From contig JBGTLG010000015.1 in NCBI GenBank assembly GCA_041744215.1, forward strand, positions 128,001-192,000: a stretch of DNA of 64,000 nt. Reading direction: 5' to 3'. This stretch comes from Fimbriimonadales bacterium (GTDB lineage: Bacteria; Armatimonadota; Fimbriimonadia; Fimbriimonadales; ATM1). Position numbers and translations under genes: made by a program. Numbering within the stretch: position 1 is the stretch's first letter; each line of letters begins with the position of its first letter. Under the pieces are notes generated by a model, which saw nothing but the letters and a program-made list of their open reading frames with translations, did not search any database and was not told the origin of the DNA. Below, piece by piece: positions 1-64,000 of this stretch.

Positions 1-2
1 AG

Positions 3-569
3 TACCTGCACCAGCATAAAACAGCGATGGTCAACCAGCGCGAAGTTCACCACGACACGATGAACTTTAACAACGCGCTCCGGGCAGTTTTGCGCGAGGA
101 CCCGGACGTTATCCTCGTCGGAGAAATGCGTGACTTGGAGACAATCACTGCGGCGCTTACACTCGCAGAGACGGGCCACTTAGTGTTCGGGACCCTCCAC
201 ACGCGAAATGCGCCGCAAACTGTGGACCGCGTCGTCGACGTGTTTCCGCCCGACCAACAAGAACAGATACGAGTCTTGTTAGGAAACGTCCTTGAGGGGG
301 TCGTCGCACAGCAACTGCTTCCCAAGCTTGGTGGCGGGCGAATCGCAGCGATCGAGGTGATGCTCGCAACCCCTGCGGTGCGGAACCTCATTCGAGAAGG
401 CAAGACTCACCAGATGTACAGCGTTCTCGAAACCAGCAGCCAACAAGGTATGCAGACCATGGACCGCGCCCTCCAGGAGCTTTACAAAAACGGATACGTC
501 TCGTTCGACGAAGCGTTGATGAGGGCGATCGATCAAGAAAACTTCGCCCGCCTTACAAAGGCGGCGTAG
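3..569 (+). CDS. pilT: Type IV pilus retraction ATPase PilT (5' truncated by window edge)
   Basis: LREDPDVILVGEMRD (Walker B), AETGHLVFGTLHT His box, AVRNLIRE and GMQTMD motifs; frame is open to the window start. Confidence 0.93.
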   Translation, partial: YLHQHKTAMVNQREVHHDTMNFNNALRAVLREDPDVILVGEMRDLETITAALTLAETGHLVFGTLHTRNAPQTVDRVVDVFPPDQQEQIRVLLGNVLEGVVAQQLLPKLGGGRIAAIEVMLATPAVRNLIREGKTHQMYSVLETSSQQGMQTMDRALQELYKNGYVSFDEALMRAIDQENFARLTKAA

Positions 570-586
570 GCGCCAGTCCCACGGCG

Positions 587-627
587 GCCAATTTGGAGGC
601 TCCAGTGAATCTGGGGCCTCCATTGGC
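587..627 (+). terminator. Stem-loop after pilT, possible terminator
   Basis: TGGAGGCTCCAG-tgaat-CTGGGGCCTCCA inverted repeat; no strong U tract. Confidence 0.45.
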
Positions 628-735
628 ATCTCGGTGAGGATCCTCTTTGGTGACATCCGTGCTTCGCTGCATCTCTTGCTCGGTTTTCTCCGTCATACTG
701 ATACCGACTTCACAATCAAATCCTCGGAGGGAGAC

Positions 736-1269
736 ATGTCAGACGAAACTCAAGGCCAACCGCCGCAAGACCACCAACCGAATCCACCTGAGCAGCCGGC
801 CGCTCCACAAGAGCCGCAACCACAGCCGCCCGGCTCTCCACCAGAGAATTGGCAAAACCCGCCTGGCGCTGCGCCTAATCCAGACCCACACGGACTCGGA
901 CCAACGTCGATGGGCATGGCGCCTACGGCCGCAGCCGCGATCAGCTATGTGTTTGGCTGGGTTACAGGACTGATCTTCTTCCTTTCGGAGAAGACGAACA
1001 AGTTCGTGCGGTTCCACGCGATGCAGTCCATACTGCTGTCCGTGGTACTGATGGTGTTGTGGTTCGTAGTGTTCATGATCAGTCTTTTTGCAATAGGGAC
1101 CGCGACACAAACTGGGGGTTTCATGTTCATCGCGATCAGCTGCCTGAGTTGGATCGTGTTGCTGGGCTACTTGGTTTTGTTGGTAGTTTGTATCATTCAA
1201 GCAGCAACTGGCAAGTGGTTCAAGCTCCCCATAATCGGCGACTTTGCGGCAAAGCAAGCCGGGGTATAG
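736..1269 (+). CDS. DUF4870-like membrane protein with Pro/Gln-rich N-terminus
   Basis: SD GGAGG before ATG 736; AAAISY..GLIFF..EK.NKFVRFHAMQS and KLPIIGDFA motifs; 3 TM segments. Confidence 0.8.
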   Translation: MSDETQGQPPQDHQPNPPEQPAAPQEPQPQPPGSPPENWQNPPGAAPNPDPHGLGPTSMGMAPTAAAAISYVFGWVTGLIFFLSEKTNKFVRFHAMQSILLSVVLMVLWFVVFMISLFAIGTATQTGGFMFIAISCLSWIVLLGYLVLLVVCIIQAATGKWFKLPIIGDFAAKQAGV

Positions 1270-1283
1270 GATCTCTGGACTCT

Positions 1284-1318
1284 CATCCACGGCCAGCGAC
1301 TATCGCTGGCCGTGGATG
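1284..1318. terminator. Perfect 16-bp hairpin between convergent genes (probable bidirectional terminator)
   Basis: CATCCACGGCCAGCGA-cta-TCGCTGGCCGTGGATG. Confidence 0.7.
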
Positions 1319-1321
1319 CTT

Positions 1322-1816
1322 TTAGAGCCCCATTATCAGTGGGACCAGGTTGAGTGTTAGGGAAAGAATCAGGAATACAACGGACACAATCAGAAAGATG
1401 ATGCTTAGCATCTTGAGCGTTTGACCTCGCTGATCACCTGCAGCAAGCACCTTGTTCGCGTTCACGATCGCCAATGGATAGAAAATCCAGGCAAGAATCG
1501 TGCAGCAGACACATCCGAAGGTGCCGATTCCGAAGTAAGTCCAGCCCATGTTCAGGTCGTTCTGTGCACTCGGTGAGAACCCGGGAAGCGGCTGGTGAAC
1601 ATTTTGAGCCCGAGGATATGGAGACGGCGGCTGCGCGGGGCTGCCGGGCATAGCCGAGAACAATCCTGGCACCGTAGATGCAGATACCTCGAATCCGCTG
1701 TCCATCTCGACTACCATGGTCGTAGGCAGCACCCTGCCTTCTCTAACCCATTGACGCAAGACATCTATGGGGACTGGCCCATAAGTCTTCCCATCCGGAC
1801 CGCGTACCGAATACAT
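1322..1816 (-). CDS. GYF_2 (DUF4339)-like domain membrane protein
   Basis: YGPV...LRQWVREGRV..TT.V motif, Pro-rich linker, C-terminal TM helices. Confidence 0.7.
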   Translation of the reverse strand: MYSVRGPDGKTYGPVPIDVLRQWVREGRVLPTTMVVEMDSGFEVSASTVPGLFSAMPGSPAQPPSPYPRAQNVHQPLPGFSPSAQNDLNMGWTYFGIGTFGCVCCTILAWIFYPLAIVNANKVLAAGDQRGQTLKMLSIIFLIVSVVFLILSLTLNLVPLIMGL

Positions 1817-1819
1817 CGA

Positions 1820-3733
1820 TTAGGAAACCTGCACGACCTCGTAGGCTTCGATGACATCGCCCTCTTTGAATCCAGTCCAGTTTTCGAACTGGATGCCACA
1901 CTCGAAACCGGCTGCCATTTCGCGCACGTCCTCCTTGATATGTTTTAGCGACTCGATTCGGCCTTCGTAGACTACCTCGGCGTCGCGCCTCACGCGGCAC
2001 TTCGAGCCACGGAGCACCTTGCCCTCGGTTACGTAGCAGCCAGCGACAAAGCCCTGCTTCGTAAGCTTGAATGCAACTCGGATCTCAACTGTTCCGAGAT
2101 GTCGCTCCTCGAACTTCGGCTCGAGCATTCCCTTAACCGCCTGCTCAATGTCTTCAATCAATTCGTAGATGACCTTATAGAGCCTGACTTGGACGCGTTG
2201 ACGTTCCGCTTCCGCCTTCGCAGATGGCTCGATCTTAGTATTGAAGCCGACGACGATTGCCCCCGAAGCTGAGGCGAGCAAGATGTCCGTCTCGGTCACC
2301 GAGCCGACGCCGGAGTGAAGCAGCTTTACGTCGATCTCTTCGTTCTCAATCTTCTCGATGAGCCCCTTCACCGCTTCTACCGATCCTTGGACGTCGCCCT
2401 TTACAATGATGCGCAATTCTTTGGTGACACCCTCTTCGAGTCGCTGCTTCAACGTTTCGAGTGTGACCCTTGCCCCACCGTCGACCATCGCGACTTCGCG
2501 GGCGTCCGAGCGGAGCGTTTCCGCCTCGCTTCGGGCAACCTTCTCGTCTAGGAACACACGCAATGTGTCGCCTGCAAACGGGACTTGATCGAGGCCTAGA
2601 ATCTCAACTGGCGTACTCGGTCCGGCGTCTTTCAGCGGCTTGCCTTGGAAGTCGAACATCGCTTTGATCTTGCCAACGGCGTGGCCAGCGAGTACGTGAT
2701 CGCCCGACTTGAGCGTCCCGCTTTCGATGAGCGCCGTCGCGACGGGGCCGCGGCCTTTGTCCAGTCGTGCCTCGATCACAACACCCTCTACTTCCCCACC
2801 CGCGTCGGCCCGCAGATCCATCAAATCTGCCTGGAGCACGATTGTTTCTAACAGATTGTCAACTCCATCACCCGTCATTGCGGACACAGGCACGACTTCT
2901 ACTGTGCCGCCGAAATCGGTCGGGACAAGCTCATGCTCCAGAAGTTGCTGCTTGACCTTGGGAACATTCGCTTCTGGCCGATCGATCTTGTTGACCGCCA
3001 CGATGACCGGAACTTCGGCATTCTTCGAGTGGTTGATTGCCTCGATCGTTTGAGGCATTACGCCGTCGTCGGCAGCAACGACGAGTATCGCGATATCGGT
3101 GACTGATGCACCTCTCGCCCGCATTGCTGTGAACGCTTCGTGGCCGGGAGTATCAAGGAAGGTGATCTTCTTGCCACCCACGTCTACCTGATAAGCTCCA
3201 ATGTGCTGCGTGATCCCGCCAAACTCTTTTTCAGCTACCTTGGCCTTCCTAATGTAATCGAGCAAGCTAGTTTTGCCATGATCGACGTGCCCCATGATCG
3301 TGACAATCGGCGCGCGAGGCTGGCTCCCGACCGCGCGCTTCCTCGGGCGGTCTTCTTCTTTGGCCTTCGGCTTGGGCGGCTCCGCCCATTTGATAGTGAA
3401 GCCAAAATCAGAGACGATTTTCTCGGCGACGTCTTCAGCGAGAGAAGTGGTCAGGGCAGCAAGCGTCCCAGACTTCATGAGGGCTTTCTGCACCTCGGCA
3501 TGCCCGAGGTTCAGCGCTCCAGCGATATCTCTCGGAGTTGCCCCGGGCGGCAACACAACTTGCTTTGCCTGCACCATCTCAGCGACGGCTTCCCTTAGGA
3601 GCTCTAGGGTGTCTGAATCGATCTCTACGCTCCCGTTCTCAGAGAACACGCCGAGTTCGGCGAGCACGAATGAAACCTGCGAAGGCAAGGCCTTCAGGTC
3701 ATTCGCAAGCGCGTCGATTTCAACCTTTGACAT
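1820..3733 (-). CDS. infB: Translation initiation factor IF-2 (short N-terminus)
   Basis: [30 protein letters not shown] GTPase motifs; KGDVQGS; nusA-ylxR-infB context. Confidence 0.97.
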
Positions 3734-3995
3734 ACGTTTCTTCAAGTTCTCGAAGCAACTGCTGCTCCAGCAAGTCCCAGTCTACCGAACCGACATCAAT
3801 TCGCAGAGTCCTGGCAAACGCCCGCCGCTTCACGGCGTCTGCGATGCACCCGGCATCTCTGCACACGTAGGCGCCCCTTCCCATCGCCCCAAAACCAATG
3901 TGCCCTTCTTGCCCCCGGGACACTCTGATCAGCGTCCCTTTCTCTGCTGATCGCCGACAGGAAACGCATCGCCGCAGTGGGTTTCGATCTGACAG
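3720..3995 (-). CDS. ylxR: YlxR/RnpM family RNA-binding protein (DUF448); start uncertain
   Basis: P.RRCVSCR...K..LIR, GRGAYVC....C, AF.R.LR; lies between nusA and infB. Confidence 0.85.
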   Translation of the reverse strand: MSDRNPLRRCVSCRRSAEKGTLIRVSRGQEGHIGFGAMGRGAYVCRDAGCIADAVKRRAFARTLRIDVGSVDWDLLEQQLLRELEETYVKG

Positions 3996-3996
3996 C

Positions 3997-5064
3997 TTAT
4001 CCCTCGCTTGCGGCCTGCACAGCGGCCTCGGCTGCGGCCTCGGTCTCGCTCTTGATGTCAATGTTCCAACCGGTCAGTTTGTGAGCAAGTTTTGCATTGA
4101 GCCCGCCTTTGCCAATCGCCAGGCTCAACTGGCTGTCAGGCACCACGACGAGAGCGCGGCGGTCCTCCTCAATGGTCTTTACCGATGAAACCTTTGCGGG
4201 GCTAAGCGAGTTAGCAATGAACACCTTCGGATCGTCGCTCCAGGGAATGATGTCAATCTTCTCATCATAGAGCTCGTTGACGATGGCTTGGACTCGCGCG
4301 CCGCGCTGCCCGACGCACGCTCCGACAGCATCCACTCGCTCGTCAGTTGACAGCACAGCAATTTTGCTTCTAACACCGGGCTCACGCGCGACGCCCTTGA
4401 TCTCAACTGTTCCCGCGCCGATTTCTGGGACCTCTAAGTCAAACAGCTTTGGAACCAATTCGTCCGCACGGCGAGAGACGCGCACCCTCGGGCCACGCTT
4501 TGTTTCTTCGACCCCGCGCACGAAGACCTTCAGCCTATCATTGATTCGATAGGGTTCGCTTCGGACTTGATCCTCTTTCTTGAGGACACATTCACTCCGT
4601 CCGGCCTGCAACACGACATCGGGTCCTTCGCGACGAATCACGATTGCGCTAACAAGCTCACCTTGCTTGTCACCGAACTCTTCAACAGTCCGTCGGCGCT
4701 CTGCTTCGCGCAATTTTTGCTGCAGAACCTGCTTAAAGGTTTGCGCTGCAATTCGTCCGAACAATTCCGGCGCGATTTCCATTGGGATGAAATCGCCTAT
4801 CTCTACGTCAGGTTTGCGTTTCCGCGCGTCTTCGATACTGATCTGGAAAAAGTGATTGGTCACATGGCCCACAACCTCTTTCTCGCAGATAGCAGTCATG
4901 TGCGCCTTCTGCGTGTCGATATGGACAGTCACGTCGCCCGTCGCTCCGACATGCTTCTTGTATGCGGCGGCCAGGGCGATTTCGACCTCTTCAATCAGCT
5001 CTCGAACCGGAAGATCCCTCTCTTGGGCGATCTGTTCGAGCATCAATACAAATTCTCTGTCCAT
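3997..5064 (-). CDS. nusA: Transcription elongation/termination factor NusA
   Basis: FGRIAAQTFKQV, AREPG.RSKIAV, VGACVG, LSLAIGKGG.N motifs; ATG 5064 after GGAAGG. Confidence 0.97.
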   Translation of the reverse strand: MDREFVLMLEQIAQERDLPVRELIEEVEIALAAAYKKHVGATGDVTVHIDTQKAHMTAICEKEVVGHVTNHFFQISIEDARKRKPDVEIGDFIPMEIAPELFGRIAAQTFKQVLQQKLREAERRRTVEEFGDKQGELVSAIVIRREGPDVVLQAGRSECVLKKEDQVRSEPYRINDRLKVFVRGVEETKRGPRVRVSRRADELVPKLFDLEVPEIGAGTVEIKGVAREPGVRSKIAVLSTDERVDAVGACVGQRGARVQAIVNELYDEKIDIIPWSDDPKVFIANSLSPAKVSSVKTIEEDRRALVVVPDSQLSLAIGKGGLNAKLAHKLTGWNIDIKSETEAAAEAAVQAASEG

Positions 5065-5084
5065 TTCTTCGACCTTCCTGGAAC

Positions 5085-5111
5085 AAAAAAGGATGGCGGA
5101 GGGCCATCCTT
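5085..5111 (-). terminator. Intrinsic terminator/attenuator in the nusA 5' leader
   Basis: Minus strand AAGGATGGC-cctcc-GCCATCCTT-TTTT, located between the promoter and nusA ATG. Confidence 0.75.
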
Positions 5112-5136
5112 GCTTCTGCCCACAAGTTATCGGCGG

Positions 5137-5145
5137 ATTATAGCA
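5137..5145 (-). promoter_or_regulatory. Extended -10 sigma70 promoter of the nusA operon
   Basis: TGCTATAAT on the minus strand. Confidence 0.75.
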
Positions 5146-5179
5146 CAGAGGCTCTTGATTTGGCCTCAGTCGAGCCGCT

Positions 5180-7417
5180 CTACGCCCCGGCCTTGCCCCC
5201 AAAAGTGCGCTGAATGCTGATCACATCCTGCATGGAACTGATCCGGCTTATGACATTTTGCAGATGGCTGAGATCCTGCACCTCAACCATCATGTCGAGA
5301 GATGCAGTTTGGTTCGGCAACGTGCGTATGTTTGCGCTGATCACGTTGGTTTTCGTCTCGCCAAAGATCGCAGTGATGTCGGCAAGTAGGCCCTGACGAT
5401 TGAGAGTTTGTATTCTAAGACTGGTGGAAAATGCGCCCTTGGCTTTTGGCGGCCAATTGACTGGCAGGACTCGGGCCGGGTCGGTTTCAAGAAGCCGAAC
5501 TGCATTTGGGCATAGCTTTCGGTGCAAGATCACCCCTCTGCCTTTTGAAACGTATCCGACAGTTTCGTCGCCCGGCACAGGTAGACAACAGCGGGACCGG
5601 CGGTAAGCGATATCGTCGATGCCGGTCGTGCCGATCGTGATTCCCTGCAGCGGTGGCTGAATCGTCTGAGTACGGCCTTTGCGAATCTGCTTCCGCTCCT
5701 CGTTCGTAAGCAAGTGAGCGACACGTTCCACACTTTGGAGCCCTTCGCCAACACTTGCAAGAAGCGCTTTATGATCCGCCTTCTTGAGGCGCACGGCCGC
5801 CGCAGACAAGTTCTCCTCTGTAAGCAGCGCTTTTGGATCGAAGCCGAGTGACTTCAGCTCTCTTTCAATCGCTTCGCGGCCACGCTGTGCGTTGGAGTCC
5901 TTGTTCTGTTGGCGAAGCCATAGACGTATTTTTTGTCGCGCGCCAACTGTTTTGACCATTCTCAACCAGTCGACACTCGGTTGCGCGTTTCCCCGAGTCA
6001 TCACTTCGACGATGTCGCCATTGTCTAGCTCATGATCAAGTTTTACGATTCGACCATTTACCTTTGCGCCAACGGTCTTCATTCCGACCTCTGTGTGGAT
6101 TCGAAAAGCAAAGTCAATCGCAGTTGCGCCTCGGGGGAGATCGACTACATCTCCTTTGGGGGTAAAGCAGAAGACCTGCTCGCTGAACAAGTCTGTGCTA
6201 ACCGAGCGCAGGAACTCGCTACCCGTCGTGGCGTCGCTTGACCAATCGAAAATCTGCTGACGCAGGCTGTTGATCCTTGCCTGTTCGCTCGCAGTGATTC
6301 GTTCATTTCCGCGACCGGGCTTGTATTGCCAATGGGAGGCGACGCCGTACTCCGCCGTCCTGTGCATCTCAAATGTTCGGATTTGGACTTCGAGCGGCTC
6401 GCCGTGAGGACCCACCACCTTAGTGTGCAGGGACTGATATCCGTTTGACTTTGGCTTAGCGATGTAGTCGTAGAACAGACCTGGAATCGGTTTCCACAGC
6501 TCATGCACGGTGCCTAGCACTTTGTAGCAATCGCTCTCAGTATCCAGAATGATTCTTATGCCGAGCAGATCATAGATTTCTTCGAAGTCGAACCCGAACA
6601 CTGCGATCTTCTGGTAGACGCTATAGAGGTGTTTTGGTCTGCCTTGGACTTCTGCATGCTCGAATCCCGCATCTTCAAGCCGTTCTTTGAGCTGTACAAT
6701 CGCTTGATCCAGCTCCTCTTCCCGCTTTGATCGTGTTTTGGCCACCATCTCAGTAACATCCGCGAACTCCTTCGGATGCAGATGCTTAAAAGCCAGGTCC
6801 TCGAGCTGCCACTTCATCTGCCAGATGCCCAGCCGGGCCGCGAGGGGTGCATACACATCGAGCGTTTCGCGCGCCATTCGAAACTGCTTGTCCTCACTGA
6901 GAGATTCAAGTGTCTGCATGTTGTGAAGCCTGTCAGCGAGCTTGATAACCATGACTCGGATATCGGCTGCCATAGCCATGAGCATTTTTCGCATCGTCTC
7001 GGCGAAGCGGGCGCGCTGTTCGGCTGCCTTCTTCTTCTCTTCGATGTGTTCGAGAGGCGGAAACTTGAGCTTAGTGACACCCTCAACGAGAGAGCCCACT
7101 GACTTCCCAAACATCGCTTCGATCTGAGTCGCTGTTATCTCAGTGTCTTCCAAGACATCATGGAGTAGTGCCGCGATTACGACATCCTCTTCCATTTGCA
7201 GCCCAACGAGGATGTCGGCCACGGCCAGGGGATGGTTGATGTATGGCTCACCGCTCCTCCGCGATTGACCTCTGTGCGCGGTTTCCGCTACGAAGTACGC
7301 CAGACGGACGCGAGCGATGTCGGCTTTTGGCGAAGCCTGCCGCAAGCGATTCAGGAGTTCAGTCAGGCCGTCTGGCTCCTCCCATCCTGGCGAAATCTGC
7401 AGCGTTGCGGTAATCAA
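5180..7417 (-). CDS. rel: Bifunctional (p)ppGpp synthetase/hydrolase (long RSH)
   Basis: HD domain (LHDVLEDT, KLADRLHNM), synthetase (GRPKH, NGYQSLHT, EVQIRT), TGS and ACT domains; TTG start after GAGG. Confidence 0.96.
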   Translation of the reverse strand: MITATLQISPGWEEPDGLTELLNRLRQASPKADIARVRLAYFVAETAHRGQSRRSGEPYINHPLAVADILVGLQMEEDVVIAALLHDVLEDTEITATQIEAMFGKSVGSLVEGVTKLKFPPLEHIEEKKKAAEQRARFAETMRKMLMAMAADIRVMVIKLADRLHNMQTLESLSEDKQFRMARETLDVYAPLAARLGIWQMKWQLEDLAFKHLHPKEFADVTEMVAKTRSKREEELDQAIVQLKERLEDAGFEHAEVQGRPKHLYSVYQKIAVFGFDFEEIYDLLGIRIILDTESDCYKVLGTVHELWKPIPGLFYDYIAKPKSNGYQSLHTKVVGPHGEPLEVQIRTFEMHRTAEYGVASHWQYKPGRGNERITASEQARINSLRQQIFDWSSDATTGSEFLRSVSTDLFSEQVFCFTPKGDVVDLPRGATAIDFAFRIHTEVGMKTVGAKVNGRIVKLDHELDNGDIVEVMTRGNAQPSVDWLRMVKTVGARQKIRLWLRQQNKDSNAQRGREAIERELKSLGFDPKALLTEENLSAAAVRLKKADHKALLASVGEGLQSVERVAHLLTNEERKQIRKGRTQTIQPPLQGITIGTTGIDDIAYRRSRCCLPVPGDETVGYVSKGRGVILHRKLCPNAVRLLETDPARVLPVNWPPKAKGAFSTSLRIQTLNRQGLLADITAIFGETKTNVISANIRTLPNQTASLDMMVEVQDLSHLQNVISRISSMQDVISIQRTFGGKAGA

Positions 7418-7418
7418 C

Positions 7419-8207
7419 CTACCTCTCGACGTTGGCATCCAGAAGGTACACGATTCCGGCTGGGTCTGCCTTCCCACTTGCCTTTCCAAGCACTATGCGT
7501 CCGTCATGCGTCCGCCCCACATAAATGTTGCCGAGATAGACTTCCTGAGGAACTTGGGCCAACACCCGAACGTTTCCTTGCGGCGACACGTGACGAATGA
7601 CGCCGTCTTTGTATCCAATCACGCCGCCCAACTTACTCGGAATGATCTGCTCGCACGGAATTGTCGCGAGTGTTTTCGGACGACGATCCGCACCGAAGAA
7701 GCGGATCTCTCCGTCCTCCTGCAAAGTATAAAAACTGCCATCCGATTGAGGTACTAGGGCGACAGCAAAGTCTTCGCTAATCTCCCGTCCCTGACGATCG
7801 AGAATGAACTCGAACTCGCTGCTGTCCGGTGTCTTCCTCATGATGTATCCGCTGTTAAACATCGCCCAAATGTTTTCGCTGGTATCGAGCTTGACTAACA
7901 TCGGATAGCGCAACCGTCGCTGCCAAATCACCTTCCCGTCCTTCGCGTAGTCTGTTACCAGGCCAGACTCATAGTCAGCGATGACAAAGCCAGACTTCTT
8001 TGGCAAGATCTCCAGTTTTCCCTTGAACTCGAATGGGTAGACGTGGGTTCGTCGCACCGAGTTCCCGTCCACCGCGAAGCGACCAATCTTCACGGTTTCT
8101 CCCTCAAGTATCGTCGCGAGAATGCTTCCATCATTGTCGAAGGCAAAACCGGCGTTTGGTTGAAGCGGGATCGATATCTGCGTTAATGCGATCAACAGCA
8201 ATGTCAT
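7419..8207 (-). CDS. Secreted hypothetical protein, beta-propeller-like
   Basis: Hydrophobic N-terminus, repeated beta-strand/DG turns; ATGA overlap with kdsB. Confidence 0.6.
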   Translation of the reverse strand: MTLLLIALTQISIPLQPNAGFAFDNDGSILATILEGETVKIGRFAVDGNSVRRTHVYPFEFKGKLEILPKKSGFVIADYESGLVTDYAKDGKVIWQRRLRYPMLVKLDTSENIWAMFNSGYIMRKTPDSSEFEFILDRQGREISEDFAVALVPQSDGSFYTLQEDGEIRFFGADRRPKTLATIPCEQIIPSKLGGVIGYKDGVIRHVSPQGNVRVLAQVPQEVYLGNIYVGRTHDGRIVLGKASGKADPAGIVYLLDANVER

Positions 8208-8929
8208 CGTGCGAACTCCTTTTCGAGTAGCTTGGATGCCTCGAGAGCCTGCTCAGGCGTATCGACTGAAATCCGGGATCCTATGCCGGGTGCCATTTGG
8301 ATCGGAACACCGTGTTCTAAGAATCTCAGTTGCTCGAGCATCTCTGTGTCCTCCAGGGGTGTCGGCTTCCAGGTCAAGAATCGAGAGAGCAGGTCATGTG
8401 TGTACCCATAGATTCCGACGTGTCGCTTCACCTGAATGCCGCCCGCATTCCTCCGAAACGGTATCGAGGCGCGGGAAAAGTATAAAGCTCGATCGTGAAT
8501 GTCTGTCACCACCTTTACGACGGCTGAGCTAGTGCAATCTGATGCATCTGCGGCGACATAGAGACTTGCCATCTCATGCCCTGCGATCAGTAACTCGGCA
8601 CAAGCGTCAACATCCTCCGGCGGAAGCAACGGTTCGTCGCCCTGCACATTTATGTACGCATCTGCGCCAATGAGGGGCGCGATCTCGCCGATTCGGTCTG
8701 TTCCGGACGGATGGTCGTCTCGAGTCATCATCGCCTCGGCACCAAATGACGCCGCCGCGCTCGCTATCTCGATATCTGGAGTTGCGACCAGCACTGCACT
8801 TGGGATGTGCGAGCGAGAGACTGCTTCGTAAACCCATTGAATCATCGGCTTTCCGGCGAGCCGGTGGAGCGGCTTGCCTGGAAATCGGGTGCTGGCCATC
8901 CGCGCCGGGATTACGGCGACGACGTTCAT
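8204..8929 (-). CDS. kdsB: 3-deoxy-manno-octulosonate cytidylyltransferase
   Basis: IPARMASTRFPGKPL, SGTDR, INVQGDEP, ALYFSR, HVGIYGY, LEQLR. Confidence 0.95.
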   Translation of the reverse strand: MNVVAVIPARMASTRFPGKPLHRLAGKPMIQWVYEAVSRSHIPSAVLVATPDIEIASAAASFGAEAMMTRDDHPSGTDRIGEIAPLIGADAYINVQGDEPLLPPEDVDACAELLIAGHEMASLYVAADASDCTSSAVVKVVTDIHDRALYFSRASIPFRRNAGGIQVKRHVGIYGYTHDLLSRFLTWKPTPLEDTEMLEQLRFLEHGVPIQMAPGIGSRISVDTPEQALEASKLLEKEFAR

Positions 8930-8955
8930 TGCGTAATCATACCGGCCCCATCTGT

Positions 8956-11079
8956 CTAAACGGACTTCTGGACCGGCTCCCGGAGTTCAATGAGAGTATT
9001 CGCTCCCGGGACAAGATCGACTTGAATTCGCCAAGTCGCTTCGAGATCTTCAATCTTGCCAAGTCCGGACGGCCAGCTTCCGCGGGCGAACCGGGCGGGT
9101 AAATCGAAGGTGTAAGCGATTGGCCTCTCAGATTGCAGTGAGAGATGCGTGAGAACTCCATCTTGCACTCGCACGGCGGCGGCGATCGCGCGGCTCAATC
9201 TAAGCCCACGGAAGCTAAAGTTGCGCATCGTCTCTGGAACCGCCGGAAGCAGGAAGTCCCCATAGTCATCGACGCGTGCAAACATCCAGTGGAGTGCGGC
9301 GAGCCATGCTCCGCAGCCCGTTGTAAACCAAGGCACGATCGGTTCCCCGTCCCGAGTGACATGCTCATTCGGGCTCATGAACTGACCTGCGGCCAAAGTT
9401 CCTCGCTGCACTGCTTCCCACGCAGAGTCACCATCCGACAGCACCGAGTGGCACATCCCAAGGTGGCCCGCCGTCCACATCCAACCGGTCTCATCGAACA
9501 CTTCATGGAAACCCGGTTTCCAACCATGCTCAGTCCGGGCATCACTGTGCAGCATTGCAAGCGTGTTCCGCGCAAACTCACTCCCTTCATCGCAAAAGAA
9601 CGGTGCGACGTATCCCGCGACTGACGTATGGAGAGACTTATCAGTAGGGATCCCATACTGGCGACGATTTAAATCTAGAACGAAGTTCTGCCTGAGCGCT
9701 TTCGACAACGAATCCCAATTGGCCCTTCGCTCTCGGTCGACACCGAGACGCCGTGCGGCCTCTGCTGCACGATCAAGACAGAACACTGCTGCAGCCATCG
9801 TGAATGGCCCAGACGCAACGTCTCCAACGCTCTCGTCGAAGTCTGTACATGTTTTCGTCCTGAGATTTCCCCGCTCATCTCGCTCAATCATATGGCATTC
9901 GAAGTAGCGCGCGCATTCACGCAAGACGGGATACAAATCTTCGAGCACTTCGATGTTGCGTTGATAGAGCCAGAGCGACCACGCGCATGCGGCGATCAAA
10001 CCCATGTGGAAGCGCTCCGTGTACCAATGCCCGTGCGGGTCACGTTCCTCTCCAGCTTCAGTCGAACTCCATGGGTATAGCGCGCCACGACCTCGAGCCC
10101 GCTCTATAGCCTTTGGTAAGGTGGCAAGCCGAAAGTATGGGACGTTGCTCGCCATACTCTCATGACCACCCGAAAGCAGGCCTAGGAACGGATAGTATTC
10201 ATCGTGGAACGCCCCTGCCCCCCAATGCCTTTCCGACACCGTGGGAGGGATTGACCAGTGTGTCGTTTGACATGCAAGAGTGTAGAGCGACATTCGCCTG
10301 AAGAGGTCAACGTGTTGATTTCCGGTCGACACTTCGCTCTCTTCCCAAAAGGCCCGCCACTTGTCTGCGTGATCGTTGAACTCATGATTGAGTTCAGTAA
10401 ACGACAAAGGGGCACAGTAGTGAATCCGATCGCTGAAGGTGATTACCGTGCGAACTACAATCTCATCTCCGGGCGCAAGCAACTTGTGAACTTCTAAAAC
10501 GGATTCATTGCTCTGCACCTTCCACTGCATTCCCTCAGTTGCGATTGTCACTGCCCCAAGGGTTTCTGACGTTTCCCACTCATACTGGACTGCACCTAAC
10601 AACTCCTCGGCCCGAAACTTCAACTCTTCTTGACGCACACCGTGCCGAACACCGAAGCAGTAACGGAGGGAGAACAAAACTTCTTGGTCTTCGGCCGAGT
10701 GATTACTAAGTCGTGTCTCGACGAAGAAGGAATTGCGCTTTCCAAACACTAATGATCGTGTAGATTCCAGCAGGCCCCCGTAAAGGATCCTAGTTCGCAC
10801 TTCCGCCGTGTCCGTGTGGATCGCTTGCGCAACCTCGACAGCCTTCGGTGCTTCGCCCGCAATCCAGATACTCCTCTCTAGTGTGCCAAATGGAATAAGG
10901 GGGTGACGTGGGCCCGGCAGCCTTCTACCCGCCAACACAAACTCCTGGCAGGCCGCCGCTGCCGCAGGCCACAACTGTGGCTCGTGATACCCGCTGCGAC
11001 CAAGGGTAGTCGCCAGGGTACCGTTGCCTACCAGAGCGGGGACGGGGCGGTCCGAGTGCAGGGAGCTATCGAACTGCAT
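8956..11079 (-). CDS. Glycoside hydrolase/phosphorylase, GH65-like (alpha/alpha)6 barrel
   Basis: FHDEYY, GALYPW.S...G.E, E.FH...IA..AW..W.Y, DFDE and PWFTTG.G resemble GH65 motifs; GAGG before ATG 11079. Confidence 0.65.
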   Translation of the reverse strand: MQFDSSLHSDRPVPALVGNGTLATTLGRSGYHEPQLWPAAAAACQEFVLAGRRLPGPRHPLIPFGTLERSIWIAGEAPKAVEVAQAIHTDTAEVRTRILYGGLLESTRSLVFGKRNSFFVETRLSNHSAEDQEVLFSLRYCFGVRHGVRQEELKFRAEELLGAVQYEWETSETLGAVTIATEGMQWKVQSNESVLEVHKLLAPGDEIVVRTVITFSDRIHYCAPLSFTELNHEFNDHADKWRAFWEESEVSTGNQHVDLFRRMSLYTLACQTTHWSIPPTVSERHWGAGAFHDEYYPFLGLLSGGHESMASNVPYFRLATLPKAIERARGRGALYPWSSTEAGEERDPHGHWYTERFHMGLIAACAWSLWLYQRNIEVLEDLYPVLRECARYFECHMIERDERGNLRTKTCTDFDESVGDVASGPFTMAAAVFCLDRAAEAARRLGVDRERRANWDSLSKALRQNFVLDLNRRQYGIPTDKSLHTSVAGYVAPFFCDEGSEFARNTLAMLHSDARTEHGWKPGFHEVFDETGWMWTAGHLGMCHSVLSDGDSAWEAVQRGTLAAGQFMSPNEHVTRDGEPIVPWFTTGCGAWLAALHWMFARVDDYGDFLLPAVPETMRNFSFRGLRLSRAIAAAVRVQDGVLTHLSLQSERPIAYTFDLPARFARGSWPSGLGKIEDLEATWRIQVDLVPGANTLIELREPVQKSV

Positions 11080-11193
11080 TACTAGAAAACCTCGAAGCGA
11101 ATGGGAGACGAGCCTGGCCGCGAGGGTAACAGGCTGTACAGTGGACGGGGTAAAACCTCGCAACGGTTCGCGTGCGTCTGCTCTTGTTTACTC

Positions 11194-11679
11194 ATGGCTT
11201 ACTTGGACCCTCAGACAGTACGATTCTGGTTCCCCGAGCCGGGCTCCCGGGCCAGGTGCGAGATCGCAGGTGATCGGTGCTTGCTCGAGGTCCGTGTGCA
11301 TCGTTGCTTTCCATTTTCGCTCCCAACTAGGTATGTCAGCGTCCAGGATGCGAGTTCGAACGAGGCTGGCATTCTGGCTGACTTAGACGACTTAGATCCT
11401 GCTTCACGCGGCGTCGTCGAGTCAGAGCTCGATCGGCGCTACTTCACCCCCATTATCGGCAGGATCGTCACTTTGCGGCAAGAGGCGTCAATGTGGTGGT
11501 GGTCGGTAGAGACTCAGCGCGGTCCAGCGTCGTTTTACATTCGCGGGGTTAGGGACTCGATCCACGAGGTCGCGCCTCGGCGGTGGCAGATACTGAGCAT
11601 GGATGGCCAACGCTATGAGATTAGCGACATTGCCCTCTTAGACTCGCGCAGCCAGGCGCTCTTCGAGGGGCTCTTTTAG
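11194..11679 (+). CDS. DUF1854 domain protein
   Basis: RCFPFS....YVS, EL.RRYF.P.I, W.VET.RG, D...LD..S motifs. Confidence 0.75.
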   Translation: MAYLDPQTVRFWFPEPGSRARCEIAGDRCLLEVRVHRCFPFSLPTRYVSVQDASSNEAGILADLDDLDPASRGVVESELDRRYFTPIIGRIVTLRQEASMWWWSVETQRGPASFYIRGVRDSIHEVAPRRWQILSMDGQRYEISDIALLDSRSQALFEGLF

Positions 11680-11681
11680 AC

Positions 11682-12329
11682 GTGTTCTCTTCGGCCCTGG
11701 CGCTGGCCCTACCAGAGCGGTGCCTTGTTTGTTGTGAAATGGCACAGCCCGCGTTTTGCGCGGATTGCGTGGAGGCAGAGCGCTCGCTGCGAAGCGGCAG
11801 TTGTCCACGTTGCGGTATCGGCGATATCGGTGCATGTGCGGAGTGTAGGTGGATGGGTTCCCTGGACTGGTTTAGGTCTGTAGCTGACTACACGGGCGTG
11901 GCAGGACGCGCGATCCGCCGTTTCAAGTTTCACGGTAGCGCGGAATTGGCACCGTACATTGCGGATCGAATGCGCCATCTCTTAATCGACGCGCCCAACT
12001 TCGATGTCGTAGTGCCGGTGCCAATTCATTGGTCACGTCGATCGTTGAGAGGCTTCAACCAGTCCGAGTTGCTTGCGGAAGCTCTCACCTTATCAAACTC
12101 AAAGCTGCTCATCCGAACGCGTGCGACGCGACCTCAAACACGAGTTAGCGGACGCGAGCGACTTACTAATCTGGAGAATGCTCTCCGCGCGCGTACGACG
12201 TACACAGGACTTCGCGCTCTGCTTATCGACGACGTTGTCACGTCGGGCAGCACGCTAGAAGCTTGCGCCTCGGCTCTGAAGGCGGCCGGCGCATCTTGGG
12301 TAGGTGGCGTCACATACGCGCGAGGTTAG
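11682..12329 (+). CDS. comF: ComF family protein (zinc ribbons plus phosphoribosyltransferase domain)
   Basis: Several CxxC; VPVPIH..R...RGFNQS; LIDDVVTSGSTL. Confidence 0.88.
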   Translation: MFSSALALALPERCLVCCEMAQPAFCADCVEAERSLRSGSCPRCGIGDIGACAECRWMGSLDWFRSVADYTGVAGRAIRRFKFHGSAELAPYIADRMRHLLIDAPNFDVVVPVPIHWSRRSLRGFNQSELLAEALTLSNSKLLIRTRATRPQTRVSGRERLTNLENALRARTTYTGLRALLIDDVVTSGSTLEACASALKAAGASWVGGVTYARG

Positions 12330-12334
12330 AGCCC

Positions 12335-12868
12335 CTACATCTCCGGTTCGAGAAGCCCGTAGGTTCCGCCCTTTCGCTTGTAGAGCACAGCGAACTGCCC
12401 ACTATCCGAGTTGCGAAACACGAAGAAAGGATGCCCGACCAGTTCCATTTGAAGGGATGCTTCATCGGGGCTCATCGGTTTCACGAGGAACTGTTTTCGC
12501 TCCACGATTCGAGTTTGCGGTGCTTTCGGTGGCTTCTCTTCGGAGAGCGCAGCAGGCATGCGCTTCGCACCACGACGGCGATGCGAGTCGATGAGCCGGC
12601 CCTTCAGCGAACTCAGCCTTTTTTCGAGCTTGTCTGAAACCCGATCGATGCAGGCTCGCAACGACGAATCGCGCTCTTCCCCACGGACCGTGAATCCGTC
12701 GGCAAAAACGGTCACTTCGAGGCGATGTTTTCCCTTTTGCTCGTGGTACACCATTTCGACGCGAGTAGCTTTGTGAAAGTACTTGTCAAGTTTTCCCAGC
12801 TTCTTCGCCGCATAGTCGCGGTGTCGCTCTGGGACGTTTCCTTCTGCATTTCTTACCAGTAGTTCCAT
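12335..12868 (-). CDS. hpf: Ribosome hibernation promoting factor, long form
   Basis: KL.KL.KYF, ID....KLE; C-terminal KPMS.DEA.LQMEL.GHPFFVF and VLYKR..G.YGL; near comF. Confidence 0.93.
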   Translation of the reverse strand: MELLVRNAEGNVPERHRDYAAKKLGKLDKYFHKATRVEMVYHEQKGKHRLEVTVFADGFTVRGEERDSSLRACIDRVSDKLEKRLSSLKGRLIDSHRRRGAKRMPAALSEEKPPKAPQTRIVERKQFLVKPMSPDEASLQMELVGHPFFVFRNSDSGQFAVLYKRKGGTYGLLEPEM

Positions 12869-12872
12869 ATCT

Positions 12873-14039
12873 TTACACCTCCCAAGTGCGGCGGATGCGC
12901 GAGGAAACTGTTGCGATCGCGATCGCGGCTATGCCTTCACCTCGCCCGATTGCACCGAGGCCTTCGTGCGTCGTCGCCTTCACATTGATTTTCGACACGT
13001 CGACACCTGTTTCCTGCGCAATCTGCTCTCGCATCTGTTCCCTCCGCGGGCCAATCTTTGGGCTTTCCGCAAGGATCGTTATGTCAAGTGAAGTGACTCG
13101 CCCTCCCGCTTCGGAAACACGCCGGACGGCTTCTCGGACAAAGTGCCGGCTGTCCGCGTCCTTCCAGGCTGGGTCGGTATCAGGAAACAGCTGCCCGATG
13201 TCGCCCGCAGAAACCGCACCCAACAGCGCGTCAGTAACAGCGTGGAGCACGACGTCTGCGTCTGAGTGCCCTGCCAGGCCGGGTTCGCCGTCGAAGCGAA
13301 CTCCACCGAGTACCAAAACACGACCAACTTTGCTGGAGAATCGGTGGATGTCGTAGCCAATTCCGCTCAGAATCTCGTTCGAATACTGTTGGTCCATCAT
13401 AAGCTGAAAATCCTCAAAACTCGTGATCTTGTGGTTGAATCGATCACCTTCCACGACCCTGACCTTTCTGCCCGCGGCCTCCAAAGCGCTGGCTTCATCA
13501 GTGACGTGCGCGTGCTGAGACAGGGCGTCCAATAGCCAGTCCTTCCGACTTCCCTGGGGCGTCTGGGCTGCGAAGATTCCCGCCCGGTCAATCGTGCTTT
13601 CGACGTAGTTGGTCGCTCGCTTGAGTGTGTCTACGACAGGCAGTGCCGGAATCGCTGCACCAAACTCTTCGGTAGCGTCGATGACGCGTGTGATCAAGTC
13701 CGGTGTGGCACCGGGGCGAGCTGTGTCGTGGATCAGAACGATATCCGCTCCCTTCGCCGCGAGGATGCCATTGATGGAACTTTGCTGGCGCGTCTCGCCG
13801 CCTCGCACCACGAAGTCGAGGTCAGAGTCGTCAAACTCGTGCTCTTCTCCTGGTGCGCATACGATGCCCACCATGTCAACTCTCGGGTGCGTTCGAAACG
13901 TCTTGAAGGATACTTTCCACAACGGGAGGCTCGGCTCCAAGTGGACGTGGACTTTGCGCCTCTCACCAGGCCACGCACTTGGGCACGTAGCAGCGAACCG
14001 GGATGATGAGCCGGCAGCTAAGAGGATCGCTGTTGTCAT
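12873..14039 (-). CDS. ispDF: Bifunctional IspD/IspF (MEP pathway)
   Basis: LLAAG...RF, GG.TRQ.S, IHD.ARP, AQTPQ; then G.GYDIH, GHSDADV, NVKATT.E.LG. Confidence 0.93.
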   Translation of the reverse strand: MTTAILLAAGSSSRFAATCPSAWPGERRKVHVHLEPSLPLWKVSFKTFRTHPRVDMVGIVCAPGEEHEFDDSDLDFVVRGGETRQQSSINGILAAKGADIVLIHDTARPGATPDLITRVIDATEEFGAAIPALPVVDTLKRATNYVESTIDRAGIFAAQTPQGSRKDWLLDALSQHAHVTDEASALEAAGRKVRVVEGDRFNHKITSFEDFQLMMDQQYSNEILSGIGYDIHRFSSKVGRVLVLGGVRFDGEPGLAGHSDADVVLHAVTDALLGAVSAGDIGQLFPDTDPAWKDADSRHFVREAVRRVSEAGGRVTSLDITILAESPKIGPRREQMREQIAQETGVDVSKINVKATTHEGLGAIGRGEGIAAIAIATVSSRIRRTWEV

Positions 14040-15151
14040 GCGTCTGCTGACTTCTTCTTGGAGCGCGGCGCATCCTCATCGTGACCATTCAAGGAGGCAA
14101 AAATCATCCTCCCTGCTGCACTCTGGTGGACTTGACTTACACGCACCTGCATTCGGTCGCCCATGAATTCGAAGCCATCCTCGATGACCACCATTGTGCC
14201 GTCGTCAAGAAAGCCCACCCCCTGGCCAGGCTGGCTCCCTTCCCGCTCCACCAAAACCGTCAGAAGTTCGTTGGGCATATATTGAGGGCGCATAGACACC
14301 GCTAAATCATGGACGCTAAGGACCGTGACGCCATGGACTTGGGCAACTTTGTTCAGGTTAAAGTCGTTGGTCACGAGGCTGGCACCAAGCGCCTTCGCCA
14401 GCCGCACAAGTCGGGAGTCGACGGCCTCGTCCTCTGCGCCCGCAAACCGGTCCTGAGTGCCGATTTCGATTTCGAAGTCGTTTTGCAGATTGCGGAGCAT
14501 GTCCAGTCCCCGCCGACCGCGCTGGCGCTTCGTGGTGTCGTGGCTGTCGGCAACGGCCTGTAGCTCCTTGATTACGAAATCGGGAATGTACAGCTTTCCT
14601 TCGAGGAACCCTGCCTTCGCGACTTCGTAGATTCTCCCGTCGATAATGACGCTGGTGTCGAAAATCTTTGTGTTGCTTCGCCCTTTTCCTGAGACTCTAG
14701 CCCACGGCAGCGACTCTTCCATGCTCTTCAGTGCTGCGAACGTGATCCCGATCAGGGCGAACATTAGAAGGAGGCTGCCGAGTACTGCCCAAGCTCCAAA
14801 ACTAAAGGCCAGCATATGGAACGGGATGCTGAGGCCGAGCCCTACGATAACAGACACGAACAGCGTCGTTCGCTCAGAGGCAGTCATCACCGACCAGCGC
14901 CCAAGTACCCGCCCAATCCAGGTTACGACGAGAAGGCCGACCAGGCCGACTGTGACTGCTCCGAAGACCCCGATTGCGACAATTGAGTACAGATTGCGAA
15001 AGCTCGGCAGCATACTGTCGGGTGCTCCAGATGCCGCCGAAGGGTCGAGGAGCAGGTAGGCGCGCTGTAACCCTGCAGGGATCGTGATCTCCGCGATCAC
15101 GACTCCAGCGAGCATACACGCAACTACAAACCCAAACTTAAAGACCTTCAA
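14036..15151 (-). CDS. YacL-like membrane PIN/TRAM domain protein
   Basis: TM N-terminus; DTSVIIDGRI, RGRRGLD, TNDFNLNKVA, QGVGFLDDGTMVVIE; upstream of ispD as in Bacillota. Confidence 0.9.
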   Translation of the reverse strand: MKVFKFGFVVACMLAGVVIAEITIPAGLQRAYLLLDPSAASGAPDSMLPSFRNLYSIVAIGVFGAVTVGLVGLLVVTWIGRVLGRWSVMTASERTTLFVSVIVGLGLSIPFHMLAFSFGAWAVLGSLLLMFALIGITFAALKSMEESLPWARVSGKGRSNTKIFDTSVIIDGRIYEVAKAGFLEGKLYIPDFVIKELQAVADSHDTTKRQRGRRGLDMLRNLQNDFEIEIGTQDRFAGAEDEAVDSRLVRLAKALGASLVTNDFNLNKVAQVHGVTVLSVHDLAVSMRPQYMPNELLTVLVEREGSQPGQGVGFLDDGTMVVIEDGFEFMGDRMQVRVSQVHQSAAGRMIFASLNGHDEDAPRSKKKSADA

Positions 15152-15311
15152 AGCAGTTTTCTCAGACGCAGTGCCGCCAAACTCTGGCTCACCCTATTTT
15201 GACTCCGACTGCCTCCGATTCGCACTGAATCGCCTCGGGCGAACGTAGCCTAGGTGGCCCGAACGGAACCTATGACGGCATTTAGGCTTACTATCATTCT
15301 GGGTGGCTTCC

Positions 15312-15341
15312 TTGACTCCGGAGCCCTTCGATTGGTAGTCT
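15312..15341 (+). promoter_or_regulatory. Putative sigma70 promoter of topA
   Basis: TTGACT-N18-TAGTCT with TG extension. Confidence 0.5.
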
Positions 15342-15375
15342 GGCCGCCCACCCGGCCAGAAAAAAGCAAATTTGT

Positions 15376-17973
15376 ATGAAAAAACCCACTGGGAAGTATC
15401 TCGTTATTGTCGAGTCGCCGGCCAAGGCGAAAACGATTAGTCGGTTCCTCGGAGGCGAGTACGTCGTCGAGGCCAGCTACGGACATGTCCGCGACCTCCC
15501 TCAGAGCGCCAAGGACATCCCGGCGAAGTATAAGAAGAAAGAGTGGTCTCGTCTCGGTGTGGACGTTGATAACGGCTTCGAACCGATTTACGTCGTTCCG
15601 AAAGACAAAGAGAAGCATATCAAGCGACTCAAGTCAGCAATCGACGGCGCGACGGCTTTGTTCCTTGCTACAGACGAGGACCGCGAGGGAGAGAGTATCG
15701 GCTGGCACGTGCTTAGCGTCTTGAAGCCACCGAAGTCGCTACCGATTCACCGCATCGTCTTCCACGAGGTGACAAAGGAGGCTGTAGAGTCCGCTCTCGC
15801 TTCGCCGAGGGCGGTCAACGACGCTCTAGTCAAAGCTCAAGAGGCCAGGCGGGTACTCGACCGTTTGTACGGCTACAGTCTCTCAGAGCTTCTCTGGAAG
15901 CGAGTGGCGAAAGGATTGAGCGCTGGCCGAGTGCAGAGCGTCGCCGTTCGCCTGTGCGTGGAGCGGGAACGCGACCGCATTGCCTTCGTCAGGAGCACCT
16001 ACTGGGATCTCGAACCGGACTTAAAGGCGTTGAAAGGACAGTTCACTGCAAAGCTGACTCGGATCGAAGGAAAGCGGGTCGCGGATAGCAAGAGCTTCGA
16101 TCCAGCGACGGGAAAGCTGAAGGACGGCGCCCGCGTTCTGCTAGACGGGCCGCGAGCTACCTCACTGAGAGATGCGATCACCAAACACGCAGCTTGGTCC
16201 ATCTCAGCGCTGGAATCGGTGCCCGAGTCGCGGAAACCGGGCCCGCCCTTCACCACCTCGACTCTCCAGCAAGAGGCCAACCGGAAGCTGAAGTTTCCTT
16301 CAAAACATACGATGCAGCTCGCGCAGCAGTTGTACGAAGGCGTGGACCTCGGCGGAGAGCGGGTTGGACTGATTACCTATATGCGAACCGACAGCGTGTC
16401 GCTTGCCGCCCGCGCGGTCACCGAGGCGCGCGAGGTCATTGCGGAAATGTATGGCCCGTCGTTCTTGCCAAAGTCGCCAGTCGTCTACAAAACAAAATCG
16501 AAGGGAGCGCAAGAGGCGCACGAAGCGATAAGGCCGACCGATGTCAGGCGGAAGCCGCAAGACGTCAAGAAGTTTTTGACAGCTGACCAGTTTAAGCTGT
16601 ATGAACTCATCTGGATGAAGATGGTTGCCTGTCAGATGGTAGCGGCACAGTTTGAGAGGACATCCGTGGAGGTCGATGCCAAGAGCGAGGAGGCGACTGC
16701 CACATTCTCGGCGAGCGGGCGGAGAATTGTGTTTCCGGGTTATCTCCGGGCGTACGTCGAGGGATCAGATGACCCGGATGCGGAGCTCGGTGACAAGGAG
16801 ACTCTGCTGCCTGAATTGTCGCTCGGTGAAACGGTGGAACCTTCGGAGATCCGCGTCGACAAGCACGAGACAAAGCCGCCGCTGAGATACACGGAAGCGA
16901 GCCTCGTTAAGCGCCTGGAAGAGGAAGGCATTGGGCGGCCAAGCACCTATGCGACGATCATTTCGACGATCCAGGACCGGGGATACGTGTTCAAGCGGGG
17001 TAACGAACTCATCCCAACATTCACAGCTTTCTGCGTCACCCAATTTCTCGAAGAGCACTTTGGTGACCTCGTTGACACCAAGTTCACGGCGCACATGGAG
17101 GCTGAGCTCGATTCCATCGCTGAAGGGCAAACGAAATCTGCAGAGCTACTCGGTCACTTCTACTTTGGTGACGGAAACGGCAAAGGGTTGGTCGCGAGAA
17201 TCAAGGACGTGACCGGAGGTTATCCGGCGGTGGCGGTGGGCAAAGACTTCTTGGTGAAGGTCGGTCGATTCGGACCCTACGTGCAGCGGGGCGAAGGCGG
17301 CAAGGACAACGTCGCGGGGTTGCCAGACAACCTGCCACCCGATGAACTTGACGAAGCGCGTGCGGCTGAGCTAATCGAGCGGAGAGCCGCGGGCGGCGAA
17401 GCGGTCGCGGTTGACGCGGATTCCGGCCGACAAATCAAGGTTCTGGAGGGGCGATATGGAGCCTACGTCGAGCTAACTCAAACCGAAGAGGAGAAGGCGG
17501 CGGGGGCCAAGCCGAAGCGCGTTAGCCTACCGAAGGGTATGGAACCGGCTGATGTCACCCCTCTTGTCGCTCAGGCGCTTGTCGCGCTGCCACGCAGCCT
17601 CGGGAACCATCCTGATGATGGAGGTGAGGTTTCGGCTGGCCTAGGGCGTTTCGGCCCTTACGTGAAGCATGGGACCGAATACCGCAGCCTCGATTCGTGG
17701 GAGCAGGCTTGCGAGATCGATCTCGACGGTGCGCTGGCGCTCCTTGCGGTACCCAAACCTGGCCGTGGAAAGGGCGCGGGAAAAAACTCTTACCCGGTTC
17801 TCCGGGAGTTTGGTGAACTGGAAGGCGCAAAAGGGCCGGTACGGATTCTCAAAGGTAGGTACGGTCCGTACGTCACCGACGGAAAGACAAATGCCTCGCT
17901 TCCGAAGGACAGCGACCCGTCCCAACTCACCCCGGAGCAGGCCCTGGAGTTGTTGTCAGCGAAGCGAAAGTAG
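15376..17973 (+). CDS. topA: DNA topoisomerase I with C-terminal Toprim_C repeats
   Basis: VIVESPAKAKTI, ATDEDREGE, SAGRVQS, GLITYMRTD, AQEAHEAIRP; GRFGPYV repeats instead of zinc ribbons. Confidence 0.97.
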   Translation: MKKPTGKYLVIVESPAKAKTISRFLGGEYVVEASYGHVRDLPQSAKDIPAKYKKKEWSRLGVDVDNGFEPIYVVPKDKEKHIKRLKSAIDGATALFLATDEDREGESIGWHVLSVLKPPKSLPIHRIVFHEVTKEAVESALASPRAVNDALVKAQEARRVLDRLYGYSLSELLWKRVAKGLSAGRVQSVAVRLCVERERDRIAFVRSTYWDLEPDLKALKGQFTAKLTRIEGKRVADSKSFDPATGKLKDGARVLLDGPRATSLRDAITKHAAWSISALESVPESRKPGPPFTTSTLQQEANRKLKFPSKHTMQLAQQLYEGVDLGGERVGLITYMRTDSVSLAARAVTEAREVIAEMYGPSFLPKSPVVYKTKSKGAQEAHEAIRPTDVRRKPQDVKKFLTADQFKLYELIWMKMVACQMVAAQFERTSVEVDAKSEEATATFSASGRRIVFPGYLRAYVEGSDDPDAELGDKETLLPELSLGETVEPSEIRVDKHETKPPLRYTEASLVKRLEEEGIGRPSTYATIISTIQDRGYVFKRGNELIPTFTAFCVTQFLEEHFGDLVDTKFTAHMEAELDSIAEGQTKSAELLGHFYFGDGNGKGLVARIKDVTGGYPAVAVGKDFLVKVGRFGPYVQRGEGGKDNVAGLPDNLPPDELDEARAAELIERRAAGGEAVAVDADSGRQIKVLEGRYGAYVELTQTEEEKAAGAKPKRVSLPKGMEPADVTPLVAQALVALPRSLGNHPDDGGEVSAGLGRFGPYVKHGTEYRSLDSWEQACEIDLDGALALLAVPKPGRGKGAGKNSYPVLREFGELEGAKGPVRILKGRYGPYVTDGKTNASLPKDSDPSQLTPEQALELLSAKRK

Positions 17974-17996
17974 CACTCCGGTAAAATTACACTCAC

Positions 17997-19301
17997 ATGC
18001 CCCACCGAGACCGCCAGCTCATTTCCGCGGTTCACCTCGCCACTAAGAAGCTATCAGCTACGACGAGCGTCGAGGAGACGCTCCGTGAAGTTTTGGAGAT
18101 TTGCGTCCAGGCGGTTGGGGCGTACGGAGGCACCATCTATATCCACGACCCGTCCGGTAGCGTTCTGGTGTTTCGTCACGTCCTGCCGGAGAGCGTTCGG
18201 GATTCTCTCCCTCCCGAGATCCCAGACACCTTTGGGATTGCCGGAGAGGTGTTCCAAACGGGCGTGCCCCAGATCGCCAGCGTGGAGGACCGAGGAGGCT
18301 CCTCCACCCCCTCCTCGGAGATCGAAGAAGCTACCGGGGTGCGAGTAACTTCGATGCTCACTGCCCCTCTTGCCGTCGCAGGTATGGACCCAATTGGCGT
18401 CGTTCAACTCCTTAACAAGGAAGGTGGCGAGTTTGAGGAGCGTGAGATCCAGATCATCGAAACCGTCTCGGCGGTGAGCGCGATGGCCTATTTGAACTCT
18501 GTGCTGACCGAGCAGTCGAATCGGGCGGCGAGTATGATCGGTATGGGTGCCGTAGGACATGACATCTACAACCTGGCCGCGGCGCTCAGGGGTGCTGCCC
18601 AGTTGATGGAGATGGCGGTTCAGCAGGTTGAGCAGGATCCCGAGGCAAGCGTCGAGGAGCTTAGGGAGTCGCTCCAAGACTTGATGTCCGGAGTTGAGAC
18701 GATCGTCGGGTACAGCGCGATCATCAATAAGCTCTCGAAGGGCGCAGCGATGACGCCGGAGAAGCGAGCAGGCGAGTTCAGCGAAGCCGTTCGCAAAGCG
18801 GCAGCCTACATTGAGGCAACCGCCAGAAGCGAGCACCAAATTGGCATTTGCTACCAGATTGAGCCTGACGGGCGCCAAAGTCTATTCGACAGTCATTACG
18901 TCAACAGAATCGTTCAAAACTTAGTCGGCAATGCGGTCAAGGCTACAGTTGAGTCGGTGGACTTAAGACAAGCACGCACTGTGCTGTACGAGGATGATCG
19001 CGGTCCAGTCTATGACGAGGTCATCATACGATACTCGCTGCGAGACGGCTGCCATGTTATCGAAGTCAAAGACAGTGGCATGGGAATGACCGAAGCTACA
19101 AAACGCAAGATTCTCGGGGGGACAGCAGGCAGCGGGTGGTCAAAGAGCGGGGGCACTGGCTGGGGTACCCGAACCGTCATCGAGCTAACCGCTGCGCATG
19201 GGGGCCGACTTGAAATCGAATCGACCCCGGGTGAGGGGAGCCTGTTTCGTGTCGTTCTTCCGCTGGAACCTGCATCGACCGAGGTAGCTGCACACGTATG
19301 A
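17997..19301 (+). CDS. GAF-domain sensor histidine kinase (cytoplasmic)
   Basis: GAF (GIAGEV, IGVVQLLNK), H-box GHDIYN, N-box QNLVGNAVKA, DSGMGM, GGTGWG. Confidence 0.88.
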   Translation: MPHRDRQLISAVHLATKKLSATTSVEETLREVLEICVQAVGAYGGTIYIHDPSGSVLVFRHVLPESVRDSLPPEIPDTFGIAGEVFQTGVPQIASVEDRGGSSTPSSEIEEATGVRVTSMLTAPLAVAGMDPIGVVQLLNKEGGEFEEREIQIIETVSAVSAMAYLNSVLTEQSNRAASMIGMGAVGHDIYNLAAALRGAAQLMEMAVQQVEQDPEASVEELRESLQDLMSGVETIVGYSAIINKLSKGAAMTPEKRAGEFSEAVRKAAAYIEATARSEHQIGICYQIEPDGRQSLFDSHYVNRIVQNLVGNAVKATVESVDLRQARTVLYEDDRGPVYDEVIIRYSLRDGCHVIEVKDSGMGMTEATKRKILGGTAGSGWSKSGGTGWGTRTVIELTAAHGGRLEIESTPGEGSLFRVVLPLEPASTEVAAHV

Positions 19302-20287
19302 ACATCTGGATGGATGCAGGAAACTACCAGCCCTCCAGGCGAAATCGATGGAAACGCGCAATTGGCGCTTTCCTGTACACGCTCGTTTGTATCTTTGCGC
19401 TTGGCCTCGGCTCTCTCCAAGGGTTGCGCTATTCCAACCCGCTCTTAGCTGAAGGGTTCATGCGCAAGGTGGTTCCCAGCTTTAGCGCTGATCCGTTCGC
19501 GGGACGCGACGAGATCGTAATCCTCGCTCTTGGTACTGACAAAGACTACGATGAACACAACCGCGTCGTGAGTTCGTCTGCTCGCGCTGATTCGATTCAG
19601 TTAGTGCGCCTGGACTTCGCGAACAACGCGATCGGTATCTTCGGGATCCCGCGAGATACCTACGTCGAGATACGCGGCTATAGGCCCATGAAGATCAATG
19701 AACTTCACAAATTCGGCGGCGGCGAGGCTGTTGCGCAAGCAGTCTATGAACTGGTAGGCATTCGTCCGGACAAGATCGTCGAAGTGGACTTCGACTTTGT
19801 GCGTCAGGCTGTGAATACTGTCGCAGGAGTGGAAATCTACATCAACAAGAGAATGAAGTACACAGACAGGAGCGGTAATCTATTCATCGACTTCCATCCG
19901 GGTCGCACAACACTCACAGGAGACCAAGCGCTAGGCTTCATTCGATACAGGCAAGACAGCGAAGTCGACCGCGGCAGACGCCAGCAAGACTTCCTAATAG
20001 CATTCAAAAGGCGCGTCTCCAAGAGTCCAGAGTACATCCCCGAACTCTCGAAGCTGATCATGGATACTCTTGACGACTACTTGACAGAACAAGAAGTGTT
20101 TAGCATCGCTGACTTTGCGAGGAGTGTTCCAACCGCAAAAGTTCGACACGGTACGCTCCCGGTAAGAGAAGGCCCGATGTATCCGAAGTTCTACTATTAT
20201 CCAATCCGTGAAGAAGTCGCGCAAGCGCTTGTCAATGCCGGAATGCGCGCCGGCTCAGCGACTGCTGGGTCGGTGTCCGTTCGGTGA
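19298..20287 (+). CDS. LytR-CpsA-Psr (LCP) family protein
   Basis: One TM; ILALGTD, RADSI, IPRDT, KIN, FIRYR, R.RRQQ. Confidence 0.9.
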   Translation: MNIWMDAGNYQPSRRNRWKRAIGAFLYTLVCIFALGLGSLQGLRYSNPLLAEGFMRKVVPSFSADPFAGRDEIVILALGTDKDYDEHNRVVSSSARADSIQLVRLDFANNAIGIFGIPRDTYVEIRGYRPMKINELHKFGGGEAVAQAVYELVGIRPDKIVEVDFDFVRQAVNTVAGVEIYINKRMKYTDRSGNLFIDFHPGRTTLTGDQALGFIRYRQDSEVDRGRRQQDFLIAFKRRVSKSPEYIPELSKLIMDTLDDYLTEQEVFSIADFARSVPTAKVRHGTLPVREGPMYPKFYYYPIREEVAQALVNAGMRAGSATAGSVSVR

Positions 20288-21099
20288 TACTTTTCTTTGC
20301 AATTGACGAAGAAGATCGCGATATCGAAAGGCGGTCATCAGAGCACGTACAACTCGGTAAGTTCTTTCTGCGGGGGGCAATCGCGTTTGCAATTCTGTTG
20401 CTCATTTTCACACCTGTCTATTTGAACTGTCGCCAGCAAATGCTTCGTGTAGTGACCCAAGAGAACCTTCGGACGCTCTTCCAGGGTGTGTCGCTTTACG
20501 CGGACGCGAACAACGAAGGACTTCCGCCGCTCTACGAGCGAGCAGGGCCGGAAATGCCGGTCATAGATCGAAATGGCAACCCAATCATTTGGGCAACCCA
20601 CGTGATGGGGTACGTCGAGGCGTACCGGCTTCGCAATCCTAAGACCCCGCAGGATTCGCAAGTTCGCCTTACTGTCTCCACTACGTCATCGGGATCGTCG
20701 ACAACATATCTCGGGTATGGGATGGCGTCTTCTCTTGATACGACGCGACTATACGACATCACCAACAAAGACTCTGTACTCTTCGCAGAAACAACCTCCG
20801 GCGGTCGAAATGGCAGCCTGAACCCCTTGCCTCTTGCATTCGCATCGGATGGCTTCATGATCGGCTTCGACGATACCAACCTGCCAGGCGCAGGCCCAAC
20901 GAGAGACTCGCAGTTTGCAACACGGTTGGCATTTTCAAGCCGAGGAGGAACCAACTCGATCAGCGATATGGAACCGCTGCACGAAGATGGGACCCTGGCG
21001 ATTTCTGCTGACGGGCGCATCCTCTACCTAAAGCCATCCGATCAAATCGTCCAAAAGGCCGGTACACTACCTACTGGTCTATGGGCGCCTTTTCGGTAA
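20284..21099 (+). CDS. Atypical pilin-like protein of the DUF1559/H-X9-DG group, lacking the GFTLIE site
   Basis: TM helix then PVY...R......ENLR.L..GV.LY..ANNE.LPP; C-terminal H-EDGTLAISA-DG. Confidence 0.6.
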   Translation: MILFFAIDEEDRDIERRSSEHVQLGKFFLRGAIAFAILLLIFTPVYLNCRQQMLRVVTQENLRTLFQGVSLYADANNEGLPPLYERAGPEMPVIDRNGNPIIWATHVMGYVEAYRLRNPKTPQDSQVRLTVSTTSSGSSTTYLGYGMASSLDTTRLYDITNKDSVLFAETTSGGRNGSLNPLPLAFASDGFMIGFDDTNLPGAGPTRDSQFATRLAFSSRGGTNSISDMEPLHEDGTLAISADGRILYLKPSDQIVQKAGTLPTGLWAPFR

Positions 21100-21800
21100 C
21101 TAACCAGGATCCGGGCTGGGTGAATGAGCTCGTGCGCGAGTATGCCGCGATCATAGGCGAAGATGTGCCTGCTGCCAACGGTCCAACAACGTTCGCCGTG
21201 GCCCGCGACGCGTGCCACGGCGCAGCAAAGCCGCCGCCACCTGAAAGGCTTGACATTCGAGAGTGCCGCATGGAGTGGCGATCCCATCGCATAGACGGCT
21301 CTGTCTCACCGGTCGGCCGAGTCGGTCAATTCGTTCCAGATTGCCCAGCAGACGAGACTCCACAGGTAGGCGCGCAGGTTAGACTCCGCCATGCAGACGG
21401 CGTCATGAAAGCGGTCGTTGTTGGGTATTGCGGGTCGGACGTGCTTTTGATGCGCGGGCCGACACAACGCGAACGCAGAGCCCACCAGCGCATTGGTGTC
21501 GCGGGCGTGGCCCTCGTTCGGTTCAACAGGTCCAATCAGGAAGCCAGAATAAGCGACCTGTCTGAGGGAGGGATTGGCCTCTCGTCGCCGATGGCCGTGG
21601 AGGTTGGGGGCTCGATCCACCTGTTGTTGCGCATCCACGGGAAGAAGGCGTTACCTCTTGAGTGCGACGGGATTGTAACTAGCTGCCGAGCCGTTGAGCG
21701 CGGACCACAAGGCGAACATCGCATCGGCGTAAAGTTCGTCGATCTATCGCCAAAGTTAGTTGACCGAATTCGATTGTTGCTACACGACGAGTGCTCGTAA
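21081..21800 (+). CDS. PilZ domain (c-di-GMP-binding) protein; start uncertain
   Basis: ERRAHQR (RxxxR), DLSEGG (DxSxxG), IGVKF. Confidence 0.8.
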   Translation: MGAFSVTNQDPGWVNELVREYAAIIGEDVPAANGPTTFAVARDACHGAAKPPPPERLDIRECRMEWRSHRIDGSVSPVGRVGQFVPDCPADETPQVGAQVRLRHADGVMKAVVVGYCGSDVLLMRGPTQRERRAHQRIGVAGVALVRFNRSNQEARISDLSEGGIGLSSPMAVEVGGSIHLLLRIHGKKALPLECDGIVTSCRAVERGPQGEHRIGVKFVDLSPKLVDRIRLLLHDECS

Positions 21801-21818
21801 ACTTCTCGCCGGACCGCC

Positions 21819-23063
21819 ATGGCTAACTTGAAACGCGAATCCAGTCTGGCTGCCATGCTCGGGTTTGGTGTCTGGGTTCTCCTGGGAACCTTAGCAGTGT
21901 CGGGAATCGCGCTTGCAACACAGTACGCCCCGATCGCTGGTGGTGCCCACGCATCGGTTGTAGCGATGCGCGACAGCCCGGTGCACTCCTTTCTCTGTGA
22001 CTACCACTACTATGGGAGTGGTGTAGCGATTGCTCTCGCAGCTGTTAACCTGGCGTTTCTGCTCTGGGCCGGGAGATATGGCCGCCCGGATCGATGGCTG
22101 TGGTGGGGAGCGCTCGGAGCCTTGATCATAACAATGCTGGCGCAAGTAACCGGCAACCTTCTTCCATTCTCGCAGCATGACGTCCGCACGGCGTTCGCGG
22201 AAGGAGGCATCGCTGCCCAAACCCCGCTTATCGGACCCACGCTTCGAGCGATTGCGATAGGCGGGGAGGCCGTCGGCCAAGAGACTGTGGATAGATGGTA
22301 CTTCGCACACCGCTTTGTCGCCCCACTCCTGCTGGTTCTTCTTGCATTCCCCGCTATTCGCTCGCTCCGCAGGGAGGGATTAAAGTCAAAGCTGTGGTGG
22401 GCGATTCTTGTTCCTGCGGCCATCGCTGCAGCAGGCGCGCTCATCGTTTCTGGGCCGCTCGGCAACGCAGCGCTGCCCTCAGACCTCGCAACGGGCGCAA
22501 CGAGGCCTATGTGGTACGTGCTGCCGATGCATGCACTACTTGACACCTTGGGCGGAATCAATCCAAGCATGGGCTGGATAGGGGCGATGCTGGTGCCGGG
22601 CCTAGCGGTTACCGGTCTGATGATGCTTCCGATCCTTGTTCGTAAGTCCGCAGAGGGCGCGGCGTTCGGACGAATCGCTGTACTATTTGGGTCCGTTCTG
22701 CTCATCTTGGCAATCATCACGTATGGAGACCGGGTTCAAGGGCCTTTCGCGGACGAACCAACATTTGATGCCCCGCGAGCAGCGCCAGAGCCCACCCAGA
22801 CACCGAACCTGCCGCTCGCAGAACAAGGCAAGTTGATCTATGACGCAAACAAGTGTTCTAGCTGTCATGCCATCGGTGGCGCTGGTTCTGCGACAGCAGG
22901 ACCGAACCTCGCGGGAGTCGGCAGTCGGAGGCCGAATGTTGAAGAACTTATGGATCTCGTTCGTGATCCCCAGGCGTTCGGAATCCAAACGATGCCGGCA
23001 TACTCGGCGCTCAGCCTGAGCGAGCTGCGTGCGTTAGCCGAGTATTTGAGTTCGCTGAAGTGA
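21819..23063 (+). CDS. Cytochrome b/b6-like protein fused to a C-terminal monoheme cytochrome c
   Basis: SGIALA.QY.P, TGNLLPFSQ, RWYFAH, RPMWY (PEWY-like); CSSCH plus GPNL and distal MPAY. Confidence 0.88.
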   Translation: MANLKRESSLAAMLGFGVWVLLGTLAVSGIALATQYAPIAGGAHASVVAMRDSPVHSFLCDYHYYGSGVAIALAAVNLAFLLWAGRYGRPDRWLWWGALGALIITMLAQVTGNLLPFSQHDVRTAFAEGGIAAQTPLIGPTLRAIAIGGEAVGQETVDRWYFAHRFVAPLLLVLLAFPAIRSLRREGLKSKLWWAILVPAAIAAAGALIVSGPLGNAALPSDLATGATRPMWYVLPMHALLDTLGGINPSMGWIGAMLVPGLAVTGLMMLPILVRKSAEGAAFGRIAVLFGSVLLILAIITYGDRVQGPFADEPTFDAPRAAPEPTQTPNLPLAEQGKLIYDANKCSSCHAIGGAGSATAGPNLAGVGSRRPNVEELMDLVRDPQAFGIQTMPAYSALSLSELRALAEYLSSLK

Positions 23064-23071
23064 GAGGGAGT

Positions 23072-23147
23072 TGGCGCGCTCGAGAGGACTCGAACCTCCG
23101 ACCTACAGGTCCGCAACCTGTTGCTCTATCCACTGAGCTACGAGCGC
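23072..23147 (-). tRNA. tRNA-Arg, anticodon GCG
   Basis: GCGCTCG acceptor stem, D loop with A20, anticodon arm ACAGG-TTGCGGA-CCTGT, GGTTCGAGTCC T arm, encoded CCA. Confidence 0.96.
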
Positions 23148-23209
23148 GCGGGGGCTCCTAGGATACCCGGGGCTAGCGTCGGCGGTATGCTTGAAGCACG
23201 ACGAGACCC

Positions 23210-23968
23210 ATGATTTCGAATTCGAACCCACGATCCTTCGCGGACCTAGTTGGATTTCCCGATTCACTGCGATCACCTACCTTAGGCGCGCACGACACCC
23301 ATGGAACTACGGTGCTTTGCCTTCGCTATAAGGACGGCATCTTGAACCTCGGCGATCGTCGGGCCACAGCGGCGAATTACATCATGTATGATCGCGCCAA
23401 GAAGATATTGCGACTGGACGATCACACGCTGGTTGCAATCTCGGGTTCATTCGCTCGCAGTACCGAGATTGCACGCTACTTGCGACATGCATTCAAATAC
23501 TATTCCCGGACGCAACTTCAGGACATGAGTGTTGAAGGCAAGTTGCAGGAAGTCAGCCGCGCCCTCGCCGGAAATCTAAGTATGTCGCTCGAAGGGATTG
23601 GCATCTTTCTCCCTATCGTTAGCGCGTACGATCCCGCGTCTGACTCGCTGGGCATTTACTTCTACGACGTAATGGGAGCGCGCTTCGAGAGCGGTCAATA
23701 CGGTTGCGCCGGCTCTGGCTCTCATCGGATACAGGGGGTCTTTGAGTACATACAGCGGCAGCAAGGAAACTTCGAGGAGCGAGAACTTGAAGAAGTGCTC
23801 TTGGATGGCCTGACTATGCTCGACATCGCTTCGGAGCTCGACTCTGCGACAGGGAATCTTTCGATGCCATTGCCTATCGCAAAGACTCTGACTAAGCACG
23901 GCATCGAGGACATCAACGAACAATTGCTTCGCGAATCCGTGTTGTCCGTTCAAAAGGGTAAGGGTTAG
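23210..23968 (+). CDS. prcB: 20S proteasome beta subunit
   Basis: Propeptide ending THG|TTVL (catalytic Thr1), GDRRAT, YD..G.R, GSGS, D.ATG. Confidence 0.92.
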   Translation: MISNSNPRSFADLVGFPDSLRSPTLGAHDTHGTTVLCLRYKDGILNLGDRRATAANYIMYDRAKKILRLDDHTLVAISGSFARSTEIARYLRHAFKYYSRTQLQDMSVEGKLQEVSRALAGNLSMSLEGIGIFLPIVSAYDPASDSLGIYFYDVMGARFESGQYGCAGSGSHRIQGVFEYIQRQQGNFEERELEEVLLDGLTMLDIASELDSATGNLSMPLPIAKTLTKHGIEDINEQLLRESVLSVQKGKG

Positions 23969-23973
23969 AATCT

Positions 23974-24681
23974 ATGTTGTCCCCTTATGATTGGCAAGAG
24001 AGCATAAGCCAACGCGCCCAGTACATTGAAAACCGCATCAAGAGCGGGTCGCCGATAGTGGGGCTATCCATTGATGCCGGCTGCATTTTGTACACGTATC
24101 GAAAGCACATTCGAAAAGTCTACGAAGTCTATGATCGCATGATGTTTTCAGCGATCGGTCAGCAGGCAGACGTCGAATCAATGCGCGTGACTTCGATCGA
24201 CTTTGCACACCAGGAAGGATTTGCACATAGTGAGGACGATGTGACCATCGGCCGACTTGTTGGTTTCGCCCTCAGCGGCCCCATGAAGCGTGCTTTCGGG
24301 GATCTCACCGTAGCTCCGTTTGTCATCCATGCGCTGTTCGCGGAGATGAACGCAAAACCAGCAGAAGACCTGTTCATTTGGCTGCACTATGACGGGGATT
24401 TCGTCGCACACAGGCAGTTCGCAGTTGCCGCTGGCACGCGCGATTCCGAGAAGCGGATGGTCGAGTTTTTGTCAAGTGCGTATCGTCCCGACTTGTCGGT
24501 GGAAGAGGCTTTCGGAATTGCTGACCAAGCATGGCGCATCGGAGCCGATCGCGATGTTGACGGTGTCCCGGATGAGGAACTCCTGTCGGATGCCTTCCCC
24601 GAGATCGGTTTTCTTGAGCGAAACGTTGAACGCGTGCGCAGATTTCGTCTCATTCAGCAGGATTCGAAGCACTCCAGGTAG
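23974..24681 (+). CDS. prcA: 20S proteasome alpha subunit
   Basis: SPYDW, KVYEVYDR, AIG...D.E..R, G...S..DVT, YDG, R.FR; directly follows prcB. Confidence 0.9.
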   Translation: MLSPYDWQESISQRAQYIENRIKSGSPIVGLSIDAGCILYTYRKHIRKVYEVYDRMMFSAIGQQADVESMRVTSIDFAHQEGFAHSEDDVTIGRLVGFALSGPMKRAFGDLTVAPFVIHALFAEMNAKPAEDLFIWLHYDGDFVAHRQFAVAAGTRDSEKRMVEFLSSAYRPDLSVEEAFGIADQAWRIGADRDVDGVPDEELLSDAFPEIGFLERNVERVRRFRLIQQDSKHSR

Positions 24682-24834
24682 CGCTGTCCGTCCATGAGAT
24701 TGATCCGCAAGGAAGCTCCGCTGCATCCGCATAGGGGACGTCCTTTGCCGCTCTTGTTCTCGTCCTGAGTGCTGAGATAATGCGTCAAGGACCTTTGACG
24801 CAGATCGCCTGCGAGAATCGTCCAATCTGGATAG

Positions 24835-25530
24835 ATGGTGCTATTGACAGCTTCTCTCCTCTTGGTCGGACAATCGGTAGGGCCGATTCGCGGCTTCGCG
24901 CCGACCTTCCTGTACGAGAAGATTTCCATCGAAGGTTTTGACGTCTACGTATCTCCAGAAGTAAGGGGTGTTTCGGAGAGACGCGCGCCAGGCCTTGCGG
25001 CTCTACACGCGGCACTGCTCGATGTACTTCACTCGGTGCCGTCCAATCGGATTAGCGCAGTTTTAGGTATGTCGATTTGGCTGGAGTGGGACTTGAGAGA
25101 CAGAGGAGTAGTCGTTACGTACCTCTCGCAAACGGCCAAAGAATTGAGGGAGGTTGGAGTGAACCCCGACAAAGCGCAAGGGATCGAGGTAAGTAACTTG
25201 CGCACGTTCCTCGGTTCCGACGCTCTTGCAGCGCGATCGATCCTCTCAGCACTCGCTATCGCGTATCTTCACAAGTCACTTGCGCCAGGGCGCGACGCAA
25301 TTGAGACGACTTTCCGCCGAGCAATGGAGGACGGACTCTACGCGTTGTCAGCAGAGAAGCGGAAGCTGGAAACGCGTTCATACCCAAGTGTCGGCCCAGA
25401 CGAGTATTTTGCGATTCTAACGCTTGCTTACTTTGATCGAAACAACTTCTATCCGTTCAACCGCAGGGATCTCCGGGATCACGACTCACGGGGAGCAGCG
25501 CTTATGGCCCAGGTGTGGGATTCGAATTAG
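24835..25530 (+). CDS. Secreted zincin/metallopeptidase-like protein with degenerate HExxH
   Basis: Signal peptide; NPDKA.GIEV.N and EYFA....AYF..N.FYPFNR.DL..HD motifs; expected HELAH reads SALAI. Confidence 0.6.
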   Translation: MVLLTASLLLVGQSVGPIRGFAPTFLYEKISIEGFDVYVSPEVRGVSERRAPGLAALHAALLDVLHSVPSNRISAVLGMSIWLEWDLRDRGVVVTYLSQTAKELREVGVNPDKAQGIEVSNLRTFLGSDALAARSILSALAIAYLHKSLAPGRDAIETTFRRAMEDGLYALSAEKRKLETRSYPSVGPDEYFAILTLAYFDRNNFYPFNRRDLRDHDSRGAALMAQVWDSN

Positions 25531-26309
25531 AGCAGCAGATTCCCGACAGAGTCGTTTCCTCGCGCAATTGCAGCATAGTATTCCGCAACCCACTCCGCAG
25601 TTTCCGCTCGCGTATAGACCTCGTCCGAGTCTCCCCGGACCGCGTCAAGCAACAGGTGCGCGACCTCATCGGCCGATTGGGCTCTGACTGAAGGAAACGA
25701 CCGGGCGCGCCCTTCGAGCTGTGGAGTCGCAATGTGTTTCGGGTTTGCCGACGATTGAAAATCTGTGCTAGTCAAACCTGGGTTAAAGAGCAATACTCGA
25801 ACTCCCTCGCGACTAAGTTCCTGTCGCCAGCCCACCGCCATTGCCGCTAGCGCCGCCTTGGCCGCGTTGTAAGCTGCTCGCCACGGGGCGTACGGAATAC
25901 GACCGAGGATGCTCCCCACCAAGACGATCGTGCCCTTGCGAGCCGCCACCATCGCCGGTGAGCACCCTGCAACCGTGTTCATTGCGGACAGCAAGTTGAC
26001 CCTCATCATGGAGTCGATGTCAGCGTACGTGGTCTTACATGGCATCACCGTCAAGCCTCGTCCAACATTAGCGATAGCGACGTCAAAAGTCTCGGCGCTT
26101 GCGAGGTACTCGACAGATTCCGCAAGCTCCATATCGAGAGCGACAGTTTCCAGCCCTTTACCGACTTCGTCCTGCAACTCTATGAGCAGTTCTGCACGCC
26201 TTGCAACCGCGACCACCGAGGCACCTTGAGATACTGCTAGCCTAACGGCTGCTCGTCCGATCCCGCTACTCCCACCAGTTATGAGAATTCGCTTATTGCG
26301 GATGTCCAT
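25527..26309 (-). CDS. Short-chain dehydrogenase/reductase
   Basis: TGGSSGIG, YNAAK, PG...TDF. Confidence 0.92.
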   Translation of the reverse strand: MDIRNKRILITGGSSGIGRAAVRLAVSQGASVVAVARRAELLIELQDEVGKGLETVALDMELAESVEYLASAETFDVAIANVGRGLTVMPCKTTYADIDSMMRVNLLSAMNTVAGCSPAMVAARKGTIVLVGSILGRIPYAPWRAAYNAAKAALAAMAVGWRQELSREGVRVLLFNPGLTSTDFQSSANPKHIATPQLEGRARSFPSVRAQSADEVAHLLLDAVRGDSDEVYTRAETAEWVAEYYAAIARGNDSVGNLLL

Positions 26310-26451
26310 GTCTCCGATTATGCAGAAGAACTGAAGCGCACGATAAAGGATCTGACACCAAACGATAAGAGAGACCCGAGTCCCATCACCATGTCCGCCT
26401 GCTCATCCAACGCAAATGAGAAACCGCAACTTCAGCCGTACAGAATAGGCC

Positions 26452-27315
26452 ATGATGTCCTCAATGATTTCCGGCGCGTTTACTGCTCTGATAACCCCAT
26501 TCGATGCGACGGGTGAGGTTGACTACCCAGGTTTCGCGCGACTCCTCGCCTGGCATGAGGCGGCCGGAATGGACGGGGTTGTCATTGCGGGCACTAATGG
26601 CGAAGGTCCAAGCCTTAGTTCGGTTGAAAAGCGGGACGCACTCCGGTTCGCTGTTGAGCATGCAGGGAAACTGAAGGTGATTCTCGGAGGCGGGACGTGT
26701 TCGATAACCGAGGCAGTGTGGCTATCCGAACAGGCGCAGAAAGCGGGCGCAATTGCCACTCTCATGCTGCCGCCCTTTTACTTTAATGCGACAGAGCGTG
26801 GACTTTTCGCGTGGTTTAACCAGCTCTTGTCGAATTGTGACCTGCCCTGCATCGTGTACAACTTTCCGAAAACCACGGGGGTAACCATCAGTTCTGCCCT
26901 CCTGGAGTCGCTCTTCGAGTTTGAACATTGTGTTGGTATCAAAGACAGCTCCGGCGACCTGGCGCAACTGAACGCATACCTTTCGGTCGCATTGCGTCAC
27001 GATCGAGTTGTTCTGGTAGGCGACGAGCGCCTGCTCCTGCATTCACTCTCTTCGGGTGGTTCAGGGACCATCAGCGGACTCGCGAACACCTTTCCTGTCC
27101 TGGTGTCCAGACAGGTCCGTGAACAATCGGATGCACTGCAGTCACTCATGAATCAAGCGGTTGAAAACATCAAGAAGCATCCACAGCCTGCGGTGCACAA
27201 AGCCATTCTGAATCATCGTGGCCTTCCGGGGGGTCAAGTTCGTCCGCCGCTGGAACCGATCTCAGAGGACGCTCAAACAGAGGTTCTGGCCTTTGTCGAC
27301 TCATTTGGGTTCTAA
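26452..27315 (+). CDS. Dihydrodipicolinate synthase/N-acetylneuraminate lyase family protein
   Basis: ALITPF, GTNGE, VYNFP..TG, GIKDSSG (Schiff-base Lys). Confidence 0.88.
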   Translation: MMSSMISGAFTALITPFDATGEVDYPGFARLLAWHEAAGMDGVVIAGTNGEGPSLSSVEKRDALRFAVEHAGKLKVILGGGTCSITEAVWLSEQAQKAGAIATLMLPPFYFNATERGLFAWFNQLLSNCDLPCIVYNFPKTTGVTISSALLESLFEFEHCVGIKDSSGDLAQLNAYLSVALRHDRVVLVGDERLLLHSLSSGGSGTISGLANTFPVLVSRQVREQSDALQSLMNQAVENIKKHPQPAVHKAILNHRGLPGGQVRPPLEPISEDAQTEVLAFVDSFGF

Positions 27316-27335
27316 ACGTCAGGTACAAACGCCTT

Positions 27336-28628
27336 ATGGTCCTCGCTCTGGCGCTCGTGCTCTCGGATGCCTTGACACCGGTTCGAGCAGCGCACTCCAA
27401 TCTCCAAGAGTGTGCGCTCAGAATCGAGGCGATGGCAACTGTTTCTGAGGCACATACCCAGTTTTCATACGACATTTATCGGGATCGCGACGGTCGCTTT
27501 AGAATTGACCTTCGACCGGACACAGATTCGGAGTACATTTTCTTCACAGATGGCAACCGGATCATTCTTTATGAGCGAAGCAGAAATGTCTTTGTCGAAA
27601 CTCCATACACGCCAGAAAGATCTCCGAGCCAAAATGTAAGCGCAACCTTCGGTGCTGCGGAGCCAATGATGCAGGTCTACTTGGAGCCCCGTAACGGGCT
27701 TGCCTCTTTCTTGCGCACTTGGGGTGCTTCGGGTTTTGTGCGTGACGCAGCGCGACAAGGGGAATACGTCGCAAAGAATGCGACAGCACCTGTTCGTATC
27801 TTTGCATCACGTGGGACGAATCTCATTGAGTCTGTCATCGTTGGCGAAGCAGACCGGGCAGCGAAGTGGCAGGTCAAAGCTGCGCCACTGTCCCTTCTAG
27901 AAGCGATACCTTGGACTCCACCGCAAACTGCGATTCAGATTGAGTCCTTTGCGCCAAACGCGCTCCCAGCTCCGATTGTCTCACCAGAAGCTAAACCGAT
28001 CATTCAGCGTTCTCGTGAGGTGTACGACAACCTGAGCACCATAGCGTTTTCTTCCAGTTCCTACCTGTTCACCTCTGACGCGGAGGATCAGCAATCAGCG
28101 CACGGGTGGTGGGAGCGAAGCGGACGTCTGCGCGTTGCGGCAACCGTTTCATCGGCAAATCGATCACTAGAAGCTTTCTTCGATGGCGCAACGCTTCGGG
28201 CATATGATAAGACGAGTAAGAAGGGTTACATTGGCGTCATCCCATCTACAGAAGTTGTCGATGTGATTCTCCAGTTAGGTGGACCTATCGAGCCGCTGGT
28301 CGCTACGCTCGCGACGAAGAAGCCCTTTTGGAATCGCTTTCTGCAACCAGGATCGAATGTAACTCTGGAGACGGAGTCTGACACGGGCGCGAGTATTCTA
28401 AGAATCACCACTTTCGACGGGTGGACAGTAAGACTCACTGTGAGGCAGGATGGGCTGATTGGGCGAATTGAGCGATCTTTGAGTGTTGACGGCAAGCTCT
28501 CCGCCTCAGAAACTGTACTTTATAGTTACCACCGCGTCAATGAACCAATACCTGCCGAAGACTGGACACTACCTGTTCCGACCGAGACAATCTTCGATCC
28601 GCTGATCCTGGGAGACAGAAATCGCTGA
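27336..28628 (+). CDS. Exported protein with two LolA/DUF2092-like domains
   Basis: Signal-like N-terminus; two repeats of R.G..R(I/V).......F.DG.....Y......Y/F ending in W..P. Confidence 0.5.
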   Translation: MVLALALVLSDALTPVRAAHSNLQECALRIEAMATVSEAHTQFSYDIYRDRDGRFRIDLRPDTDSEYIFFTDGNRIILYERSRNVFVETPYTPERSPSQNVSATFGAAEPMMQVYLEPRNGLASFLRTWGASGFVRDAARQGEYVAKNATAPVRIFASRGTNLIESVIVGEADRAAKWQVKAAPLSLLEAIPWTPPQTAIQIESFAPNALPAPIVSPEAKPIIQRSREVYDNLSTIAFSSSSYLFTSDAEDQQSAHGWWERSGRLRVAATVSSANRSLEAFFDGATLRAYDKTSKKGYIGVIPSTEVVDVILQLGGPIEPLVATLATKKPFWNRFLQPGSNVTLETESDTGASILRITTFDGWTVRLTVRQDGLIGRIERSLSVDGKLSASETVLYSYHRVNEPIPAEDWTLPVPTETIFDPLILGDRNR

Positions 28629-28686
28629 AGGTCCTCTTCAGCCACCTAGCATTCCCAACATTTAATCCGTCATAACTGTCAATCGG

Positions 28687-28944
28687 ATGATGTCAGACGA
28701 CAATCAGTTATCAGACATTGTTGACAAGTGGAGGGGAGCGGGGGCCAACGAGTCCCTGACTTCCCTAGCAAAAACCACTGCGGATGCGATTCGGCGCACC
28801 TGGACAGGCAACGCAGACTCCATCAAAGATCTGATGGTGTGGCTGGAAGACATCCAAGAGGGCCAGGTTCCTTCGAGCGCTAGGGTTCGATCGATCTATC
28901 TAAGGCTCGAGAAGGTGAGGGCTGCAACACCAGATAAGAACTGA
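28687..28944 (+). CDS. Small hypothetical protein (85 aa)
   Basis: Only ORF in the gap; helical composition. Confidence 0.5.
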   Translation: MMSDDNQLSDIVDKWRGAGANESLTSLAKTTADAIRRTWTGNADSIKDLMVWLEDIQEGQVPSSARVRSIYLRLEKVRAATPDKN

Positions 28945-28986
28945 CGCAACGGGTTGCCTAAGCCGAGAAGATTACGGCTGCGATCT

Positions 28987-29835
28987 CTATAATCTTATGG
29001 CCATGACGTTGTGCTCCGTAGCAACAACTTGGTAGTGGGAAACACTCCCCAAAAACACCCGGTCCCAGAACCCATGGCCTCGCGCACCAACGATCAGAAG
29101 ATCTGCGTCGCACTGCTTCATCGTTTGGGCGATCACATCGTTTGGGTGCCCTTCAATGATGACCTGATCTGAGTCGATTCCTGCTGCTTGAAACTGCGAA
29201 GCGAGCAACTCATTGGTTTCTTCAGCTTCAGCACTCGACAGATCAGCGCTCGTTTCGTGATGCTCTGGTTCACTAATCGCGCGTAAGACCGTGATTCGAG
29301 CGAGTCCTTGTGGGGTCCACGTAAGAAGCTTGTCCGCGCAACGCTTCGAGTAGTCTGAGTGGTCAGTTGCAAAAATTGCGGAGAGCGATCCTGTTGTCCT
29401 CGGAGCGCGCTTCGCGATAAGAAGCGACTGCTTCGCGCCCGAAGTGAGGGCCTTCGTAACGCTACCGTAAAACAGAGACCCCCAGGCGTCCTTCTTAGCT
29501 GACTCCACAGCTATGATGTCGGCGGTCTGCTCCTCTGCAAATTCGATGAGGCTACGTCCGGCATCCCCTCTGCGAAGTGTAACGGAAACTTCGTAAGCAG
29601 ATTGCGCCAGTTTTGCTTGCGCCTGTGCTAAGGCGCTCCTACCCTCCTCTTCCAGTTGTTCGACACGCGCCCGAAGCGGGTGAGAGGGACTGACGTTCGG
29701 ATATGCGGTCTCTGGGAGGAGTCCCTCAATGCTATGAAGCAGATGTACTTCTGCTTTCGCAAACTGTAACTGCTTCAAGACATTGAGGGTGATCGAGGCG
29801 CCGCCGTGATCGATTCCTACTACAAGCTTTGTCAT
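28987..29835 (-). CDS. Tandem universal stress protein (2 x Usp)
   Basis: VVGID..., GDA...LI..A, GSVT; ATDHS, G.P...I, ADLLIVGARG....LGSVS; ATGA overlap with terC. Confidence 0.9.
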   Translation of the reverse strand: MTKLVVGIDHGGASITLNVLKQLQFAKAEVHLLHSIEGLLPETAYPNVSPSHPLRARVEQLEEEGRSALAQAQAKLAQSAYEVSVTLRRGDAGRSLIEFAEEQTADIIAVESAKKDAWGSLFYGSVTKALTSGAKQSLLIAKRAPRTTGSLSAIFATDHSDYSKRCADKLLTWTPQGLARITVLRAISEPEHHETSADLSSAEAEETNELLASQFQAAGIDSDQVIIEGHPNDVIAQTMKQCDADLLIVGARGHGFWDRVFLGSVSHYQVVATEHNVMAIRL

Positions 29836-30860
29836 AGTTCGGTGTCCTCAGATTGTACTCTTTCTTCGCTGTCGACTTGGGGTTGAGGCTTAGGTGGCCA
29901 GGCGAGCGAAGCTGCGACCGAGGCTCCCAGAATTGCGACGATTACGACCAACGATAACCACGTAGGCATATGAGGGATTCCCCAAGTGCCGACCTTCTCA
30001 ACGTAACCATACAGCATCTTGACACCGACGAATACTAGAACTAATGCAAGACCATAGTTGAGGTAATGAAAGAGTTGCATCAGGCCTGCAAGCGCAAAGA
30101 ACAATGCTCGCAGGCCAAGAATCGCAAACACGTTGGATGTAAAGACGATGAATGGATCTTGTGTGATTGCGAAGATAGCGGGGATTGAGTCAACTGCGAA
30201 AACGATGTCGGTCAGCTCAATCACAAGGAGTGCAACGAAGAGCGGTGTAGCAGTCAAGACGCCGTTTATGCGAACAAAGAAGTTCGCTCCATGGTAGTCG
30301 TCTGTTGTAGGAAACACTTTCCGGAACCACCGCACAACAGGGTTCTTCCCAGGATCCATCTCCTTTCCATGGATGACTACCATCTTGACGCCCGTCAAGA
30401 TCAAAAACAGCCCGAAGACCACCATCGTCCAGAGAAACTTCGCAATCAGCGTTGCGCCTAATGCGATGAAGATGCCCCTGAACACGAGCGCGCCAACGAT
30501 GCCTAGAAACAAGACCCGGTACTGGTACTCAGAAGGGACACGAAAGTACGCGAAGACGATCAAGAAGACGAAGATGTTGTCGACACTTAGCGCGCGCTCT
30601 ACCGCATATCCCGCGAAGAACGCCATTGCAGCATCAGCATTTGAGTAAGAACTGCTTGGCTGGATTCGATCCCAAAACAGCCAAATGACACCATTGAAGA
30701 CGAGCGCGACGATGATCCAGATCACACTCCAGACGAGCGCTTCGCGCATCCGAATGGCGTGCACTTTTCGGTGAAAAACACCGAGGTCAAGCGCCAAAAA
30801 TCCGAGAACGAACCCCAAAAAGGTCGCCCAAATCCAAATGGAGACATTCGCTACTTCCAA
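29832..30860 (-). CDS. TerC/Alx family Mn-related membrane protein
   Basis: E.ALSVDNIFVF, ELTDIVFAVDSIPAIFAIT.DPFIVFTSNVFAILGLR; TTG start after GGAGG. Confidence 0.93.
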   Translation of the reverse strand: MEVANVSIWIWATFLGFVLGFLALDLGVFHRKVHAIRMREALVWSVIWIIVALVFNGVIWLFWDRIQPSSSYSNADAAMAFFAGYAVERALSVDNIFVFLIVFAYFRVPSEYQYRVLFLGIVGALVFRGIFIALGATLIAKFLWTMVVFGLFLILTGVKMVVIHGKEMDPGKNPVVRWFRKVFPTTDDYHGANFFVRINGVLTATPLFVALLVIELTDIVFAVDSIPAIFAITQDPFIVFTSNVFAILGLRALFFALAGLMQLFHYLNYGLALVLVFVGVKMLYGYVEKVGTWGIPHMPTWLSLVVIVAILGASVAASLAWPPKPQPQVDSEERVQSEDTEL

Positions 30861-30950
30861 GGCAGTCGCCTCCGAAAATGCATCCTATAAGGTCGATTGA
30901 GTTCGCTTCTGCCGCTCATTTCAGTCATCTGGATCGAACGTCAGGCTAAC

Positions 30951-31060
30951 AAAAAGACCTTCATCCGCCTGGCGGTGAAGGTCTTGCGCTTTAAACCGGA
31001 CCGGCTCTTTCGAGCGTACTGACGACCTCGGTACTGCGTCTGCAGGCGCTACTCCCCTTC
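30951..31060 (-). ncRNA. yybP-ykoY manganese riboswitch with transcription terminator
   Basis: GAAGGGGAGUA...CGUCAGUAC...GCAAGACCUUC aptamer (31060-30977); its 3' strand also forms the terminator AAGACCUUCA..UGAAGGUCUUUUU; upstream of terC. Confidence 0.92.
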
Positions 31061-31084
31061 GGGATCAATCGTATGATACCCGAG

Positions 31085-31672
31085 CTAGCATTCCTCGATT
31101 GGCTCAACCGTCCCAGTCTTCATGACGTACAACAGCGGGACGAAAGCGACTTCCCCATGTTCGTACGCCCGCCGAATGATCACGCTATCGCGACAAAGGT
31201 CTGATATCGTATTCTGGGCATTGAGTCTTGAGCAGTGGGTGATGGGATCAACTGAATGCTCTCGTCTCGCCTGAATTGCGGCTGGCCGAATGAGTGACCT
31301 CAATAAGCCACCAGTCGTCCCAGTGTCGTTATTGAAAACGCTACTCACCGCTAGGCAATTGGTGTGGGCCAATACGATCGCGAGCGGTACATTGAACTCT
31401 CGGATAGCGAGTTCAACCACCCAACGCGTGGTCTCACTCGCCACGTTGCCTGGTACCCGAGCAGTGAAGAGATCGCCTAGGCCTTGATCGAAGATGGGAG
31501 TGGGAGCCACACGTGAATCAGAGCAAGCGACGATGACTGCCTTAGGTTTCTGCTCTCGATCAATGCGTTCAAAGTCCTCTTGTGAGTACCGCCTCAGAGT
31601 GCTGTTCCCTGTCCGAAAGCGCTCGTTGCCCTCCATAAGGGCGTTCAGGACATTTTCTGCTCGCGAATTCAC
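31085..31672 (-). CDS. Beta-class carbonic anhydrase
   Basis: L.EGNERF, ACSDSR, IFDQGLGDLF..R..GN, HTNC; GTG overlaps the glyQ stop. Confidence 0.9.
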   Translation of the reverse strand: MNSRAENVLNALMEGNERFRTGNSTLRRYSQEDFERIDREQKPKAVIVACSDSRVAPTPIFDQGLGDLFTARVPGNVASETTRWVVELAIREFNVPLAIVLAHTNCLAVSSVFNNDTGTTGGLLRSLIRPAAIQARREHSVDPITHCSRLNAQNTISDLCRDSVIIRRAYEHGEVAFVPLLYVMKTGTVEPIEEC

Positions 31673-32601
31673 TGAGCGACGCCAGCCTTTTCTTGGGACT
31701 TCAATAGCTCTACGTACTTGAGGCAGCACGCCCGAGCGCGAGCACGAATCCTATGAATGTAGGCGCCTCGCTCAGTTGGAGAGAGGGCACCGCGTGCATC
31801 GAGCAGATTAAAAATGTGCGAGCACTTGAGGGTTAGGTCGAAGGCTGGGTATACGAGCGGAACATCCCCACTTTCCGAGAGTCCGTAGCGGCCCAAATCT
31901 TCGGAGAACCCCGCCTTCAGTTCGATCGTCCTCTTGCTCTCCGCCTCGTACATTTCAAAAAGCTGGAACAACATCTCAACGTCAGCAACTTCGAAGTTGT
32001 AAACGTTGTGCTGCAACTCCAAGTCATAGTTAACCTCCGAATAAGAGACACCGTTTCCCCATTCCAGGTCTTCCCAAAAAGACAGACCCTCATTCAGCAT
32101 CAAGCATAGGCGTTCCGGCCCGTACGTGATCTCTGCCGTAACCGGATTCAGCTCGATGCCCCCCATCTGCTGGAAGAAAGTGAACTGCGTGATCTCCGCC
32201 CCATTCAGCCACACCTCCCAACCAACTCCGCTCGCACCCATTGACGGGGATTCCCAGTCGTCCTCAACGAGACGTACATCGTTCTGTGTCACATTGAAAC
32301 CGATCGCATTGAGGCTGCCCATGTACAGGTCGACAATGTTCTCCGGGCTCGGCTTCATCGTGACCTGGTATTGGAAGTAGCGCTGGTTCCTCATAGGATT
32401 TCGCGTGTAGCGGCCATCAGCGGGACGCCGACTCGGCTGCACGTAAGCGGCATTCCACGGCTTTGGCCCCAAACTTCGAAACACTGTGTCAGGGTGCATC
32501 GTTCCGGCGCCGACCTCAATGTCGTAAGGCTGAAGGATGAGGCAGCCCTGATCGGACCAATACGCGTCGAGTCGCTGGATTAGGTCTTGAAGCGTCATCA
32601 C
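31669..32601 (-). CDS. glyQ: Glycine--tRNA ligase alpha subunit
   Basis: EVGAGTMHP, YVQPSRRPADGRY, EDDWESP, GWEVWLNG.EITQFT.FQQ. Confidence 0.97.
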   Translation of the reverse strand: MMTLQDLIQRLDAYWSDQGCLILQPYDIEVGAGTMHPDTVFRSLGPKPWNAAYVQPSRRPADGRYTRNPMRNQRYFQYQVTMKPSPENIVDLYMGSLNAIGFNVTQNDVRLVEDDWESPSMGASGVGWEVWLNGAEITQFTFFQQMGGIELNPVTAEITYGPERLCLMLNEGLSFWEDLEWGNGVSYSEVNYDLELQHNVYNFEVADVEMLFQLFEMYEAESKRTIELKAGFSEDLGRYGLSESGDVPLVYPAFDLTLKCSHIFNLLDARGALSPTERGAYIHRIRARARACCLKYVELLKSQEKAGVAQ

Positions 32602-32609
32602 GCGGGAGT

Positions 32610-33857
32610 TTACTTCGAGACAGCCGCAGTCGCGGGCGACGTCACAGGTTTGGAGGCTGGAGCTCTACTTCCCCTCATCTCACGAGAAACACGCTCAGCT
32701 TCGCGCATGACACGGAGCATGTTTAGCCCGAGGATCTTCCCGATCTCTTCATCCGTGTAGCCACGACGCAACAGTTCTGCGGTTAGCTTCGGATAAGTCG
32801 AGACATCCTCGAGTCCAAGCACGCCACCGCCACCGTCGAAGTCACCGCCTATCCCAATGTGGTCGACACCAGCAAGCCGCTTGATGTGATCAACGTGATC
32901 CGCCACTTCCGAGAGGGTTGCTCTTGGGCGAGGATTCTCTGAGTCCCATGCTGCCATCAACTGCGCGACGCGTTCGGCATTGTCTTGATTCTGTTCGACC
33001 AATTCAGCCTGCCTGCGAGTTCGAAGCGTTCGATGACTGCGTGCCTTTTCAGATACGAATGATTCGAGAATGACCACCATGACTATTCCGCCATTTTCGC
33101 GAATAAGCGGCAAAACGTCGTCGGGCACATTGCGCACGTGATCGCAAACTCCTCGCGCTCCTGAATGTGAATAGATGACCGGCGCCCGTGTTACGCGTAG
33201 TGCGTGCTTCATCGTGTCCGGCGAGACGTGACTCAGATCAACGAGCATCCCAAGTCTGTTCATCTCGCGTATGACGTCCTCGCCAAATGCGCTTAGTCCG
33301 TTATTCTTAGGGGTATCCGTTGCAGCATCGGCCCATGGAGTGTTTGAGTTGTGCGTCAGCGTCATGTATCGCGCGCCCATTCTATAAAACATCCGGAGTA
33401 TGGCAAGCGAATTGTCGATCGAGTGTCCCCCCTCCATCCCAATCAACGAAGCAATCTTCCCGTTCTCGATAGCACGTTCAACATCGCTCGCTGTCAAGGC
33501 AAGTTCGAAGGTATCAGGATAGCGCTCGCAAAGCTGGTAGACGAACTCGATCTGTTCGATCGTTGCCTTGATTGCATCAGGTCCCTGAAGACTCACAGGA
33601 GCATATACCGACCACCATTGGGCTCCGACGCCACCTTCTCTAAGCCGTGGGATATCCGTTTGTAAGGCGGGAACCCTATTGCGGAGGTCAAGTGCGTCGA
33701 GGTCGTAGTTCGCCTGATTTCTGTGCGCCCACGGAAGGTCATTGTGCCCGTCAAAGAGTGGGTACCTGCGATGCAATTCACGTGCCTTGGCAAGGAGGTC
33801 AGGCTCTTGGGCAGGTGCTCCGATTAGAGTTAGCAGACCGAGGATCGCAGCAATCAT
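32610..33857 (-). CDS. Membrane dipeptidase (peptidase M19), secreted
   Basis: DGHNDLPW, GMEGGH, YMTLTH, VDLSH, SHS, GIGGDFDG. Confidence 0.93.
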   Translation of the reverse strand: MIAAILGLLTLIGAPAQEPDLLAKARELHRRYPLFDGHNDLPWAHRNQANYDLDALDLRNRVPALQTDIPRLREGGVGAQWWSVYAPVSLQGPDAIKATIEQIEFVYQLCERYPDTFELALTASDVERAIENGKIASLIGMEGGHSIDNSLAILRMFYRMGARYMTLTHNSNTPWADAATDTPKNNGLSAFGEDVIREMNRLGMLVDLSHVSPDTMKHALRVTRAPVIYSHSGARGVCDHVRNVPDDVLPLIRENGGIVMVVILESFVSEKARSHRTLRTRRQAELVEQNQDNAERVAQLMAAWDSENPRPRATLSEVADHVDHIKRLAGVDHIGIGGDFDGGGGVLGLEDVSTYPKLTAELLRRGYTDEEIGKILGLNMLRVMREAERVSREMRGSRAPASKPVTSPATAAVSK

Positions 33858-33903
33858 GCTCCTATTCTACTGAAACTAAGGGCGAAGGCCTCATTCGTCC
33901 GCG

Positions 33904-34941
33904 TCAGTGCGCCGTAGCCTGAACAGAAATGCGGCTTTCCGCTACGAGCCGCTCCGCGATCTGCACTCCGTTCAGCGCCGCTCCTTTTAAGAGTTGGTCC
34001 CCGCACGAGAACATCGAGACCGCATTCGGATTCGACGAGTCTGCGCGTATCCGCCCAATCAAGATTTCGTCCCTTCCCGCCGCATCTACGGGCATCGGAA
34101 AACGGTTTCCGGCTCTATCGTCGACTATGCGCAAACCCGGAGAGTTAGCGAGTGCTTCTCGGACAGCCTCAACCGACGGGGCTGGTCCGTCGAACTCGAC
34201 ATTTAGGCTCATGCTGTGCGCGCGCATGACGGGTACACGGATGCACGTAATCTCAAGGGCTAAGTCGGGCGTCTCTAACGTCTTTCGTGTTTCATGGATG
34301 ACCTTCCACTCCTCCTCATTGTAGCCATGCTCGTTGATCGGCGTGTTATGACTAAAGAGGTTCATCGCGATCTGGTGCGGAAAGACGTCAATCCTCGGTT
34401 CTTTGCCGTCGGCGATGTCGCGAGTTTGCTGTGCGAGCTCATTCATTGCGCGCGCGCCCGCACCGCTAGCGCTCTGGTAAGTGCTCGCCACAATTCTACG
34501 GATCCGACCGAACTTCCGCAGCGGCGCAATCGACATCATTAGGATGATACCGGTGCAGTTTCCCACCGGGAACAGCCGGTGTTCACTCCGGACGGCATGC
34601 CAGTTGATCTCAGGAATCACAAGCGGCACATCGGGATCCATCCGAAATGCGCTTGAGTTGTCGATAACGACCGCGCCCTTAGACAGCGCGACCGGAACCC
34701 ACTCTTGCGCGGCGGCGGAACCTGCCGAGAAGAAGGCAATGTGGACGTCGTCGAATACTGACTCAGCAACAGCCAAAACCGGAATGTCTGAACCCTTGAA
34801 CTGAAGTGTTCTCCCTGAGGATCGAGGACTCGCCAACGGTCTCAGCGTGGAAATCGGAAAGTGGCGCCGTGCGAGGAGACGGAGGAACTCCTGACCGACT
34901 GCGCCGGTCGCGCCAAGGATGGCCACACGATATTGACTCAC
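33904..34941 (-). CDS. asd: Aspartate-semialdehyde dehydrogenase
   Basis: ILGATGAVG, IDNSSAFRM, NCT, TYQSASGAG, RVPV..AHS, DQLLKGAALN. Confidence 0.95.
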   Translation of the reverse strand: MSQYRVAILGATGAVGQEFLRLLARRHFPISTLRPLASPRSSGRTLQFKGSDIPVLAVAESVFDDVHIAFFSAGSAAAQEWVPVALSKGAVVIDNSSAFRMDPDVPLVIPEINWHAVRSEHRLFPVGNCTGIILMMSIAPLRKFGRIRRIVASTYQSASGAGARAMNELAQQTRDIADGKEPRIDVFPHQIAMNLFSHNTPINEHGYNEEEWKVIHETRKTLETPDLALEITCIRVPVMRAHSMSLNVEFDGPAPSVEAVREALANSPGLRIVDDRAGNRFPMPVDAAGRDEILIGRIRADSSNPNAVSMFSCGDQLLKGAALNGVQIAERLVAESRISVQATAH

Positions 34942-34966
34942 ATCGCGTAGATTACCACTCTGACCA

Positions 34967-36334
34967 TCAAGCAGCCGAGACTTCTTCCGTGCTGTCGGCG
35001 AGTACGACGCAGTTCTTACCTTTAGCCTTCGCGCGATAGAGCGCGTCGTCCGCTGCTTTGATGAGTGATTGCTCGGTGGGCCACTTTGCACAGTACAGCG
35101 CAACTCCCACGCTTACTGTGATCTGTCGGTAGGGGTTCTCTATCTCACTGACCTTCCTGCGCAACTTCTCTGCGAGCTTCGCAGCACGACTTTCATCCAC
35201 GTCCAGTAGAAGAACACAAAACTCCTCTCCACCGTATCGAGCTGCAATGTCAATCTTCCTGATGTTCTCGCGAAGCGTTCGCGCTACCTCGACGAGTACC
35301 TCGTCACCCGCCTGATGCCCGAAGTCATCGTTGAAACGTTTGAAGTTGTCCACGTCAAGCATCACCAGCGCAAATCCCCTACCTCTACCTCGTGCTTGCT
35401 CTGACATCAAGGAAGAAAGTCGATCTTGGAACGCCCTGTGGTTTGGAATCTGCGTCAGCCCATCGGTAATGGCCATCGCTTCGAAACGCTTGTTAGCCTC
35501 TTTCAGATCCTCTTGCATGCGACGCATCTCTGTAACATCAACCGCCGTTGCAATTCCTCCGGTGATGGTGCGGTCGTGGCCTGTCAATGGGTATCCGCTG
35601 ACCAACAGGTACCTCTCGCTGTCATTCCAGTCATCTTCTTGGAAGACATCACCTTGAAGAACTCGCTCTAGCTTGGCTAGCCGCTCTTCGGTCACCAGGT
35701 TTGGACCAAACAGATCAACTACACTCCGCTCAAACAGCTCAGTGACCTCCTTCCCAAAGCACTCGCAAAGCTTTGCATTCATTTCGAATACGATGCAGTT
35801 TTTGTCGAACGTGAAGCAAGGTACTGGCAGATTTGAGAACAATTGCGAAAACCGTCCACTAGCTACTTCAGCGCTAAGCTGCGATCGCTCAAGTTGCCGG
35901 TTCTTCTCGCTCAACAGGCCCTGCTGCTTCATAAGTGCTGCGTTCTTTTCCTCAAGATTAAGCTGCATTTCGAGAATTCGCTCTGCCACTATAAGGCGAG
36001 ACGCGAGGTCTTCTGTGTCCAGTGGCTTTGCCAGAAAGTCATCCGCTCCCGCGCTCATCGCTTCGTGTCTGTCGGTTTTGTCACCTCGCGCGGTCAGCAG
36101 AATGATATAGGTATAGCGACCACCCGAAGTGGCTCGTATCCTCCGACAAAGTTCTGGGCCTTCCAGTATTGGCATCATCCAGTCCGTGATTAGAACGTCC
36201 GGCTGTTTCTGAAGAAACTGCTCCCACGCCTCTTGGCCATCATCCACGAGAGTAACTTCGTGGCCGAAGCCAGCTACAGCTTTAGCCAAGACCTTCGCCG
36301 ATATCGGCTCATCTTCAGCGATCAGTATATTCAT
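34967..36334 (-). CDS. REC-PAS-GGDEF diguanylate cyclase
   Basis: REC (AEDE, TDWMMP, KP), PAS, D.LT, RKID I-site, GGEEF. Confidence 0.93.
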   Translation of the reverse strand: MNILIAEDEPISAKVLAKAVAGFGHEVTLVDDGQEAWEQFLQKQPDVLITDWMMPILEGPELCRRIRATSGGRYTYIILLTARGDKTDRHEAMSAGADDFLAKPLDTEDLASRLIVAERILEMQLNLEEKNAALMKQQGLLSEKNRQLERSQLSAEVASGRFSQLFSNLPVPCFTFDKNCIVFEMNAKLCECFGKEVTELFERSVVDLFGPNLVTEERLAKLERVLQGDVFQEDDWNDSERYLLVSGYPLTGHDRTITGGIATAVDVTEMRRMQEDLKEANKRFEAMAITDGLTQIPNHRAFQDRLSSLMSEQARGRGRGFALVMLDVDNFKRFNDDFGHQAGDEVLVEVARTLRENIRKIDIAARYGGEEFCVLLLDVDESRAAKLAEKLRRKVSEIENPYRQITVSVGVALYCAKWPTEQSLIKAADDALYRAKAKGKNCVVLADSTEEVSAA

Positions 36335-36684
36335 GCTACGTTGCGTGCTCGGCGCTCGGATGTTATGCGCTCAAACTCTTTAAAGGCTGCCGAAAGTCTC
36401 GAGAACGAATCGTGTGCTCCCGCCAGGTCGCCTAACCGAGCCGAAGACTCGATCGTCGAGGCGATGTCGCCTATGATTGCTGCCCCAATCGTTTGCGCGC
36501 TCCCTTTGATCGAGTGAGCTTTTGACATCACCTCTGGCGCCCTGCCGAACTCGATTGCGCCAGCCAAGTCCGCGAGCGATTCAGCGGTCACCTCACAGAA
36601 TTCTGCAAGAAGCTCGTCCGCAAACACCTCATCACCACCTGAAACGTGACACAGGTGTTCTAAATCCAGAATGGTTTCCTGCAT
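36331..36684 (-). CDS. Hpt phosphotransfer protein
   Basis: AHSIKGSA..IGA motif. Confidence 0.9.
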   Translation of the reverse strand: MQETILDLEHLCHVSGGDEVFADELLAEFCEVTAESLADLAGAIEFGRAPEVMSKAHSIKGSAQTIGAAIIGDIASTIESSARLGDLAGAHDSFSRLSAAFKEFERITSERRARNVA

Positions 36685-36713
36685 GTTTAGCCCTTGAAGC
36701 CGATGCTCTATCT

Positions 36714-36722
36714 ATTATCGGC
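36714..36722 (-). promoter_or_regulatory. sigma28-like -10 element upstream of hpt-dgc
   Basis: GCCGATAAT; no canonical TAAA-N15 -35. Confidence 0.45.
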
Positions 36723-36739
36723 GCAAACTGTTTGTGATC

Positions 36740-39358
36740 TCATGCGGCAGAGTTCTGCTGCGCTTTAAACATCGATACCCTGGTTATAATCTCTGCGAGC
36801 CGATCCCCTCGAACCGGCTTGATAAAAGCGCCATCGAACCCGACCCCCCCGTTCAGCTCTCTAGTAACGGCCTGGTCGTGCGCGGTCATCGCGTAAATCG
36901 GCAATGCTGGCCCAATCCCGCTGGCACGAATTCGTCTCATCGCCTCCAATCCGTCCATTACAGGCATCTCAATGTCCATAAAGACCAGATCAAACCGGCC
37001 TGTCGCAGCCAACTCAACCGCTTCTTCGCCATTCTCTGCGAACTCAACTGTATGACCTAGACGCTCTAGCATATGGCCAGCAACCCGCCGGTTTGTACGG
37101 TTATCATCAGCCACTAGGACGTGCAATTCCTCGAAACCGAGGTCTGCGGGGACCTGGTGTGCCCTGTCTGCTAAAGTTGGTGCAAACGAACTAATCGCCT
37201 GTCGCAAGTCATCGAATCTAACTGGCTTCCAGACAACCCTTGCGTTCAGATGATCCACAACTGAGCGGTCACTTGAGAGAGGAAGCAAAGCGACGATCTT
37301 TCTCGCCGATATGTCGTAGCTTTCCTGAAACTCGGCAATCACCTCTCCGTCCGCGATTACAAGTGCCTCAATTGGAAGACAGCCGTACCGCTCAATGTAC
37401 GCCGCCACGCTGGCCGCATCGCTGACCACAACACCCATCGCCGACAAGTACTTTCGAACAATGGAACGGCCTTGCGCGTTCTTCCAAATGACTGCTGCAC
37501 ACAACCCGGAAGTGCCGAACGCGTCTTTGGTAGCGTCCGCATTAGCTGTTCCCCAATGAACAGGCACGCGTGCGAAGAATGACGTGCCTTCCCCAACAGA
37601 ACTCTGCACTTCTAGGGTGCCACCCATACATTCAATGAGCTGCTTTGAGATTGTAAGCCCGAGACCAGTTCCCCCAAACCGACGAGTTGTCGATGCATCA
37701 GCCTGCGAGAAGCTGTCGAAGACACTGACCAACCGATCAACTGGAATGCCGATGCCCGTGTCGTGAACGCTCAACTCCAGAGTCGCCCCACCTATGGCCG
37801 TCTCCTCAAGGCGGGTCTCAACCCAAATCTCGCCTGACTCGGTGAACTTTATCGCGTTACCAAGTAAGTTCAAGAGCACTTGGCGCAAGCGGAGAGGATC
37901 GCCCAGCAACAGCCGGTTTACGTCAACCGGCACCTCACATACCAACTCCAAACCTTTTTGATGGGCTGCAGGTGCAAGCAGTGATGTCGCACCCTCAACG
38001 AGCTCATTAAGATCGAACTCCATTTCTTCTATCCGAATGGCATTTGCTTCAAGTTTAGAATGATCCAGTATGTCGTTGATCATGCCGACCAATAAGTCCG
38101 CGCTCTCCCTAATCGTGTTGAGGCACTCCAGCTGTCGCTCGTCAAGAGAAGTCGACAGCAAAATCTCTGACATCCCGATAATCCCATTCATCGGAGTCCG
38201 AATCTCGTGACTCATTGTTGCCAGGAACGCGCTCTTCAGCCGCGATGCGTTCAGTGCTTCGTCTCGCGCAGTTGAAAGCTCCTTGTCCGAGTGCGCCCTA
38301 TCGATGGCTATAGCCGACAGCTGAACTACGATTGCTTCGAGGTGCCCTAACAGATTCATGTCTGGCGGTACGCCCTCCCCAGTAGTGACGACCCAGCCGA
38401 CAACCGCCCCGGATCGGTCCCACACCGGCGCGCGCAGCCATGCGCCTTCGTGACCAGGCGCCGTTTCGCTCGGATAGATGTGCCAAGTCGACCCAGGTAG
38501 ATGCTCTGCCGCGATCAGCGCTATCGACTCCAACACTTCATCCAAGGGCGCGTTGCGCGCAACCATCTCCAGAACTTCTTTCTGCGCGGAGATAATCTCG
38601 AAACTTCTCGCAGCCTCAGCCTCGGCGCGAGCGATCCTGCCAAATCCGATAAACGTTGCCACCCCCGCGAGAAGGGCGATCGCCATTGCGAGCGCAAGGC
38701 CGATGTACCACGCAGTGCGAATTCCCGCCAGTCGCCCGACGAAGTCTTCGACAGTCAGGTCCACACCGACGACACAGGCGACGTCCCCATTTGCGTCGAA
38801 AACGGGAGCATACGCACTCATGAACGTGCCCCATCGATCACGGTAGGGCCTTGAGTCCGCTGAAGCGAGCCCAGAAGCGAGGGCTCGAAGCAGCTCGGGC
38901 GAAGCCTCCGGATAATGCTCGAGCGGATAGGATTTGTCATCGATGCCGTCCTCGTCTGAATCTCCCGGCTCTGCGGCATCGAGCACAAAGTGCACCTGAT
39001 CTCCAATCAAAATGCAGGTGTAGATGTAGGCAATCTCGGCATCAGAGTCACGGATTTCTCGCAGTTTCGCCACCGCCTGCTCGTACTCAGGCGACTCGTG
39101 AGCATCGGGGGACTCCAGCGTAAGATGGACTCTTGGGTCAACTCGTGTTGCTGCGGCCTTTGCGCTTCGGATGAGTCCCTGCTGGACTTCTTGAGTTACC
39201 GCATTCGAGCCGAGGAGGTATAGGACTGTGGCGACGCACGCGGAGGCTGACAGCAGAACAAATGCTGCCAGCATGCCTGCGATAATCGGTCGCATGCGCG
39301 GCTTACCGAATCGGTCCCGAAACCTCATAAGCAAAGGGCAACTACAAAGCGCGCCCAT
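36740..39358 (-). CDS. Membrane hybrid sensor histidine kinase (periplasmic Cache-like, HisKA, HATPase, 2 REC); start uncertain
   Basis: FLATMSHEIRTPMNG, NLLGNAIKFT, DTGIGI, GGTGLGL; second REC intact (DDN, MDIEMP, KP), first REC degenerate. Confidence 0.93.
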   Translation of the reverse strand: MGALCSCPLLMRFRDRFGKPRMRPIIAGMLAAFVLLSASACVATVLYLLGSNAVTQEVQQGLIRSAKAAATRVDPRVHLTLESPDAHESPEYEQAVAKLREIRDSDAEIAYIYTCILIGDQVHFVLDAAEPGDSDEDGIDDKSYPLEHYPEASPELLRALASGLASADSRPYRDRWGTFMSAYAPVFDANGDVACVVGVDLTVEDFVGRLAGIRTAWYIGLALAMAIALLAGVATFIGFGRIARAEAEAARSFEIISAQKEVLEMVARNAPLDEVLESIALIAAEHLPGSTWHIYPSETAPGHEGAWLRAPVWDRSGAVVGWVVTTGEGVPPDMNLLGHLEAIVVQLSAIAIDRAHSDKELSTARDEALNASRLKSAFLATMSHEIRTPMNGIIGMSEILLSTSLDERQLECLNTIRESADLLVGMINDILDHSKLEANAIRIEEMEFDLNELVEGATSLLAPAAHQKGLELVCEVPVDVNRLLLGDPLRLRQVLLNLLGNAIKFTESGEIWVETRLEETAIGGATLELSVHDTGIGIPVDRLVSVFDSFSQADASTTRRFGGTGLGLTISKQLIECMGGTLEVQSSVGEGTSFFARVPVHWGTANADATKDAFGTSGLCAAVIWKNAQGRSIVRKYLSAMGVVVSDAASVAAYIERYGCLPIEALVIADGEVIAEFQESYDISARKIVALLPLSSDRSVVDHLNARVVWKPVRFDDLRQAISSFAPTLADRAHQVPADLGFEELHVLVADDNRTNRRVAGHMLERLGHTVEFAENGEEAVELAATGRFDLVFMDIEMPVMDGLEAMRRIRASGIGPALPIYAMTAHDQAVTRELNGGVGFDGAFIKPVRGDRLAEIITRVSMFKAQQNSAA

Positions 39359-39363
39359 TCGGG

Positions 39364-39372
39364 ATTATCGGC
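39364..39372 (-). promoter_or_regulatory. sigma28-like -10 element upstream of the hybrid kinase
   Basis: GCCGATAAT 5 nt before ATG 39358; CTAAAG 8 nt further upstream. Confidence 0.45.
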
Positions 39373-39419
39373 AGGGCAACCTTTAGAAGGGAGGTCACCC
39401 CGACTGATAAGCTCTCGGC

Positions 39420-40961
39420 CTAAAGTTGAGTTGAGAGACCTTGGGCCATCACAATCTCGCGTGCGTGGTTCACGGTGAAGGCCGTTCTGTGCGTTACCGC
39501 GTCAAGCAAACCTTCGGCGGAAGGATGGCCGTTGCCGGAGTTCTTAACGCCGCCAAACGGGAGGTGGACTTCCGCGCCAATTGACGGCAAATTGACGTAC
39601 CCCAGGCCATAGTCCGCATTGTCTCGAACATAGCGCCACTTGCGGTAGTCCTCAGTCACGACAGCCATGGCTAGGCCGTAGTCCGTGTCATTGTAGATAT
39701 CGACGGCCTGTTCGACGCCGTCAACAGGAATAATTGCGACGTGCGGGCTAAAGGCCTCTTCGCGTAGGCAGAAAGTGTTGGGCCGGTACTCCATGCGATA
39801 AACAAAGGGCTCGACAAAGTGGCCGTTTGCGTACTCTCCGTCGGTCAATGCTCCACCATCGCGAAGAACAGTCGCACCCTCCTCGACAGCCTTCTGATTG
39901 TGATGTAGGAACTTCTGAACGCTCTCCTGGGTGATCAGGGGGCCCATAAAGACGTCTTCGTTCAATCCGTCGCCGATCTTTATTCGGTCAACCATCGCGA
40001 GGAACTGCTCCTGAAACTGATCTACCAGCTTCCTATCCACGATCAAGCGGTTCGATGTTACACACCGCTGGCCGCTCGTTTTGAAGGCACTTAGCAGAGC
40101 CGCGGGAACCGCAATGTTGAGATCTGCATCATCCAAAATCAGGACGGCGTTCTTCCCCCCCATTTCCGTTGCCACGAACTTGTGGGCCTCTGAGGCGGCT
40201 TGCCGCTGGACTATCTTGCCGACCTGATAGCTCCCGGTGAACAGCACAACGTCCACATCTGGGTGTGCCACTAGAGGCGCGCCGGCGGACTCACCTTGGC
40301 CATGAACGATGTTGATAACACCCGGTGGGAACCCAGCTTCAACCATGAGCCGGAACAGGTAATCCGCGCAAATCGGGGTTTCCTCGCTGGGTTTAAGGAC
40401 GACGGTGTTCCCCGCAATGAGTGATGGCGTCATTTCCCACAGGGGGATCGCCATTGGGAAATTCCACGGACTGATGCAAGCAACGACGCCCTTCGGTTTC
40501 CGGCGGATGTACGCATCTTTCTCTGGGATCTCGCTGCTGATGCAGTCGCCGATAGGGAGCCTTCCAAGGGCAGCCGCGAACTGAACCATGTGCAGCGACT
40601 CGATGACGTCGGCACGCCCCTCATTGATCGGCTTTCCGCATTCGCGGGTCACCAGCCGGCTCATCGCTTCAACGTCTCGCTTGATCAGCTGTGCGAAATT
40701 GTCAAGGATCTCGCCCCTGCGCACCCAGCTGAGCTTGCTCCAGGACGGGAAAGCTGCCCCGGCGGCTTCGACCGCTGCACTCACGTCCTTCTCATCCGAA
40801 TCGGGAGCACTCCCTACCACTTCCTTCATGTTTGCGGGATTTACCGAGTCAAATCGCTTCCCCGATGCGGCGTCTCTCCACTCGCCGTTGATCAGGTTCT
40901 TTGCTTCTCGGGGACCCTGCATTTCGCTCTCCTTCTCGCCAAGCTGCGTCATCGTTGCCAT
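39420..40961 (-). CDS. Aldehyde dehydrogenase family protein (alternative start 40922)
   Basis: PWNFP, KPSE, FTGS, EMGGKN, SGQRC, EEAF.P. Confidence 0.93.
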   Translation of the reverse strand: MATMTQLGEKESEMQGPREAKNLINGEWRDAASGKRFDSVNPANMKEVVGSAPDSDEKDVSAAVEAAGAAFPSWSKLSWVRRGEILDNFAQLIKRDVEAMSRLVTRECGKPINEGRADVIESLHMVQFAAALGRLPIGDCISSEIPEKDAYIRRKPKGVVACISPWNFPMAIPLWEMTPSLIAGNTVVLKPSEETPICADYLFRLMVEAGFPPGVINIVHGQGESAGAPLVAHPDVDVVLFTGSYQVGKIVQRQAASEAHKFVATEMGGKNAVLILDDADLNIAVPAALLSAFKTSGQRCVTSNRLIVDRKLVDQFQEQFLAMVDRIKIGDGLNEDVFMGPLITQESVQKFLHHNQKAVEEGATVLRDGGALTDGEYANGHFVEPFVYRMEYRPNTFCLREEAFSPHVAIIPVDGVEQAVDIYNDTDYGLAMAVVTEDYRKWRYVRDNADYGLGYVNLPSIGAEVHLPFGGVKNSGNGHPSAEGLLDAVTHRTAFTVNHAREIVMAQGLSTQL

Positions 40962-41015
40962 GGGAGTAGGATACCTTTCGGAAACCTCTGGCGGCCGTTC
41001 GGCGTAATGGTACAC

Positions 41016-41363
41016 ATGAATCGCTTCTTGCTTGGCTCCCTGTTTGCTCTGTCCATCGGTGCACTGGGTTGCACCCCTCAAGTTGAGCCGCAAGCAACGG
41101 GTGAAGGCAGCGGTGTCACGACGTCGGACGAGGGCTACACAGTGACGAAGAAGCCCCTCAACAGAGAGATCGTCCCGGTCTACCCAGACCCGGCAGACCC
41201 AAAGACCGTCGAGGCACCAACCCAAAGTAGCTACGACACGCCGTACCGCCCCGACACGAAGGGGGGAGAACCAGCGCCGCCGAAGGCATCAAAGTTCAAG
41301 CCGATGGAGGCGAAGCCGGCTGACCAGGCCCGCAAGCCGGATCCGGTGAAGCCAGGCCGATAG
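41016..41363 (+). CDS. Pro-rich lipoprotein
   Basis: MNRFLLGSLFALSIGALG-C lipobox. Confidence 0.7.
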   Translation: MNRFLLGSLFALSIGALGCTPQVEPQATGEGSGVTTSDEGYTVTKKPLNREIVPVYPDPADPKTVEAPTQSSYDTPYRPDTKGGEPAPPKASKFKPMEAKPADQARKPDPVKPGR

Positions 41364-41419
41364 CCAAGTTACGACGGCGGTTCCTGGCCTAGTTGCCGAA
41401 GTTGTGTAGGCTGTGGAGA

Positions 41420-42544
41420 ATGCCCCATGTACTCAGGTGCTTCCTCTGCGAGGCGCCGCACGATCCGAACTCCCTGCAAACGACTTGCTCGAAATGCGGA
41501 AAGCCGCTACGCGTGGATCTCGATCTCGCTGGACTTCGGCCCGAATCAATCGACGGCTCTCGCGCGGATCTCTGGAGGTACGCACGCTTTCTGCCCTGTG
41601 CGCCCGCCGTCTCGCTAGGTGAAGGCTGGACGCCCCTCCGTCATACGTCGACACTTGGAGATGGTGTCTGGCTCAAAGACGAAGGCGTAAATCCTACGGC
41701 AAGCTTCAAGGCTCGGGGGATGGCTGTTGCCGTAGCTATGGCGAAGAGCCTCGGTGCCACCGAACTCGCAGTGCCCAGTGCAGGCAACGCTGGAGGAGCA
41801 ATGTCGGCGTACGCGGCGGCGCACGGGATGGTCGCTCATGTCTTCATGCCGGCGGACACTCCCTCAGCCTGTGTGATTGAGTGCAAGGCCCTCGGGGCCA
41901 ATGTCATCTTGATCGACGGCCTCATCACGGATTGCGCTGCCGAGATTCAAAGGCAGATCGGAGAAGGCGCACCATGGTTCGATATGAGCACGCTCAAGGA
42001 GCCGTATCGAGTGGAGGGTAAGAAGACGATGGGCTACGAGCTCTTCGAACAACTCGGCCGATTGCCTGACGCGATCATTTATCCGACAGGTGGCGGTACA
42101 GGCCTGGTCGGTATGTGGAAGGCATTCGGAGAAATGGAGCAGTTGGGTTGGATATCCAGCGACCGCCCTAAGATGATCTCGGTGCAGACAGAAGGCTGCT
42201 GTCCGCTCGTGAACGCGTTTATGCTCGGTGAGCGGTTCGCGATCGAGCACCAGAACGCCCAGACGGTTGCCTCGGGGCTCCGCGTCCCGCGTGCGATCGG
42301 AGACTTCATCATTCTTGACCTGATTCGCGCCTCGGGGGGCACCGCAATCGCCATCCCGGACGACGAGATGATTCGGACTGCGAAGGAGATCGGACGATCT
42401 ACGGGGGTATTCGCGTGCCCGGAGGGCGGAGCTACTCTTGCCGCGTACCGTCGATTGATCGGCTCGGGATTTCTCTCGTCCGGCGAGACGGTCGTTCTGT
42501 TCAACACGGGTAGCGGGACGAAGTACTTGGAAGCGATGGGCTAG
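41420..42544 (+). CDS. thrC: Threonine synthase family PLP enzyme
   Basis: N-terminal CxxC..CxxC, LGEG.TPL, NPTASFKARG, SAGNAG, PTGGG. Confidence 0.85.
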   Translation: MPHVLRCFLCEAPHDPNSLQTTCSKCGKPLRVDLDLAGLRPESIDGSRADLWRYARFLPCAPAVSLGEGWTPLRHTSTLGDGVWLKDEGVNPTASFKARGMAVAVAMAKSLGATELAVPSAGNAGGAMSAYAAAHGMVAHVFMPADTPSACVIECKALGANVILIDGLITDCAAEIQRQIGEGAPWFDMSTLKEPYRVEGKKTMGYELFEQLGRLPDAIIYPTGGGTGLVGMWKAFGEMEQLGWISSDRPKMISVQTEGCCPLVNAFMLGERFAIEHQNAQTVASGLRVPRAIGDFIILDLIRASGGTAIAIPDDEMIRTAKEIGRSTGVFACPEGGATLAAYRRLIGSGFLSSGETVVLFNTGSGTKYLEAMG

Positions 42545-42793
42545 GGGATTCACGTCTCGCCGAGGGGAGCAGGCCGGACGCTCGCCTCACGTTCAACTCA
42601 GTGATAGGGCTGACACCTTCCCGAGTCATAAAAGCCAGCAAATATACCTGTGTCCCTAGTATTCCCAACAGGAATAACCCCCGCAGAGTTAGCAGGGCCG
42701 GTTAGGTCAGGCGCTCCCGACCGGAACGGCTGAAACGGATTTTGGCCCTCAGGACGGACACCACTACCGAATAAGTCAAGGAGGATTGAAGCG

Positions 42794-44230
42794 ATGTCAT
42801 TTCGCGTCAACACAAACCTCGGAGCGATAAACGCGCTCCGGAATCTGAACATGACCGGCCTGGAGTTTGGAAAGTCAGTCACTCGGCTCTCCACCGGCTT
42901 GCGAATCACAACCGCAGCCGACGACCCGGCAGGGCTCATCATCTCGGAAAACTTTCGCGCCCAAATCGCGTCCCTGGATCAAGCGGTCCAGAACAACCAG
43001 GATGCGATCAATTATGCCAAGACGGCAGAAGGCGCACTTGACGAAGTCAGCCGGCTATTGAAGGATGCACGCAAGCTCGCGATCGCATCCGGAAACACCG
43101 GCGCCCTGGACGCAACAGCGATTCAGGCTAACCAAACTCAGCTTCAGTCGATCCTATCGTCGATCGACCGAATCGCTTTGCAAACGCAGTTCGGCAACAA
43201 GAAGCTCCTCGACGGCTCAGCGGGTATCACTACCTCGGTGACGAACGCGCAAAACGTGGCTGCGATTACGATGAGCGGGACGTTTGCTGGTTTCGCCGTA
43301 AACACTAGCGGCACGGTTACAGGTGAAGTAACAACTGCGGCAACGCGAGCAGTTATAACCGGCTCGACAACGTTCGGGTCGGGACTCACCACAGTCGTCG
43401 GCGCTGGCAACTTTGTCGTGAACGGCGTTGCATTTGCGACGGACGGCACAGAGACTCTCCAGTCCGTCCTCACTCGCTTCAACAACGCGTCTTCCCAAAC
43501 TGGAGTCACGTTCGACTACAACGGCACGAACGTCGTCTTGACGTCAAATGGCTGGGGCTCCAACGCGAAGATCTCGTTCACAGATACGGCCGGGCGGATC
43601 ATTGCGGCGGGCAACCAAACTGCCGCTGGTACGGACGCAATCGCGACCGTCACGGTAACCACCGCGAATGGCGTGGTTTCATCCACGTTCAGCGGCGGTC
43701 GAAATGGTGACAGCGGACTGCGGCTAACCGACATCTATGGGAACTCTCTGCTTCTGACCGAAGCTGGCAACGCAACTGGCGCAGCAGCAGCGATAGGTCG
43801 GATCGAGGCGGGATCTGCCCAGTTCCAGGTTGGCGCGAACGCGGGACAGACGGTCAGCCTTTCACTAGCGAACATGCTGACGAGTCAACTTGGAGCCGGT
43901 GTCATAGCCGGCGAGACGTTGGCAACGATAAATGTCACGTCCGCCACAGGCGCAGAGAACTCGATCCGAGTAATCGACGCGGCCATCACACAGGTCACCA
44001 AGATTCGAGGCGAGATCGGCTCCTTCCAGAGAAACGTTCTCGAATCGAATGTCAGATCGTTGGGCGTGGCCCGCGAAAATCTGACCGCGACAGAATCGAC
44101 GATTCGCGACGCCGACATGGCGAGCGAGATCACCAACTTCACACGTCTGCAGATTCTTCAACAAGGCGGCCTCGCCGTCCTCAGTCAAGCTAATGCAGCG
44201 CCCCAAGCAGTACTCAGTCTTTTGAGGTAG
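42794..44230 (+). CDS. fliC: Flagellin (copy 1)
   Basis: RLSTGLRI..AADDPAGL, T.FG.KKLLDG, FQVGAN, IRDADMA.E, LSQAN..PQ.VLSLL. Confidence 0.95.
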   Translation: MSFRVNTNLGAINALRNLNMTGLEFGKSVTRLSTGLRITTAADDPAGLIISENFRAQIASLDQAVQNNQDAINYAKTAEGALDEVSRLLKDARKLAIASGNTGALDATAIQANQTQLQSILSSIDRIALQTQFGNKKLLDGSAGITTSVTNAQNVAAITMSGTFAGFAVNTSGTVTGEVTTAATRAVITGSTTFGSGLTTVVGAGNFVVNGVAFATDGTETLQSVLTRFNNASSQTGVTFDYNGTNVVLTSNGWGSNAKISFTDTAGRIIAAGNQTAAGTDAIATVTVTTANGVVSSTFSGGRNGDSGLRLTDIYGNSLLLTEAGNATGAAAAIGRIEAGSAQFQVGANAGQTVSLSLANMLTSQLGAGVIAGETLATINVTSATGAENSIRVIDAAITQVTKIRGEIGSFQRNVLESNVRSLGVARENLTATESTIRDADMASEITNFTRLQILQQGGLAVLSQANAAPQAVLSLLR

Positions 44231-44249
44231 TGGCACAATAGCGGGGCAA

Positions 44250-44289
44250 GAGCGGGGCTCGCCGAAAGGCGGGCCCTGCTCGTTTCTTT
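44250..44289 (+). terminator. Intrinsic terminator after flagellin 1
   Basis: GAGCGGGGCTCGCC-gaaa-GGCGGGCCCTGCTC-gtttcttt. Confidence 0.8.
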
Positions 44290-44506
44290 GTCCTCGGTGA
44301 GAAAGCCACCATAGCATTCCCGGTATTGGTGCGAGGTGAATGCGGAACTGCCGTGTGGAAAACGTGTCACGGACGGAGACAGGTCATGGATGACCGCAGC
44401 GCTCCGTTGCCCGGAGTGCTTCTGTGAGGGTGGGCTGAGTCTACCGAGGGTTAGTGTCCTCTGAGGAAGAAGCAATTCCGGGTGACTGCAATCAAGGAGG
44501 AATCAG

Positions 44507-45943
44507 ATGTCGTTTCGTGTAAACACCAACGTTGGTGCATTGAACGCGCTGCGAAACCTGAACAGAACGGCGGCGGACTTTAACAAGTCTGTTACGCGGC
44601 TCTCAACGGGTCTTCGCATAACCACCGCAGCGGATGACCCTGCGGGCTTGATCATTTCTGAGAGCTTTCGCTCCCAGATTTCATCCATCGACCAGGCTGT
44701 CCAGAACAACCAGGACGCCATCAACTACGCTAAAACAGCCGAGGGCGCACTTGATGAAGTCAGCCGACTTCTCAACGATGCCCGAAAGCTGGCAATCGCG
44801 TCCGGTAACACCGGCACGCTTGACGCAACTGCAATCCAAGCCAACCAAACTCAGTTGGCTTCGATCCTCTCATCCATTGACAGAATCGCGAACCAAACGC
44901 AGTTTGGAAACAAAAAGCTTCTGGATGGCTCTGCCGGCATCACATCAACTGTGACGAACGCGACCAACTATGGCGCGATCAACATCGGCGGAACGTTTGG
45001 CAATTATGCCGTCAACGCAAGCGGTAACGTTACTGTAGAAGTAACGACCGCTGCTACACGCGGGGTAGTTACTGGCTCAACCACATTCGGCTCAGGGCTC
45101 GCCACGACGGTAGGAGCAGGCAGCTTCGTCGTGAACGGTGTCGCATTCTCTACTGACGGCACGGAAACTCTTCAAGGTCTGCTGACGCGCTTCAATAACG
45201 CTTCATCGCAAACCGGCGTCACGTTTGACTACAACGGCACGAACGTCGTGCTGACTACGAACGGCTATGGCACCAACGCGAAAATCTCGTTCACTGATAC
45301 AGCTGGACGGATCATCGCAGCAGGCAACCAAACTGCTGCTGGTGTGGACGCTGTCGCAACGGTAACCGTTACGACTGCAAATGGCGCGACCTCAGCGACG
45401 TTCACTGGCGGCCGGAATGGAGACAGTGGGCTCAGGCTCACGGACACCTTTGGCAACGCCGTGCTTCTGACGCAAGCTGGCAACGCGACTGGCGCGGCGG
45501 CCGTAGTCGGTCGCATAGAAGCTGGTTCGGCGCAGTTCCAGGTTGGCGCAAACGCCGGCCAGAAGGTAAGCCTGTCACTGGCGAACATGCTCTCGAGCCA
45601 ACTCGGTTCTGGCGTGGTCGCTGGCCAAACATTGGCGACTGTAAACGTGACTTCGGCCAGCGGAGCTGAAGATGCCGTGAAAGTCATTGACGCTGCAATC
45701 TCGCAAGTGTCGAAATCTCGCGGCGACATAGGTTCATTCCAGAGAAACGTACTCGAGTCGAACGTTCGATCGCTCGGCGTTGCGCGGGAAAACCTAACTG
45801 CAACAGAATCTACGATCCGCGACGTGGATATGGCGTCGGAGATCACGAACTTCACTCGGCTGCAGATCCTGCAGCAGGGCGGTCTGGCCGTGCTATCGCA
45901 GGCCAACGCATCACCGCAGTCTGTTCTCAGCCTGCTTAGATAG
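44507..45943 (+). CDS. fliC: Flagellin (copy 2)
   Basis: Same motifs; AAGGAGG SD; about 85% aa identity to copy 1 by hand count. Confidence 0.95.
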   Translation: MSFRVNTNVGALNALRNLNRTAADFNKSVTRLSTGLRITTAADDPAGLIISESFRSQISSIDQAVQNNQDAINYAKTAEGALDEVSRLLNDARKLAIASGNTGTLDATAIQANQTQLASILSSIDRIANQTQFGNKKLLDGSAGITSTVTNATNYGAINIGGTFGNYAVNASGNVTVEVTTAATRGVVTGSTTFGSGLATTVGAGSFVVNGVAFSTDGTETLQGLLTRFNNASSQTGVTFDYNGTNVVLTTNGYGTNAKISFTDTAGRIIAAGNQTAAGVDAVATVTVTTANGATSATFTGGRNGDSGLRLTDTFGNAVLLTQAGNATGAAAVVGRIEAGSAQFQVGANAGQKVSLSLANMLSSQLGSGVVAGQTLATVNVTSASGAEDAVKVIDAAISQVSKSRGDIGSFQRNVLESNVRSLGVARENLTATESTIRDVDMASEITNFTRLQILQQGGLAVLSQANASPQSVLSLLR

Positions 45944-45971
45944 TTCGACCTCCCGTAACTCGGTAGACGCA

Positions 45972-45998
45972 AGGGCCTCGGAAAGTATCCGAGGCCCT
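45972..45998. terminator. Hairpin between convergent genes
   Basis: AGGGCCTCGGA-aagta-TCCGAGGCCCT. Confidence 0.65.
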
Positions 45999-47322
45999 AC
46001 GTCATCGAGACCGCTAGTGTCCTCTTTGCCATGTGGCTTATCGACACTCTGTGAAAGCCCTGTACCCCAGTTTCTAGTGTGTCGTTGAGCGGGTGGATCC
46101 AACGCTCTGGCAAGAAAGATTTACCTTGCATCGCGCCCAGGACCGAGCCGACGGTCGCGCCATTGCAGTCAGTATCAAACCCTGCCTCCACAGCAAGGCA
46201 AATCGATCGCTCGAAGTCCTGATCGCCCCACAGCAACGCCATCGCGACAATCTCCGCATTCGGGATGACGTGACACCAGTCGTGTGCACGATTTTCATTC
46301 CATCGAGTATGGATCTCGTCAACTGCCTGCGCTGAATGCGAAAATTTCTGTCGGTTCTCGAGTTGCCCCCGAATTGCGGCAGCAATCCGAGACTGCTCTG
46401 GTACTTCACCCAGTCCAGCATGGATCACGGTAGGCATGTCGGCCTGCACAAATGCGGCTGCGATCATCGCGGCAACCCACATCTCCCCATAGATACCGTT
46501 CCTTATATGGGAGATACGAGCGTCGCGCCAGGCGTATTCAGCAGCAAGCTCTGGATTGCCAGGATTGACGTAGCCCCACATATCCGCACGAATCTGTGCA
46601 CCGATCCACTCACGGTAAGGGTTGCGAAACCGTGCTGACGCGGGCGGCATGATTCCGTTTGCGAAATTTCTGTACGCAATCCGTTCGGCTGTGCAAGTGC
46701 GGAGGATTGGTATTCGGTCGAGCCAGAGGTTCGCTACGTCTTCGCAACTGAAGTCTCGTCCGTGCGCTTCGAGGATAGCGAGTCCGACAGTCGTGTAGTT
46801 CATGTCGTCGTCCTCCGGCATATGGGTCACGTTTTCGATGAAAGGGCCGCTTCGATCGATGTTGTGCTTCTCCAAGATTGCTGCAGTTGAGTCGATTGAG
46901 ATGTAGTAGCTTAGTGGAGCCTGGTCCGACTCATGCAGATAGCCCTTGATCTGTTCGCGCTTCCAACCCTCCACAGGCTTACCGAGAAGACATCCTGCGC
47001 ACCTGCCAAACCACGCGCCCTGAAGGCGATCCTCGATGCCACCGGCTAAAGCCGATCGTGCAAAGCGTCCGCTTGGCCGAGCCTCTCTAATGTGTGAGAG
47101 ATCCTCGGGCTCGACGAAGGGATAGTCGGCTCTGCTCGAGGTGGCTCGAAGTGCATCCAACAATTGGTGAGCGCGCCCCTGACCGCTCTCGGTTTCGAGG
47201 TCTGCCGCGTGTAGCTCATTTAGAGACGCAGCGCATACGGACAAGTCACGCCCTTCCTGTTCGCATTGGAGTTGCTCCGTCTGGAGGTCAGTGGCGTCAA
47301 GCCTCAGCCACAAGTGTTTCAC
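45997..47322 (-). CDS. ADP-ribosylglycohydrolase family protein
   Basis: GC.LGKPVEG, EDDD.NY, EWIGAQIRAD, GFDTDCNGAT.GS. Confidence 0.88.
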   Translation of the reverse strand: MKHLWLRLDATDLQTEQLQCEQEGRDLSVCAASLNELHAADLETESGQGRAHQLLDALRATSSRADYPFVEPEDLSHIREARPSGRFARSALAGGIEDRLQGAWFGRCAGCLLGKPVEGWKREQIKGYLHESDQAPLSYYISIDSTAAILEKHNIDRSGPFIENVTHMPEDDDMNYTTVGLAILEAHGRDFSCEDVANLWLDRIPILRTCTAERIAYRNFANGIMPPASARFRNPYREWIGAQIRADMWGYVNPGNPELAAEYAWRDARISHIRNGIYGEMWVAAMIAAAFVQADMPTVIHAGLGEVPEQSRIAAAIRGQLENRQKFSHSAQAVDEIHTRWNENRAHDWCHVIPNAEIVAMALLWGDQDFERSICLAVEAGFDTDCNGATVGSVLGAMQGKSFLPERWIHPLNDTLETGVQGFHRVSISHMAKRTLAVSMT

Positions 47323-47349
47323 AGAGACGATTTTGTACGAAGTCTCGGC

Positions 47350-50300
47350 TTAGAACCGAAGCTGGTAGTCGAATCGGAACACCCAGTTGCTCCAAGTATC
47401 TCCGACTGCGATTCCATCGCCCCAATTGATGTAGCCAAGTCCGACGCTGAGGGACTGGTTCGGGCCAGGCTTCTGTTCGAACAAAAGGTCGTAGGTGTTC
47501 TTAGTAAAGCGCTTTCCATCCGGCCGGTGGTCTTGCTCCATACTGTAGCTGAGTGTAACGGGGCTGCCGGTGTTCCTGAATAGCGAAGTTGACGCCATCA
47601 ACCTACGAGTCAGGGCGTTGCGGTCGTAAAGTCGCTCTTCCTGGAAGCCAAACTTAGCGCTTGCGAAGGAGCTGATGTTCCAGTCTACCGCCCATGAGTT
47701 CTTGGCTAGTGGGAGCGCCAATGAATTCAGCGGCACATTTTGCTGAGCTTTCTCTGGCAGTGTGTCGAGAGAATGTGACAGCGTAAACTTGTCATTTACC
47801 TTGTAGCTCACGTCGTAGTCACGTATCACCTGTTCCACGCCACCCGGAAGTGTGCGAAGCTTGTAAACAAGGTTAGCCTGCAGCGCCTTCTTGCCTGTCG
47901 GGTCATAAATGTACCGAAGCGTTCGGTCAGCTGCACGCTGCTGATTTGGAAGTATCACGTGACCATAATCCGCGCCGAAACCTGAGCCAAATGCCTTGAA
48001 TCCAATACTTGCAAGTGTGTTGTCCTTCTTCCAGATTCCAGCATCGGTATGGCTGTCGTAGCCCACGCTTATCTGCAGATCTTTCAAGAACCCGACGTTG
48101 ATAGGCTTCGGGTTCTTAAAAGAAAAGTTACCGAGCGCGGTGGTGCGCGTGTTATCGATGCGCTTCTCCTCGTATGAGCCCCCGAACTCGAAACCGTGAA
48201 CCTCGCCCGGAGTCAAACTCCAGTTGTAGTTACGCTTGCCGTTTCCGTTCGAGTTCAGCTCCCGATGCCATGACCAGCCAAACTTCATATTGTTCCCGAA
48301 GTCGTACCCGATGCCGTAGTTTCTCGTTTGGAGGTCGGCCTTGTCGGAATCCCTATCAACGAATATCTCAGTCACGTTGACACTCAGTCGACTGTTTAGT
48401 TGCCAGCCAAGCTTGTACGCCTGAACGTTTTCGTAGCCGCCGTCCGAGAACGTGGTCCGAATCTGCTCGGTCATAAAGTCGTTTTTAGGACCCAGCTTGG
48501 TTTCATACCTTGCATAGTGGGTGTTCCGATCTGGCGCGACTCCTTGCGAACCAGCGAAAGATTCGCGCTCTGTTCGCGCCGTCACTTTCCCGAAGCGTCC
48601 GAAGTCTTGGAAACCCTGGAGCACGAAGAGCTCGTTCTCAAAAAGCGAACCTGCCGCCCCGTCGAGTTTGTGCGAGTTGTAGAGCACATTCCACGAAGTC
48701 GACTTGTTCGGCGAGTAAGCCAGTTTCGCATTACGCTTGTATCGATGCAAATCTTGTTGCCCGTTGTCCGCGTCATAGACAAACGCTTCCAGTTTGACGC
48801 CCTTGATGCCATCGAACTTGAGGCCCGCGTCGAACTGTGTGTAACCGATCAACTCCTGGAAGAACTGGCGTTCGTGATCGTTTACCTGTGACGCTCGCGC
48901 GAACGTTTCGTCGACCTTTCTATACGCGCCCTTAAACTCCAAACCTTGTAACTTGAGATCCGCGGTATAACGCGTCAGGCCTCCGTTAGCACTGTTGACG
49001 TCTAGTGATGTGAAATCTAGCTTGGATTTCCCGCCGAGCGCTAACTGTCCAGCCAAATCTGTACGATCAAAGCCTGCCTGGAGTCCAAACAACTTTCGCT
49101 CCGCTTCGAGCAGGTCATGTACTCGGTCGAACCCTTCGTCAATCTTCGTGTTCCGATAGTCGAGTTTCACGCTCTTCGAGTCAATGCCAAAAATGGTGTA
49201 TTCGAGCCCGCCACCACTGTTACGGACTCCTGAGCGTTGATAGGAGAGCCCAAAATCCTTCAGTGGCGCACTCGTTAACTTAAGGAAGTCTCTGCTCAAC
49301 CCGGCTTCGCGAACCACAAACCCACGGTCGTTTCCATTGACCCCAGCCTTCGGGTCGTAGATCTGGAGTGTCTGCTGGATCATGCCGTCAAGTTCCGGCT
49401 GAGTTAAATCGCCTAACCGAGAGAATGAGGGGCTTGTTTCCCGACTCCAGTACCGGAAGTCCAATACACTTGTGCTGACGTCAAGCGCCATCGATTGCAT
49501 CGCATTGCCGCCGTATTCGATGCTCTTCTGGTCAAACCTCGCTGAGATCCCCTTCAATCCGTCGCCCGTTGCGAAGCTCAGCGAGTCTCGCTTCATGCCT
49601 CGCTCTTTGTGCCACTGCCCTCGTTCGTTCTCAATAAGGTCATTCGCTCTATCAAAGTTAGAGCTGACTTCCTGAGTGTTCCAGCTGCCGACGAGCCAAG
49701 CGGAATCGAATGACAGCGACTGTCGGTAGATGCCTGCGTCGTTCTCAGAGATGGAGTTCTGATCAAACTTCAGTGCGGCCGGTCCAAAGCTAAATCGTCC
49801 GCCGAACTTCTCGCGGGTGATTCCCCGTTCCTTCTGAAGCTGTTGCCGATCGCCCTCTGCTAAATCCTTGAACCGACTGAAATCACGATCGATCGCTCTT
49901 GAGGAATAGTAGGCGTCAAACATTGTCGACTTGACACCGTAGTTCTGAAACGTGATCTTGGATCCGCCATCGTCGATCGTCCTGAAGGAATTGTTGAAGG
50001 AAAGGCCGCCCGGCGCGTCCGTTGATAAGCCGAAGCCCATGCGAGTGATGCCCTTTTCCTTCTCAAGCTGCTGTGCGCGTTCCGCGCTGACCCCTGAACC
50101 TTGCAGCATCCCGAAGCCAGCAAACTTCTCACCTACGTCTGTGTAGTCTGCGGTCAGCTTCATCCCGCCAATAGTAAGGTCGAGGTTCTGCATCAGCAAC
50201 ATGTCTGTTGCGTTCTGCCCCTTTTTCGGCGCGGTCTTGTCGGGTGACGATCCGTCAGCCATCACAGTCGTCTCCGACTGAGCGCTCACAAGCAGCATCC

Positions 50301-50835
50301 CAGTTAGGCTCCCACCATTAAAGGACAGCGAGTTCTCGATGCCAGCATTATTCGATTGGATCATCGTTCCGTCAGCGAATCGCTGAGTACCGTTGAATCC
50401 CATCAACATGCGGACGCCACCGGTCTGCCCAAAGTTAAGTGAGAGCAAAGGAATGCCTCCGCCCCCGGCTGTCTGCTTTACTGACGGGTCGTGCCGATAG
50501 GCGACACGAATCGAGGAACTATCCCTCACTTGTGCGTTGATAAACAGCGCGCCGCCGCCATAGTCAACTGTGAAGTCCCTTCCCTCCGTCAGCAGTTTCC
50601 CATCAAGTTCGAGCTTCACCGTACCGGGAACAACGTTGCCGTACCGGAGCGCGTAGCTAAGCCCCGTCCGCTTGCCGGGAATAAGATCCACCGCTGCGCG
50701 GCCCTTGAGGTTGGTTGGGGGAGTCAAGATCGTCGAGTCGGTGACACCGCTTTGCATGGATTGGGCAAGCGTGGCAACAGGCAGCAGCGCAGCCGCTGCG
50801 GCCATAGCCAAGTGTGTCGTTTGCCTGATCCTCAT
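47350..50835 (-). CDS. Very large exported beta-rich, probable outer-membrane protein (1161 aa)
   Basis: Signal peptide (TLA|Q), alternating amphipathic beta-strands, C-terminal FDYQLRF (BAM-type signal). Confidence 0.7.
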   Translation of the reverse strand: MRIRQTTHLAMAAAAALLPVATLAQSMQSGVTDSTILTPPTNLKGRAAVDLIPGKRTGLSYALRYGNVVPGTVKLELDGKLLTEGRDFTVDYGGGALFINAQVRDSSSIRVAYRHDPSVKQTAGGGGIPLLSLNFGQTGGVRMLMGFNGTQRFADGTMIQSNNAGIENSLSFNGGSLTGMLLVSAQSETTVMADGSSPDKTAPKKGQNATDMLLMQNLDLTIGGMKLTADYTDVGEKFAGFGMLQGSGVSAERAQQLEKEKGITRMGFGLSTDAPGGLSFNNSFRTIDDGGSKITFQNYGVKSTMFDAYYSSRAIDRDFSRFKDLAEGDRQQLQKERGITREKFGGRFSFGPAALKFDQNSISENDAGIYRQSLSFDSAWLVGSWNTQEVSSNFDRANDLIENERGQWHKERGMKRDSLSFATGDGLKGISARFDQKSIEYGGNAMQSMALDVSTSVLDFRYWSRETSPSFSRLGDLTQPELDGMIQQTLQIYDPKAGVNGNDRGFVVREAGLSRDFLKLTSAPLKDFGLSYQRSGVRNSGGGLEYTIFGIDSKSVKLDYRNTKIDEGFDRVHDLLEAERKLFGLQAGFDRTDLAGQLALGGKSKLDFTSLDVNSANGGLTRYTADLKLQGLEFKGAYRKVDETFARASQVNDHERQFFQELIGYTQFDAGLKFDGIKGVKLEAFVYDADNGQQDLHRYKRNAKLAYSPNKSTSWNVLYNSHKLDGAAGSLFENELFVLQGFQDFGRFGKVTARTERESFAGSQGVAPDRNTHYARYETKLGPKNDFMTEQIRTTFSDGGYENVQAYKLGWQLNSRLSVNVTEIFVDRDSDKADLQTRNYGIGYDFGNNMKFGWSWHRELNSNGNGKRNYNWSLTPGEVHGFEFGGSYEEKRIDNTRTTALGNFSFKNPKPINVGFLKDLQISVGYDSHTDAGIWKKDNTLASIGFKAFGSGFGADYGHVILPNQQRAADRTLRYIYDPTGKKALQANLVYKLRTLPGGVEQVIRDYDVSYKVNDKFTLSHSLDTLPEKAQQNVPLNSLALPLAKNSWAVDWNISSFASAKFGFQEERLYDRNALTRRLMASTSLFRNTGSPVTLSYSMEQDHRPDGKRFTKNTYDLLFEQKPGPNQSLSVGLGYINWGDGIAVGDTWSNWVFRFDYQLRF

Positions 50836-50913
50836 TTCTTCTCTTCAGTCGATAGCTTTAATTCTGGCTAGTTGTCAAACCCGGTGAACCCCCGTATCGG
50901 TCGAGAGCATTCG

Positions 50914-51822
50914 CTATCTGCTCCCCTTGAAAGCGTCTTGTACGTCCGTGTTCTGATTCACTGCCTCCAGCCGCTTTCTAAGCTCAAGCCGAGGGTCTCT
51001 TGCGACACCCACCGATCCAGCAGACTTGGGTTCCACAGGCCGGCCTTCGGCGAAGGACTCCTCGCCCTCCTGGCTCATACCTGCCATCGCAACCACATCT
51101 GGCTGCTCAGGAATCGCTCGGCCGACGGGCCCGGACTCGGGTCCCATGCGAATGGGTGGAGTCGACCCAGCCGGGTTCGAAGTTGACGACCGCACGCTAT
51201 TGTTGCCATTCGGAGTACCCAAGCTGGGACTCGGGGAAGCTGCTGGAGTCGCAGCGGCAGTCTTAGGGCCTGAAACGGTACGGAGACCCATCTCTACGCC
51301 TCGAGGTTGAGGGGGAGCAGTCACGTCCGCAACCACGGTCCCCTCAGCCAAGCTCGAATCCACAGCAGGACCCGTAGTAGTCGCTGAAACGGGGAGAGGG
51401 ATCGAAGGGTGTTCTCCCACCGCCACGACGTCCACGACGGGAACCCCGTCCACTTGCGCCAACGGCCAATAGACCACCGCAAGAGCGGCAGCAGCAGCGC
51501 ACCCTGCCAAAGCCGCAACCCTCGGAACTCCAAATCGACCGAGCAGCGCAGGCCGCCGGGAAGTTGAGTTCAAAATGGCGTCGCGAAGCCATGCCGGGGG
51601 TTCAGCTGACTCAGCCATGAGCACGGCTGCCTGAGCTCGAATATCGGCGAGCATCTCCCGGGCCCCGGAGTTCTCCGCGAGGTACGCCTCAACCAGTCTG
51701 CGCTCTTTGAGAGAACACTCGCCGTCGGCGTACGCAGAGATCAGATAGAACATCTCCTCCGAGAGGCTCTCAGGCGCTGTCGCCAGTTCAATTTCGTCCC
51801 AAATATCGCGTTTCTGGTTCAT
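50914..51822 (-). CDS. Membrane anti-sigma factor (zf-HC2-like) with low-complexity periplasmic tail
   Basis: LISAYADGE.S..ERR.VE..L, PP.WLR..IL, one TM helix. Confidence 0.75.
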   Translation of the reverse strand: MNQKRDIWDEIELATAPESLSEEMFYLISAYADGECSLKERRLVEAYLAENSGAREMLADIRAQAAVLMAESAEPPAWLRDAILNSTSRRPALLGRFGVPRVAALAGCAAAAALAVVYWPLAQVDGVPVVDVVAVGEHPSIPLPVSATTTGPAVDSSLAEGTVVADVTAPPQPRGVEMGLRTVSGPKTAAATPAASPSPSLGTPNGNNSVRSSTSNPAGSTPPIRMGPESGPVGRAIPEQPDVVAMAGMSQEGEESFAEGRPVEPKSAGSVGVARDPRLELRKRLEAVNQNTDVQDAFKGSR

Positions 51823-51951
51823 AGTGTGCCTGCTCCGTCAGGGAGGATTGCTCCGAAACCCCGGGTGACATTCAGATTAGACCTCAGGAGGTCATAAGAG
51901 TGTCGGCAACTGAGCCGGCACTTCTGCCAGAGTTCTCCTTTTCAGCCCCCC

Positions 51952-51980
51952 TTGACCAAGGCACTTCTATCTGCCATAAT
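51952..51980 (+). promoter_or_regulatory. sigma70 promoter of rplJL
   Basis: TTGACC-N17-CATAAT with TG extension. Confidence 0.7.
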
Positions 51981-51990
51981 GTTCGACGGT

Positions 51991-52109
51991 CTCCGCAGAC
52001 AGTCGGCGCTCGTAAGAGCTTAATCCACCAGCCAACCGAGGGGCAGCGACAACCGAGCCAGAAACACAGTTTCAGTTTGGGGTCCCGCCTGCTTGGGCGG
52101 GACCCCAAA
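51991..52109 (+). ncRNA. Ribosomal protein L10 leader
   Basis: CCGCAGACAG..GG...GCUUAA...CC..CCGAGG core followed by a 15-bp hairpin (52076-52109), directly upstream of rplJ. Confidence 0.85.
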
Positions 52110-52132
52110 TCACTTCTACAAGGAAGAAAATC

Positions 52133-52828
52133 GTGGCAACTCCAAACAAGGTTGCAGCAGTTGAAGAGGCGCGTGCTTGGTATGAGCAGTCAATTGGGCT
52201 GATCTTCACCGATTATCGCGGCCTGTCGGTCTCCGAAATGCAGGAGCTTCGCAAGTCGCTCCGTGCAGTTGGTGCCGAGTTTCACGTTGTGAAGAACACG
52301 CTCTTTCGGCGTGCAGTCGGCGACGACATCGAGCAGTTTCCTGAAGAGCTACACAGCGGCACGACCGCGACGGTGTTTGTCTTCAAGGAGCAGCCCGCAT
52401 GCGCTAAAGCCGTCGTGACGTTCGGCAAAGCCCACCAAGCGCTTCAAGTGAAGGGTGGATTCTTTGATGGGAAGGTCTTTTCGGCTGAAGAGATCGACGC
52501 CCTTTCGAAGCTACCGAGCCGCGACGAATTACTTTCGATGATTGTAGGGCTCGTGGCGGCACCCATGTCACAGCTCGTAGGCGTCCTAAACGAAGTCATC
52601 GCCTCGCCGATTCGATTGATCGACGCGATCATCGAGAAGAGCGGCGGCAGCGCTCCCGAGGCCAAAGCTGAGGAGCCGTTGGCCGCTGAGCCACTGGCAG
52701 AGCCGTCGGCCTCGGAAACCGTGGATGCCGCCGAACCATCGACTGACGAAGTTCCGACCGCAGACGAAACCACACCTGCTGAACCTACCCCTGAATCTGA
52801 ATCTGAAACCTCCCAAGGAGAAAACTAA
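52133..52828 (+). CDS. rplJ: 50S ribosomal protein L10 with acidic C-terminal tail
   Basis: DYRGLSV, VVKNTL, KLPSR.EL. Confidence 0.95.
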
Positions 52829-53211
52829 TGGCAACCGTTGTTGAAGAAATCGTTGACAAAATCGCTGGAATGTCGGTACTCGAACTCAGCGACCTGAAGA
52901 AAGCACTCGAAGAAAAGTTCGACGTCACCGCCGCTGCGCCAATGCCCATGATGGGCATGATGCCAGCTGCAGGTGGCGGCGAAGCCGCGGCAGAAGAGAA
53001 GACGTCGTTTGATGTCGTTCTCACCGCAGCAGGCGATCAGAAGCTTCAAGTCATCAAGACTGTTCGCGAAGTAACCGGTCTCGGACTCAAAGAAGCAAAA
53101 GACCTCGTTGATGCCGCACCCAAAGCCATCAAGGAAGGCGTGAGCAAGGACGAAGCCGAAAAGGTCAAGGCCGCTATCGCCGAAGCTGGTGGCTCTGTCG
53201 AAATCAAGTAG
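52828..53211 (+). CDS. rplL: 50S ribosomal protein L7/L12
   Basis: [31 protein letters not shown]. Confidence 0.97.
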
Positions 53212-53224
53212 TTTCGGTGATGCT

Positions 53225-53262
53225 AATCGGGCTTCGGCATCGCCGAAGCCCGATTCTATTTT
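53225..53262 (+). terminator. Intrinsic terminator after rplL
   Basis: AATCGGGCTTCGGC-atc-GCCGAAGCCCGATT-ctatttt. Confidence 0.8.
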
Positions 53263-53333
53263 ATGCAGGGTTCGCCGCCTCCGGTGGTGCAAGACAACCG
53301 TCAAAATGACACACCTCTGCTGAGGTCACCACA

Positions 53334-54647
53334 ATGACTCATCACTCATCGCCCCGACACAAGCCGGATATGACGTGGTGGAGAGAAGCGCGGTTCGGGC
53401 TCTTCATCCACTGGGGATTGTATGCATTACCCGCGGGCAAGTGGGGCGAGCAGGAACACTACGGCGAGTGGATCATGGACTCGGCGCAGATTCCCGTCGA
53501 AACCTACGAGCGACATTTGTCGGGGTTTAACCCTGTCAAGTTCGATGCAGACGAGTGGGTGTCTCTGGCAAAAGATGCGGGTACTCGATACTTGGTCGTT
53601 ACGACAAAGCACCACGACGGATTCGCTCTCTTTGACAGCAAGCATTCGAGTTACGACATCATGGCGACACCGTTCAAGCGCGACATCATGCGCGAGATCG
53701 CCGACGCAAGCAGGCGCGAGGGCATCTTTCCCTGTTGGTACCACTCAATCATGGATTGGCACCACCCTGACTACCTGCCGCGACGAAGCTGGGAAACGCG
53801 GAGCACAGATGGAGCGAAGTTCGACAGGTATGTCGATTATCTTAAGGGTCAAGTCGAGGAACTGCTGACAAACTACGGCGATATCGCGGTTATGTGGTTT
53901 GATGGAGAGTGGGAGAGCTCCTGGCTGCCAAAGTACGGTGCCGAACTGCTTGCTCATTGCAGGAAGCTATCACCCAGAACTATCGTCAATAACCGCGTGA
54001 GCCAGGTGCGGAGGGGAATGGAGGACGTTATGGGTGCTGCCGATTCCGACATGGCAGTCGGTGACTTCGGCACTCCTGAGCAGCACATTCCGGCAACCGG
54101 ACTCCCAGGTGAAGACTGGGAAACGTGTATGACAATTGGGGATCATTGGGGCTACAGCGCGTACGAGTCGAATTGGAAATCTTCACAAACTTTGATTCGG
54201 AACTTATTGGATGTTGTAAGCAAAGGCGGAAACTACCTGCTCAATGTAGGGCCTCGAGCAGACGGCACTTTTCCGCCTGAATGCGTTGAACGCTTGCGCG
54301 AAATCGGCGAATGGATGAAAGTCAACTCTGAGTCCGTATATGGAACAGAGCCGTCCCCCTTAGATACGCTTTGTTGGGGCAGGTGTACTCTAAAATCGGG
54401 GGCAGAAACATCAATCCTCTATCTGCACGTGTTCGACTGGCCAGCCGAGAGTGAACTAGTCGTACCAGGACTCGGCAACGATGTTCGGTCGGTTAGGATC
54501 TTAGGTGCTGGTACGGTCCATTGGCACCGTACCGATTCGAAGGTGATTCTTCAGCTGCCTCGTGCGCCATTGCACGATGCAGCGACAACGATCGAGTTGA
54601 TTGTCGACGGGCAGCCGAAAATCTATCCGCAGATACCAGGTTCCTAA
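53334..54647 (+). CDS. Alpha-L-fucosidase (GH29)
   Basis: FGLFIHWG, TTKHHDGF, MWFDG, VNNR, GGNYLLNVGP. Confidence 0.93.
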   Translation: MTHHSSPRHKPDMTWWREARFGLFIHWGLYALPAGKWGEQEHYGEWIMDSAQIPVETYERHLSGFNPVKFDADEWVSLAKDAGTRYLVVTTKHHDGFALFDSKHSSYDIMATPFKRDIMREIADASRREGIFPCWYHSIMDWHHPDYLPRRSWETRSTDGAKFDRYVDYLKGQVEELLTNYGDIAVMWFDGEWESSWLPKYGAELLAHCRKLSPRTIVNNRVSQVRRGMEDVMGAADSDMAVGDFGTPEQHIPATGLPGEDWETCMTIGDHWGYSAYESNWKSSQTLIRNLLDVVSKGGNYLLNVGPRADGTFPPECVERLREIGEWMKVNSESVYGTEPSPLDTLCWGRCTLKSGAETSILYLHVFDWPAESELVVPGLGNDVRSVRILGAGTVHWHRTDSKVILQLPRAPLHDAATTIELIVDGQPKIYPQIPGS

Positions 54648-54692
54648 CTTCCCTGCCGATCCTGAGTCTCTCCAGGTCAATGCTGTTCCACT

Positions 54693-54727
54693 AAAGAAAA
54701 AGGCGCCGCCGAATGAGTCGGCGGCGC
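54693..54727 (-). terminator. Intrinsic terminator after the PEP-CTERM gene
   Basis: Minus strand GCGCCGCCGA-ctcat-TCGGCGGCGC-cTTTTTcTTT. Confidence 0.8.
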
Positions 54728-54754
54728 AAGTTACTCACTAGAGCTAAACATAGC

Positions 54755-55438
54755 TTACTTTCTTCGTCGGCGAGCAGCAAGCACACCGAGACCCGCGACG
54801 AGCGCAGCCACCGTCGCCGGCTCCGGAACAACGTTTCCGCTGACGGTTACGTTGTCGAACCGTTGCGTTCCCGTGCCAGCGTACGTGCTGTTGGGATTTG
54901 CAGAGGTGTATTCACTAGTGCCAGGAACGAACACCGCGACAACGCGAAACGCGAAGTTCGCGTTGTCAGCAACGCCAGCGATCGACGAAAGATCGACCAT
55001 CCGTGGCGCGTGCCATGTATCTCCGCCCAATGCGCTGAACAGGCCGTCATTGAGCAGGCCCGCGCTTGAGAAGCTTGTGCCATCAACGGAGTATTGGAAC
55101 TGAACCCAGCTCGACGAAGTGTTGCTGTTCCGATGATCCCAGTCAACGATGATGTCCATATAGCCGACCGTTGAGACCTGTACCTCAATGCCTGCGGTAC
55201 CCGATCCTGTACCCTGCGCCGGATACCCCCGTGTGTTTGGTGCCCGTCCGCCTGTCGCCGCAGTGTTTCGATCCCATCCGGTAGCCCATTCGATCGCAGG
55301 GCCACCGATGACGGCAAACGTTCCCGCACCCATGCTCGGGGTGAGGACTTCGCCTTCGAAGTCCCACTGCGTGATGACCACCGCGTTTGCGCCCACTGTG
55401 ACTGCAATTAGCGCAAGCGCTGCAATTGCCTTATTCAT
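54755..55438 (-). CDS. PEP-CTERM sorting domain surface protein
   Basis: Signal peptide (ANA), C-terminal VPEP + TM + RRRRK; AGGAGA SD. Confidence 0.92.
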   Translation of the reverse strand: MNKAIAALALIAVTVGANAVVITQWDFEGEVLTPSMGAGTFAVIGGPAIEWATGWDRNTAATGGRAPNTRGYPAQGTGSGTAGIEVQVSTVGYMDIIVDWDHRNSNTSSSWVQFQYSVDGTSFSSAGLLNDGLFSALGGDTWHAPRMVDLSSIAGVADNANFAFRVVAVFVPGTSEYTSANPNSTYAGTGTQRFDNVTVSGNVVPEPATVAALVAGLGVLAARRRRK

Positions 55439-55500
55439 ATGATTGTCTCCTTTCTCCTATTGAGTGTGTTTGTTGAATGTATAGGGATGAAACGTGGCGC

Positions 55501-56298
55501 TTAACCAGGACAACTTGCGCCTGGCTCGGGATGCGGATAGAACCGCTCGCCATACATGAAGTTCTCTGGATCCAGTGTCTGCTCAATCCGGTGCCACTTT
55601 GCGTGGCCGTCAGAGAAGATGTAGTTGGCACCCTGTTGGTGTCGATCCCACTTAACCCGCACGATCTCAGGCTTATCGCTGGTACCGGTGAGTGCGTTCT
55701 TCGCGTCCTGGAACGTCGCCCGCCGATACTCGACACCAAGAGTCCACGTCGGACAAGGCTGCCCAGGAATGAATGCGCTCATCCCTTTGTGCACTCCCAT
55801 GATCGTGCCGTTCTGCAGCTTATCTCTGCGTTCAGCGAGCGTTATCACTTGAGCTGGGTACTCGATCGTCGACGCGTTTACGACAGTGAAGTCATGCGCG
55901 GAGATTACGTTATAGTTGTTGATGTACGAGTACAGAATCGTCACCGGCTGATTGTTGTTGTCCCTGGTGGGAAATCGAACGGGTGCCGGGTCTGACGGGC
56001 ACCGAAAGATCTGAAGATTTTGGACGTAGGGCTGTGTCGTGTAAACCCATGATCCGATTCGGGGGGAGCCCGAATTGTACGTAGTCTTCATGTACGTATC
56101 GTCATAATCGGTGATGTAGAGCATCACCGACGTACCCAACTGTCTCATGTTCGACAGACAGGACGTCTTCTTGGCAGCCTCCTTCGCGCTGGCAAAGACC
56201 GGGAAGAGTATCGCAGCAAGAATCGCGATGATAGCGATCACCACGAGTAGCTCGATGAGAGTGAATGCACGGTTCCGGGAGTTGTTTTTGTGTTTCAT
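55501..56298 (-). CDS. Prepilin-type N-methylation protein (DUF1559 / H-X9-DG-CTERM)
   Basis: [53 protein letters not shown]. Confidence 0.92.
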
Positions 56299-56350
56299 AG
56301 TGTGTCCCCCACATGCGGTTTCCATCACGGGAACAGCATGTCGTTTCGGT

Positions 56351-56429
56351 GTTAACGAAACCGCCGAAGCATTAACGGGTCGTCACCTCAATGTTAATGG
56401 CCTGTTACGCAATCGTTAACCGCGTTAAG
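56351..56429 (-). promoter_or_regulatory. Tandem 11-bp-phased boxes (OmpR/PhoB-type operator)
   Basis: Cores start at 56371, 56382, 56393, 56404, 56415 (ATTAAC, GTCAC, GTTAAT, GTTAC, GTTAAC); further copies at 56351 and 56424. Confidence 0.65.
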
Positions 56430-57345
56430 ACTTTGCCCTGGGATGAGCCCGATCGTACTTCCGACGAAGCGTTGCCCCGTCGAGTTGCGTGTAAATGTCG
56501 GTCGTCGCAACAGACTCATGTCCAAGGAGCTCCTGGACACTGCGAAGATCAGCACCGGCCTGTACAAGATGTACTGCGTAGGAGTGGCGCAATGTGTGTG
56601 GGCCGATCGCCTTAGTCATCCCGGCCCTTTTTGCGTAACCCTGGAGAATCCTGAACACGCCCGAGCGCGAAAGCGGACGCCCGCGCCGGTTCACAAAGAA
56701 CGACGAGCCACTTCCCGTATTCGTCATAGCAGACCGCGACTCCACCAAGTAGCGATCGAACCAGTCCTTCGTGCCAGCAGGTACAGGCACGAGCCGCGTC
56801 TTCTGCCTCTTACCAAGGATTCGCAAAACAGATTCCGTCGCGACGTAGTCCTCAGTTCGCAGACTGACCAACTCCGACACCCGCAATCCCGTTCCATAGA
56901 GCGCCTCCAGCATAACTCGGTCGCGCATTCCTGATGGCGACGAAACGTCTGGCGCCGAGAGAAGTGCCGTTAGCTCGTCGACGGTCAGGGCCTTAGGCAG
57001 TGGCCTCGCACGGTGGCTTCGGGTGGGTTCCAACATTCCGCTCGGCGGGCCCGATCCCCGCTTGATGAGGAATCTAAGCAAACTGCGTACCGAAGAGGCC
57101 TTACGAGAGATGCTCGACTGAGCCAAACTGAGCGACGCTAACACCCCCCTTACACGCGAGTCCACAGCTTCGTCGTACTGCGACCACGACTTCAGATTCC
57201 ACTTCCTCAGGAATGTGCCGATCTGCTTGAGGTCTGTGTGATACGCAAGAACCGTGTGGTGACTCGCACCTCGCTCCACGGCGAGATTATCGAGGAACCA
57301 CTCGACTTCTTCGGTCAGTTGGTCGGTCGTTTCCGAAAAATGCAT
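56425..57345 (-). CDS. xerD: Tyrosine recombinase XerD-like
   Basis: S.HTV.AY..DL, LY.TGLRVSEL, GK..K.R.VP, PHTLRHS.A.HL, LGH....TT.IYT. Confidence 0.85.
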   Translation of the reverse strand: MHFSETTDQLTEEVEWFLDNLAVERGASHHTVLAYHTDLKQIGTFLRKWNLKSWSQYDEAVDSRVRGVLASLSLAQSSISRKASSVRSLLRFLIKRGSGPPSGMLEPTRSHRARPLPKALTVDELTALLSAPDVSSPSGMRDRVMLEALYGTGLRVSELVSLRTEDYVATESVLRILGKRQKTRLVPVPAGTKDWFDRYLVESRSAMTNTGSGSSFFVNRRGRPLSRSGVFRILQGYAKRAGMTKAIGPHTLRHSYAVHLVQAGADLRSVQELLGHESVATTDIYTQLDGATLRRKYDRAHPRAKS

Positions 57346-59042
57346 ACGGTTGGCTGTATGTACATCATGTCGTGAAGCAGCGGATAGCCCCTCAGAATGA
57401 TGTTGCGAACAATGGCCCGGTCCACTTGACTCGGACGCGTTTCGTTATCTGCCTCGTACACGCTGCCGCCCCAAACGACGGCGGCGAGGTCGTAGGTTTC
57501 TGTCAATCGATCGATGCACTCGACAAAATCGGGCTGGTTTATCCGGTCATGATCATAGAACTCGAAGCTGCTGAAGGTTATCCACTCAGGTTGGGCTACA
57601 GTTACGATCCGCGGATCCCACTCCTTTCTGGGACCTTCGCTCGGTATGTACCTAATCAGACTGTGATTCTCCTCGTGCATCGCTCGAAGACGATTGTCGG
57701 CGCCGAGCAATCCTGTATTCGCGAAAAGAGGTGGCGACCAGAACCAAGGGTCCATCACAAATCCGATTGTCTGCTCCTGAGCGTTCGATTTGATCCATCT
57801 CGCAGCAATGTCTCTCGGATCTTCGGTCGCCATAAACGCGCTCAACCGAATTGCTCCGTTCTCTGTACGCATTGAAAATCCGACAGCCAAGATGGCTACC
57901 ATGTTAAGGATGCGCCAGTACTTACCTTTGGCATGGATTTGACCGACCAGGTATCCGAACCCTACCGCGAGGAACGGAAGAAGGGGGAAAACGTAGCGCA
58001 GAAACTTTACCTCTGCCCGGCCAATAACGATAAAGTAGGCGACGCAAAAGATAACAAATGGGATCGCCCACTTTTCTCGCTTGAAGACAGCGACTCCAAG
58101 CCCAATGACAGCCAGAACAAGCGCGACCATCCCGAAGGCAGCTACGAGGTTAACTAGATGATAGGCAAAACCAGATGGAGTGTTTGCGAATACAATTCCA
58201 TGACCTTCAGCAGTGTGCGCAATTTCATAGAGAAAGTCACGGCGGAACAGAGAGAACTGCGCAATGACGCCTGGCGTTGCAAGCAAGAAGCCTACGATCG
58301 CTCCGATTCCGATGGCACAACTGCCACGGACGAACTGCCCCCGATCCACGCTCCACAAGGCCCACAAACCGGACAAGATCAGCAGTGCGCCTGTGTACTT
58401 CGTGCCAGCTGCCATTCCGGCGACGAGCCCGAACAGGGCTGCGTTTTTGACCCTCTGCTCTTCGGGAACATGAAGGATCCGCCATATCATGAAAGCGGCG
58501 ATTGCAATCAACAAGACCGCCGTAATGTCGGAGGTTGCAAATCTCGAATGAACGACGTGACCCGGTGCTATGAGCAGTGCGAAGCATCCTGTAATGGCAC
58601 CAAGCAGATTAGTTAAACTCGCAAGCAAGAGAAAAACGACCGCGATCGTTGCCGCCCCGCAGGTTGCAGAGATCACGCGACCACTCATGGTTAATCCGCC
58701 CAGGTACTGCCACTCAGCTGTCGTTTCGCCGGTCGGAACCCATCCGTAGGCCTTCCCCATTTGCATGACAATCTTTGTCGCTGTGAAGTAGAGGGTCCCA
58801 TAATTGTAGAAGCCCACGTGCCAAGGAGCTGCCATCTCGTCAGCCACTAACATGTTGAGCGTCTCATCTGGATGCAGCGATTGATTCCGCATCTCGTTTG
58901 GCATCCCCCACCCGATACCTACGATTCGCAAGCCCAAAGCGATCAGAAAGATCGCGATAGCCAAAAGAGCCCGCGCGCGCCCCGACAGCGGGTTAAGAAA
59001 TGGTTTCAAGGGCGGAGACTCTATCGGGCTGTTCGCTGCCAC
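57315..59042 (-). CDS. ArnT/PMT-like (GT39/GT83) membrane glycosyltransferase
   Basis: HPDE motif, many TM helices, TKY, RY..P..PFL. Confidence 0.8.
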   Translation of the reverse strand: MAANSPIESPPLKPFLNPLSGRARALLAIAIFLIALGLRIVGIGWGMPNEMRNQSLHPDETLNMLVADEMAAPWHVGFYNYGTLYFTATKIVMQMGKAYGWVPTGETTAEWQYLGGLTMSGRVISATCGAATIAVVFLLLASLTNLLGAITGCFALLIAPGHVVHSRFATSDITAVLLIAIAAFMIWRILHVPEEQRVKNAALFGLVAGMAAGTKYTGALLILSGLWALWSVDRGQFVRGSCAIGIGAIVGFLLATPGVIAQFSLFRRDFLYEIAHTAEGHGIVFANTPSGFAYHLVNLVAAFGMVALVLAVIGLGVAVFKREKWAIPFVIFCVAYFIVIGRAEVKFLRYVFPLLPFLAVGFGYLVGQIHAKGKYWRILNMVAILAVGFSMRTENGAIRLSAFMATEDPRDIAARWIKSNAQEQTIGFVMDPWFWSPPLFANTGLLGADNRLRAMHEENHSLIRYIPSEGPRKEWDPRIVTVAQPEWITFSSFEFYDHDRINQPDFVECIDRLTETYDLAAVVWGGSVYEADNETRPSQVDRAIVRNIILRGYPLLHDMMYIQPTVCIFRKRPTN

Positions 59043-59538
59043 GAGCGGATCTTAGCACCGCGAGTAACGTCTCGACCACTTCCTTAGAGAACTCAGATTG
59101 CTGCCCTCTGCGAAGTACGTCTCGAGCAAGGAACGCGCCCTGAATTCGTGCCGCATCACAATACGCCTCGCAAGCTGCAAGAATACGTGATTCGAGAGGC
59201 GCAGGCACCTGCACTGGCACGTGGTGGAATCGCACTACATCGACCACGTCATCAAAGCCATTGATCTCTTTTAGGATCTCCGCACCGCGCTCAGGGTGTT
59301 TAGCGTAGGCGTCTCGCGCCCGTGAACTCAGCGGCGACAGCAAAGTGCGTGGAATCTCCAGCAAGCCAATGTCGCTGACCCGAGCTGCAGCAGCCAGACG
59401 CGACAATCGGTCCCGATCCATACCAAGCCTTGCGCCCGCTCGCATCGCGAGCGTGCAGACTGCATCAGAGCGACGCCGATCGGCTAAGTGAGCATCTATC
59501 ATAGCGGATATCAGAGCCAGTTTTGCTTCACGCGCCAA
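58993..59538 (-). CDS. Degenerate HD-GYP-like protein
   Basis: SDIG (HD lost), HPERGAEIL, FHH, PLESRILA; GYP loop absent. Confidence 0.7.
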   Translation of the reverse strand: MAREAKLALISAMIDAHLADRRRSDAVCTLAMRAGARLGMDRDRLSRLAAAARVSDIGLLEIPRTLLSPLSSRARDAYAKHPERGAEILKEINGFDDVVDVVRFHHVPVQVPAPLESRILAACEAYCDAARIQGAFLARDVLRRGQQSEFSKEVVETLLAVLRSARGSEQPDRVSALETIS

Positions 59539-60277
59539 GTATCGCCTCCTTCGACTCCATTACAGAGTTAAATGCTCTCACCACTTCACCGTCGAACTGC
59601 TTTCCGGCACAGCTGCACAACTCAGCCATCGCTTCTTTCCGAACTCTCCGAATACGATAGGGATGCGAATCTTCCTCTCCCGCTCCGCCCACCATCGCAT
59701 CGTAAGCATCGGCTACTGCGATGATCCTGCTCTCAAGTGGAATCTCATCACCACCGATCCCGTCCGGGTACCCGCGCCCATCGACACGCTCATGGTGGTG
59801 CCGAACCCAAGGCGCAAATTCTCGGGTAGTCGCACATTCAGACAGAATTTCGCCGCCCGCGACCGCATGACGCTTCACTTCCTCGAACTCCTCCGGACTT
59901 AGCGGCCCTTCCCTCATGAACAGGGAGCGCTCAATGGCCATCTTCCCGATGTCGTGAAGCATTGCCGCTGCATGAACTCTGCGTGTATGCTTAGACCCCA
60001 ACCCCAATTCACAGGCAATGGCTCCGGAGTAGGCAGCTGCGCGAAAAGAGTGAAGGTAGAGCGCACGATCCGTCGCTCGCATCAACTGTGTTGCCGCCTG
60101 TACTTCGTCAACACCTGCCCGACGATCCCGAAGCACAATGTAAGAAATCGGGCAGACACCTGCAGCCAGTAGGAGAGCCGCCAGCCCGGGAGGTCCCGCG
60201 ACAAAAGTAAGCGCGCCGCCAGCGGTCAATCCGCCCGCAGCAACCCATGCTCCCTGTTTCGCCATCCTGGCATCCAT
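59528..60277 (-). CDS. Membrane HD-GYP phosphohydrolase
   Basis: HS.R, LHDIGK, HHERVDG.GYP, IPLESRIIAVADAYDAM, G.QFD. Confidence 0.9.
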   Translation of the reverse strand: MDARMAKQGAWVAAGGLTAGGALTFVAGPPGLAALLLAAGVCPISYIVLRDRRAGVDEVQAATQLMRATDRALYLHSFRAAAYSGAIACELGLGSKHTRRVHAAAMLHDIGKMAIERSLFMREGPLSPEEFEEVKRHAVAGGEILSECATTREFAPWVRHHHERVDGRGYPDGIGGDEIPLESRIIAVADAYDAMVGGAGEEDSHPYRIRRVRKEAMAELCSCAGKQFDGEVVRAFNSVMESKEAILGA

Positions 60278-60366
60278 CGCAGTCCTTTGCGAAAAACGCG
60301 GCTTCTTACGTGATTCGGGTTCCGGATCACCCGTCTTTCAGACAAATCCGAAACCCAAAACGATTC

Positions 60367-61314
60367 TCACTTTTTGGAAAGTGAGGCCTGACCCTTCATT
60401 TTGATCTCTTCAACCGGACCGTTGACTCCCTTGATGCTGATTGCTGCGTGCCCTTCGCTCGTACCCCGAATCCTGAGTGGCCAAAGGGTTGCCTTGTCGA
60501 GATAATAATCAACGTCCATTTCAAGCTTCAACTTGATTGATGTGACTGGAAAGGCCGCGGGTTCATATCCATACAATTCGGCTACGTAGGCTGCGGCGTC
60601 TGAATCCTGAACGAGCTTGCCTTGGATCCACGTCACCGTCTTGCCCTCCCATTCGGTGTCGCCCTTGTATGTGTACTCATAGTCGAGCCGAGACACGAGA
60701 TTCTTTCCTTTGTCCGCGCCCGCCTTCACGGTGATCGGCGCATAAGCCTTCGTCTCTTTCCAAGTGTCACCGATCTCAATGGGTCTTGCGGGCAGTGTCG
60801 GACCGAAGTCGAAGAAATTGACGAAACCCGACAGCTGAAACAGTTGCTGCACGTAGTTGCCGACGATCTCGAGTTGGGCGAAGCCTGCCGCCCCGGCTGT
60901 TCGAATCCAAAGTCCATCTTTCTTGTCGGTCCTTGGCGGTGACTCGTCCTTGATGGCAAGGATCTGATTTGCCCGACTCAACGTGAAAAGGACGTTGTCT
61001 TTCATGTCGATCGTTTGCTTCTCGGCATCCCCCCACGGGGATTCGCTGACGTCCACAACAATCTGTGGTCGCTTGAATCTGAGGTCTGCAACGCCGTCAG
61101 GCTTTTGCCGCTCAACATCAAATGTGAATGAATAAGTTGTCAGATTGCGAACCGGAAAGAAGTTTTGAAACGGGTACTGTCGAAACTCCATGTCGAGTCT
61201 GCTAGAGAACGCATATGAGCTCTTAGAGTTGCCCTCATAAAGCCGCGCCAGCAAAACCTTGTCGCTCGACCCGGTGAGCCCCACCACTACAATTGTAAGA
61301 ATCGAAAGAGTCAC
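60367..61314 (-). CDS. Exported hypothetical protein
   Basis: Long ORF, hydrophobic N-terminus after GTG 61314, beta-rich. Confidence 0.6.
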   Translation of the reverse strand: MTLSILTIVVVGLTGSSDKVLLARLYEGNSKSSYAFSSRLDMEFRQYPFQNFFPVRNLTTYSFTFDVERQKPDGVADLRFKRPQIVVDVSESPWGDAEKQTIDMKDNVLFTLSRANQILAIKDESPPRTDKKDGLWIRTAGAAGFAQLEIVGNYVQQLFQLSGFVNFFDFGPTLPARPIEIGDTWKETKAYAPITVKAGADKGKNLVSRLDYEYTYKGDTEWEGKTVTWIQGKLVQDSDAAAYVAELYGYEPAAFPVTSIKLKLEMDVDYYLDKATLWPLRIRGTSEGHAAISIKGVNGPVEEIKMKGQASLSKK

Positions 61315-61337
61315 GGCATCTATTCCTCCTGGCCCGT

Positions 61338-61775
61338 TTGGGCCATGATCATTGTACTCCCGCATTGAGACGCGTTGCCCTTCTCTTGGTTACACTGCTC
61401 TGGTGGTCGATCGTTTTCGGCTCCAGCGGCGAGGGCGCGTCCGGCAGCTGGACCGCAAAGCTACTTGCCGACTGGCTTGGGCTCAGCGGTTCCGGACTGG
61501 AAACTGCCAATTTCCTCGTCCGAAAGGCCGGGCACGTCATCTACTATGGGGTCCTCACTGCACTCATCGCTTGCCTGGTCTATGGCTGGCTGCTCTCGTG
61601 CAGAATCCGCAGCATCGTGCTCGCGAGCATGCTCGCCATAACTACCGGAGTTTTCGACGAGGCTCGCCAATCACTCTTTGAATCAAGATCGGGCACGCCG
61701 ATTGATCTGATCTATGACTCGGTTGGAATAGCGGTTGCTGCCGCGGTGTTCTTGCGAGCGACTCGCGGGAAGTAG
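61338..61775 (+). CDS. VanZ family membrane protein; start uncertain
   Basis: VRKAGH...Y..L, DE..Q.....RSG...D...D..G. Confidence 0.8.
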   Translation: MGHDHCTPALRRVALLLVTLLWWSIVFGSSGEGASGSWTAKLLADWLGLSGSGLETANFLVRKAGHVIYYGVLTALIACLVYGWLLSCRIRSIVLASMLAITTGVFDEARQSLFESRSGTPIDLIYDSVGIAVAAAVFLRATRGK

Positions 61776-64000
61776 TCGTCAAGAGCCTTGCAATGGACAC
61801 GTGCCTTGTCCCTGCGCGCTTTCAGTGAGACGATGAACGCTTCCGCAGTGTCTATGGCCGTCAAGCATGGAATTCCCGATTCGACGCACACTCGCCTAAT
61901 CCGCATCGCTTCCGCTTCTGCGGAACGATCCGGGCTTGGCGTGTTGATTAACAACGAGACTTCGCCGGATCTCACCCTCGTAAGCACGTTGTCCTCGCCT
62001 TCACTGATTCGAGATACAGCTTGTGACTGAATCAGGTTCTTAGAAAGGTGCGCGTGGGTCCCGGCCGTGGCAAGGATTCGGAATCCATGCGCGACCAGTT
62101 CGCGAGCGATGCCGACAGATCGCTCCTTGTCGTCATTAGACACAGTTATCAACGCAGTCCCTGACTCCGGAAACCTCATACCAGCCCCCAACATAGCCTT
62201 CATCAGGGCACTCGGATAACTGTGATCTATCCCCAACACCTCACCGGTTGATTTCATCTCCGGACCGAGGGTTGGCTCTACAAGTGTCAGTTTCTGAAAG
62301 CTGAATACGGGCGCCTTAACAGCGAACAGTCCAGGGTCCGGTGGGCTCAACACCGAGTCATTGAGTCCGAATTCGCTCACCTCGCTGCGCTCGGGATCCC
62401 ACACTCCGCTACGATAACCTTGAGCATCAAGCGACATTCCAAGCGCGCATCGTGTGGCGATCTTGACCATTGGAAGACCAGTCACCTTGCTGAGATACGG
62501 CACCGTGCGACTGGCGCGAGGGTTGACTTCAAGTACATAGACCACTCCGTCCTCAACCACAAACTGGATGTTCATCAGACCCTTCACACCCAGTTCCCTC
62601 GCAATCAAGCATGCTGACCGCACCATCTGTCTCTGTTCTTCGACAGTTAGCGAAACTGCCGGGTAAACCGCCATGCTGTCGCCACTGTGGACACCTGCCC
62701 GCTCCACATGCTCCATGATTCCTGGGACGAGAGTATCGACACCATCGGAGATCACATCGACTTCCGCCTCTTTGCCAATAATGTACCGATCGACAAGTAC
62801 GGGCGCCCTCCCACTTGCGCGCGTGGCAGCGGACATATAACTTCGCAGGTCCGACTCGTTCCACACGATTTCCATTGCACGTCCGCCGAGAACAAAACTG
62901 GGTCGTACGAGCACTGGATAGCCAATGTCGCGCGCCACTGCGACGGCCTCATCGGCAGAAGTAACGCCGCGGCCAGGGGGTTTTGGGATCTCCAACTTAG
63001 TGAGTAGCTGCTCAAACAGATCACGGTCTTCCGCTGCGCGGATCGCCGCTGGCGATGTACCCATCACTGGCAAGCCGCTGGATTCAAGCGAATCCGCGAG
63101 ATTAATCGCGGTCTGGCCACCAAACTGGAGCATCACTCCGGTGACACCTTCATGTGTTGCCACGTGCAGGGCGTCCTCCTTCGTAACTGGATCGAAGTAA
63201 AGCGCATCAGCAGTATCGAAATCGGTGCTGACTGTTTCTGGATTGTTGTTAAGAATGACGGATCGATATCCAAGTTCGCGCAATTCCCACGCGCAGTGAA
63301 CGCACGAGTAATCAAACTCGATCCCCTGCCCTATGCGAATGGGACCGCTACCCAAGACAAGAATAGCGGGTTTCGAGGTGTCGCTTACAAAGTCATCTTC
63401 CGTGTCGGGGGACGAGTAGTAATAGGGTGTCTTGCTCTCAAACTCGCCCGCGCAAGTATCGACCATCTTGAATCCCATGGCCGGTGGAACGGTTGCCCCC
63501 TTAGCGAGTGCCTCGACACGCTCCAAAAACCAGGGATCAACGCGGCATAGCTCTCTCACGCGCTGGACTCCCCAATCCCTCCGCAATGCTTCGCATATCG
63601 CCCAAAGGCGGTCGTCCGTTGCGACACGAACTGCCTCCGCGAGGTCGTCGTCGTCCATCGCTGAAAACTTCGGATCATGCAGGGTGTCTGTATCGACTTC
63701 GAGTCCTCTCACCGCTTTCATCAATGCGCCCTCGAAGGTGCGGTCGATCGCCATCACTTCGCCCGTTGCTTTCATCTGCGTGCCGAGTCGTCTGTCGCCG
63801 CTGGTGAATTTATCGAACGGCCAACGAGGGATCTTCACGACGCAGTAATCGAGTGCAGGCTCAAAGCAGGCCTTCGTGGTCTTCGTCACCGCATTCTCAA
63901 TCTCATCAAGCGTCTTGCCAATAGCAATCTTCGCCGACACCCTTGCGATCGGATAGCCCGTCGCCTTCGAAGCAAGCGCTGAGGACCGAGACACGCGGGG
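61712..64000 (-). CDS. carB: Carbamoyl-phosphate synthase large subunit (5' part outside window)
   Basis: SRSSALASKATGYPIA, VDTCAGEF, GSGPIRIGQGIEFDY, GVHSGDS, EVNPRASRTVP, MGS domain. Confidence 0.97.
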   Translation of the reverse strand, partial: PRVSRSSALASKATGYPIARVSAKIAIGKTLDEIENAVTKTTKACFEPALDYCVVKIPRWPFDKFTSGDRRLGTQMKATGEVMAIDRTFEGALMKAVRGLEVDTDTLHDPKFSAMDDDDLAEAVRVATDDRLWAICEALRRDWGVQRVRELCRVDPWFLERVEALAKGATVPPAMGFKMVDTCAGEFESKTPYYYSSPDTEDDFVSDTSKPAILVLGSGPIRIGQGIEFDYSCVHCAWELRELGYRSVILNNNPETVSTDFDTADALYFDPVTKEDALHVATHEGVTGVMLQFGGQTAINLADSLESSGLPVMGTSPAAIRAAEDRDLFEQLLTKLEIPKPPGRGVTSADEAVAVARDIGYPVLVRPSFVLGGRAMEIVWNESDLRSYMSAATRASGRAPVLVDRYIIGKEAEVDVISDGVDTLVPGIMEHVERAGVHSGDSMAVYPAVSLTVEEQRQMVRSACLIARELGVKGLMNIQFVVEDGVVYVLEVNPRASRTVPYLSKVTGLPMVKIATRCALGMSLDAQGYRSGVWDPERSEVSEFGLNDSVLSPPDPGLFAVKAPVFSFQKLTLVEPTLGPEMKSTGEVLGIDHSYPSALMKAMLGAGMRFPESGTALITVSNDDKERSVGIARELVAHGFRILATAGTHAHLSKNLIQSQAVSRISEGEDNVLTRVRSGEVSLLINTPSPDRSAEAEAMRIRRVCVESGIPCLTAIDTAEAFIVSLKARRDKARVHCKALDDYFPRVARKNTAAATAIPTES

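Follow-up and report, generated by a model that had tools for sequence, protein, structure and literature searches.

At the locus studied here, which lies in a stretch of 64,000 nt (the window) from a Fimbriimonadales bacterium (GCA_041744215.1, contig JBGTLG010000015.1, positions 128,001 to 192,000), a gene encoding a fusion of cytochrome b with cytochrome c stands at the end of a row of same-strand genes and is followed by a tRNA gene on the opposite strand (Table 1). Spacing within the row is tight, with overlaps of 4-19 nt or gaps of 18-24 nt, and in 8 of 10 loci the cytochrome b-c gene closes such a GAF-kinase/LCP/271-aa/(PilZ) cluster. The PilZ and tRNA neighbours named in a preliminary description of this DNA were recovered by ORF, tRNA and Pfam annotation. 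The same description regarded the cytochrome gene as stand-alone, which is true of the family members L051 and L052, but not of the window, where it belongs to the cluster. According to our reading of its sequence, the 271-aa protein has a single N-terminal hydrophobic helix with a pseudopilin-like stretch. A complex prediction for the cytochrome b-c protein, two haems and the 271-aa protein scored 0.00 (mark 0.32) in a run without controls, and is evidence in neither direction.

Table 1. The cytochrome b-c gene, its neighbours and its diagnostic residues (positions in the window; counts out of 121 refer to clusters of the short family)
Feature	Position	Strand	Remarks
GAF + HATPase_c kinase-like protein	17997..19301	+	first conserved gene of the cluster
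LytR_cpsA_psr (LCP) protein	19298..20287	+	4-nt overlaps with neighbours
271-aa conserved protein	20284..21099	+	no Pfam match; upstream in 8/10 loci
PilZ-domain protein	21081..21800	+	directly upstream, 18-nt gap; in 5/10 loci
Cytochrome b-c gene	21819..23063	+	414 aa, ATG start, TGA stop; seven helices and C-terminal monohaem cytochrome c
Cytochrome b N-terminal four-helix domain (residues 14-180)	21858..22358	+	PF00033 and PF13631 above cut-offs; b6-chain alignment
H63, helix B, haem bL ligand	22005..22007 (CAC)	+	opposite first helix-B His of b6; His in 119/121
N77, place of helix-B haem bH ligand	22047..22049 (AAC)	+	opposite second helix-B His of b6; His in 26/121, in 0/19 closest
cd1-helix segment H120-D-V-R-T124-A-F-A-E128	22176..22202	+	polar residues specific to the family that line the former Qo pocket
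H164, helix D, haem bL ligand	22308..22310 (CAC)	+	opposite first helix-D His of b6; His in 118/121
P178-A179, place of helix-D haem bH ligand	22350..22355	+	A179 opposite second helix-D His of b6; His179 in 0/121
ef-loop P230-M-W-Y-V-L-P-M-H238	22506..22532	+	PEWY without Glu; family-defining His238
Cytochrome c domain (residues 334-414)	22818..23060	+	PF00034, PF13442; C346-x-x-C349-H350, Met392 ligand
tRNA-Arg (GCG)	23072..23147	-	ends the cluster on the opposite strand

With Pfam matches to Cytochrom_B_N_2 (54.8 bits, cut-off 27) and Cytochrome_B (41.4 bits, cut-off 27.2), the protein scores above the gathering thresholds for the N-terminal four-helix domain of the cytochrome b/b6 superfamily (PF00033/PF13631). 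Its C-terminal part is a class I c-type cytochrome, combining CxxCH and a distal Met with matches to Cytochrom_C (42.3 bits, cut-off 21.3) and PF13442 (37.9 bits, above cut-off). The codons of C346-S-S-C349-H350 (22854-22868) and M392 (22992-22994) also agree with the fused CSSCH...M cytochrome c that had been noted previously. Cytochrom_B_C (PF00032) stayed below its cut-off (19.0 vs 20.7 bits), and the quinol-site motif is PMWY, not PEWY, as the earlier reading had it and as the P-M-W-Y codons (22506-22517) confirm. None of the curated NCBIfam models claims the protein: cytb_ExtP (NF040969) and cytochrome b6 (NF002990) gave 75.1 and 66 bits, with curated cut-offs of 290 and 325, respectively. 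An AF2 model was confident (pLDDT 87.4, pTM 0.84), and its top Foldseek matches in the PDB are cytochrome b chains of bc1 complexes.

Cytochrome b is usually taken to be invariably a two-haem protein, one histidine pair of helices B and D serving haem bp/bL and the other haem bn/bH. We assigned the ligands by a residue-by-residue phmmer alignment with the cytochrome b6 chain 1vf5_A. Of the four histidines the protein has only H63 and H164; the places of the bH/bn histidines are taken by N77 and A179, which bears out the earlier claim that both haem bH ligands are lost. The assignment of the pairs agrees with a model of the Rhodobacter capsulatus protein, which according to the available text puts H97/H198 beside haem bL (PMC10583091). 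The double loss is not a chance pattern, since it is shared by all 18 closest homologues of the first search (P0002-P0019); the closest of them is only 52% identical. Alignment A1 comprised 24 of the 30 first-search matches and left out P0023, P0025, P0026, P0028, P0029 and P0030. Besides the ligands, the remaining features of haem bH and Qi on which a Q cycle depends have gone as well, namely both bH-side glycines, the R/Q at position 80 and the Qi/DE-loop segment, the DE loop being cut down to ~7 residues.

A profile search of 1.84 billion representatives yielded 549 matches at E<=1e-30. For family counts we retrieved 174 proteins and counted only the 156 that span both haem regions; the family proper consists of 121 clusters at 50% identity, shorter than 480 aa (about 400 aa) and with His238 as the defining feature. 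A histidine at position 179 is found in none of them, compared with His179 in 32 and His178 in 6 of 47 canonical relatives. The bH-side glycines of helix A (position 15) and helix C (position 98) are present in 46 and 45 of the 47 canonical relatives vs 20 and 16 of 119 family members, respectively, and position 80, R/Q in 39/47 of the former, is hydrophobic in the family. The bL-side glycines are retained in 111/119 (position 29) and 119/119 (position 112). As for haem c, C346, C349 and H350 are conserved to 100% and M392 to 99% among the 121. Haem bL is not universal in the family, since two of the 121 members have Gln63, also seen in the G156 copy (locus L017), and His164 is missing in three.

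The distribution of conservation over the 121 clusters follows the sidedness of the membrane. Identity reaches 90% or more at 36 positions, all of them on the periplasmic side, in periplasmic helix halves, the cd/ef loops, helix F or the c domain; none is in a cytoplasmic helix half. Over the five helix halves and loops of the cytoplasmic side, conservation averages 0.23-0.38, as against 0.48-0.56 in the periplasmic-side segments, save for the AB loop (0.38). These alignments show that the proteins have lost the bH niche and retain the bL niche and the haem c site, with conservation only on the periplasmic side. It had been suspected from the single sequence that the paired loss was selected rather than the outcome of random decay; a large family with no bH niche and conserved bL, Qo and c-haem sites upholds this view.

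The gene belongs to a conserved Armatimonadota family of ~410-aa cytochrome b-c fusions, few members of which are named: 3 of the 20 looked-up clusters carried an organism name (Armatimonadetes/Armatimonadota, Fimbriimonadia and "bacterium"). Strong family matches fall in the window's own order. A match in the Atlas is a 404-aa b-c cluster that is commonest in Acidobacteriota.

In the former Qo pocket, eight family-specific residues are conserved to 91-100%: Q109, H120, T124, E128, W160, D222, P236 and H238. H120 is found in 111/121 clusters, T124 in 94% and E128 in 100%, where canonical relatives have K/R, A/G and G. H120 aligns with M154 and H238 (P230+8) with Y302 (P294+8) of R. capsulatus; these placements, like those of E128 and haem c with respect to haem bL, are alignment positions in R. 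capsulatus/b6 numbering and not distances. In the available text on the Qo-site cluster model, M154 and Y302 of R. capsulatus are part of the first shell of the bound quinol, and M154T is described as bringing back proton exit once E295 and H276 have been removed (PMC10583091). Among 124 sequences with both E128 and H238, the second position of PEWY is non-acidic in 103, every one of which has H120 (103/103); it is E/D in the other 21, and only 8 of these have H120. To judge from the tree, this covariation may go back to only one or two evolutionary events. We propose that the Qo pocket was re-wired rather than that it decayed.

A co-encoded 2Fe-2S subunit, as expected of a Rieske/cytochrome b complex, is absent from the window locus and from the 23 H120-type family loci, where no Rieske-motif ORF was found within flanks of 1.5-6 kb (0/23; L012 and L016 represent one genome). 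Of the 14 further loci in the phylum with a full-length cytochrome b, 13 have a same-strand Rieske-motif ORF that overlaps or adjoins the gene, and His120 occurs in none of the 13 Rieske-linked loci. The earlier observation that no Rieske gene adjoins the cytochrome gene thus stands: no Rieske-motif ORF is nearby, and both Rieske-domain genes in the genome are found on other contigs, in other gene contexts. Since one haem site and the iron-sulfur partner have been lost, the family would be unable to run a classical Q cycle.

Two groups of relatives within the phylum help to understand how this state may have been reached. The canonical b-c fusions of the Armatimonadota (L030-L033, L035, L036; P0020-P0022) resemble our protein in fold and domain order, sharing helices A-G, the PxWY loop, the bL histidines and glycines and the C-terminal monohaem cytochrome c. 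Unlike our protein, they are 450-620 aa long and have both bH histidines, both bH-side glycines, K/R120, G128, F/Y238 and a long DE loop, with the Rieske gene overlapping or adjacent. The b-c proteins of family f27 (L038-L040, P0129), by contrast, lack both bH histidines as ours does and have Q109, T124, E128, W160, P236 and H238 in common with it, but they keep the PEWY glutamate (AEWY), S/N120, a long DE loop (~470 aa in total) and an adjacent Rieske gene. A midpoint-rooted FastTree phylogeny gives them an intermediate position, with the canonical clade on one side and the short family on the other. Because L038-L040, which are Rieske-linked, have H238 as well as E128, H238 did not originate as a stand-in for the Rieske histidine. 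The existence of a bL-only clade, a Rieske-linked bH-less form and canonical relatives suggests a stepwise dismantling of the Q cycle.

The cytochrome b-c gene is the sole PF00033 match in its genome, which is 93% complete; there is no other cytochrome b and no canonical bc complex elsewhere. The sequencing runs listed included none of RNA; four DNA runs from a single study were listed, three labelled hot-springs metagenome and one biofilm metagenome, and one of the four may be the source. An ACIII-like operon is located next to a caa3-type oxidase, and ACIII adjoins the oxidase in 5/5 relatives checked as well, so that no respiratory gap demands a cytochrome b-c enzyme. We also considered the bH-less form as the sole quinol:cytochrome c route, which fails because an NrfD-type gene is present within 5-7 kb of COX1 in 5/5 genomes.

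According to our proposal, the protein would bind a single b haem (bL) and a single c haem and perform a self-contained, Qo-type exchange of electrons between quinol and haem c without a Q cycle; taken as a whole, we give this reading an even chance. Quinol-to-haem c transfer without a Q cycle had been suggested in the preliminary description, with a redox sensor as the other option; the conserved H120, E128 and H238 and the Rieske-linked bH-less relatives are not mentioned there. The cytoplasmic half of the bc machinery has been given up, that half comprising haem bH and the Qi/DE-loop segment together with the Rieske partner, and electrons are probably moved on the outer membrane face only. 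Through the re-wired Qo-type pocket, electrons would pass between quinol in the membrane and haem c of the fused periplasmic domain, with H120, E128 and H238 as putative proton acceptors in place of the PEWY glutamate and the Rieske histidine of canonical complexes. Haem bL could then serve only as a nearby one-electron store, from which the electron would return via the quinone/semiquinone couple. The expected outcome is quinol oxidation with scalar proton release but neither a Q cycle nor charge transfer across the membrane, by a protein working beside the ACIII-caa3 chain of the genome and not in its place. Such chemistry would be unorthodox, since haem bL is a dead end and sustained turnover would need a short-circuit that is forbidden in bc1.

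Alternatively, the bL/c module may be a redox sensor or regulator that monitors either the quinone pool or redox conditions in the periplasm and signals to the GAF kinase-like and c-di-GMP-binding PilZ proteins, thereby controlling envelope functions (LCP gene). The tightly spaced cluster that the gene closes, PilZ included in half of the loci, would fit this role, as would the RxxxR (133-137) and DxSxxG (159-164) motifs of the PilZ protein and the fact that quinol:cytochrome c transfer is already covered by ACIII. Docking of a kinase or PilZ protein, however, would need the cytoplasmic face, where the protein is conserved least; members of the sister family f2 (L051, L052; L018-L029) are situated amid unrelated genes, and topA belongs to the conserved block in 3 loci, so that the linkage may in part reflect an inherited order of genes. 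We consider a sensor unlikely.

The polar residues of the pocket could also be read as ligands. In that case H120 and H238, with or without E128, would hold a third haem or a mononuclear metal, and this new centre would stand in for the Rieske cluster by connecting haem bL with the fused haem c, turning the protein into a pure electron wire without a quinol site. Two near-invariant histidines and an invariant glutamate, in a pocket whose counterpart in canonical cytochrome b is hydrophobic, are compatible with such a centre, both histidines falling on Qo first-shell positions in the available text of PMC10583091. On the other hand, H120 occurs exactly where the PEWY acid is gone, which fits a hand-over of the proton acceptor better than a ligand pair, and the early-branching and Rieske-linked forms that have H238/E128 without H120 could form no bis-His site. 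A new redox centre appears improbable.

The protein might instead form a degenerate Rieske/cytochrome b complex, its Rieske subunit being encoded elsewhere. The related bH-less L038-L040 do retain an adjacent Rieske gene, and contig C26 of the genome encodes a small Rieske protein of 165 aa with a twin-arginine (Tat) signal and CTHLSC/CPCH boxes. Its neighbours, however, are genes for a 4Fe-4S protein and an 88-aa protein, with a divergent gene for a 345-aa membrane protein and NarK-like transporter genes near, and over the cluster domain its identity to the phylum's bc-linked Rieske proteins is only 30-38%. From gene context and identity we judged it unlikely to be the lost partner, and with no linked Rieske-motif ORF at any of the 23 family loci we see little chance for a complex of this kind.

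It is very doubtful that unconventional ligands still hold haem bH in place, in which case the protein would keep both b haems and some electron transfer across the membrane. The helix-B histidine survives in 26/121 clusters, and a few sequences (P0043, P0048, P0074) have a histidine ~4 residues past position 179. Yet in the alignment of the 19-sequence clade the cytoplasmic halves of helices A-D contain no conserved His, Met, Lys or Cys that could serve as an alternative ligand at the bH site, and both bH-side glycines and R/Q80 have disappeared along with most of the DE loop. That the gene is a functionless, decaying remnant of a bc complex, as the lost ligands and partner and the presence of ACIII might intimate, is hardly credible in view of the intact frame, at least 121 clusters at 50% identity, 36 positions conserved to at least 90% and new invariant residues.

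The family represents a large natural clade under purifying selection in which only the bL and Qo side of cytochrome b is left. If it does oxidise quinol, it would be a natural experiment on a Qo site whose low-potential chain stops at haem bL, with a bearing on short-circuits, semiquinone handling and the avoidance of reactive oxygen, as well as a minimal single-polypeptide quinol:cytochrome c module.

A full-text literature search returned no description of a bH-less b-c family, and the available portions of two evolutionary surveys do not mention the Armatimonadetes. For the Qo-motif survey, the accessible text states that all other sequences lacking any of the four histidines were dropped, so that a family like ours was filtered out by design (PMC4122944). 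The exception in this text is the cytochrome b of Pyrobaculum (Kao and Hunte 2014, PMC4122944), in which the helix-D bH histidine is systematically absent as in our family; the authors take the absence of the fourth ligand as suggesting that the haem is absent. In contrast to our family, it is archaeal, has no cytochrome c fusion and is reported there to have lost one ligand. A second comparison is offered by subfamily K of cyanobacterial b6 (Dibrova et al. 2017, PMC5600118). As far as the available text describes it, the helix-2 haem histidine is replaced and the bn-side helix-1 glycine is absent, like in our protein, and function and haem number are called obscure. Yet subfamily K is of the short four-helix b6 type without fused subunit IV or cytochrome c, has E/Q as the replacement and comes from another phylum (PMC5600118). 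A functional counterpart may be found in the same genome: Alternative complex III is a quinol:cytochrome c oxidoreductase that works without a Q cycle, as we propose for the cytochrome b-c protein, but it is non-homologous and built from an NrfD-type membrane subunit together with multihaem c and Fe-S subunits.

The open reading frame of the cytochrome gene is intact, and by fold and profile its product clearly belongs to the cytochrome b superfamily. The C-terminal cytochrome b domain of Pfam stayed below threshold (19.0 bits vs a cut-off of 20.7), and no NCBIfam model exceeded its cut-off, the top one being ExtP with 75 bits vs 290. When the product is aligned residue by residue with cytochrome b6 from b6f complexes of solved structure, H63 and H164 match the first His residues of helices B and D, and N77 and A179 occupy the places of the second ones. 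Alignment ranges equate H63 and H164 with H97 and H198 of R. capsulatus cytochrome b, the pair placed by haem bL in the quinol-site model, according to the available text of PMC10583091. The PEWY motif reads PMWY, and the fused c domain carries C346-S-S-C349-H350 and M392. The preliminary description, which had named this ligand pattern, the PMWY motif and the CSSCH...M cytochrome c, was right in every detail. The gene product lacks the features that define a Rieske/cytochrome b complex.

Features of the cytochrome gene, its product and related loci (numbered positions refer to the gene product; C, contig; LCP, LytR_cpsA_psr; ACIII, alternative complex III)
Feature	Location	Strand	Details
Cytochrome b-c gene	window 21819-23063	+	414 codons, ATG start, TGA stop
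GAF-HATPase kinase-like/LCP/271-aa/PilZ cluster	window 17997-21800	+	tightly packed
Two adjacent Proteasome-subunit (Pfam) genes	window 23210-24681	+	252 and 235 aa
Cytochrome b N-terminal domain	gene product		PF13631 54.8 bits, PF00033 41.4 bits (Pfam)
Class I cytochrome c domain	residues 334-414		Pfam
bL ligand, helix B	position 63		His in 119/121 family members
bL ligand, helix D	position 164		His in 118/121
bH ligand place, helix B	position 77		His in 26/121
bH ligand place, helix D	position 179		His in 0/121
bH-side Gly, helix A	position 15		canonical 46/47, family 20/119
bH-side Gly, helix C	position 98		canonical 45/47, family 16/119
Polar residue near bH His	position 80		canonical R or Q 39/47, family hydrophobic
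bL-side Gly, helix A	position 29		canonical 47/47, family 111/119
bL-side Gly, helix C	position 112		canonical 47/47, family 119/119
Split family gene (L034, genome G138)	C1:2780080-2781269		profile positions 10-209 and 210-411
165-aa Rieske gene locus (L002)	C26, ~43.9-51.2 kb		Tat signal
ACIII-like operon	C41, ~111.9-124.1 kb		216-aa pentahaem c, 1033-aa subunit, 470-aa NrfD-type, 184-aa, 211-aa monohaem c, 441-aa

A word-indexed search yielded 18 full-length homologues (35-53% identity); those carrying names are from Armatimonadetes or Fimbriimonadales. With these 18 and the gene product combined in a 19-sequence profile, 14,340 of 1.84 billion representatives matched at E<=0.001, 549 of them at E<=1e-30; the best 150 were fetched. 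Of 174 proteins aligned to the profile 156 span both haem regions, and 121 of these, shorter than 480 aa and with His at 238 as delimiting trait, make up the family discussed here. Across 301 genomes sampled from the phylum, strong matches over the full length (at least 278 bits) were confined to two taxonomic families of one order: the window's own (the window's genome and 2/2 others) and its sister family (12 of 31 genomes).

Conserved residues specific to the family are Q109, H120, T124, E128 (100%), W160, D222, P236 and H238; canonical relatives have A/G, K/R, A/G, G, F, variable, variable and F/Y, respectively. With LP-x-x-Q and PxWY as conserved anchors, together with the R. capsulatus ranges, H120 takes the place of M154, right after PWGQ, and H238 that of Y302 (P294+8). 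The yeast and bovine counterparts of these two are M139 and Y279. M154 and Y302 belong to an 18-residue first shell around the bound quinol, haem bL and the Rieske cluster, and M154T restored proton exit in a mutant devoid of E295 and H276 (available text of PMC10583091). Among 124 sequences with E128 and H238, H120 is present in 103/103 without an acid at the second PEWY position and in 8 of the 21 retaining E or D, although this pattern may stem from few evolutionary events, given the relatedness of the sequences. Still, the pattern looks like a transfer of the proton-accepting role and suggests that quinol chemistry is still carried out in the remodelled pocket.

We give about even odds to a protein that would bind one b haem and one c haem, work on the periplasmic face only and deliver electrons from quinol to haem c. 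Quinol would enter the remodelled pocket, protons would leave via H120, E128 and H238, and the fused haem c would receive the electrons, haem bL serving as a one-electron buffer; neither a Q cycle nor transmembrane charge separation would take place. The proposal has weak points: a dead-end haem bL calls for reactions avoided in bc1 complexes, the presence of ACIII makes the protein non-essential for respiration, and a few family members lack a bL ligand. In the window's genome (2.68 Mb, 93% complete), where the gene under study is the only cytochrome b match, the ACIII-like operon precedes genes for a caa3-type oxidase with a CxxCH in its subunit II; in this cluster only NrfD and COX1 were profile-scored, the other names being read from sizes and CxxCH counts. 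NrfD and COX1 genes are also close to each other in 5/5 relatives checked.

No Rieske-motif ORF is adjacent to the cytochrome gene. It had further been described as stand-alone, which is only partly right: in 8 of 10 related loci it ends a same-strand block. In the window this block consists of topA and the genes for the GAF-HATPase kinase-like, LCP, 271-aa and PilZ proteins; neighbouring genes share 4-19 nt or leave 18-24 nt between them. The GAF-kinase/LCP/271-aa part lies upstream of the cytochrome gene in 8/10 related loci and PilZ, here with intact c-di-GMP motifs (RxxxR/DxSxxG), in 5/10; cytochrome genes of the sister taxonomic family are located among unrelated genes. The 271-aa protein is conserved and matches no Pfam family; its N-terminus bears the motif DEEDRDxERR, and it further has one hydrophobic helix, an invariant His233 and a pseudopilin-like stretch (NLxxL...LYAxxNDDGLPP). 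The link between cytochrome gene and cluster may be regulatory or reflect inherited gene order. A redox sensor tied to this operon is an improbable reading, as the cytoplasmic face, the would-be contact for the kinase or PilZ protein, is the least conserved part of the cytochrome. Downstream, the two Proteasome-subunit genes are a bacterial proteasome-like pair, which recurs in the most closely related locus (L006).

A new cofactor in the former Qo pocket appears still less probable, and we rate a Rieske partner encoded in trans equally low. The window's genome does contain two Rieske-domain genes, both on other contigs. One, a 359-aa ORF, is taken to be an oxygenase-like protein. The other encodes a 165-aa protein with only 30-38% identity to bc-linked Rieske proteins over the cluster domain; its operon also encodes a 4Fe-4S dicluster protein of 199 aa and a membrane protein of 88 aa. 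The gene for a multi-His membrane protein of 345 aa (no Pfam match) is oriented divergently to this operon, and two NarK-like transporter genes adjoin; there is no molybdopterin subunit or cytochrome b in this locus. In relatives, the NarK-like genes are instead accompanied by an operon for Rieske protein, cytochrome b and a large Fe-S protein (L045-L048). Several order-mates combine a bH-less copy with such a canonical cytochrome b/Rieske/Fe-S/NarK-like operon, which is absent from the window's genome.

The fetched loci were scanned for Rieske-motif ORFs, and hallmark residues were tabulated. None of the 23 H120-type loci (L006-L014, L016-L029; L012 and L016 from one genome) has such an ORF within flanks of 1.5-6 kb, whereas 13 of the 14 other full-length cytochrome b loci of the phylum (L030-L033, L035-L040, L042-L044, but not L041) have an overlapping or adjacent Rieske gene on the same strand, and His120 is absent from all 13 of these. 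L034, a split copy, consists of two adjacent pieces in different open frames, which suggests a frameshift or assembly error. Three Rieske-linked b-c fusions of ~470 aa (L038-L040; genomes G289, G294 and G268, taxonomic family f27) lack the bH histidines and share Q109, T124, E128, W160 and H238 with the short family, but the Glu of PEWY, the long DE loop and an overlapping Rieske gene are retained. These are apparently Rieske/cytochrome b complexes incapable of a Q cycle; at the threshold used, their genomes hold no further cytochrome b match. They are intermediates, branching between the canonical clade and the short family in a midpoint-rooted FastTree phylogeny of the b domain, whose root is not established. 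Likely, haem bH was lost while E128 and H238 were gained, then H120 was gained, and finally the Rieske gene, DE loop and PEWY acid were lost. On this order of events, H238 is not simply a replacement for the Rieske histidine. Another Rieske-linked fusion (L037, genome G061) has Tyr77 and lacks any His within the cytoplasmic half of helix D, yet its Qo pocket is canonical (K120, F238), which hints at an independent loss; its sister L036 retains the bH ligands.

Both bH histidines are absent in 18/18 closest homologues, but they are kept by the longer and more distantly related b-c fusions aligned alongside. The remainder of the bH niche has decayed as well, and the DE loop, long in canonical forms, comprises ~7 residues in the gene product. 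All 36 positions with at least 90% identity across the 121 members are periplasmic or fall within the c domain; the bH loss is therefore old and common to the family, and goes along with strong purifying selection in the remaining half of the protein. The refuting condition set with the earlier description, close orthologues with all four His and relaxed selection in this copy, is thus decided in favour of a selected paired loss rather than random decay, and a dead remnant is hardly conceivable. Retention of haem bH through odd ligands is very unlikely. A His anywhere in positions 171-187 occurs in 12/121 members, in 3 of them four residues past 179. On the bL side, Gln replaces His63 in L017 (genome G156) and protein P0057, and His164 is missing from three further clusters; some members may bind no b haem or ligate it differently.

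In freely accessible full texts, we found no earlier account of a b-c fusion family that is bL-only and Rieske-less. The available text of PMC4122944 and PMC5600118 does not mention Armatimonadetes, and sequences of such kind were removed by design from the survey in PMC4122944. These papers provide precedents for a partial loss of bH ligands, namely Pyrobaculum cytochrome b (PMC4122944) and the cyanobacterial subfamily K (PMC5600118).
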